This document shows, in pieces, positions 1 to 64,000 of a stretch of DNA of 64,000 nt. The notes beneath the pieces were generated by a model. The model searched no databases. It had not been told where the DNA came from and saw only the letters and a program-made list of their open reading frames with translations. The position numbers were made by a program, and so were the translations under genes. Numbering within the stretch: position 1 is the stretch's first letter; each line of letters begins with the position of its first letter. The stretch comes from Hormiphora californensis (lineage: Eukaryota > Animalia > Ctenophora): positions 3,720,001 to 3,784,000 of the forward strand of contig CM035354.1 in NCBI GenBank assembly GCA_020137815.1, given 5' to 3'.

Positions 1-1
1 A

Positions 2-1884
2 GTGGACCCTGTTGCTGTACTGGCTGTATTTGATTCTGTTCACGTTAACGAGGTGCTGCACATCGTGGTAGAGGGAGAGTCACTGCTGAACGATGCTGTC
101 TCAGTTGTTCTTTACAAGATCATGAATGTGATTGTAAAGGCAGAAACAAACAACGAAACACTGGAATTGAAGGAGTATGGTGTTGGGTTCATTGCCTTCT
201 TGGTCATTAGTGGAGGGGGTACCCTAATTGGGCTGATATATGCCATCATCACATCTGTATTTACCCGGACCTTGACCCATGTTCGTGTAGTGGAACCCCT
301 CGTCGTGTTCTTCTTCGCTTACCTCTCCTACCTCACAGCGGAGTTGTTTCATTGGTCTGGAATCCTGGCAATCATCTTCTGCGGGTTCGGAATGAGGCAC
401 TACGTAGAGGAGAACATTAGTAGGAAGTCCCATACCACCATTAAATACTTCATGAAGATGTTGGCTGTTATCTCAGAATCAGTTATCTTCATGTTCCTCG
501 GTCTGGCCTTGGTCTCCGTTAATTTTGACATCAACTGGGCCTTTATCGGATTCTCCATCATTCTCTGTCTGGGTATCCGGGGTCTGGTGGTTGTCTCCTT
601 CGTCTACATCTCCAACAAATTCCGAGTACAAAAGATCAAGATGGTCGACCAGTTCATTATGATGTACGGAGGACTCCGAGGGGCTATCTCCTTCTCTCTG
701 GCTTTCATTTTGAGTTCCGACTATCCCTGGAAGGATCTCATCGTGACAACCACCTTTGTGGTGATTATCTTCACTGTCTTTATCCAGGGTATCACTATTG
801 GCCCGTTAGTCAAGTTACTAAGGGTCACGACACACGAGAAAAAGAAGCCAACCCTAAATGAGGAGATCATAGAGCACGTAATGGCACATGTGATGTGGGG
901 CTTTGAGGAGGTAGTAGGGAAACATGGTGAGAACTACTACCGGCAGTGGTTCGATCACATTGACAACAAGTATCTAATGAGATGGTTTACTAACAAGGAG
1001 ATCAGCAAGAATATCACACACGGAGACGCACTGGATATCCTTCAGGTGTTCCACAACTTGGAGCAGCGTGATGCTATGAACATGGCGTCTAAACACGAGG
1101 TCCTGGTGTCCCTGAATAGGAGGTCTACTACCACAGATAGTGCTGCGTACAACCCAGCCAGCCCAACTGTACCCCAGCTACCCCCCGTGGGCGAGGCTGA
1201 TGTGTTAATGGATGATAATGTGACACGATATCAGAGGTTATCTGAGTCAGCCCCCTGTGATAACAACTTTGATGCGATAAAAAGTAAAGCATTTGCTGCA
1301 ATGAAGATGAACGCTAGGCCGGTTCAGGTAATTTATAGTAGACTAAATCACTGTGCTGGCAAGCGCAAAGGTTGCCATTATCAATCACTAGAAACTGTGT
1401 AACATTTATCGTCTCTTGAAATCAGTACCTAACCCAGTCTGTAACATATTTTATCCTCTATTGGTTGTACTAACACCCTTCTTATTACCCCCTGCAGGGA
1501 ACACAACGCGGCAGGAACAAGCTGACCAACGCAGTTGACGATGATTTCAGTATGCTGAGGGAGATCCCTGTGATACAGCCTGAGGACCACCATAACATGG
1601 TGTACCACCAGAACGCCCCTATGGAGCGACCTCACCACCATCACCATCACGATAGGAGGAGGAAGGGTGATCACAAGAAGGGACGACACCACCATCACCG
1701 ACACAAACACCACAGGAGCCATCACCGGGGATCGTCTTCAGCAGCGGCTCCAGAAGAAGAGGTGTCCACTCTGCCATCAGAGGAAACCCCGGATGAGGTG
1801 AAAATGTGTGATTTTGGGGACTCTCAGCCGGTAGCAGACCCGGCAAACCATCAACACCATCCTGAGAATGAGAGTAATGTGTGA
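2..1884 (+). CDS. Na+/H+ exchanger, SLC9A/NHE1-5-like, 5'-partial; exons ~2-1327 and 1498-1884
   Basis: Motifs DPVAVLAVF, GESLLNDAVSVVLY, YVEENISRKSHTTIKYFMKML and DQFIMMYGGLRGAI. A phase-0 intron (GT 1328, AG 1497) joins in frame to a His-rich last exon ending at TGA 1884. Confidence 0.93.
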
Positions 1885-2575
1885 ATCGGGGGCTAATGTC
1901 TAGGTAGAAGGGACTAAAATCTGGATATTAGAGGGACTAAAGGGATAAACGGAGAGAGAAAACCGAGAAATAAAAAAAGAGTTTCGTTGGACCTTTTAGA
2001 AAATTATCACATTTGATATCACGACGTTTTTTAGAATTACACGCTGTTACAGTTTTTAGAGGTCGATTCGACAGAAAATCATAACATGTGTCACATCATT
2101 GTGTTATCATGTCTAATGTTATCATGTTATCATGTTATCATATCATGTGTAATTACAGCTGCATTTTATTTTGTGATACATCGACCCTCACTCAGCTGTT
2201 ACTTGTTCTTTTGTAAAATACCGGTATTTTGAAAAAAAGAGTTAGAATATCAGTTATTCTATTTTCTAGGGGCTATAAAACGTGAACTCTGGATATTTTA
2301 ATAGGATGAAAATACATATTTACCTAGCTAGATGCTAGATTCATTCTAATTCCTCCCTGATATGTTAAATTATTATTCGCATTGTGTTTACCTTTCTTCT
2401 CCACACGTTCGGTGATCGAATATTCTGAGTCGTCTCTTTGTTTTTCAATACCCCTCACGTAATATCCAATCCAATCAATACTTCATCACTCTCTTTCCCC
2501 GTATATTCAGAGCCACTCGCGTGGTATGCACAGCTGCAGATGATGTTTTTATGAAGGAGCACCACGGTTGGTTTT

Positions 2576-4473
2576 ATGAAGGAGTACAAAGTGGTTATTC
2601 TGGGGTCTGGTGGGGTGGGGAAGTCAGCTATAACATTGCGCTACGTTCAGGGACTCTTTGTAGCCCGGTATAACCCCACAATAGAGGATTTCTATCGACA
2701 CCATACTAAACTTGATGAGGAGGAGGTGAGTTAAAATAATGGGATTCTTGTTGACTTGTTGTTGAAATCAAGCGCCGCGTTATTATACCAATTTAACACT
2801 TCCCAATTCGATATTCCATTCCATGTTATTTCATGAGACATATTTTGCACAGCCACTATAATAGTTGTACTGAACTCGGAAATGTAATTTATTTAGCAAA
2901 TAATTACAAATCCACACACACACATGTCCTGTTGTACTAGTTGTTGTAGAGGCAGACCAAATTTCCAGCTGCAAATGTGCGATAATTTGTAGTTGCAAAC
3001 TCATTTTATTTAAATTTTCACTAGCAATAATTATAGGAGCCACTATCCAGTTTTGGCTAAAGACGTTATTAGGGAGACTCTTTTGTTAACTGCAGGGGAG
3101 CTCAAATAATTGTGGAGGGGGGAACGGGGGCAGCTCAAATGAGGCGGCTCGATGGTTGCCTTGTTTTGGTGCAGAACAAAGGAAGGATAAATATAGAAAG
3201 AGAGTAACCCTTTTATCCACACACGTCGTTAGGGTACATTTTATTCTGCATATATCAGGATCTATAAAACCCATTATTATTTAGAGATGCCTTATAAATC
3301 TGGAACTACCGGCGCCTTCAACACCCGCTGATTACCTATGTAATATAGGGCATTGTAAATGTACATTGCACCTGTGAGTTCTATAGTGTTTTAGGGAGAG
3401 TAATTAAATTCAGATTTTGTATTCCTGATCCAGGTGCGAGCGATCGTGACTATAGAATAAACATAAATCATTACATATTAAGTAACAAAAACAAGGTTGA
3501 TTCGATTTTCGTTCAAGTCATGGACTAGGAAACTATCTCTCTTTTCGAACTCGCGAGAGCAACGCAGGAGGGGATCTCATACCCAACTTTTACCAATATC
3601 CCGTCCAATAAACCCACTTTACCCCCAGGTAGCTGTCAGGCCAATGCTCTGACCACAGTTCTCGCGTTTGAGTGAAACGAGAATGGGTCAGGCCAATGCT
3701 CTGACAGCCAGGTAGTGGTTCCGTTCAATAAACCCACTTTACCCCGCAGGTAGTGGTTGAAATCCTGGACACAGCGGGCACAGAACAATACTCCTCTCTT
3801 CACCAAATGTACATAGACCACGGTCAGGCCTTCATCCTGGTGTATGCTATTGATAATGCCCAAAGTTTCGGAGATTTGGAACCTTTGTTGAGACAAATCA
3901 TGGATGTGAAACAAAGCCGGAGTTACCCCGTCATAATTGCAGGTAACACAAAAACACGATGACATAATTACTGTGTTTATACACACGATGACGTCATACT
4001 CATTACTCATAATTATTGTTTATACACAGGAGAGAGGTAGGACTCTTCTTAGTGAAAGCATGAGGGTGAGATTTTTCCTCCAAAAGGTTGTCTTATCTGC
4101 CTCTTGTGAGGTTCTATCTAACTGTAAATGCACCATATTATCTAACTATATCTAATGCAAATTTGCACGGAAATGTAACACCCTATCGTCAATGTGACGA
4201 CGTGATCCGTCAGTGTGACGACGTGATCCGTCAGTGTGACGATGTGATCCGTCAGTGTGACGACGTGATTCATAGGTATCACGTATCACACGTGTTGAGA
4301 ACTGCTTGCGACTTGAGGGGTCACAACACATGTATAAAAGGGAGAGAAAGAGAGAAAAAAAGAGGGATCACATCACATAGCAGACAGGCAGGGAGAAAAA
4401 CATAGAAACAGACCCCTCGATTTGCGATCGGTACGATCGCCCCAGTTTTGCTAGTAATTGTAAATCACGTATT

Positions 4474-4508
<35 letters not shown>

Positions 4509-7229
4509 TTTGTTTAGAACTGTACCCTGAGTAACTGGGAAAATACAGCACACTGTACGTCACAACCCAGCTAATGTATGCACGTCACAACCCAGCTAAT
4601 GTATGCACGTCACAACCCAGCTAATGTATGCACGTCACAACCCAGCTAATCAGCTAATGTATGCACGTCACAACCCAGCTAATCAGCTAATGTATGTACG
4701 TCACAACCCAGCTAATCAGCTAATGTATGTACGTCACAACCCAGCTAATCAGCTAATGTATGCACGTCACAACCCAGCTAATCTGCTAATGTATGCACGT
4801 CACAACCCAGCTAATCAGCTAATGTATGCACGTCACAACCCAGCTAATCAGCTAATGTATGTACGTCACAACCCAGCTAATCAGCTAATGTATGTACGTC
4901 ACAACCCAGCTAATCAGCTAATGTATGTACGTCACAATACAGCTAATGTACTAGTGTATGCACGTCACTATAACTCAGCTACCCAACATGTGCTACCTGT
5001 CTGTACATATTTGTGTAACAATGTTTGTGTGCAATGTACTAATGTCTGTGTTTGTGTAAGAGTGTGACGTCATGTCAATGTGTATATAAGAAGTTCTATG
5101 TATGCTACACTGTTGGTTACCAAGTCACCCCTGTTATTATATTGCATGAGAGCTAATATAGTGCGGAGGGGTAATTTCATTACCAAGCTACACTGCAAGT
5201 GTTTACAGGTGTGTATAACGAGCAGGGAATATTCATAATCCCCTCTTATTACTCCTTATGTGTGACATGATCTGATAAACAGACTACCTAATCTTCTTCT
5301 AGACTACCTGCTCTTCTTCTAGACTACCTGCTCTTCTTCTAGACTACCTACTCTTCTTCTAGACTACCTGCTCTTCTTCTAGACTACCTGCTCTTCTTCT
5401 TCTAGACTACCTGTTCTTCTTCTAGACTACCTGTTCTTCTAGACGACCTGCTCTTCTTCTAGACGACCTGCTCTTCTTCTAGACTACCTGTTCTTCTAGA
5501 CTACCTGCTCTTCTTCTAGACTACCTACTCTTCTTCTAGACGACCTACTCTTCTTCTAGACTACCTGTTCTTCTTCTAGACTACCTGTTCTTCTTCTAGA
5601 CTACCTGTTCTTCTTCTAGACTACCTGCTCTTCTTCTTCTAGACTACCTGCTCTTCTTCTAGACTACCTGTTCTTCTTCTAGACTACCTGCTCTTCTTCT
5701 AGACTACCTGCTCTTCTTCTAGACTACCTGTTCTTCTTCTAGACTACCTACTCTTCTTCTAGACTACCTACTCTTCTTCTAGACTACCTGCTCTTCTTCT
5801 AGACTACCTGCTCTTCTTCTAGACTACCTGCTCTTCTTCTTCTAGACTACCTGTTCTTCTTCTAGACTACCTACTCTTCTTCTAGACTACCTGCTCTTCT
5901 TCTAGACTACCTGTTCTTCTTCTAGACTACCTGCTCTTCTTCTAGACTACCTGCTCTTCTTCTAGACTACCTGCTCTTCTTCTTCTAGACTACCTGTTCT
6001 TCTTCTAGACTACCTAATCTTCTTCTAGACTACCTACTCTTCTTCTAGACTACCTGCTCTTCTTCTAGACTACCTGTTATTCTTCTAGACTACCTGTTCT
6101 TCTTCTAGACTACCTGCTCTTCTTCTAGACTACCTGCTCTTCTTCTAGACTACCTGCTCTTCTTCTAGACGACCTAATCTTCTTCTAGACTACCTACTCT
6201 TCTTCTAGACTACCTGTTCTTCTAGACTACCTGCTCTTCTTCTTCTATACGACCTGCTGTGCACTAAACGTTCTCGTTTTCAATCTATTCCCAGTATTCC
6301 TTGTTGAGTGAGGGGTGGGCTCAACAATGTAATTCTGTATCCTCTACAAACCCTTTCAATTTCTTTAGTAGAACTAACGATTAGTGTATAGAACGGGTAG
6401 TTCTAATTTCAATTTCTTTAGTCGTTATACTTTCCAGTTTCTGTAGAACTGGTACCACAAAGTCTTTGTGAACGCCATTAACAAACTATTTCCGTTTTCT
6501 AGCTCTCTCTACCTCCCAACTTTCAAGTTATAACCCTTTTTCTACTATAACAGCCTCCATACCAAGTTAGATAACTCTCTTTACAATAATACTCTATTCT
6601 CCAGCATCATATTCTACGTCAACTAGCCATATGTTTCTGTGATGGTTCAGTTTTCTATTCAGATCAAATTTCAACTCCAAATCTCCTGATTTAGCGCTCT
6701 TCTGTTGTCTTTACGGACCACTGAAATCACGTTATTGTCTTTGTTCTAAGACATTAAACCAATTTTCTAGGCACCTGTCAAGGTGGTAGTAAACTGTTTT
6801 AGTAAACTGTGTGATGTAACTAAAGTCAGTGATTCTCACTCTAGTCGGACACTATATCAGATATCTCACTCTAGTCTCACTCTAGTTTCACTCTAGTCCA
6901 CTATATCTCCCCGATACCCCACTGTCTAATACTGACCCCCCTATATCTCCCCGATACTGTACTGTGTGTTACTGAACCCCCCCCCCCCCCTTCCCTCAGG
7001 GAACAAGTCTGATATGGAGGTGAATAGGGAGATCAGTAAATCTCACGTAGCTGCTACTCTGAAGGATAGGTGGAAGGTTCCCCATATTGAGACAAGTGCT
7101 AAACGGGACCACAATGTCACGGATATGTTTAGGAAGGTATTGAGGTTAATAAAGGATTTCCAACTGGTTAGAGGGAGAGAAGCATACAAGAAACGAAGAA
7201 GAAAAGATAGACGCTGTGTGTTACTGTAA
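2576..7229 (+). CDS. Rap-like Ras-family small GTPase, ~190 aa; exons 2576-2725, 3750-3942, 7000-7229
   Basis: [17 protein letters not shown] (G1), YNPTIEDFY (switch I), DTAGTEQY (Thr at position 61, typical of Rap), GNKSD (G4), ETSAK (G5), polybasic tail and CVLL CAAX box. GT-AG phases are consistent; exons total 573 nt. Confidence 0.93.
3633..3707. mobile_element. MITE family A, copy 1 (75 bp, 8-bp TSD CCAGGTAG)
   Basis: CTGTCAG...CTGACAG termini. Perfect TSD at 3625-3632 and 3708-3715. Homologous copies at 31063, 34375 and 59428. Confidence 0.85.
4187..4270. repeat. 21-bp tandem repeat, ~4 copies
   Basis: Unit CCGTCAGTGTGACGACGTGAT, in Rap intron 2. Confidence 0.85.
4554..4985. repeat. 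33-bp minisatellite (with shorter 25-bp variants)
   Basis: Unit CAGCTAATCAGCTAATGTATGYACGTCACAACC. Explains the repetitive ORF 4603-5067. Confidence 0.92.
5281..6257. repeat. 20-bp minisatellite, ~1 kb
   Basis: Unit AGACTACCTGCTCTTCTTCT with TTC slippage variants, in Rap intron 2. Confidence 0.95.
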
Positions 7230-8629
7230 CGTGTTTTATGAAGGAGCAGCGTTTTGGTGGTATTTTTTATGAAGGAGCAAGCATTTTTTATTTTCAGATT
7301 TTTTTTAAGTGAGCAGTGCTGCGATACTTTAGAGTAACCCTAATTAGGTTTACCACGGCCACTATTCTACATCACTCAATGCCCACTTTTTCTGCCACAC
7401 AGGTCACGAGCCACTGAGCCATCTCTCCTCCATTCTCAGAATGATTCTGTCTCACCCTACCTCTCTCCTCATTCTCTCTCACCTTATACCATCTGTTGCC
7501 ATGGCAGCTAAGGACATACCACATATTATAGGACTCTAGTGAAAGACATATGATCTGCTGGTCCAGGACAGAATATGTTTCATCTTCACTTGGAGCCATG
7601 TGCCACTACACAGTGTGAATAGAATTGCGACGCTATGTGATAAAGCCTTTTTGGGATAAAGCAAGGGATAGAAAAGAGAAAAAGGAGAGAGAGAGGGTGA
7701 AAGAGAAAGAGATAGGGAGACACTGAGACAGAGAAGTAAGATAGAAATGGGAGAGAGTGTAGAACATAGCATTAACTCGATTTGGTTCTCTCCATTCTCA
7801 CCACACACATGCCGACCAACCAACATATTAAAGTTCATACATACTCAGTACTGTGTGGTATACACTATACATTCTTATACATTGTACATTCCTATACATA
7901 ATGTACAATTACTACAATAATCTAACAGACAATTGCACACTGCTCTTCTGCAAAAAGATCGCTTTTTAATTGTCTGAAATCAGGTAGAAACGATAGCATA
8001 ACGAGAGGAAGTTAATTATTTTAGATAGATTTTAACATGTTTTATAGTACATTTTATCAGAAGAGAAGATGTTTTATTTTATACAGAGATTTATACTCTT
8101 TTATTAAATGTTTATTACAGACAGAAACTTATTTCTATTTTATTTAATATTTGAGTTTTGATATATTTGCCAATGAGGAATTGGGATTACTAGTGGTTAC
8201 TGTTGGTCCCAGCCTGGGATGGTTGGGGTCTGGGGGGATGGTGACTCAGGTCAGGTAAGGCTTTACTAGGGACAGCAAATATATTATATGCAAAGTACTT
8301 CTCCCCTTCTCATCCAGCTAACTAATGACTGTCTACATGTATAATGCATGTGACATAATTTAGTACTCCCTCCCTTCTACAATCCCCTGCCCTCATGAAT
8401 CAAACATTATGCTCTTAGTAGAAACACTACCAAGAAGTGGTTCTATTACCAGTGGCCCAGCAGCAGCCGTTAAGCATTAAAGCTCTAAGATCTAGAGAGA
8501 AGGCCTAAAGTTTTGTATGGAGCTTGTACGTGCATGCGACTTCATCACGCACACTTTATACACACTATATAGGGACACTGGTATAAGAGACCTGTGGCCT
8601 ACTATCAAGCATTTTGTCTTTTTGAACGG

Positions 8630-8707
<78 letters not shown>

Positions 8708-10173
8708 TTCTCTGTGGTCTAGGACATGCAGGATCTATTTGAAAAGTAAACATGTGAGGATGTAATGCTGATTAATTGGAGAATACATTGAACTACTCAT
8801 AGTTCCTACTGATAATGACATCCTTCTACTACCCTGTTTTTTATATCCCCTCTTGAAAAAGAGGGAGAAAGAGAGAATCATACCTACAAATTATACAGAG
8901 TAGTGTAACGATGGGTGATGCTGTTATTCTTCGCTCTGACACAGTTCTCTCTCTATACACTGCATAATAAAGAGATAATTACAGAATCGTTGAAATTAGA
9001 TGGTACAGCACTTTATCATTCTTGCTCAATGCTCGATCTTCCCTCTTTCTCTCAATTTTATATTCTTCTTCTCCTGCCAACACATCTCTCTAATCAAGTA
9101 AGGATCTGAGGCAGGGTGTGTAACAGCTCTCTCTCTCTTTCTCTCTGTGTAAAATATGTTGTAATAGAAAGAAATCAAACGGAGGGTAGTAAATTTGCCC
9201 CCAAATGTGTCTTCCTTCCTAGTAACTTCACATCATGTTCACTCTTCAATCCTATACCAATAGTCAACATAGATGTTTGTTTAGTGTGTTGTTTTTGGAA
9301 GAAAGGGATGGTGAAGGGCCTTATATTTGTCATGGTAGCTCCCTCAAAAATTACAGACAGACGATCCTTGGATTGATAGCGGGTGGGAGAGAGAGGGAGA
9401 ATCACGCCAGAGCGGGCAGTTCAGTTTGCTGCCATGGGTGGAGGGCGCGGAGATAAATTTGTATTCGGTCACGTGACCTTGTAGCGCGCGAGAAAAGAAG
9501 CGCGCGGGGGCCGGGGAAGGGCGCTGGAAAGCGGTAGGGGTTCGGCCAATATCAGCTGTTTAAGGATAGCGGTTGAAACACGAACGGAGGCTATCAACCA
9601 GATGACCACCTTAAACTTTTACAATTCAACTCAAAAAGAACATGCAGTTCACCTTCAGTGCTTGCATCACCGGAAATTCCAGGAGACCTTGGATTGCGCG
9701 TTGTATTTACCCGCGCACATGTTACAACAAAGTTGTCTTGGCGCCCTACGTAAAGCAACCTCCATTCACCGTGTATGTGACCGTCACTTCCAGGAATCAG
9801 ATCATCAGTCATCAATTACTTGTTGATGAAAGGCAGCGAAAAGTCAAAACCAGACTGAGTTTTGACTTTTGCATATTGCATAACCCATTGAAAACTCTTA
9901 TATCACAGATTGGAATTTGGAAATCAAATAGGCGAGTAATAAATCAGTACGAATCAGATTCTATTTACAATTAGTATCTATAACAGTGGTGCTCCGTCAT
10001 ATTTTCCACCACTTTTATCTACTCAAAAAATAAAATCAAACAAATTCACACATTTTAATTTGTGTTACACGTTATATTTCAGAACTACTTAAAAGAGCAG
10101 GATATATGATATATTTGTTTTGTTCAAACACGGTCGAACAAGGCAATGATATATAATACATATTATATACCAT

Positions 10174-24131
<13,958 letters not shown>

Positions 24132-24138
<7 letters not shown>

Positions 24139-24237
24139 CTAAATGGTTGTCATGCAGTTACTGTTGTATCTAAATGGTTGTCATGGTTACTGTCGTATCT
24201 AAATGGTTGTCATGGTTACTGTCGTATCTAAATGGTT
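24132..24237 (-). repeat. ~30-bp tandem array (4 copies) of an ABCA acceptor site
   Basis: Minus-strand unit AGTAACCATGACAACCATTTAG|ATACGAC. The last copy is the real acceptor (exon starts at 24138). Confidence 0.85.
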
Positions 24238-25425
24238 TACATCGACAAAGGGGCCCCACAGAGATTTGGCGACAATATTTTGATTGATTTTCAAAGCAGA
24301 GCACTCGTCTTTCGGCGCCATTCGTCGTCTTTTTGGGCCCATTTGCAAACTTCAAAATCTTTAGATTTTGGGCCATTTGACATTTGTTTGGCGGGTCATT
24401 CATTGGCGCCAAATGGTGAAAAAAAAACTAGATCTATCTACTGCAAAAAAAAAAGTAAAAGTTGTTACAGAATTAAGTTAACAAGATAGATAACTCCTTC
24501 AGTTAGATGTTCACAAATAAAAAAATTACCTGAATTAATGACGGTATTTAATTCTTGATGTTAGGTATAAAAAATACCCAAAACAAAGAACATATTATAG
24601 TAACCTTAGTTAATCCATTGAATATATAGCAATAAATAGCCTTGCTTATATACAATTTAACGACTAGCCTTGTTTAAAACTATTTTATACCGCATTTAGA
24701 GGGGGGTTGCTGGCATGGTAGTTTTTCAAATCCTCCGTTGTCGGAAATATCAGGAACGTTGGTTCACCAGATTCTTTGTAAAATAAATTTTTAACCGTTC
24801 ACCCCCAACATATAACTCGAAAAACAAATGGGCGGACTTTTTCAAAAAAACCTTTTTAATTTTTTCTCGACAACATCAGTATAGTTGCTATTTTTGTTAT
24901 GTTTGTACAGTTTTTATGTCAAATGTAGATTCTTAGTACCCTCCGTTTGTTGGTTTTCATTCAAAATTTTTCAAGAAAAGAAATGGGTTGTGATGCACAT
25001 CATATCTTTTGGTTTAGCGCCTTTAATTCACAAAATCCCCCACAAAAACCTTGCAGGGGGTAGGGTGCGAAAGAAAGACGTCGATCCGGGAAGGCTAATA
25101 CTCCAAATTTTAAACTCGTTTGTGGTGAGAGGGTTTCTGGGGGGGGGGGGGGGGGGGGTTGATTACAGGGTCGGGTTGATCGGGCGGAAAATGAGGGTAG
25201 AAAAAAAAAACAGGGTGTTAGCGGCAATTTTGTCGGCATAGAATCTGTTGTAGAACGGGTATTACACGTGTATTACACGTCGTGAAAGATGAAATGCTGG
25301 GGAAATTCTTTTCGCTAGCCCCCAACTACCACTATTCTACCGATCACACCCGACCCCGTAATCCCCCTATCGGGTTAAAAAATTTTAGTAACATTGGTTT
25401 TAAAAAGAAATTGAATAAATATGCT

Positions 25426-25566
25426 TCGTCATATATTGGCCGGGCGCACAGCACCGCCCAAAACGTTGTCCACGACAACAAAGACACACTCTGCTGACAT
25501 AAAATGCTTTTTTGGACGTCGTGGACAACGCTTTGAGCAGTGCTATACGGCCCGCCAATATGACGA
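25426..25566. repeat. Imperfect palindrome, MITE-like
   Basis: TCGTCATA...CGTTGTCCACGAC pairs with GTCGTGGACAACG...TATGACGA. Confidence 0.55.
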
Positions 25567-25913
25567 CTGTTAGACAGATGGTTGTAATTTTCATATTTTT
25601 CTTTACCAAGGCAGCTCCACTCTGGTTTCATGCCATCTATTTCTCTCAAGAAACTGAATGCGAAGATCACCACTGAGGCAAAGAGTAATTCGAAGAGGAC
25701 CGTTACCTTTCTTTGCCACTGAAAGAATTTACACGATGATAATCAAACTTACTAGCAACAAGTTGAATAGTGGTAACCAAACAATAGCAAAGGGTAATTA
25801 ATTAATTAATTAATTAATAAGGGTAATTAAACACGCAGTCCAGTCCTTACCAGGAGCAGGAAATTCTTTCTCGTTAGGACTAAGAGCTGGTTTAGCCTCC
25901 GTCCAGCCATGGC

Positions 25914-26010
25914 ACCACTGTTCCAATATATACCACTGTTCCAATATATACCACTGTTCCAATATACACCACTGTTCCAATATACACCACTGTTTCAATA
26001 TATACCACTG
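25914..26010. repeat. 18-20-bp tandem repeat, ~5 copies
   Basis: Core CCACTGTTCCAATATA followed by TA or CA. Confidence 0.85.
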
Positions 26011-26365
26011 TGCTCTTAGCCGGTCATATCTGGTTAAAAAGTAAATGACAATATCCAGTGTTCATTTGACTCAATCAGTAGACTACTAGGGTAGGGTGAG
26101 AGAAACGATCATATATAATTGTTGCTTATTTTAAAGTTTGGTGTATAAAGATCAAACATTTCACATGTAACACCGCAATATAAATCGTATATACTCACAC
26201 TAGTAAACGGAAACGGGCCTTTTTTATGAAGCTTAATGTAATCTTTAAATCAACTAAAACGTACGAGTAATTACTAAAACTAGGGTTAACAAGTTTCAAG
26301 TTTCAAGACCAAAACAACAACTTTATTTCAGTCTTGGTCCATTTCAGAAGCGAGGTTTCAGACAA

Positions 26366-27137
26366 TTAGCTACTCTTGATTTTCTTGCCAGCGCCGATAA
26401 ATGGTAGCAAACAGGGTGTGTTCTCCATATACCTCACATACTCCTCCTCATCCCCCCACTTTTCAATACCAGACTTCTCCAGCATTGGAACTCCAGAAAG
26501 ATAGGTTATCTGGAGAGCCGTTAGGGTGGGACACAGAACGGAGAGGTAGGCGAGGGGTGAGGTGAAGAAGGGTACCGCAGCGAGCCACAATCCGTACCAT
26601 AGTACCATTTCTCCGAAATAGTTGGGGTGACGTGAGATACTCCACAGACCTGTCGTTATGAACCTTCCCTTGTTAGACGGGTCGGCAGGAACAGGTTTTT
26701 GGTGTCCGAACGTTCAAATACCAAACCAAACGGGTAGGGGGACAACGATCGGGAGAGAACTCCCTTCTGCGTTGCCCGAGCACCTTGGAAGAAAAAAGAT
26801 AATGGAATCATTTTGAAAATTACCCACGCTCCTGAATATCCAGACTTTGAAAAACCTCGATTTATTTTTTTTGATTCCCCAAAATCGTTGTTTCTCCCTT
26901 TTTCAGAATCGGCAAGGGGGAAAGGGTGCCAATTTTCCGGCCCAAAGGCAGATACAAATGCAGGGGATGAACTTGAATTTTTGAGGGTTTCATTGTTTTT
27001 TGGTAGTAGAAACCGTGCCAACAGAATGAAATTTAGGGAAAAAACGAAATCAAAGAAAATTCTCGGGTAAAAGTAGGAAAAGACCGAAAAGAGCCTGAAT
27101 ACCGAAGTCAGTAAGAAAATAAGCCCGAACAAACCAT
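26366..27137 (-). CDS. DUF1295 / steroid 5-alpha-reductase-like membrane protein, apparently intronless; 5' half lies in error-rich sequence
   Basis: Clean C-terminus NKGRFITTGLWSISRHPNYFGEMVLWYG...SGVPMLEK...KWG...YVRY. A TDFGIQ-like remnant lies near 27090-27115. Confidence 0.8.
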
Positions 27138-27632
27138 GATGCCGGCCCCGGGCCCCCTACCCCCAAATAGAAAAGGAGTTATTAGCGGTAAAAAGAAAAA
27201 TCCCCCTAGCGGTGGGGGGGGGGTGTTCGGGATAAGTGGTTCCGACTTCCACAAAAATTTACGTCATATTGCCAGGGCGAAACGAAAAAAGACCATCACA
27301 GTTCATGGGAGCGGACCGTGTCTTAGAAGTCGTAGAAAACGCTTTAATCGGGTGGCCACTGGCCAATATGACGGAGTACTATGTGCAAAAAACTTTCCAG
27401 CTGTACCCCTACTTGTTTTCTACACTTTACCGAGGACCGATCTTTACTTTCGTGTGATAGTGTACTGAAAGTCCCGCCGATATTTATCAGTAGGGGCAGT
27501 AGGCACCACACACGGCATTTTCGAGAATTCTCGAAAATGTTTAGGTCAGTACCACGTGACCAGTTTCAACTAATCACAGTGCAGAACAGCCCTTATGATG
27601 TGCGGATGACATGTGCGTGCTGGAGCTGTTGT

Positions 27633-28533
27633 GAATGAATGAATGAATGAATATCACAATTTATATTAGAGTTCTTAACAGACTCTTCCCGCTCTTACAC
27701 TATAGACATATATAGTTAAGTATATATATCCTACAAGGCCGAGAGGGTAAGAGCATCGACAGTTACCTAAAGCGGGGTAACATATATAGAAACAGTCCGA
27801 TAGATAAAGTTCAGTTCGCTATCCGACTTGGATCACATTGTTTGATGTAATAATTGCCACCTGGATCATCTGTCCGAACCCGTTTCAAGGTGGCCAGCAG
27901 AGCTTTTCGCTCCTTTAGTTGGGAGGGGTTAAGATCCGGTGACAGATATATGGTAGAGTGTTTTTTTGGATTCTTTGAGCTGCCGTCCCTTCTTCAGCAG
28001 CGCCAAAAGGGTTGCTCTCTTCTCAAGAGATACCAAGAGCGGCCTAGGGCGTTCCTCGTTTCTCTCACCGATACGTTTCATGTTAGCAACTTTCGGTTTC
28101 TCCGTTCAGTTCTTCAAATAGCTCATCCAACATTGGTTCATCAGCATTCTCAGTTGATTCTGGGAGCCCAAATATTACCAAGTTCTTCTCTCGATTTGTC
28201 TGGGTATTACTGTAGCAGAAAGAGGCTTAGAAGTTGGTGGCTTAGGGGGAGTTGGTAGCTTTTTCGCCATAGGGGAGGCTGCGGCATAGTTTTGAGCCAG
28301 GACTGTCGAGTAGGCTTTCACCTTCTGCACTGACGTTTCCACTGAGCTCAGTTGTTCTTTCTGGCATTGATGACCGTTTGTTGCAGTTCAATGATCAAAC
28401 ACGATTTCGTTCAAGCTCTCTTTGCACACAGAGAGTTGCTTCTCGAGTTTTTCTGCTGTGATTACGGTGTTCAAATTGTTCATCGCTGCTTGAGCAAGTT
28501 TAGCACTGGAAACAAAGAGGTTGGTGGTGACAT
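27633..28533 (-). mobile_element. Decayed LINE ORF1-only retroelement B with (ATTC)n tail
   Basis: REKNLVIFGLPES, RIGE...RPRPLLVSL, IYLSPDL...ERK (LINE ORF1 RRM/CTD-type motifs). Short 3' UTR, then ATTC repeats at 27633-27652. No ORF2. Confidence 0.75.
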
Positions 28534-29443
28534 AAACTTGAAACTTGAAACTTGAAAATAAATTGAGGCTATCAAACAAATGACCACCTTTCAACTCAAC
28601 TGTCCTTTCCTCGCTCACCACTTCTAAACTCAACAAATTTAATTTCAATTCTCAGTAGTCCCTGGTGCTTCTACCACCTCCTTCCCACGAATGAAGTAGT
28701 GTTTTCCAGGAGACCTTTGAACCATTTCCTTCAGTCGATCAACAAGCTGTTTTCTCTCATTTCGTTCCTCCAAAGTCCGTCAGGCGAAATGTAGCTTTAT
28801 CGAACTTGCCGGTCCTTTTTAGTCGGGATTTTTTCGACAGGATCGACATCTGAGCGTCTCTGCTCTTCAGTACGACTTTCACTGGTCTGACAGTTAAAGA
28901 CTGCCTTCCCATGCGCTCCACTGATTTCACGTTCTGAGTTTCTCCTAGCTCAACAAGAAGAGACTCAACTTGAGTTTCAAGCTCTACGCTACTATTTATT
29001 GACTCTTCCAGGCCATGGATGATAATGTTGCATCAACAACTTGTTTTGGAGAAAGGTCCTTGAGACGATGTTTGAAGAATGTCCCCATGTTATTTTCGGT
29101 TGGGCCCGAGCAATCAGGAGTAAAATCCCTCGCAGGTGCATATTTGATGGAATTATAGCACTGACTAACGTTCTCGGGTGTGATACTTATCTGTTGTTCG
29201 GGAACAGCAGCCCAATGCAGCCGTTCAACTCCCAAAACAAAGTCATCAATGGATTCGATCAGTTGTTTTATCTTGGGGTTATCGCCCTCGTACGGTAAGC
29301 GAAGAATATTATCCAATCTTTTATCTTGATACATCGGCTTCATTATCAGCGTTTCACTTTTCTGCCCTTTGGGGCGGTCACATCACCATATCTACCTGCT
29401 CAAATTAATTTGTTTAAAGTAGTGTTGAAAAGTTTGAAACTTG
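28534..29443 (-). mobile_element. Decayed LINE ORF1-only retroelement A with spliced-leader-like 5' end and (TTTCAAG)n tail
   Basis: CNIIIHGLEES, VERMGR...RPVKVVL, TLEERNERKQLV...HYFIRG. Tail at 28534-28555. CAAGTTT at both ends. Confidence 0.78.
29399..29441 (-). other. Spliced-leader-like sequence (ctenophore type), not followed by a GT donor
   Basis: AGTTTCAAACTTTTCAACACTACTTTAAACAAATTAATTTGAG followed by CAGGTAGATATG. Identity with the Pleurobrachia SL is recalled from memory and was not aligned. Confidence 0.75.
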
Positions 29444-30158
29444 TCACGCGGTACAAACCTAAACATTTCCGAGATTGCTCATCGTGGTATGGCGGTAAGC
29501 GTTTAAAAAATTGAGACCCTGGTGTCGATTTGGTGTTTTCAGGGGCGGCGTTACGATATGGGTGTTTGGTGGCCTGTTCACAGGTGCCCCCTGCCAAAAA
29601 GCCCCCTGCACTAAAATGGTTCTAAACGCCAAACCACTCAACCGTTTTGGCTAATCCAAATTTTATATGATGGGAAATGTCAAGGCCTAACTCCAACCCA
29701 AGCCCCAACCCTAACCCTAACCGTACTTCAGCCCTAACGAAAATTCACTAACCCCAACAGCCCTAACCCTAAAAACTTTTCTTTTTTTTTTAGAAATTCA
29801 CTAACCCCAACACCGATTGGCATCACTTTCCGACAGCCGAAGAGAAGCTGCCGAAGAGAGAAAGGGGGTAACCGTATGAAGAGTTAATCGCGATGAGTCT
29901 CATTCACATTGGGTTCGATCATTTGCCCCCGGTGTTGGGTTAGTAATAAATAAATAAATCTTAAAATCACTCACTCAAATAAACAATAAATATTACAAAT
30001 AAAAAGTCAGTCAGTAAAATCACACATTGCGATGGGAGGTGGAGTCGTGAACTTTTTCCTCGTGCCCCTCAGTGAGACCAAGGTACTTCTGAGGAGACAG
30101 AACCGTATCCGCGTTCTCAAGAAATTAATCACCTCAGCGTATTTGTCCTTGTGTTTAA

Positions 30159-30384
30159 AGTACACCCCAAACTACTATGTCCCTCACTCAGGTTTTGTGA
30201 AATTTCCCACGGTCATAACTCCACTCCCTGATGAGATAGAGACTTGAAATTTGTTTTGTACGAAGAACTCGATATAATCTCCCTACAAAACAAATTTCAA
30301 GTCTCTATCTTATCAGGGGGTGGAGCTATGGCCGTCTAAAATCCGGTCGCGCGCAGCAAGGGACATAGTAGTTTGGGGGAACCT
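30159..30384. mobile_element. Palindromic MITE at a TTAA-type site (Kolobok-like AG...CT ends)
   Basis: CCCCAAACTACTATGTCCCT / AGGGACATAGTAGTTTGGGG plus inner arms GATAGAGACTTGAAATTTGTTTTGTA and its reverse complement. Confidence 0.7.
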
Positions 30385-30402
30385 TTAGTTGAGATTTTTT
30401 AA

Positions 30403-30683
30403 CCCTAAAAACCGTGAGTGCTGACACTCTTTTTTAGCGAGCGGCCTGGTGGCGCGCTACAAATCTACTGCGCGCGCACTGTAGCTGCCATAACTTTGAA
30501 TTCTAGCGCGTTACAATACAGTGTTACGGATTTTACCTTTAAAAAAAAAAAAAAAAAAAAAATTTAAAATAAAATCGTGAAAAATGTTGACTGTTGAGAA
30601 GCACTTTGGCCTTTGGGCCAGCGTTAAAATAAATTTTATGGGTGTTTAGACTTTAGAGTGTCAGCACTCACGGTTTTTTAGGG
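30403..30683. mobile_element. piggyBac-type MITE
   Basis: TTAA|CCCTAAAAACCGTGAGTGCTGACACTCT ... AGAGTGTCAGCACTCACGGTTTTTTAGGG|TTAG. Confidence 0.72.
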
Positions 30684-30719
30684 TTAGGGCTAAAGTACGC
30701 ACGTACCGTTAGGGTTAGG

Positions 30720-30830
30720 GTCTGTCTGGCGCCGCCGACCCCATCCTGTCTGGCGCCCCATACCCAATTTGAGAATCAAATGGGGTATGGCGCCGCCATA
30801 CAGACCCCATCTGAGCGCCGCCATACAGGT
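30720..30830. repeat. Dispersed GC-rich palindromic repeat family
   Basis: CTGTCTGGCG...CAGA motifs shared with 34777-34860 and 39895-39940. Confidence 0.55.
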
Positions 30831-31062
30831 AAGGGTTAGGGATTGAAATTTCTTGGCAGTGTGCACCTGTAAACAGACCTGCAAACACCTAGATCATAAC
30901 AGCGCCCAGCACTTTGGCATCTCTCTTGGAATGCACTGCAGCCTCCTCATAGACTAGAAGGGCCTACAGCGTATGCTAAGTATCTCTCAAGGAGGTACAA
31001 GGAGGTATCGTCTCAAGAAAGTATCGTCTATTCTAATGAACCTCTCACAACACAATACAATA

Positions 31063-31162
31063 CTGTCAGGCCAATGCTCTGACCACAGTTCTCGCGCGCT
31101 CCGCGTGCAGAACAGAATGAGAATAGGAATGAGAATACCGGGTCAGGCCAATGCTCTGACAG
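31063..31162. mobile_element. MITE family A, copy 2
   Basis: Same termini; TSD ATACAATA / ATACAACA. Confidence 0.82.
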
Positions 31163-31302
31163 ATACAACACAAGTTCACTGCTGACTATTTGTCGACCGT
31201 GAAATGACTATTGACTAATTAGACTAATAAATCATCTGGTCGAAAACTTCCCCTCTCTGTATTACCACTACCTTGGTTACGAAGATACCTATTACATACA
31301 TC

Positions 31303-31430
31303 ATACCTCACACTCTCAGTCCTCAGATACCTCGGCCTCAGACTCTCAGATACCTCACACTCTCAGATACCTCACACTCTCAGATACCTCACACTCTCAG
31401 ATACCTCGGCCTCAGACTCTCAGATACCTC
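31303..31430. repeat. 17-bp-based tandem repeat
   Basis: Unit CAGATACCTCACACTCT with variants. Confidence 0.85.
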
Positions 31431-31550
31431 TCGAATTTCTTACTAACTTCTCTGGGACCTAATCCATTGATATGGGCCATATCCAGAATACGCAACCAGA
31501 GATACACTTCGTCACTTCTGTTCACCTGTTTGGAGAGCCTACTATACAGC

Positions 31551-31613
31551 TTGGTGACATAGACACCTGGCGCAATGGTGTGCGGGGGTCACGCCAGGTG
31601 TCTATGTCACCAA
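31551..31613. mobile_element. 63-bp hairpin MITE with 9-bp TSD (Mutator-like)
   Basis: Perfect 22-bp TIR TTGGTGACATAGACACCTGGCG. TSD CTATACAGC at 31542-31550 and 31614-31622. Confidence 0.85.
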
Positions 31614-33007
31614 CTATACAGCTACACTGAAGTGTTGAGCAACGGCCCTAATGGCTAATACCCGACAAATCAGAAGTATCTGAGGAAGGATGATTTGTTG
31701 AAGCTACGTATATCAGAACTCGGAAGTGCTGCCTGGTAACTCGGTAAGTTGATAAGACGATAAGTACCTAGAGAATGTTGTGGTTTGGAACTTGGTGGAA
31801 TCAATGAAATCATGTACTGGTCGACCAGAGCACGTGATTTCATTGATTCCACGAACCAGCTACTGTAGTTGCAGCTTATGGTTGTTAATTTCTGCAGCAG
31901 GCGCATGGGAGGGGTTCTAGCTGGAGCAGAGTAGTAGGAAAAGTAGTTTTGTACTTTCGAATTGTCAAACGTTCTCTCTAGTGACTACATAATCTTTCAC
32001 TTTATCACACTGTTTCTTGTGATCTCCCTCACTCTCTGTCTCTTGCTCACTCTGTAGTCTCTCCCTTAGTCTATCTATATATATCACCGTCTCTCTCCAT
32101 CTCTCATTCTACGATCTCTCTTTTTGTCCCTCCAGTTGAACACTAAAATTACCGAAGATGATCTGTGCAAATGTCAGTCGGCGTGTGCTTCAAATACACA
32201 CGTGTACTGTGTGTCTTGAACTAGTGAATGGACAATGGTTACCGTTAATCGGTCAGAGATAGAGAGAGAGATAGAGAGATAGTGGGAGAGAGAGAGAGAG
32301 AGAGAGATAAAGAGAGAGAGAAAAGCTTCAACTTTATTGAGGTACTAAACCAGTGCTAAAAATTTAACGGAGGTAGACAACGTGTTATAGATAGAGAGAA
32401 AGAGATTGGAGAGAAATTACGTCAATAAGCTTGTTGTAGGGTGGAGTAGAGGAAGCTTGTGTAGTTTGATGGGGTGTTATAGTTGTATTCACGATAGCAT
32501 TCTCTTTCTCTCTCTCTTTCTCTCTCGTCCTTTCTCTGTCTCTCCCTCTGTCTCTCTCTCTATATCCCTCTCTCCCTCTCCCTCTCTCTCAATGCCATTC
32601 ACTTATCCTCTAACCCTCTCTCCATCTAGGCTCTAAACCACAAGTGCTAATATAAGCGTCTTGTCTCTCTCCTTGCAGCTACTCTCTATCTCGCTCCCTA
32701 TCCCTCCCTCTCTCTCTCCCTCCCTCCCTCGCTATCTATCCCTCTCTCCCGCCCTCCTCCCTATCTATCTATCTCTTTCCCTCCTCCTCTAACAGTGCCC
32801 TAACACCATTCTACATCCCAATCTTTGCTGTTGTTTGTTGCGTGACGTTGCATGGCTCTCCAATCCAGCTGATTCTCCCAGATCCATTCATACCTGTTGA
32901 CTTGTAGTTGAATCACCCTTTGTATACAACAAAGGGAAACATATATAGCTTGTACTGATCCCCCTCTTGGTCTCATTCTCCATCTCTCTCACTTCTCTCT
33001 CTCACCC

Positions 33008-33061
<54 letters not shown>

Positions 33062-34196
33062 TCTCTCTCACTCTATAGAATACAAGCGCCAGAAAGTATT
33101 CATTCCACTCTTTACCCTCTTTGCCCAGTTGACGTATGCTCCAAATATGTTTACCGATTGTGTTTAAATCTAAAACTGGACCCAGCAGACAAACGAGTTG
33201 TCTACAGTTTCATTGTTTCCCAATTTTACAGCCAGCCATATTGCATCACTTTAGATTCTATAGAATCGGTATTGTTCCACAGTTCTTTAGTTCGTATTGT
33301 TCAGATCTGGCTAAACAGGAAATCCAAATCAATATTGAGAGTGCTCTATCCCTTGGAGAGCGTTTCAAAATACAACGAAAACAATTTTCTAAGCTTACGA
33401 ACGATTCATGATACAAGTACCACTCTTCAGTTTTCTTTGTATTTTGTAAACAGGAGAACCTGTAGTTTTACCAATGAAAAGTATCGTTCTTCCTTAGCTT
33501 TTGGTTTTGTAAATGTGAAATTGGCTGCATATTTCAAATATCAAGTTCATGTAAAACACGAAACTCAAGGCTCTATGACAGTCGTACGGTATCTATTTTG
33601 TTCCAACGAAATCACGGAGCTTATATGCAACAAAATTTGTTAGACTTCACCGTTTTAATCTTGTTAGGCTGAATTGAACACGTTGTTCTGCCTTGATGTC
33701 ATTGTTTTTTAGTTCACCCCCAGTTCACCCTATATTTCACTGAAATTTCAACGGAAATGTTGTTGCCAATCTGTTGTGTATAGCTCGATTTAGTTTCATA
33801 CCACCTTTCATGTTTCCCTACTGATACCCGGATGTAATTGTTATATTTCTTGTAGGTCGACCGCTCTACCATCACCATAATGAACAACAAATCACGGTGA
33901 AACTTGTTTTCGGTCGGGGAGAGAGAGGGTCGAATAAATCACGGTGAAATATGGATATGTCCAGACGGGGGAGTGAGGGCTGATGCATTTCATCGAATAT
34001 ACGAATGGAGGAAAACATCTGCTACAGCACAAAGCATCAGGTCTGTATCACCCTTAGTCTGCCTGTAGCCCGACCCGATCTGTCGAGACGGTCCTGCCAG
34101 ACTGGCATCCTTTGAATTATGTGCCTTTGCAGCGGCCTAAATATCAGTAATATACAATTTATACATACCACTCACTAACTAGTCACTCTAACCTAG

Positions 34197-35355
34197 AGCG
34201 GAACAGAGGCGCAAAGCGAAGATTGGGTTCCGTCTTCTCTTTTACATTCTCATCAACTGCTTCTACATCCTTGTTGGCACATTCGTGTTCATGGCGACCG
34301 AGATCCGCCAGAAACAACCCGAGCAACCAAAGTGGCTACAGAACTATACCACCGTGGAAGCAGTGAGTAGAAACCTGTCAGGCCAAATATACTGTGACCA
34401 CATTTCTTGCGTACTCCTTATTTGAAGAAATGAAAATATGATCAGGTCAATGCTCTGACAGATAGAAACAGAGAGTTGTGATTTATTTAGTGCAGAACTT
34501 TGATTTGTAGCTGATGTTTTAATTTCAAACCATTCTTGTTGATGGCCCCTGTTTGATTCATATCCCTACACACAGAGAGAGAAACTTTTGAAGATAGCAG
34601 ATTTGCAGTGCAAATTAGTGAGTACTAAACCATGGAATTTCCATCACTCCCTCCACCTAACCTACAGCATTATTACAACTATAGGTAGGTTTTAATACCT
34701 ATACGGTGTCATTCCGATACGGTATACCAAACACCGAATTATTAATTTGGTGTTTTACAATCACTTTGATGAGCCGGTCTGTCTGGCGGTGCCAAACCCC
34801 GTTTTGATTCTCAAATGGGCACGACAGTGCGCTCAGATGGGGTCTGCGGCGCCAGACAGGTTTGAATGAAACACAGACATAGCACGCCAGTACTGATATT
34901 TGACATACTTTCAGGTTGGGGAGAGATCACAACGGTAACACCCGCTGGCAAGGCCTTCACTATCGTATACGCTATCTTCGGGTTTCTACTATTTATTATG
35001 TGCGTAGCCAGTGTTCGCCTATTTCTCAACACAGTCATTGGAAAGGTCAGTTTACCTCCCCCCTCTATAGATCAGTTTATTTTGGTAACTCGGAACTTCG
35101 CTCTCTCTAGGGTTGGTAACTCCCCCCCCATCTCTCTAAAGTTTTACCTTGGTAACTCCCCCACTCTCTAGATCAGTTTACCCCATCTCTCTAAAATTGT
35201 ATCTTGCACTAGACTGCTCATCTTCTAGTGGTCTGGTGCTGGAGTTAGACAAGTCTATCTATAAATTGAAACAAAGAGACTTCTAGTTAAGTAGTCTTTT
35301 TAGTGGTTCGTTAGCCTATTTACTAATGAATATATTCATTTTTATTCCTTAAAAC

Positions 35356-35414
<59 letters not shown>

Positions 35415-36232
35415 GAGTTGGGTTTATTGAACAACAAGTAACAACCTCGTAATATCTCAGGTATCAGATTGGGCAGCGGTTTGGGCAGTCAGAAAGATAA
35501 AATCACGGAGGAAAGCACGGGCCCGATTTAAACTCTCTATCACGGTACTCATCATAGTACTCCTCTGGGTGGGGAATGCTTTCTTTGCAAAGTATTCAGC
35601 ACAGAGAGAATGGAGCTGGTAAGTGGCGAGAGGGGGTACTACAGCTTGTTGTCCCAAATCCAGTAAATCCACCCCACCACCCCCGATCTTACTGAACAAC
35701 TGCTCCAACTATAGGTCCCACTAACCACATCCCTAACCACACTCCTAACCACATTCCTATATTGACCAGGTTGGAGTCGTGGTATACCATCTTCGTTGCC
35801 GTGACAACGATAGGATTCGGAGATAAAGGTCGTCATAGACTACCGACAATGGAGATGACGATCACACAGAGAAAAACTTCTTTCACTGAGCAAATCCAAC
35901 AGCTCAGTTTCATGATCAGTATATTTGCGATCCTGGTCCTATTTTCCACGCTGTTCGAGCAGTGGAAGAGAAACAATGTCCAGCTAGTCAGCAAGAGAAT
36001 CAGTACATTAGTGAACTCATATGCGAGTGTAGAGTCCAGATCAGGTCGGAGACTCGGCGGTAATTTTAATATGATCGGAGGTGAAATAACGGCATCTGGT
36101 ACCGGGGCTATGGGTTTACTAGTTGCTGCTGGTGGGAGTCTCAGACGGCAACATAACGGTGGTTTAGACGATATCAGGGAGACGCATTGTGAGCACTGTG
36201 GGAGGGATCACGAAGGACGATGTGTCGTGTGA
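34197..36232 (+). CDS. Two-pore-domain (K2P/KCNK-like) potassium channel; start unresolved; exons ~34197-34362, ~34577-34684, 34915-35045, 35461-35618, 35770-36232
   Basis: TM1 FYILVGTFVFMATE. P1 WNFHHSLHLTYSIITTIG|WGE. TM2 AGKAFTIVYAIFG. P2 EWSWLESWYTIFVAVTTIGFGD. Splice phases are consistent. Confidence 0.88.
34375..34461. mobile_element. MITE family A, copy 3 (diverged)
   Basis: CTGTCAGGCCAA...TGCTCTGACAG; TSD GTAGAAAC / ATAGAAAC. Confidence 0.75.
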
Positions 36233-36316
36233 GATTAGTGGTGTTGACTGTTGCCTCCTTGTAATACTAATTATTAGTTGGAATGAAATATAATACAGCG
36301 TTTTTATGAAGTACTA

Positions 36317-37479
36317 GGCCAGTCGTATGACGTTTATTTCTGGACATAAAAGTTGTAAATCTAATTCCACTTCTATTGCACTCTAATAGGTCCCTAGAAA
36401 CACCACAAAAACAGCCCGGTCGGTACGTGGTGGAGAACTTGCCTTAATTGGGCCTAATTGGTTACAAGGTATTTTCAGCCTGAAGCCAAAACCATAAGTA
36501 CCCTTAGAATAGGAGTAGAGAAAAAACCAAGGGCATTAAAGTGATCAGCGTCCTCGCATTAGTGGGGGTAGGTGCTGGAATTAAGTCTCTATCTAATCTG
36601 GTTAATTAGATAATTGGATAATTAGATGTGCACAAAGCCGTTGTATGGTTATATGGTAAAAACCGTCTTAGGAAACGAGTAGAGAAAAAACCGAGGGCAC
36701 TAAAGTCATCAGCGTCCTCGAATTAGTGGGGGTAGACGCCAATGAAAAGTCTCTATCTTATCTGGTTAATTAGATAATTGGATAATTAGATCTGCGCATA
36801 GCCGTTTTTGGCCATATGGCTATAGCCACTTAGAAATGGTTTAGAAACTTTTCACTGGTGCCATTTTGTAGGCAATGGCCAAGTTATGGGGGGTCGACGC
36901 CGGACTTTTAAGCTCTATCTCCAACCGTTTAGCCGTTATTTGACTTTAAAAGTGCTCAAAATGAGCAAAAAACGGTAAAAAGCCCGATTTTTAGCACATT
37001 TAAAGCCGAATAACGGCTAAACGGTTGGAGATAGAGCTTAAAAGTCCGACGTCGACCCCCCATAACATGGCCATTGCCTACAAAATGGCACCAGTGAAAA
37101 GTCTCTAAACCATTCCTAAGTGGCTGTAGCCATATAGCCAAAAAACGGTTATGCGCATAACTAATTATCCAATTATCTAATTAACCTGATGAGATAGAGA
37201 CTTAATTCCAGCACCTACCCCCACTAATGCGAGGACGCTGATCACTTTAATGCCCTTGGCTTTTTCTCTACTCCTATTCTAAGGGTACTTATGGTTTTGG
37301 CTTCAGGCTGAAAATACCCTGTAACCAATTAGGCCCAATTAAGGCAAGTTCTCCACCATGTACCGACCGGGCTGTTTTTGTGGTGTTTCTAGGGACCTAT
37401 TAGAGTGTAATAGAAGTGGAATTATGTTTACAACTTTTCTGTCCATTTTTTATTTAAATCAGACGTCATACGACTGGCC
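36317..37479. mobile_element. 1.16-kb foldback element flanked by TA, with an internal ~170-bp duplication
   Basis: TA|GGCCAGTCGTATGACGT...ACGTCATACGACTGGCC|TA. Long inverted arms centred near 36970. The left arm carries an extra tandem unit (~36510-36850). Confidence 0.85.
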
Positions 37480-39321
37480 TATACATTGGCAATAAATGTA
37501 CTCATTGGTCCCATTTTGATCGTTAAGTCAACAGATCATTGGTCGCCGCGCGCAATTAATCAAACCAAAGTACATAGTTGTCAGTGTACTTTATACATCA
37601 GGGTGGTTCAAGAATTTGCGCGCGTGTGTACAATGTATAACATTCGCATTGTATTCCTTGCACAGACCGGAATGTGCAATTATTTGCATATCGTGTTGGG
37701 AAAAGTAAAACAACATTAATTTACAATCTGACAACTCATCAAAATAAAAAGGTTTACATATCCTTCAACGTGTGTTAAATAATAACTCAACATTCTCTCT
37801 AATATTGGGAAGGGGGCTGTGTTAGATCGTTAATTGTATATTCTCTCTCACACACACACACAAACCGACAAACTCTCTTTTCCTCAAGAAACTGTGTGGT
37901 TTGTCGACGTGTGTACCATACACACGTGTAAATGCAGTGAGCTAAATGAAAATGGAAATATATATATTGTGAATGAGAATGTGTGTACAAAATGTATATA
38001 GGACTCGCACCGCATGATCAATATAATACTGAATAAATGAACACTAAAATATCAGAAAAAGAGGTCTACTGTATTGGATGGGGAACGAAAAAAACAACAA
38101 TGACAAAAGCATCTTTCTTTCTCTCGTTAAAGAATGGGATCAAGCTCCCTCGATTCTAACGATTTAACTTTCTTTCTCTCGATTACTCAGATCGGCATGG
38201 TCTCTAAACCACTAGTATTAATACACAACCTCAAGACGTGACAAAATAGACATTAACAAATAAAATTCCTCCATAACTGTCCTTTAGTTTGTCCTATAAT
38301 TAAAGTGCGATCCACATGTCTCTCTCTCTATCTCATGTCTATCTTTATTTGCATAAAAACACACGTGTCCCCTATCTTTCATCCTTCCACCGCGCTGCAC
38401 TCTTCCTCGGGTTGATTCTGTAACGCTTGTAACTGAGAGGAAGAATAAGATATTAGGGACTCTACTTTTAATTATCGGTAACAAAATATAGGAGCTTTAT
38501 ATGTGAGAAGTGTGTGCTTGGGGGGGGGGATGGGGGGTTGTAGTGGTGTGCTGGTGGGAGGTGTGCTTCATTAGATAGCCCTGGGAACTATAGTATGCTG
38601 TATGTATGGGTACTAGGATCTAGATGTCTAGGTCACCGTTATGCCTGATATTATTCGCAGACCGGTTATTAATTTGGAGCAGCAGCTATCATGACTATTA
38701 TGTATATAGTGACGTTATAATGAGGAAAAGGGGAGTTGAATGAGAGTTGAATGAGTGCTGAGTTGTGCTAGAAGAAAGAGACTGAAAGGGAATACGTTGT
38801 GCAAGGAGGTCCAATAATGATATAATGCTTCCATACATAGCGGGAAGGGGGTTGGGGCGGTAGCTATGCTATGTGACATGAAAAGAGATGATGTGAACGG
38901 TAAATTGATAGCCAATTAAATAATAATTTTATAAGCGGCGGCTGATAGATTTCATGATGGTACAATTGCGTGACGTAAGGCAGTAAGCGGCGATGGATTA
39001 ATGCAAGATAGAATATATTTGCATTTCTAGATGTGCATTGGTACGACGAAAAGTTCCGAAAAGAGCACCGAGCTGGATTTGGTAGCCAGTTTTTATGCAG
39101 AACGTAGAGTGCACTGGAGGAATGTGGAATTGTCTCGCGTCTCAAGCTTTAACACGTGCATTATAACACATGATATTTTGCACGGACTTATTAATTATCT
39201 GAGATTAATGTGTGTGTGTGTCAAAGCTCCGAAGACATAGTCCGATGGAAAACAGTTTTCCTACACATTTCACACAACTTCGCCTGTGGAAAAAGAGGTA
39301 GTTCTAGGTAGAGATGTGGAG

Positions 39322-39430
39322 CAGGAACCGACCGACACAAGTAAACAACCAATCAGAACTCGTTATTTAGGTCACGTGATTGGTTATCAGCCAATCAGGG
39401 ACCAGTATTTCCAGATTCGGTCGGTTCCTG
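39322..39430. mobile_element. MITE family B, copy 2
   Basis: Near-identical to 10557-10676. Confidence 0.8.
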
Positions 39431-40144
39431 ATGTGTGGTGTAGGTCATGCTAACAGCCACATCACATATCACATGCACACGCACTGAGAGAGAGGCAGCC
39501 GTGTCCCGAGAATGATGTGAAAAATGGCAGGAAAAGTAAAAAGTTTTCAGGCGCGGCAAAATTAAGAAGAGTAAAAAGAGCCAGGTGGGATGAAGATTGA
39601 AGATGAAGCGGGAAAGTAGGGGGTTAAAATTGGTGAAAAAAAGTTCCCATTTTTGTCAGCAGCTAGATTAGATATATTACTTGCTCATCACTACTACTAA
39701 AAATCACTACACAAACTACGATGGATTATGTGATATATTCGCATTTTATAAATTAAAATCCCTGGCACAATATGCTGGGGGGCAAACGGAATCTCACATT
39801 GTGTGTTGGGCCCATGTGGTCTGTTTCATCATCGGAATCCTACAAAGGGAGGGGCATGCCATGGCATTAGTCACTCACACACACGCAAATATTGGCTGTC
39901 TGGCGGCGCTCAGATTGGGTACGGCACCGCCAGACAGCACATTGGGCACTTCGCACACCTCTGCACAACCCCACAGAGGGGCGCGAGGTGCCTGATAACT
40001 CACACACAGACATTGAAAGATATGGGAGCTATAATAACTTGTTGAGTAAAGGGTCAGTGGTCACTCTTACTCAACAAATAATAACTGCACTATGTAGCAG
40101 ACTGCAGATTTATTGGAAGATTTATTGGGAGAAGGGAATTTGTT

Positions 40145-43100
40145 TTAAATCATGTGTGTAAATGGTATATAAATCACGCTCCAATCACAACGAGCTTTTT
40201 GATCTAAATGTGCTGAATGTTTCACACATACCCGAGTTGTTACGGACGAGTGGGTTAGGGTGACATTAGCACTACTAATGTCTGCAAATGATGTTCTCCG
40301 TTCAACTTGGTTCAACCAGTTCCGCCGATTTGCCAGACACCCATCCAGTAGGGGTCGGAATAACGGGTTAGCTTTTTCAAGTGACTGCAGGGGGAGAGGA
40401 TAACGGGTTAGCTTTTTCAAATGACTGAAGGGAGAGAGGATAACGAGTTAGCAAGGGATCGCACCGAAAGATAACTTTCTAATAGTGATGACGTCATATT
40501 ATATGACATCATCATTATAAGAAAGTCATCATTATGACAGCCATAATGATGACGGAGAGCTGTTCCATATCACTAATTAAATTACCTCATAAAGTTCCAT
40601 ACAAATATTGTCGATAAAGTCCACTTGCATTTTGGGTAACTCGTCCCGTTTACTCCGATCCATCATGTACATGGGCGCCTTTCCGTACTTATCCCTCTGT
40701 AAATATGTGTTAATTAATCAATAATCAATTAATTAAGTCATCTATCTACCTACCTACGTCAGTCACGTGAGTAAAGACTGAGAGACCAAAGTCAAAAGAG
40801 CCGTGTGATAGGGATAGTCGCAAATAATAGTCGCAAATAATTGGCGATATATCAAATATGGTTTTAATTGATTTTAGTTAATTAATTAATAATTGACTAT
40901 TTCTGTATCCATACCTCGATATCGCCCTGATTGAAAAACTCGCTGGCAATCTTTTCTGCCACCATTCGTTGAACCTCCCAAGGTTTAGTTATAGCGGATA
41001 GATCACACCCTGTTATCATCATAGATCTCAGTAGGGCCTTGTTATCGGGCTCTGTCCAATCTGTTTCCCCCGTCTCACACAACTTTTTGAAGTTAGCTTT
41101 TTGCCTGGTCAGAGAGAGAGAGGAGGGGGGTTAATTGAGAAAAAATGAAGGTAATATCCTTCTTCATTGTCTTAGTTAGTAGGTCGAGAGTATCTGAGCG
41201 GGATCTGAGCAAACCATTCGAATTAGCGGAGCTGTGTCCAAGGAGAGCGAGTGTACCCTAGTAGTAATCGTATTGTCCTTGATACACAACCACACGCGGC
41301 GTAATGGTACATGTCGTAATACATACAATATACTACACACATTGCTCCTTCATAAAACCAACTAATGCTCCTTCACAAAAGTACATACCTGAAGTACATG
41401 GCAAGATCGGTAGCTAGGATGACCTGTTTTATCATCTCCATTAGTTGTTTATATTCTGCCTCCCTCATACTTTTAAAGATATTGTTCCCATCGACATTGG
41501 AGATGGTTTGGAAGTGGTTAAAGTGGTGGTACTCCATGAATGATGTACTATACAGGTTCGCCAGAGGGCTATTTGATCTGGGGGCAGATAAATTGAGTTT
41601 AAGGAGCTGCATTCCCTTTTTAATAGCGCATCATTATAAAAGTGTAGGATGATATGTTTCACGTCATATTACTCACAGTGCCTGGAATTGGTTGGTAGTT
41701 CCCCGGTGATCAATGTCGTGACAGAGAGACCCAACAAGAAGAGCTAGAGTTTCCAGATCCGTAAATTGATTAGCCATCTGCCCCGACTAAAATGGGGAAA
41801 GGTGTTAGCAACTGAGTTAGTTTAAATTAATTTGTTAATTCAAATTGATTAAATTCGACTGAGTTGGAACTTACTGTCAGCATAGCGAACATCATTTGTG
41901 CAACGTTGAACCCATGCCGCCAGTTATGATACATGACGTCCCTATAGTTTTTCCGTACTGTTATTGACCATCGTATTAACGCTTGGTGGTCAATTCTGGC
42001 AAGGGCATGGTGGTGTTATGCATTGATTCCCAGGTTGGCTAGTTCGTAGTTCGTACTGTTACTAAAGGAAAATTAAACATCCAGTTCATATCACTGCATT
42101 TACCTGAATTTATTAACTAAATCAAGATCCATAAACATCCGAACAGTAGCTAAAACAGTCTGATCCCGATCGAGGGTGTGGTCGCCAAAGTCATAACTCA
42201 GGATATTTAACTCCCCTGCAGAGGGTATCTCCTTTCGTTCGATGATCGATACCTCATCTTTACTAGCACTGGCGTGATATGATAGAATCTGATGGGGGGG
42301 ACGATTATTAGTGCCAGCTGACAGGTGATCAAGAAGACTGCTTCCACGCGTTGAGTTTTCAATTCCAGGACTTTGAGAGAGAAACCGCGCGTGTGCGCGC
42401 CAAGAACCCTCGTTTAGAGTTGTGTGGCGGCGCGCGCTACGTTAAGTCAGCTCTTGTACATGAATTTACTGGAGGAGCTGACCAATAGCTGGAGGACTTG
42501 GTCTTCCTGGAGGATGTTCTCCAAGGAGCAGTATAGTAAGTAGGTAATGTATGAATGTAGAACCTACTCCTATAACTGTTCATACTATTGTTTAGACAGT
42601 ATGGTCAGCCAATGCCATACAAGTTACACGTGTATTGTTCTAGAAGTCTCAGTTTATAACAACAAGTTACAACAAGTTCCTACCTCAAGTAACGACTTTC
42701 TGGGCGCTGTTCGCTTTCAATAGTCGCTCGAAATTCACCACGTTGTAGATACCCAAACCGCAGAACAGCGTGAACGCCTAGAAAATACAGTTAGACGAGT
42801 AGGGTAACTATGGGGATATTGAAAATACAGGATTGATTAGAATAATAACCACATACTCTCACAATTGTACTAACCTCAAATAATGATTCATCATTTCGAT
42901 CGAACCGCTCCTCTCCCTTCTTGTTGAGGATCTCTACCACACCTAAGCAGGCGTTTAGAATGTCAGAACACGTCATTAGTCCCAACACAGAGATATTAGG
43001 AGTGACAGATATTGGATATCATCAAATTGTGCCTGACAAACAAACAAATCTATATACCACGCCCACATCATCTACCTACCTAACACTTGTCTTGTATCAG

Positions 43101-44946
43101 TGAGTATAGGCATGGCCAGGATACTCCTTATCTCTCGATCTGCCCCGATCTTGTCCTCCGATATCGTTCCCCCGAGTCCCTCAATATTCTCACCCGGTAT
43201 CGCATTTACCGTCTTCAGGGTCTGGGCAATGTAATTTGCAAGGGAATCCTGGGGCGTCTGAATCTTTTGGAATTCATATTCGTCACCGGTTTCGGGATTT
43301 TTAACGTCCGTTCCCGTATACACCTCGAAACAACTTTCAAAGCTGTCCGGGACTTTTTGGTATAAACTACACTGCAGGAGAGAGAGGTGGGTTAGGTAGG
43401 ATATCTCATGGGATGCAAGGTAAAGAGTGAGAATATAGTGTTGTTGACTATAAGACATTGAGTAGAAGTGTGTAACACCCCCTTCAACACGCACGTACAC
43501 ACTCTCCCTCTCTTACTTACACTCTCAGTCTCCTGGAGCATTCCCTCTCTTACTTACACTCTCAGTCTCCTGGAGCATTCCCTCTCTTACTTACACTCTC
43601 AGTCTCCTGGAGCATTCCCTTGCCCTCCCTTACTTACACTCTCAGTCTCCTGGAGCATTCCCTCTCTTACTTACACTCTCAGTCTCCTGGAGCATTCCCT
43701 CTCTTACTTACACTCTCAGTCTCCTGGAGCATTCCCTCTCTTACTTACACTCTCAGTCTCCTGGAGCATTCCCTCTCTTACTTACACTCTCAGTCTCCTG
43801 GAGCATTCCCTCTCTTACTTACACTCTCAGTCTCCTGGAGCATTCCCTCCCTCCCTTACTTACACTCTCAGTCTCCTGGAGCATTCCCTTGCCCTCTTTG
43901 TTCTCCATGAGGAGGATTCTACACCCGGTACACCCGAACATCTCACACCCCTTCTTCAGGACCCTCCTCAGGAGAGTGTTCATGTCCCGCTGTTCCTCGA
44001 AAATGTAGTGCGCTAATAACACCAGGGACTGAAAAGAGAGGATTATTGAGGTAGGGCGTGCATTCTAGAAATTGGTGTGTTTAGGAATTTAACAATGGAA
44101 AGTTGAGAGAGAGAGAGATGGCGCTAGAGAATGAAAGAGATATGCTGTATGTGGTATGATGTGACATCTCAATAAAGTGTGTGTAACGTGTATACATTGT
44201 TTGCTTACTCCAATACAATTGGCTGAAGATCAGAATTCGATAGGAAGATATTAAGATGAAAGCATTGTGTACAACATGTGGGATTATGTTTTATAGCTCG
44301 AGTCGTGACTCAAGGGGGAGGTGGTGCAATAAGAGTGCATTCTGTATATACCGAGTTTATACATCATTGATGACCATGTGCTAATGTGTTTTTAGAGAGG
44401 GAGGGAAAGAGGGAGTGAGAGAAATAAAGAAAGAAAGAGAGAGAGAAAGAGAGAAATAAACGGGGGGCAAGGAAGTGTAAAAGTGATGTATAGTCCATAT
44501 TACTACATGCAAGCTAGTATAGTGAGGACAATAGAACACTAGTGATGCATGACGCCATGAGAGACACACGTGCACAGCACCACTTACATCACTTCGCTTG
44601 TACATAATAACACTCGACTGGAAGAGAAGAGCGTTAGCAATTCCAATTCCACAAAATGTCAGATATCGTTCAAATATTTTTTCATCGTTTTTCGTAAATG
44701 GCCCTTCCTCATCCTTTTTGTTTATCACTTGCGCTACTCCTACAGTCTGGGGAGGGAGAAGGTATTGTTAGGGTTTCACTCTCAGGGGTCAGGGGGCAAG
44801 GCTCGGGACAAAGTTCCCTGCTTGTGGGAGAAACCAATCAATATTAAGTGGTACCATGGGGAACATAAACACGACTTAAGCGGTAGTTAGATATAGGAAG
44901 CATAGAGAGAAGTTGATCGATTGATTGGAAGACGATGAAGAGAGGA

Positions 44947-44985
<39 letters not shown>

Positions 44986-46221
44986 GAGAGAGGAGAGAGA
45001 GAGAGGAGAGAGAGATCTATAGAGCATATAGAGAGATCGATATCGCTCTCTCTATCTATCTATCTCTATCTCTCTCTCCCTCTCTCTCTATCCTCTCTCT
45101 CTCCTTCTCTATCTCTCCGAGTCCTCCTCTCTAGATTACAGAGATCGTCTAGCTCTCTTCTGACTTCCTCTCTCTTACTGTCAGCTCTCCTTTTTCTCTT
45201 CCCACTTTTATCATGTCACCGTTCACTCATGCTCCTCTCCAGACTTTAGCTTGGGACCATCTTCCTTGATTGTTTTATACTTCATGATTGGATTCATGCC
45301 AACCACTGCTTTCTTTCTCTCTCTCCTCTGCTCTCTCTCTCGCTTCTCTCCATCTCTCTTCTCCGTGTCTCCTCTCTCTCTCGCTCTCTCCCTCCTTTCG
45401 CGGCGTCGTCTCGTCTCCTCTTCTCTCCTCCCATATATTTCTCTGACGTCACCCAGATTCCCTATATCAAGCCAAATCACAAGCTAGAGAGGCCAGGGAA
45501 GATGCAATGTCAAAGGGAGAGAGGAGAGAGGGGACCAAAGATAGAGAGAGGGGGAGTGGATGCTGAAAAGCATGGATTACATAGATCTAACGATCCCTCT
45601 CCTCTATTCTCCCCAAAACACCAACGTGTTCACATTCTCACATACTAATTCTCCCAACAATTGATTTTATCCCTATTTTTAGGCTCTGTAAGAAGAGACG
45701 ATAATGATATTGTGAAAGAACACCAGTTTCTCAGGGATTTGATTTTGCGGGCCGGAGTCAGTCAGCTGCTCAATAGGCCGTAAATGAAAATTAGGAACAC
45801 AAATTTGTAAGATATCCGTTGAATTACAGACAGGGCCGCTGTCTGTCTTTTTCAGGCCGATTATTATGAGGGCCACACACAAGATAAGAAGAAGGAGGTT
45901 CCAGACAAACAAATACATCTGATTTAAGTTTTGGGATGTTCAGCAATGTATAGAATTCACTCACCTCTCCTTTGCTGTTCTTCACAGGCATACAAAGAAT
46001 ACTTTTCGTCCTAAATCCCGTCTGCATATCAATTGCCTTATTAAACCTGTCATCCTGCAAGAAGGAGGGGGTTAGCAGATCTGTGTGTTTCAGTGTAGTG
46101 TGACTGCATCATGAGGTAGGAACCGCAAGAACCAACCCGGTCGGCAACCATGATTCGTCATCCTGCTATTCTAGAGTCGTCTCTTCATTTCGGTACTCGC
46201 ATCCACTCTCTTGTCACTCTG

Positions 46222-46290
<69 letters not shown>

Positions 46291-47839
46291 AAACCAAACA
46301 ACTCTCTCTGTCACTCACCTGGTAGGCGTCTGGGATGTTAACCGTTTCCCCTGACTCCGCCACATACCCCACAATACCCTTTCCATATGGTATCCTGATA
46401 GGTTTGTGTTCATACATATCCGCCAGTTGGCTACTTTCCGTTACATCAAACAGCTTACTAACTAAAAACCTGCAGAAGAGATAGGAGAGATAGGGGAGTT
46501 AGGAGAGAAAGAGGCTGTGTGAGGACCAGAACAAATATCACAAAAATGAGGAGGAGGCTGTGAAGAGATCAGGGAAGAGGTTGAAGTTCAAAAAGTGAGA
46601 TAAGGGCAAATTTGATGGCATAATTTTAAACAGAAGGTCTCCCTCTCCCTTTAGTTGTTGCATATGTGGGCCGGAATGACTGATAATTAGCGCCCAAATC
46701 CCTCGGGGAATATGGTGGTCCGTGTGAGAGGAAAGAGGAGCTACAAGTATCTTCCCCGCCCTAGTGTTTAGCCAGGGTCCTAGAGGAGTAGCAAGAACAG
46801 GGGTCTGTAATGGGGGTAGCTTGTAGGACCGGGAGTAGAAAAGACAAGAGGGGAGGGGTCGTTATTGGTCAATTTTGTAGAGAAGTTGGGTTATGGAGAA
46901 GTTGGGAGAGAAGGAGAGAAAATGGGAGATATGAAGAGAGAAGGGCAGAAACTTACTTTTGGTCACCACTTCCGATCATTAAAAAGAGGGAACACCGGTC
47001 GCCATTTGTCAGAATCCCCACATTTAACAAAATCTTAAAGCACAACGACACGAGATCCAAGTCCTGGGCGATATCCCGGACGAGTTCCATCATCAGTTCC
47101 GGTTCGTTTAACTTCCTCCATTCCTCCCGGGAGCGCCGCCTGGCTGACGGCTCTTCTGTAGAGAGAGAGAGGGGAGGGGATCAGATTTGAGCACAGGTGG
47201 CCACACATACATACACTGAAACAGCTGTATTTCTCATGGCTGTAGTAGTAGTTACACTATTGTAAAGTAGGATCATCTTTACTGCAGACTTATTTTCTAT
47301 CTCCCACCACCACCACCTTTATAAGGGTGGGAGATAGAAAATGATCTATAGCAGTCTATCTCAACAATATTCTGGAGATCTCTATATGAGATATTATGTT
47401 CTGGAATATTCTAGAAATTTCAGAGTCTACTAGCACTCCGTCTATCAGGAAGGTATATTTCATTTCTTACCTCCTGGTTCGCCTGGCAGCTGAAGGTTGG
47501 TAGGGAGGAGCGATCGAATGTTGATTAGGTCATCCGAGAATGATCTGCAGGAATGGGAGGGAAATATAGGATATCAATCAGACAGGAGTGATACGGTGCC
47601 AATGTCAGGTTAGGGTTATAGATCACTTTCTGACACACATATATCTCTTGGAGAGAAAGATGTGTCAGAATAGCGCCTGACATGTTTTTTAAAAGAGCAC
47701 TTAGAACACATGTACAACAACATGGTGTCAACATATCATGGGGGGAACTGGGAAATAAAGTAGCGGGGTGCAACCCTCGAGAGAGCAGCACATATCAAGA
47801 CATGCAGAGCTCCTTTGGGTGCTATCATACTCTATCTAT

Positions 47840-47920
<81 letters not shown>

Positions 47921-48229
47921 TCTCAATATCACATGTGATATATAAATCAGACCTGAGACTAGCGACATAGTTGTGGTAGTGAAAGGGGTGAGCCATGTAT
48001 ATCGAGCACCAAATAAAATGGAAAAGAGATCAGGTGTTACAAAAGTGGTCACCTTTCCAGCCAACTAATTTCTGTTAGTTTTTTGGCATAATTAAGTACA
48101 TGAACTACACGACGTGAACAAGGTCACTATTACTAATACGCAGCGGTATAATACTGCACATGTAACTAAGCTGTATTATAGTAGTGTGACACCATATACG
48201 ATTAACCCTCTTGTGATTCGAGAGAGAGG

Positions 48230-48291
<62 letters not shown>

Positions 48292-51061
48292 GAGGGAGAG
48301 AGAGAGAGAGAGAACTGGGAGAGAGTGGTAGATAGAACCAGAGGTCATATCACGTGATTGTATTGGTCACATGCTCCGATTTGCTTTGTGAGGGAGGATC
48401 CCACGTGGTACATTAGCAGCAACCTCTCCTATCATTCCCTCTTCGTCTATCTCTTTCCCTCTCTTTCACGCTCTCTCGTTTGGCATTGTGTTAGGGTTCC
48501 AACCTCCATTTGTTCTATTGATGACAACTGATGACGTAAGCAGATCATTATCGGATCCACCCATTCAGTTTCTATCAATTGGATTTCTATCAATGGATGA
48601 ATGGACGTCTATTTCATTCACTCTCTCTCAGCTCTCCCTCTCTCTCAATATATCTCTCTTTATCTATCCTTCTCTCTCGCTCTCTCTATCTCTCTCGTTC
48701 TTAGATTGTGAAAATGGGTCCCTCTCGCACCCCAGTCAGTCCCAACAGTTCACAAAGAGTGATCAGACCGATCATACATATATTGTTGTGGGTGAATGGT
48801 TAGGAGTTTGCTTCACCAACACAGGCGCACACACACACACGCACACACACACACGCACATGGTGGAATAATGATTGTTGGTACACATGTAAAAGAATGTT
48901 ATAAGATTATAAGAAGAGACGAGAAATGGATAGATATTGGAAAGAGGGACGTGATAGTGCAGGGCGTACGACGGTTTTTTTGAAAAAAATTGCAAACATT
49001 AGCATATACAGTTCCCGTGCAAAGAGGGAGAGAGAGATATAGTGTACAGCTCAGACAAAAGGGGACATCTATATAGACCCAGATATACCCGAAAAATGAA
49101 AACAATGATTATTTGGGTGATATATCCGGGCTTATAGATGTCCGCTATTAGACAGTGGGCGAGAAGAGATGCGATAGGGGCCAAGGCATGTGGGAGATGT
49201 GTGGGTGGGGCCAACACAAGCGGTTTAAATATAAAATCTCACGTTGAGTGGGACATGGCATCACTGAGGCAGAATTCCCTGAAATGAGAGAAATTTGGGA
49301 ACTGTGTTTCAAAACTTGGAGTTTGAATAGGAAACTGTACTTGGGAACTGTATACACATTTCTCTGATAATGGAAACTGTATTACATCTACACAGACAGC
49401 GTTGAGACAAGTGGGGTATCGGGTAATGAATTACATGAGGTGTGCGTCTGTGAACAAATTTCTCGAGAACCAAAAGCCCAAAAAAGCTTCATGAAAACTA
49501 GATGAAAGCACCAAAACAAACTGACATTTTACTTAGTGGTGCACAAAGAAAGAGCGTTGTAGAATCATGGTCATGATTAAAGGGAGTCAATTACGAGAGT
49601 CAATCACGACTCAATGGGAGTCAATCACGACTTAATGGGAGTCAATCACGACTTAATGAGAGTCAATCACGACTTAATGGTTGAAATTAATAAACACGGA
49701 TTGGAAACATCCGCGTTAATTGATTTCAACTTTAAATGAACTCATGTGTTGTACAATATATACGTGGTATAGTCTCGTACACACACATGAGTTTCACGTG
49801 TTAACAAACAGACACGTACAGCAAAGAAAACTGCTCTGATAATGACCTTCTGTATGGTTTGAGGATTGGTGCTCCCTCCCGTGATATTGTTTTCCGGAAC
49901 TGTCTCGATAGGATCTGTTGTCTCTTGATGGTAGGCGTTATATCCATAGCCTCATCACCACTATCCTCCGTGGGCACATCTAGAGTTGTTCGGGTGTTGG
50001 AAAACTTAACATTTTCTGGAAGGAATCGTGAGTAATCCTGCAGTACAAACAGACATCTATGCCCATGCTCACAGACAGACAGACAATCTGACAGACATGC
50101 AGACAGACATACTGACAGACAGACAGACTGACATACATACTGACAGACAAATAGACAGACAGACAGACAAATACTAGTATTTGACTTACTGGGTGGAGCA
50201 CTGAGTGATGGGATAAGGAGTTTATTATCAGTTACAGAAGATTTGGGCTGCAACCGACCCTCCTCCTCCGTCCGACTTCGTTTCCTTTCTTTCTCGTTCG
50301 AGAGTTTTCTACCGTGGGCCTGGAGAATAGCACGATCTTTTTAGTCGACAACATTAGTCGCAGTGTCATTGAATTAGGCTAAGGAGCGTGTCATTGTATC
50401 CCTATAGCAACGATCATCTCCTTTGTGAAGAGAGACAGCTAGAAACAAAATAACTATATAATCTGTGGGGGACGGGGGATACTTTAAACCATGTAACTAA
50501 AATAATGGGGTAACTGCATTATATATAAATCTACTTGAACTAGAGATCAGCATACAAACTATTAAATATTTTGTCTGGGCAAGCTCTTATTCTTTTTATA
50601 GCTTGGTATCACAAGTATATCTTGTCGCGCCGATATCAGTCGGTATCTCAGTAATCAGATACCAAACGAAACACGACTAAGAATGTTGAGACAGATTCAT
50701 TTATAATTGATGATATTTCTCAAGATTCTTTATAGTCAACACAGTAAGACATGCACCAGTAAAAGAGACAATATCTGTAAATATCCAATTCTTGTGTCAT
50801 GTGGACCATTGCAATCCAAAGAGCTCTACCGTGTTGACAAAGGAGCAGTACAAGACAAATATAAACACTTAAACTCTTAAATAAACCGTGTGTTTATATA
50901 ATATATTCGTCTTATATATCTGTCAATGTATATCTAACCTGAAACCAGTGTTCATAAAGCTCCCGTATATCTGTCTCAGAGAGGTGTTGCACCACAAACT
51001 TCTGAAGGAATGCTGGGTTCTCCTCCAAATACCTCTCCACATTCGGCTCTGATAGTGGCAT
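40145..51061 (-). CDS. GAF-GAF cyclic-nucleotide phosphodiesterase (PDE5/6/11 group), multi-exon
   Basis: N-terminus [16 protein letters not shown] (50939-51061). GAF-A: [13 protein letters not shown]|[35 protein letters not shown]: ILNKK..FDRNDE. Catalytic domain: [59 protein letters not shown]. The 3' end is taken from the open frame and is uncertain. Confidence 0.92.
43502..43890 (-). repeat. 37-bp tandem array (~10 copies) of a PDE exon end plus donor site
   Basis: Minus-strand unit AGGGAATGCTCCAGGAGACTGAGAGT|GTAAGTAAGAG. The real exon ends at 43864. Confidence 0.92.
49583..49680. repeat. ~21-bp tandem repeat, 4-5 copies
   Basis: Unit GAGTCAATCACGACTTAATGG. Confidence 0.8.
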
Positions 51062-53179
51062 TCTCACCACACAGCTGAGGGGAGAATTGGGTGTTAGACA
51101 CCGGACTAAGTGGGGCCAGTTTGGAGCTGGGTGGGTACACCACACAGCTGAGGAGAGGGGGGGGGGAGAATCGGGTGTTAGACCGGACTGAAGAGAGACG
51201 ATATGTTTGGGACTGAGGAGAGTGGAACCAAGTTTGGGGTTGTTTCAGAGAGTGGGGCCATGGTTGGGGATGGGCCATGGTTGGGGCTGGGCCAATGTGG
51301 GAGGAGCTTGTAGAGAAGGGCTGTGGTATCAGGGAGGGGTCATGTTTATGGTCAATGTCATGTTTAGTGTATACCGCCCCCGTTATAGTAGCTTGGTAAT
51401 GTACACGTGTGTCTATTTAATTAGCACGTCTCTCTCTCTGGATGTGGGGGATAGACAGTTCTGTGTTTACTGTCAATCTCTCTATCCTTCTTTCTCTATC
51501 TATATATCTCTCTCTCTATCCCGTCTATCTCTGGAAATGTGGTCATACGGTCTAATTGGTGGACCAATTAGACCAATTAATTAACCTGCTTGCGGTATAT
51601 AACACAGAGGATGCGTCAGCGGGGAGTAACCGTCATAAGCTGTAGCGACGACGTCAGAAATCTAGCTGATTCGAAAATCTTTACAAACAAAGCAACAATG
51701 ACAATGAGAGAGAGAATATATTCTATATTGAATTGGTAGACTGGGATATGTATCGAATTATATGAGAGAGATACACACAATACAATCTATCGCGTGTGTA
51801 GTGTACAAACGAATCTGAGTTGCATAGAGAAAATGAAAGATATTTACTATGGCGAGTTGGATAGTAAAAATAAAGAAAGGGAAGTACTTTGAGAAGGCAG
51901 GGAGCGCCGAAATATTTTGCAGGAGCTGGTCATCTACAGGAATAATATAATTGCTCTAAACAGAAGGGAAGGCTGTCAGTGAAAACCCCGACAGTCGGTA
52001 ATGAGAGTAGTATAGATAAGAGAAAACAGAGGCTACCTAGACAGCTGATAGAGAACTAAGACAGACATCGGGGAGGGAGAAAATACAGGTAGGTACTACA
52101 CAGTAAAAACACCGACTAGACAAACTGGGAGTAAGGCCTAAGGGAGTGCCTCATTGGATGAAAATATGCGAAATACTGGAGAGATCACCCCGGGGAATAA
52201 TATCAGTACGTGATTTTATTGTTCGGACTCAGTACGTGATTATATTGACTTGTTCGGACTTCGGCCCTCTCTTTCACAGAAGTTAAAGGATATAGGTTGT
52301 CTGCAGCCCAATTGATGCTTCCGCGAAGGAATGAATCATTCCGAATGATAGAGAAGGAATTATTGTCTTCCAAAACACGACACCAGCTATTAGACTCTGG
52401 AGCAGCCCGGCTGGATGTATTCAAAACTATTGCAAAACAATATAACTGCGACACCAGTGATGGCGTGTATCCGATAGGACCCAAGTACTGGACATTATAG
52501 CAAAGAACAACAACAAGCTGCAATGCGAATCCTTTCTCTCTCTCTCTCTCCTTCGTCCACGACTCTCTCTCCTTCTTCTTGTGGAACACATTGTTCAATC
52601 TGCGCTCTCTCTCCATGTGGTGGCGGTTTCCGGGGGTCCCCCTCCATAATGCCGCTCTCTTCTCTCCGGTCCACAATGATGTGGCTCAATCCTATCCGGT
52701 GATGTGTAGGAAAAGAGGAGAGATAGAGATAGAGGGAGGTTGAGAGTGAGATAGAGAGAACAATTGAGACAGCGGTATAGTGCAAGAGGAGGAGACGCAA
52801 CGTTGCAAGATGTGTATAATATTATTAGGGAACATGGACTAAAGAAGTGCACCATATGGAAATTTATGAGAAAGAAAGGGGGTTGGGGAAGCTGAAATGA
52901 AGAAAGGAAAGAGAGCAGAAACGAAAAAGAGAGGCGAATGAACAATGACCATAGGTAAACGACTGGCTGGCTCATATAAAGGTTCTGGAAACATAAAGTT
53001 GTTGTTCTGGAAAAGTTACAACATGCTGGAATTTGAGTAACTGCAAGCTAGGATTGGCGTCATTAGCTGCCATATAATGACCAAGGCCAAGGGAAACAAA
53101 AGATGATAATTCAGTAATTATTGTTATAGTTTTAGAGATGACTATTAGTGTGCATTAGAGAGATGATATACAGGTGAGA

Positions 53180-53222
<43 letters not shown>

Positions 53223-54205
53223 AGAGAGGTTCACTTTAGCATAATATATAATTCAGCACGGTCTGGACAGCAAGGTGTGAAAAGGAGCACGATGGATGGA
53301 AAGTGGCCCTATTATTGGATTATGAATCGAGAATATACAATTACGGGTAACAACCTAGCAATAAAATTACCACCCGGCCCTGGGATCAGTATTAATTTTA
53401 AAAACGAAAAAAACCAAAAAAAATAATAGAAACCCTAATAAACAGTTTTTACTTTTTCGTTGAAAGATAGATAAATAGGGGGGGGGAGAAAGAGAGAGGG
53501 GGGAGAGAGAAAAGAAAAAAAAAAAAAGGGGGGGGGGGGGGTTTTTTTCTCCTGGTTTTCTTCTTTCAAAGAGTAATTGTGACACATCTAATACTCGTAA
53601 TTTGCATGTTATTACGGATAAAGGGATATTAGTAGGAGACATAGATAGAGGTAGAGACAGAAGCAGGGAGATGGATAGATAGATAGAGATAGATAGATAG
53701 GGAGAGAAATATGGTGGCGAAGGGGATAAATTCGAGGAATAAAGATGAGATACGTGTCAACACATTTGTTGAATGAGCTATCAAGAGCAATTAGAAAGGG
53801 AGAAAAGAGAGAGAGAGAGAGAGGGGGGGGGGGGGGGGGAAAAAAAAAAAAAAGGGGGGGGGGAAAAAAATGACAGCATGACAGACCTTCTAAGAGCTCG
53901 GACTTGTTGTTGGGGAAGGATCGAGCAGCAGCTTGATCACATCTCGCGACATCGCGAGCTAAGAATATATTTTATATGCACATTGTGGGAAGAGAAAGGG
54001 GGGATGTTGTCCCCCCTCTCTGCCTTAAAAAGAGATCGGTTGGGTTTTGGGGGGGGGCCCCGGGAGGGGCCCAAAAACATGGAAAAGTGGTAAGAAAAAA
54101 TTTCATATCAACTGGAAAAGGGGGATAATGAATAAATTTTGAGAAAGGGGAAGAGAAAGGAGGAGGAGAAGGAAAAAAAAAGGGGGGGGGGGGGAAAAAA
54201 AAAAA

Positions 54206-54241
<36 letters not shown>

Positions 54242-54351
54242 AAAAAAAAAAAAAAAGGGGGGGGGGGGGGGGGGGGGGGGGAAAAAAAAGGGGGGGGGGG
54301 AAAAATTTTAAAAAAGGGGAAAACCCGGGAAAAAAAAAGGGAAAGGGGGAA

Positions 54352-54451
54352 NNNNNNNNNNNNNNNNNNNNNNNNNNNNNNNNNNNNNNNNNNNNNNNNN
54401 NNNNNNNNNNNNNNNNNNNNNNNNNNNNNNNNNNNNNNNNNNNNNNNNNNN
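54352..54451. other. Assembly gap (100 N) with low-quality flanks
   Basis: N run flanked by G/A and T homopolymer noise. Confidence 0.99.
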
Positions 54452-54580
54452 AAATTTTTTTTTTGTTTTTTTTTTTTTTTGTTAAAAAAATGCCCTTTTT
54501 TTTTTTTTTTTTAAAATTGGAAACTTTGAAGGGCCCACCAGAATATAATTTTGTGTATCTGTAGCGAAAAACAAAAGCTG

Positions 54581-54953
54581 TTAAACATATGTCACCTTAC
54601 GTAATATATCGGTTTAATATTTTTCAATATTTAAAAAATCTAGAACTGGCATTTTGTGCATGCTAAAATAATGGTAGCCCTTCAGAACTATAGAATCTTT
54701 GAATTAGGAGATCGTGAAGAAACTTCTAGAAGACCACCCACCCTTCAAAGAATGAACTTTAGTCACCCACGAAGTTGTTCTAGAATAGCAGATCAAGTTC
54801 TTTTAATGGGGGGCCTGTAATGGTTAACTAATAATAGATTCTTTGGAAAATCTTACTTTGATTTCCAAACTAGTTTAGCATGCACAAAGTACCGATTCTG
54901 TATTCTCTGAAAATTATAAAACCGATATATTACGCACGGTAACATATTTTTAA
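54581..54953. mobile_element. Diverged inverted-repeat element (MITE-like)
   Basis: CGTAATATATCGGTTT...TGTGCATGCTAAA pairs with TTTAGCATGCACA...AAACCGATATATTACG. Confidence 0.6.
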
Positions 54954-55035
54954 ACATCATTCATTTTTCACAATTTGTATCCTTGTGTCCAAGAATATAA
55001 ATCCTCGGTTATTCTAACATCTAACCATTACACAG

Positions 55036-55635
55036 GCAAACCACATTGGAGGTACTGGTGATCTCTGCTTAGAGGAGCTAAAGGAACACCTGAGGAGTAG
55101 CTCCCAGAGTGAACTACATGCTGAGTACCTCAGGTTACGTCATGAGAACTTTATGGAGCGCTTTAACGTCGCAAAGTTACCCGCCAATATCAAGAAGAAC
55201 CGATATTCAGATATCCTGGCATTCGATCACACTCGAGTGAAGTTACAGCAGTTACCAAATGATCAGGTAAAGAATATTCGCCGAATATATATACCCTATA
55301 CCGTATATCACGGCGCTGGCAAGCGCAAAGGTTGCCATCCCCCTCAGAAAGCGGCGGTATAGGGTATTTTGGTATTTTATACCGTATTCAATCACGATGA
55401 ACCACTAATTGGAGTTTTTTTTTCAATGTTAATGTTAGTGAGTGATTTCTTGATAGAAATTGATAAACCACACTTTTTAGATAAGAACTGACAGTTACCC
55501 GACAGTAGCTTAGTTTCTTGTTAGAACTTCGGAAGCTCTGTGTAAGGGAACATATTATACCATGTCACTTTGCCGCTACTACTACAGCTGTTATAAGACG
55601 AGTCGTATATTATAGATTTACGTCATATGCACCTG

Positions 55636-55685
<50 letters not shown>

Positions 55686-57400
55686 CCCCGCCTCTCTCTC
55701 TCTTTCTCTCTCTCTCCCTCTAAATAGTAAATGTTCTAACAACGCCCCTCCCTCCTCGCAGTATTCAGATTATATAAACGCTAACTATGTGGACGGATAT
55801 AACTCAGATAGGACGTATATCTTCACGCAGGGACCCCTCAATCATACTCTTGGAGACTTTTGGAGGATGGTAAGTTTGGAAACCCCCCACAGGACACAAC
55901 CCCTCCCGCCCCTCCCCTTCCCCATAAGTTTGGAAACCCCCTCCCCCGGCCCCTCTGCTCGTTATTTTAGGATTTAATTTAATAGTTTTGGTTCGCCTTG
56001 CCTGACCGGGCCGGACCCTCTCTCACATCGCTAAGAAGAATCACATCATTTCAGTTTCTAAGCAATCATATCAATTGAAATCATTATATTATGTAAGTCG
56101 GTCAGACAGAATCTGACACATGAATATATTTCTAACCAGAGAGATTTTCGTCTGAACTCTCTCGAATTAAAGAACCTGTCACAAAACCTGTCATTATCTT
56201 CTAGTTTTCTTAAAATAGAAATCGTAACTCCCTCGAATAGTTGGAGCTCACTCTATTTTAGGAATTTATTCTCTAGCTGCTTTCTCACTCAACACTGATA
56301 TCAACCTTTCCAACTGCAGGTTTGGGAGGAGAATGTATACTGTATCGTCATGACAACTCGTCTTGTTGAGCGGGGGAGGAACAAATGTGCTAGTTACTGG
56401 CCGGATAAGGGCACACAGCTCCAATATGGGTACTTTGTATTGTCTTGTTCGGATGAGCAGGAGACAGCAGACTATATCCGGAGAACGTTCACCATCTCGT
56501 TCCCCCAGGTTGGTAACTTAGTTTGAATTGTTTATACTTTCTTTGCACGGACACAGTGTCAAGCGACTCAAGTAGTAGTTGATCTTAGAATCTGTAATTA
56601 GTAATACATAGATCCAATGAAAACTAGTACGGTCCCAAACCCATTTTAAGGGACCCTTGAAAAATTTTTTTCCGTTTTAAAATCGTTGGGTGCGCCGGCA
56701 AACGGGGGTTCAAATTTAATTTTATTCCGGGGGAATTGGGACACCCCCTTAAAAGGGGGTGGCCGCTTCGGGGGCCGGTAAACCGGGTCCGCCGACACGG
56801 AAACATGGGTTTTTTAAAGCTACAAATCTGAATTTTTCCTTCACTTGTTTGTAAACTCGATCTCCCGCAGGTACGGCCGGAAGAACGAAGGGAAGGGGTT
56901 TCAAATTTCTTTTTTTATCCGGCCCGATTTTGGGAAAAACCCCCCTCTGCACGGGGATCCGGACTGCTTCGGGAGGTAAGGAAACCAGGCATCCCGCCGA
57001 GCCCCCAAAAAGGTAGGCGGGGGTTTTAGTGAAAAGGGGGTTGAGTAAGGAAATTTGTTTTGGTGGTTTTATCTTCTGTTTGAGTAGGTCATTTTTAATG
57101 GGGTTTTAAATGGTAAATAGTTTTAACTAGTAGTTTGATTCGGGGAACATAAAAACATGAGGACTTTAAATATTGAGGGGGTTCGAAAATGTCGGGTTCT
57201 CCCCCCCCTGTACAATACGTATCGTTGGCACATATTGCACTGCATACCTAAAACCCCCTGACCCCGTTAGTAAACCCCTAACTAATCACCCTTGATTCCC
57301 AGGTCCTGAGTATGAGGGACCCTCTCACGGGCCCCCTATCATGTGCCTGAGTGCGGGGTAGGTCGTCAGGCTTTGCTGTTTTTGACATATGCAAACCCAT
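55036..57400 (+). CDS. Classical protein tyrosine phosphatase, PTPN9/MEG2-like, partial; clean exons 55036-55266, 55762-55869, 56320-56508
   Basis: KNRYSDI, DHTRVKL, DYINAN, YIFTQGP, DFWRM|VWE, IVMTTR, KCASYWP. WPD-like (~56915) and HCSAGVGR-like (~57340) remnants lie in noisy sequence. Confidence 0.85.
55291..55367. mobile_element. Small inverted-repeat element in a PTP intron
   Basis: ATACCCTATACCG / CGGTATAGGGTAT. Its internal 24-mer is shared with the NHE intron at 1355-1378. Confidence 0.55.
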
Positions 57401-59427
57401 ATTATTTTAAAGAGACAAAGGGAAAGTTTGTTAAAGTGGTTTGGGGAAATTGGGCAAAACGGCTCAAGGGCATGGAAATTTTGATGTGGGGAATTCTATT
57501 TTTCATCTTTAATTTTTGCTACATGGAGCAATAAAAATACGAACGTATCCAAGTAAAACCCCCTTCTCCCCCTCTCTCCCCGGGATCGTTTTTCAAAATA
57601 ACCCTTCTCTTCTCCCAGATCCAAACCCCCGGGCCGTTGGGTTAAACAAACTAACCCCCTTCCCCTTTCCCAGTATCCAAAAAACCCCCCTACGTTATCT
57701 AAACTAAACCCTCTCTTCCTCAGTTCCAAAAACCCCCTTTTTATTTTTTATCCCCCGGCCCAAGTTTACTAAATAAACCCCCTCTTCCCCCAGATAAAAA
57801 AACCCCTCCTCCTCTTAGTTAAAAACCCCCCAAAATTTGTTTACTTGGCATACTAAAAAAGGGGGGGTGTTTTCTTTTTAAACTCCTCATCAGCCAGAGG
57901 GAGGGGAGAGAAAGGGGGGGGGAAATGAAATGGATTTGGAAATACGGAATTCCTCAATAGGTGGTTTTGGGGTTTTTTTTTTTTTTCCTCAGATTGGACC
58001 CCCCAAAGGGAAAAATTGAGCTTTGTGCGATAGAGAGATAGAGAGAGGGAGAGAGAGAAATGAACACTGGATATATCCTGGATATATATTCTTGATTCCA
58101 GTGTCGCTAGGTTTTATTTTCCATTGTTTTTTGTGTGTCAACTGAGAGCGAGGCAGTATGGGATCCTCCCCATATCACTGATATGATCAGTGGTGAGAGC
58201 TGTTTCTGTGTTATTTTATGTTTCAACTTGTTCAGGCTCTCTCGTGAACAGTATAATATTATCCTTGTTTTCTCAGCTGGTTTTCAAAAAGTGGGTAAAA
58301 CGAGATCAGAGAAGGGCCACTGAGATTTTCTCGGCAGTCGGAGAATATGTTTTGTTTCCTGCTCAGTAAGATCGTGCAAGGTATTTTGTTTCCTGCTCAA
58401 ATTCAATGAGCTAGTCGCTTTTGTCGTGTGTTTTTGTCCACAATCCTCCATCACTGTTTGTATGTGTCTATATTATTTGTCAGGGCGATATTGATCTTTC
58501 GAGCAAGTGTGAGAACATCAATTATTATTATTGGGAAATGGTTCTATTATATTCGGGAAACCATTTCTGGATCCATTGGTGAAGATGAATGTTGATGAAG
58601 ATGAATGTTGATAAAGAGAGAGGTGTAATGTATGCATCATCATACACAATCATGATCAAGGGGAGAGAGAGAGAGAGTTGAAGCCGTGCAAGTTCACATG
58701 TTTGTATGTGTGCCCTAATTTTGTACTATACAATATATTTCTTAGAAAATTCCAACAAACAATGACTTTGAATATTGTAAACAAGCTCAAGATGGGCTCA
58801 AGATCCTGCCTGAATATTTTAAGAAAATAAGACTGATTTTTTGAGGGAAAAACGCGGCGCGCAAATAATTTACGCGCGGTAGTACGTGCGCCGCGCGGCG
58901 CTATTCATTTTTTGAAATTGTTTCAATTTTTCAAATTTCCATTTTTTTCAATTTCCGTTTTTCGAATTTCGGTTTTTTTTTTCAGGTTTTACGTTTTGCT
59001 CTTGAACACCCCTACAACGAGCGCCGAGGCATGCACTGTCAAACAGTTTTGACGGTTACTGATACAGATCGAATCGGCTGTGAAACTCTGTAGAAGATAT
59101 GGATTGGTTAAAAGTTTTCCCGAGGAGATTTCCAGATCGACCCCTGCGAGAGGAGACAGGGATCCCTAAAAAGTCCATCCTTTACACAGCTTTTGCACCC
59201 CTAATGGTGCTAGGAAACCCTCGTCTGATTGAATCAGACTCTGAATTACAATTCATTTTTGGGCCGGATTACAATAAGGTCAAGGGAGGGAAAACTTGAG
59301 ATCTCATGACGCCGCCAATCCGTCATCATGAAGGATTAGCTCCTGTGAATGATCTGCACGATGAAATTAAGAGAGGATTCCGCGGAATTCTGACTTCCGT
59401 ACCGTCCCCCAAAACTTGATAACAGAC

Positions 59428-59518
59428 CTGTCAGGCCAACGCTCTGACCACAGTTCTCGCACGCTCCGCGTACTTATTTGAGAGAAATAAGAATAGGGTC
59501 AGGCCAATGCTCTGACAA
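59428..59518. mobile_element. MITE family A, copy 4
   Basis: Same termini; TSD TAACAGAC / TACCAGAC. Confidence 0.8.
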
Positions 59519-59659
59519 TACCAGACCAATTTTTCAATAGACGGGGTGAGAAAGCGTCTTCAGTTTCTCAGTTTAGCTTCAGAATTCAGTTTCACAAATT
59601 TTTAATTAATATTTTAAAACTTGATTGAATATTCCTCCTGTCTTTAGAAGTTAGGGAAA

Positions 59660-60820
59660 ATGGGGTGCAAGAAGAATATGATTAAACTGCTCCTCGTTGT
59701 ATTCAACGTGGTCGCTGTGGTAAGTCATGAAACTTTTCATTACATAAATCACAACTTTTAATTAATTCTCTCCCCCTAATCTCCCTCCCAACACCTAGAT
59801 AATTGGGCTTGCTCTGATTGGAATTGGTGCGTTTACAATGTACAGGTACGGGGACATTCTCTCCATCACTGAGAGTACATTTACCAGTATCCCAACTGTC
59901 CTGATCATCCTTGGTTTGATGGTGTTCATCCTGGGATTCCTTGGCTGCTTCGGATCCTTCCGGGAAAACAGGGCCCTCCTTATTTTCGTAAGTAACAATG
60001 AACTTTTATTTGGGAATATATTGACTCCCCCCCCCCCCCTTTCAAATTCCTTTTTTCCGAGAAATGAATATTTGTTGAGAAACTGTACAACTAAATATGG
60101 GCTGTGTATTTAAATGGTAAGTAGCGAGTGCGAATGATAATTAGACCTTTTTCAGTATACCATTCTGCTTGTCGTGGTTCTGATGGGTGAGGCTGTCGCT
60201 CTTATCATTTCACTGATCTACCAAAACAGTGTAAGTTATTTAGTTAACAGTAAGTTTAATTAATTTAAAGAAATGTTAATGAGGAATCATGTTAATAAAA
60301 CTCAAACAGACAAACAGACAACAGACAACAATAAAATAGTTGTGTGAGATTGAACAATGGACACGTGGCCTAGGAAATTTAGCAGCAAGAAAAGGAGAGA
60401 GAACAGAAAGGACAGATCAGTAGCTGAACAACTCATTACTCATTACATCATAGAGTGTTCTAGTCATAGCCTAACATTACAAAATTTATAGTATCGTCAG
60501 TCGCTTGTTCAGACTGTCTCCCGTTATGGCCTAAGTTTTATCATAACGTGTGTATTATCCATTCCATTCCTATCTTCCGGGTCGGTATTATTTCACGGAT
60601 TTCTCTTTTTTCATTCCTTCTTTATTTTACCTCTGCAATGTACGATCAGTAAACTTTTTATAATACTCCCTAACAATTCCCTAATAAATGAAATTCTCCC
60701 CTGCAGATCAAGGAGAAAGTGTTTGATGCTCTGGAGGTGAAAACCGATGAGTTCGTTAAATACGATATCACCAAGAAAGAAATGTACAAGGACTCTGCTG
60801 AAGTTGTCGACCAGATCCAG
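59660..60820 (+). CDS. Tetraspanin, 3'-partial; exons 59660-59719, 59799-59987, 60156-60230, 60707-60820
   Basis: MGCKKNMIKLLLVVFNVV, LGFLGCFGSFREN, TM3 containing Glu, then the EC2 helix ending VDQIQ. All introns are phase 0. The CCG exon was not found. Confidence 0.88.
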
Positions 60821-60824
60821 GTGG

Positions 60825-60862
<38 letters not shown>

Positions 60863-62799
60863 TACGACTAGAAGAGAAGAGAGAGAACAACGGAAAACTC
60901 CCCGCGTCTCAGCTACTCGAGAGATCTCTTGAGTAAACTCCTTTCGGAGAGCCACCCACGCAACAGAGCCACACATCGAAGCAAGCATTTTTGAAGAAAG
61001 GACAGGATGCAGAAGAGGGACCTGGGGGGGGACCCAACCCCCCCCGGGGGCCCCAAGGCTTTTTGGGTTTTTCGGGGGTGGGAAAAACCCCCCCCAAATT
61101 TAAAAAAGGGGGGGGAAAATTTTGGGGGAACCCCCCCCAAACGATACCGTCTAGGAGCGAGAGAGAGAGAGGGAGAGCAGAGAGTATCAACTCTCCCTCT
61201 CTCTATCTCCTACGCGATATGATATCTTCCTCTCTCTCCTCTCTCTCTCTCTTTGAACTCCTCGTCCATACCCCATACCAGGCTCACTGCCCTCCCAATT
61301 ATATTCCACAATCTAGTACTATACAGTTTCGGTGCTTATATATAGTTTTCGGTATGAAGATGTGTGTAACTTGTGTGTAATTATTGTTAGTATGTACTAA
61401 CTTGCAATTGCATGTGAGAAGTGAGTAATAAAATTTCAGAAGTCCGAGTACAGTCAAAATATCTTTTAGCTTTTTGATAAGGTCTGAAAGCAAAAATTCA
61501 CTAAATACTATTGATGCTCTTCATTTAACGCAAACAATATTAGCACAAATAAATTACATGGTATTTACATAAACTAATGTTATCTCAGCACATATGTGAA
61601 TTAAGGAGAACCCCCCTTTGCGCTGCTGCTTCTCTTTTCCCTCTTCATTCCTCAATCGTTTCTCTTTTCTCAGCTGTCCCACCCTCAGGGCCGCTTCCAT
61701 GCTTCGCTGGTGTGACTTAAATCTGAAGTTATAAATATATAAGATCATGTTTAAATCTGTCAATGTAATGAAGTCGAATTGAAAAAAAATTAAAAAACGC
61801 TTATATAGGGGGGGGGGTTTTACTTTTTGAAAAATCTTTAAAAATCGATTTTTATGTACCCTTTGCGCACTGGGGGCCAATTTTTTCTACTTCGGGGGTT
61901 TTGGGTTTCGGACGCGAGGGGGTGTCTAGATTAATTGGGGGGGAGAGGAACCGGAATCCAAATTTTCTTTGGTGGTTGCGTGCTCCCTACCGGCGGGGGT
62001 TTTTGCACTGCGTAACATAATCTCCCGGCAAACATCCCACTTTTCTGAAAATGGAATAGGGCTAAAGTCTTAACAATCAAAACTTGCCACTTGAGAACAG
62101 TTTCACTTACTGGTTTTTAAAAAAAACTAGTTGTCGGATTTTGGCGTTTATATTGACCGGGGCCCTTTAACAGATAACTCGGCCGAGTAATGATTCCTTG
62201 TGGCCTGTATTAAAAATTCCCCCTTTTTGCAAAATTGGGTTATAAATTTTGAAAATAAGTATTAATTCCATTATAATAATTTTTAGGAAATTGTATTTAA
62301 AACATTACTTGCTTTATTTAACATTTTTTTTGTCTTGGAAGAGAATTAATTTTAGTTTCTTTTCCCCTTAAGGAATGGGGAAAAATTTGTCCATGGAAAA
62401 ATTAGCAATTCTTATAACACTTTCTTTGAGGGGGTTAAAAAATATCCTCCCCCGACCAGCCCTTTATTCCTTTAGAAAAGGGTGGGGTCACCCATTTGTT
62501 TTCCCCTTTGGAAAATTATATTTATACATTTGGGATGAACGGGATTTTTTTGACGGGGTTTTACACCCCTAGTTTAATTGTCCAACCGTTTTCATGGCTT
62601 GGGGGCCGTTCGGAGGCACCAAGGGGGTTGGAGTAAAAAATTTTAATGAGAAAAAATTTTAAAACGGGTTTTTAAAACCCTTCATGGAAATAGGAGGGGG
62701 AAAAATAGTCAAAAAGTACATGGCTAATCTCTTTTTTTGGCGAAAAGGGGATGGGGTTTTTTTATCCTTGATATGAACCCTAAGCGTGAGAAGGGTTTA

Positions 62800-63887
62800 A
62801 AAACCCCGGTGGGGTGTGGGCCTATAACTTGTTAAAATTTTTTTTTGGCACAAAAAGTTGGGGTACCCACTTTCCGTCCACCTCAATTACACCTGTTAAT
62901 ATAAATTAGTTAGGTTTATCATAGAAAAAACCATGTCTCTAAACCATAAATTAACATATAATGTCCTTATTCTAGATACGCACCGGTTGCTACGGTCAAG
63001 CAGAGATAATACAGTATTTTGTTGTCCGAGCTTAGCTTCGAAACAACTGCCTCTGGATACTCTCTGGCTATTCCAAATCTGCGGAACTGCAACACAGGTA
63101 AGGTATTTAAATCAAAAGTGCATTTGTATAATATTCTTAGTAAATTTTATGTCTTTGTTATGCATGCATATGTTATAATAGTGGCAATATACATTTTTGG
63201 AGCATTGTCCGCTGCTCATGGTTGTTGATAGATAGAAGGAGTTTCAACAAACAGACGAAACAATATAATTTAGGTCAAAAAAATATAATTGCAATTTTAT
63301 TATTTTACTGCAATTTAACTGCAATTTTATTATATAATTGATTTTATCATTGTTTTGCCCTAAAATATGTTGTTTCGTCTATTTGTTGGCAATACGTTGG
63401 GAAATGTAGTATAAACTAACCTGAACTGGTGGCCTCTCCCACACTTTAGTCTTGAGGCACTCGCCAATAGGACCCTTGAATTCGGTGTTGGAAACTGTCC
63501 CACCGGTGTAATGTAAGGCAGCTGCCCTCAGTCCTAGTTCAAGTCTGTGGAGGCCACAAACTATTAGGTGCAGTCTCCGCTTCAGCAGCTTCTGTAGGTG
63601 GTTCACTATACCTAGGAATGTTTCAGTAGTTTGATATATCATGGTAGTTTGATGTATCATGGTATGATATATCGTTAATACATGTATATTAATTGTGCAG
63701 TTAATCAGTGCATTTTTATAGATCAACACTTTTAGATTGTTGAAAATTTACGCACCTCCAGTCCTCCCAAGATTGCCACTACATCCATCACAACCGACCA
63801 CTCGAACCCGCTCCAAAGGTATTCCCAATTGTTCTAAATGGTTAATGATACCTCTGGCCACAAGTTCCGCAGGTTTCTCGTTACCAC
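62800..63887 (-). CDS. Intron-containing transposase-like protein, hAT-related, partial; exons 63756-63887, 63421-63611, 62984-63086
   Basis: VVGCDGCSGNLGRTGG|IVNHLQ...LIVCGLHRLELGLR (catalytic-Asp-like DG plus CxxH), FKGPIG, LSSDNKILYYLC. GT-AG phases are consistent. The next exon runs into noisy sequence. Confidence 0.72.
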
Positions 63888-64000
63888 CTGCGTGTAAGAT
63901 TCAGAATTAAATACAATTTTGCAATATGAAAAATAGGTGTTACATTCTACAGCAGACTGGAAAATTTAGATGAATTTCAAACTTACGAAATGAATCGGCC

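What the first reader, a model, noticed from the sequence alone, without database searches (positions are those of the whole stretch)
28534..29443. Spliced-leader-capped, ORF1-only retroelement: a possibly trans-spliced non-autonomous LINE
Seen (- strand): a 43-nt AGTTTCAAACTTTTCAACACTACTTTAAACAAATTAATTTGAG joined directly to ~750 nt of frameshifted LINE ORF1 (CNIIIHGLEE, RPVKV, TLEERNERK). About 100 nt of UTR and a (TTTCAAG)3 tail follow, and CAAGTTT occurs at both ends. No RT or endonuclease is present. Known: ctenophore mRNAs are SL trans-spliced; as I recall their leaders end in AATTTGAG; SL RNA genes have GT right after the leader, whereas here CAG follows. Inference: the element RNA was trans-spliced, reverse-transcribed to full length in trans and reinserted. 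A retroelement family could use trans-splicing to cut itself out of host read-through transcripts without its own promoter.
Basis: partly seen in the sequence, partly recalled or inferred. Interest (0 to 1): 0.9.

Follow-up and report, generated by a model that had tools for sequence, protein, structure and literature searches.

The report
Spliced-leader-capped retrotransposons in comb jellies
A broken jumping gene in a comb-jelly genome starts with an exact copy of the 43-letter leader that these animals splice onto their messenger RNAs, and about ten other jumping-gene copies of several families carry all or most of it, so these elements were likely copied into DNA from leader-capped messages and may renew the leader each cycle.

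Summary
The leader is real: 29441-29399 (-) equals nt 2-44 of the published Hormiphora spliced leader (SL), with no GT donor or SL-gene promoter beside it. The 910-bp 'element' is two elements. Host B (SL + ORF1 + 3'UTR + (TTCA)5, 1,310 bp, 29441-27632) is interrupted at 29031/28530 by A, a 5'-truncated copy of another ORF1-only family, which brings the TTTCAAG tail. Intact B proteins and DNA contigs of three runs join across A. CAAGTTT at the two ends is therefore not a target-site duplication. The idea generalises. Of 39 metagenome loci with the SL core, 11 are retroelement-type (a full-length A copy, another ORF1-only family, LINE-type elements with an endonuclease-like start), 1 is an SL-5S gene array and 27 are mRNA-like. 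All 8 non-SL-gene loci with foreign DNA upstream are retroelements. A relative's ORF1 model matches human L1 ORF1p. Origin from trans-spliced RNA is well supported. Renewal by re-splicing at the leader's last AG is inferred; promoter-free read-through is untested. The scan found SL-capped LINEs before in dinoflagellates; ten paper searches showed none for ctenophores.

The parts
29399..29441 (-). Genomic copy of the ctenophore spliced leader, 43 nt, the 5' end of element B; the first 8 nt are also part of the flanking repeat arm, so 35-43 nt come from the RNA
   Evidence: identity to the published leader; and record 14 (shared 8 nt)
29344..29398 (-). 5' UTR of B: CAG after the leader and a GCCCC-AAA-GGGC hairpin motif shared with L037, L018, L034 and partly L022
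29031..29343 (-). ORF1 of element B, N-terminal 104 codons
   Evidence: 84-87% identity to P0015-P0018
29031..29043 (-). Left copy of the target-site duplication of A (13 bp, begins CAAGTT; its last 7 nt also resemble A's 5' end)
28541..29030 (-). Element A: 5'-truncated copy of a second ORF1-only family (frameshifted RRM-CTD half of ORF1 to the stop near 28645, about 90 nt of 3' UTR, TTTCAAG tail), inserted into B
   Evidence: 87% nt identity over 501 columns to SL-capped full-length copy L018
28531..28540 (-). Right, imperfect copy of the target-site duplication of A (10 bp, begins CAAGTT; overlaps the third tail unit)
27819..28530 (-). ORF1 of element B, C-terminal part (coiled coil, RRM, CTD), broken by several frameshifts
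   Evidence: fold from relative L037
27652..27818 (-). 3' UTR of B, directly after the ORF1 stop, with no ORF2
   Evidence: 27630-27760 folds at z -2.6
27632..27651 (-). (TTCA)5 tail, the 3' end of B
   Evidence: summed contig depth drops past it in 4 of 4 runs
29434..29480 (-). Left arm of an inverted-repeat (MITE-like) element, the likely target of B; ends in the same 8 nt that start the leader
27523..27569 (+). Right arm of the same inverted repeat (84% identical over the 37 nt aligned by BLAST)

Best explanation
The locus is a dead, nested pair of ORF1-only non-LTR retroelements whose outer member begins with the host's spliced leader, likely because it was reverse-transcribed in trans, by a LINE enzyme, from a trans-spliced RNA, and leader-capped copies likely renew the leader in each cycle by being trans-spliced again at the leader's own last AG. 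Shown: the leader identity; the nesting of A in B; the ORF1-only layout with tails; leader-capped DNA copies in several unrelated families. [quoted passage not shown] Inferred (about 0.55-0.6): a transcript running into a genomic copy sees the embedded leader as an outron ending in AG; SL trans-splicing swaps it for a fresh capped leader and restores the same 5' end without a scar, because the leader has AG only at nt 1-2 and 42-43. Untested (about 0.35): that this makes a promoter unnecessary. The partner LINE that supplies RT was not identified.
For: Leader 43/43. SL genes have GTAAG after the leader and a different upstream sequence (L025); the same upstream is the consensus behind the leader in run X1, and the window has neither. 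Nesting. L1-ORF1p fold for relative L037: Foldseek E 2.6e-7; VIA Z 10.4, rmsd 2.5, 88 residues aligned; all six ORF1 pieces of A's and B's conserved halves hit the family profile. Family trait: 11 of 39 SL-core loci are retroelement-type; 8 of 11 have 15 nt or more of foreign DNA upstream against 0 of 27 mRNA-like loci; the flanks differ and leader lengths run 28-43 nt. In X3 and X5 most listed contigs of B's 5' end run into the leader (X5 record 21, depth 1767, beside body records at 1230 and 362). The junction varies: CAG in the window, two extra letters in X3 and X5, three extra in RNA run X17 (table 4), as independent splicing at neighbouring AGs would give. B relatives also carry a different TTGAG-ending leader at the same place, in DNA (X5) and poly(A) RNA (X16) (table 7). 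No stacked leader relics in 12 of 12 copies. The 28-nt core is exact while ORF1s are 31-85% identical or unrelated.
Against: No raw RNA reads were available, so no splicing event, cap or start site was seen; only 3 contigs each were laid from X16 and X17, and one X17 contig keeps flank plus a 14-nt leader remnant unspliced. The exact-match search cannot find copies with a decayed leader, so the leader's constancy is partly built in. The 8-of-11 versus 0-of-27 contrast is confounded by library type and by the easier assembly of multi-copy repeats. GAG is a weak 3' splice site (general knowledge), and 3 of 11 elements keep a stronger TTTYAG right behind it (0 of 27 mRNAs, p 0.02, post hoc), which should be lost if it were used. 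The alternative leader may be an outron or a decayed leader rather than a second SL class. This copy is not inside an intron of the nearest same-strand gene. RT domains were not seen in any capped element: only 1,500 nt were held and the records could not be extended.
Confidence: 0.6

Rival explanations
1. The leader was captured by trans-splicing but is now inherited as the element's own 5' end: an internal promoter (the conserved motif about 17-23 nt behind the leader, or the leader itself) starts transcription at leader nt 1, and no trans-splicing is needed in each cycle.
For: A motif at a near-fixed distance behind the leader is shared by five elements with different ORF1s. TTTYAG is retained in three families. 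A promoter role for the leader has been proposed for dinoflagellate retrogenes (PMC5585692, passages).
Against: Most copies lack the first 1-15 nt of the leader, which would erode an inherited end. The core stays identical to mRNA leaders across unrelated families (biased search). A different leader occurs at the same position.
Confidence: 0.22
2. A few master copies keep their own promoter, outron and acceptor; their RNA is trans-spliced like any mRNA, and the leader-capped copies are dead-end progeny, like processed pseudogenes.
For: About 30% of TE Iso-Seq reads in Hydra carry an SL (PMC12220107, passage). The alternative AT-rich TTGAG-ending sequence on B relatives could be such an outron, and one X3 contig joins 255 nt of other DNA ending in AG to 29381. 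The window copy is dead.
Against: Among the 17 loose ends listed (15 more not shown) none is a high-depth non-leader extension at the leader junction. The 255-nt flank shares sequence with the flank of another copy in the opposite orientation, so it looks like a repeat used as target. Capped copies with open ORF1 exist (L037, L004, L009, L010, L017, L024, L036, L039).
Confidence: 0.15
3. The element inserted site-specifically into an SL RNA gene, as NeSL or CRE-type elements do, so the leader is target DNA.
For: SL-exon-targeting non-LTR elements exist (PMC4640811, passages). A's tail unit equals the first 7-8 nt of the leader.
Against: No SL-gene upstream in 9 of 9 flanks tested (local scores 6-14). 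No SL intron or 5S gene after the tail of B or L037; Rfam found 5S only in L025 and none around the window copy. Leaders are 5'-truncated at varied positions.
Confidence: 0.03

Closest known systems
HAL1 (half-L1) ORF1-only non-autonomous retrotransposons of mammals (PMC5753468, passages)
   Same: Encodes only an ORF1p of the L1 coiled coil-RRM-CTD type, followed by a 3' UTR and a tail; multi-copy; must be mobilised in trans.
   Different: Microsatellite tails (TTCA, TTTCAAG, AAT) instead of poly(A); 5' end is the host spliced leader; parent clade unknown; a large radiation (253 clusters at 50% identity with E up to 1e-30; their taxa and layouts are mostly unknown).
Relict-SL retrogenes of dinoflagellates, 'mRNA recycling' (PMC12014239, PMC5585692, passages)
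   Same: Trans-spliced RNA reverse-transcribed into DNA with the leader at its 5' end; re-splicing at an AG within the embedded leader.
   Different: Here the capped DNA copies found are retroelements and not host genes (8 of 8 embedded loci), the host is an animal, and the leader has no internal AG, so no relic stacks are expected or seen (0 of 12).
SL-capped LINEs of dinoflagellates
   Same: LINE copies whose DNA starts with the host leader, across distant relatives.
   Different: A trans-splicing system of a different lineage, in an animal; includes ORF1-only families; scarless rather than stacked leaders.
NeSL and CRE/SLACS-type SL-gene-targeting retrotransposons (PMC4640811, passages; details recalled)
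   Same: Non-LTR element physically joined to SL sequence.
   Different: Those insert into SL genes and encode RT with a restriction-like endonuclease; these are dispersed, lack SL-gene flanks, and have ORF1 alone or ORF1 plus an APE-like start.
Trans-spliced TE transcripts in Hydra (PMC12220107, passage)
   Same: TE RNAs use host SL trans-splicing (about 30% of TE Iso-Seq reads).
   Different: RNA-level observation; the passages seen report no leader at the genomic 5' ends of elements.

Membership tests
ORF1-only non-autonomous non-LTR retrotransposon (HAL1-like) | ORF1p of LINE type | tested here: met
   Model of relative L037 (pLDDT 81.5) hits human L1 ORF1p first in two searches; window pieces hit the family profile at E 3.5e-12 to 1.6e-4. 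Pfam gave no ORF1 family hit.
ORF1-only non-autonomous non-LTR retrotransposon (HAL1-like) | No ORF2; stop codon followed by short UTR and tail | tested here: met
   B: 167 nt then (TTCA)5; A and L018: about 90 nt then TTTCAAG units; L037: about 90 nt then AAT units.
ORF1-only non-autonomous non-LTR retrotransposon (HAL1-like) | Dispersed multiple copies | tested here: met
   Many variant contigs over both elements in 4 of 4 DNA runs; L018 in another flank; three Mnemiopsis proteins of one 90% cluster on three long contigs.
ORF1-only non-autonomous non-LTR retrotransposon (HAL1-like) | Target-site duplication or microhomology of target-primed insertion | tested here: inconclusive
   A: imperfect 13/10-bp duplication and 5' truncation. 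B: 8-nt 5' microhomology, no clear duplication, no empty-site joint among the rows listed.
HAL1 proper | Derived from an L1-clade autonomous element sharing the 3' end | not testable with these tools
   No genome held; no RT-bearing partner reached.
SL RNA gene | GT donor directly after the leader, then the SL intron | tested here: not met
   Window has CAG then element UTR; L025 shows GTAAG.
SL RNA gene | SL-gene upstream region and tandem 5S-linked unit | tested here: not met
   window flank is an inverted-repeat arm.
SL-gene-targeting retrotransposon (NeSL, CRE) | Inserted within an SL gene, with both halves of the gene as flanks | tested here: not met
   0 of 9 upstream flanks resemble the SL-gene upstream; no SL intron after the tail.
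Relict-SL retrocopy (dinoflagellate type) | Leader at the genomic 5' end of a retroposed sequence | tested here: met
Relict-SL retrocopy (dinoflagellate type) | Partial leader relic behind a new leader | tested here: not met
   0 of 12 copies have a second 10-nt leader piece within 150 nt.
Trans-splicing-dependent retrotransposon (proposed) | Element RNA trans-spliced in vivo at the embedded leader | tested here: inconclusive
   Only RNA contigs; 3 laid in each of X16 and X17.
Autonomous APE-type LINE (for L004, L009, L010, L017, L022, L024, L036, L039) | ORF1 followed by ORF2 with endonuclease and RT | tested here: inconclusive
   Overlapping second frame begins with an APE-like motif (Pfam PF03372 E 0.052 for L009, nothing for L022; no PDB sequence hit). 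L010 ORF1 models as tandem RRM with weak CCHC hits. RT lies beyond the DNA held.

The most novel reading that the evidence does not exclude
Ctenophore non-LTR retrotransposons, autonomous and ORF1-only alike, have given up promoters: the genomic copy of the host leader serves as a self-renewing trans-splice acceptor, so any read-through transcript is cut, capped and turned into a unit-length element RNA without a scar, the spliceosome doing the job that the ribozyme does for R2. Many of the hundreds of leader copies counted in ctenophore genomes would then be retroelement 5' ends.
Probability: 0.35. Interest if true: 0.85.

Novelty: new variant of a known kind. Interest (0 to 1): 0.63.

Why it matters
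How non-LTR elements make a complete 5' end and get transcribed is a long-standing question; known answers are internal promoters and self-cleaving ribozymes (recalled). A host leader that is both cap donor and acceptor would be a third answer, here in an animal with public chromosome-scale genomes and long-read RNA, so it can be tested now by computation. It also offers an explanation for the 718 and 491 genomic leader copies reported for Hormiphora and Mnemiopsis, gives an exact marker for full-length ctenophore LINEs, and flags a large family of ORF1-only elements that current gene sets list as hypothetical proteins.

Tried and rejected
One element from 28534 to 29443 with a CAAGTTT duplication: rejected. 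SL RNA gene: rejected. CAG-GT as a shifted splice donor: no SL intron follows. Assembly chimera for the nesting: not fully excluded, since no listed contig bridges the filled A junctions (one search shows 32 pieces, 15,605 not shown), but the duplicated target argues for a real insertion. B in an intron of the DUF1295 gene: rejected, that gene is intronless and starts about 500 bp downstream. SL core absent from viral and prokaryote collections. Pfam and PDB sequence searches did not name the ORF1s. L034's ORF did not match the family profile, so it is counted as retroelement-type only by its shared post-leader motif and is the weakest of the 11. The one long hit P0152 is an ORF1 fused to a host gene model, not to ORF2. 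The protein atlas did not answer. 3' ends of A and of the 9.6-kb look-alike do not fold better than shuffles (z -0.5, -0.3). Six joints from the leader start into different points of the upstream repeat have sides of 21-27 nt and are treated as weak. No sequence variants were listed in the 19 leader bases laid, but that stretch is too short to mean anything. RNA runs X16 and X17 hold only small shares of the stretch and show no expression level. Papers not held: Derelle 2010 and two more tried by id; Hormiphora supplements unreadable, and they may list leader variants or loci that bear on the alternative leader. Repbase and Dfam could not be searched.

Full report
1. The observation. On the minus strand, 29441-29399 is identical to nt 2-44 of the leader consensus published for the ctenophore Hormiphora californensis (passage of PMC8527503; string comparison). 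It is the only exact match in the window. The same passage reports 718 leader copies in that genome, 491 in Mnemiopsis, and the leader on 56% of Iso-Seq reads. The neighbouring DUF1295 gene is 92% identical to a protein whose name style matches the Pleurobrachia bachei set, so the window is from a pleurobrachiid comb jelly. No whole genome was held.

2. It is not an SL gene. A scan of metagenome contigs for the 28-nt leader core gave 40 matches in 39 loci. L025 holds two 778-bp units, each with leader, GTAAG and a 5S rRNA gene. The consensus behind the leader in DNA run X1 agrees with L025's upstream in its first 20 nt. The window has neither donor nor this upstream. Its flank is one arm of an inverted repeat (29480-29434 against 27523-27569) that ends in the same 8 nt with which the leader starts, so 35-43 nt of the leader come from the inserted RNA.

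3. L018, a leader-capped ORF1-only element with the same 3' UTR and tail, matches the window at 87% only over 29037-28541; its 5' half is different. A search with the window's N-terminal piece found 4 proteins among 39 candidates, 84-87% identical. Their residues 1-103 align to 29343-29026 and residues 100 onward to 28537-27841. Contigs of X1, X3 and X5 join 28530 to 29031, and three contigs in each of X3 and X5 continue at 29031 into the sequence of 28530 onward. So host B is leader, 55-nt UTR, ORF1, 167-nt UTR and (TTCA)5, 1,310 bp without the insert. Guest A is a 5'-truncated copy of the L018 family with an imperfect 13/10-bp duplication that begins CAAGTT. Both are frameshifted in the window. 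No listed contig bridges the filled junctions of A, so the nesting itself rests on the assembly and the duplication.

4. The proteins. Pfam and PDB sequence searches were blank for ORF1 families. A 14-sequence alignment headed by L037 folded at pLDDT 81.5. Its best matches are human LINE-1 ORF1p: Foldseek E 2.6e-7, and VIA Z 10.4, rmsd 2.5, 88 residues. Six window pieces, two of A and four of B, hit the profile at E 3.5e-12 to 1.6e-4; the next hit in the window is at E 1.9. The family is large: 253 clusters at E up to 1e-30. Named members are P. bachei gene models and three Mnemiopsis hypothetical proteins.

5. Leader capping is general. Of the 39 loci, I classed by their translations 27 as host-mRNA-like, 1 as SL genes and 11 as retroelement-type. 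The 11 are: L018 and L037 (ORF1-only with tails); L004, L009, L010, L017, L024, L036, L039 (ORF1 31-85% identical to L010, modelled as tandem RRM with weak CCHC hits, then an overlapping frame with an APE-like start); L022 (cysteine-rich ORF1, APE-like start); L034 (uncertain). RT was beyond the 1,500 nt held. Eight of 11 have 15 nt or more of foreign DNA before the leader, against 0 of 27; library type confounds this. Leader lengths are 28-43 nt. None of 9 flanks resembles the SL-gene upstream, and none of 12 copies has a second leader piece. In X3 and X5 most listed contigs of B's 5' end run into the leader. The junction varies by two or three letters. B relatives in X5 (DNA) and X16 (poly(A) RNA) carry a different AT-rich leader ending in TTGAG. 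One X17 RNA contig has flank plus 14 nt of leader, unspliced (all).

6. Mechanism. Step 1 (inferred, strong): an element RNA was trans-spliced, then copied by target-primed reverse transcription with a LINE ORF2 in trans, the tail annealing to the target and the 5' end joined with variable loss or microhomology. Step 2 (inferred, moderate): the copy has lost any outron, yet capped copies with open ORF1 exist in many families with an unchanged leader core. The leader has AG only at nt 1-2 and 42-43. Splicing at the last AG would replace old leader by new without a scar, which fits the absence of relics, the tolerance of 5' truncation and the second leader type. Against it: GAG is a weak acceptor, and three families keep TTTYAG just behind it. 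In C. elegans the germline prefers the upstream, non-consensus site of adjacent acceptors (abstract of PMC4484395); a similar bias would preserve this layout, but that is an analogy only. Step 3 (untested): the source of the primary transcript. B is not in an intron of the DUF1295 gene, and a motif shared by five elements 17-23 nt behind the leader could be an internal promoter.

7. Comparison. It works like dinoflagellate leader recycling (passages of PMC12014239 and PMC5585692) applied to the retroelements themselves, and its layout is that of HAL1 (passages of PMC5753468). It fails the tests for an SL gene and for SL-targeting elements (passages of PMC4640811). Hydra TE transcripts are often trans-spliced (passage of PMC12220107). 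Ten searches (listings and abstract starts) and passages of PMC7986045, PMC10946416, PMC9311404, PMC12460157 and PMC12859917 showed no report of leader-capped retroelement DNA in ctenophores or other animals. Derelle 2010 was not held and is known here only as cited; subscription papers and Repbase were out of reach. The scan's notes hold several dinoflagellate cases and a sea-squirt ORF1-only element in SL genes (unchecked), and nothing on this genome or sequence.

8. Verdict. New variant of a known kind; interest 0.63. The promoter-free, self-renewing reading has probability about 0.35 and would deserve 0.85.

Noticed in passing
L025:263-381 and 1041-1159: Ctenophore SL RNA genes alternate with 5S rRNA genes in a 778-bp tandem unit.
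   Followed up: partly
window 9612-9587 (-): 26 nt, 92% identical to the end of A's 3' UTR, at the end of an otherwise unrelated stretch with no Pfam hit; possibly another element using the same 3' recognition motif.
   Followed up: partly
window 28557-28537 and 29441-29434: A's tail unit, read in register, equals the first 7-8 nt of the leader; unexplained. It could bias A towards leader-bearing or similar targets.
   Followed up: no
window 26290-26307 (+): 18 nt identical to A's tail, just 3' of the DUF1295 gene; a tail remnant or chance.
   Followed up: no
window 27132-26369 (-): Intronless DUF1295 (steroid 5-alpha-reductase-like) gene whose 5' half is full of frameshifts that look like assembly errors.
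   Followed up: partly
window 22153-23172, 36341-37445, 30165-30378, 29533-29750: Long inverted-repeat (MITE-like) elements, one with 498-nt arms at 99%; 29533-29750 is very high-copy in 4 of 4 DNA runs.
   Followed up: no
P0016, P0152, P0159, P0021-P0023: ORF1s of this family are listed as genes or hypothetical proteins in P. bachei and Mnemiopsis sets; P0152 is fused to a PSF3 gene model.
   Followed up: partly
window 29385-29403, runs X5 and X16: A second AT-rich leader-like sequence ending in TTGAG on B relatives; a possible second SL class. Not found in the window or in the 39 loci.
   Followed up: partly
window about 53400-54600: 100-N gap with homopolymer-rich, low-quality sequence; the assembly is a draft.
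   Followed up: no
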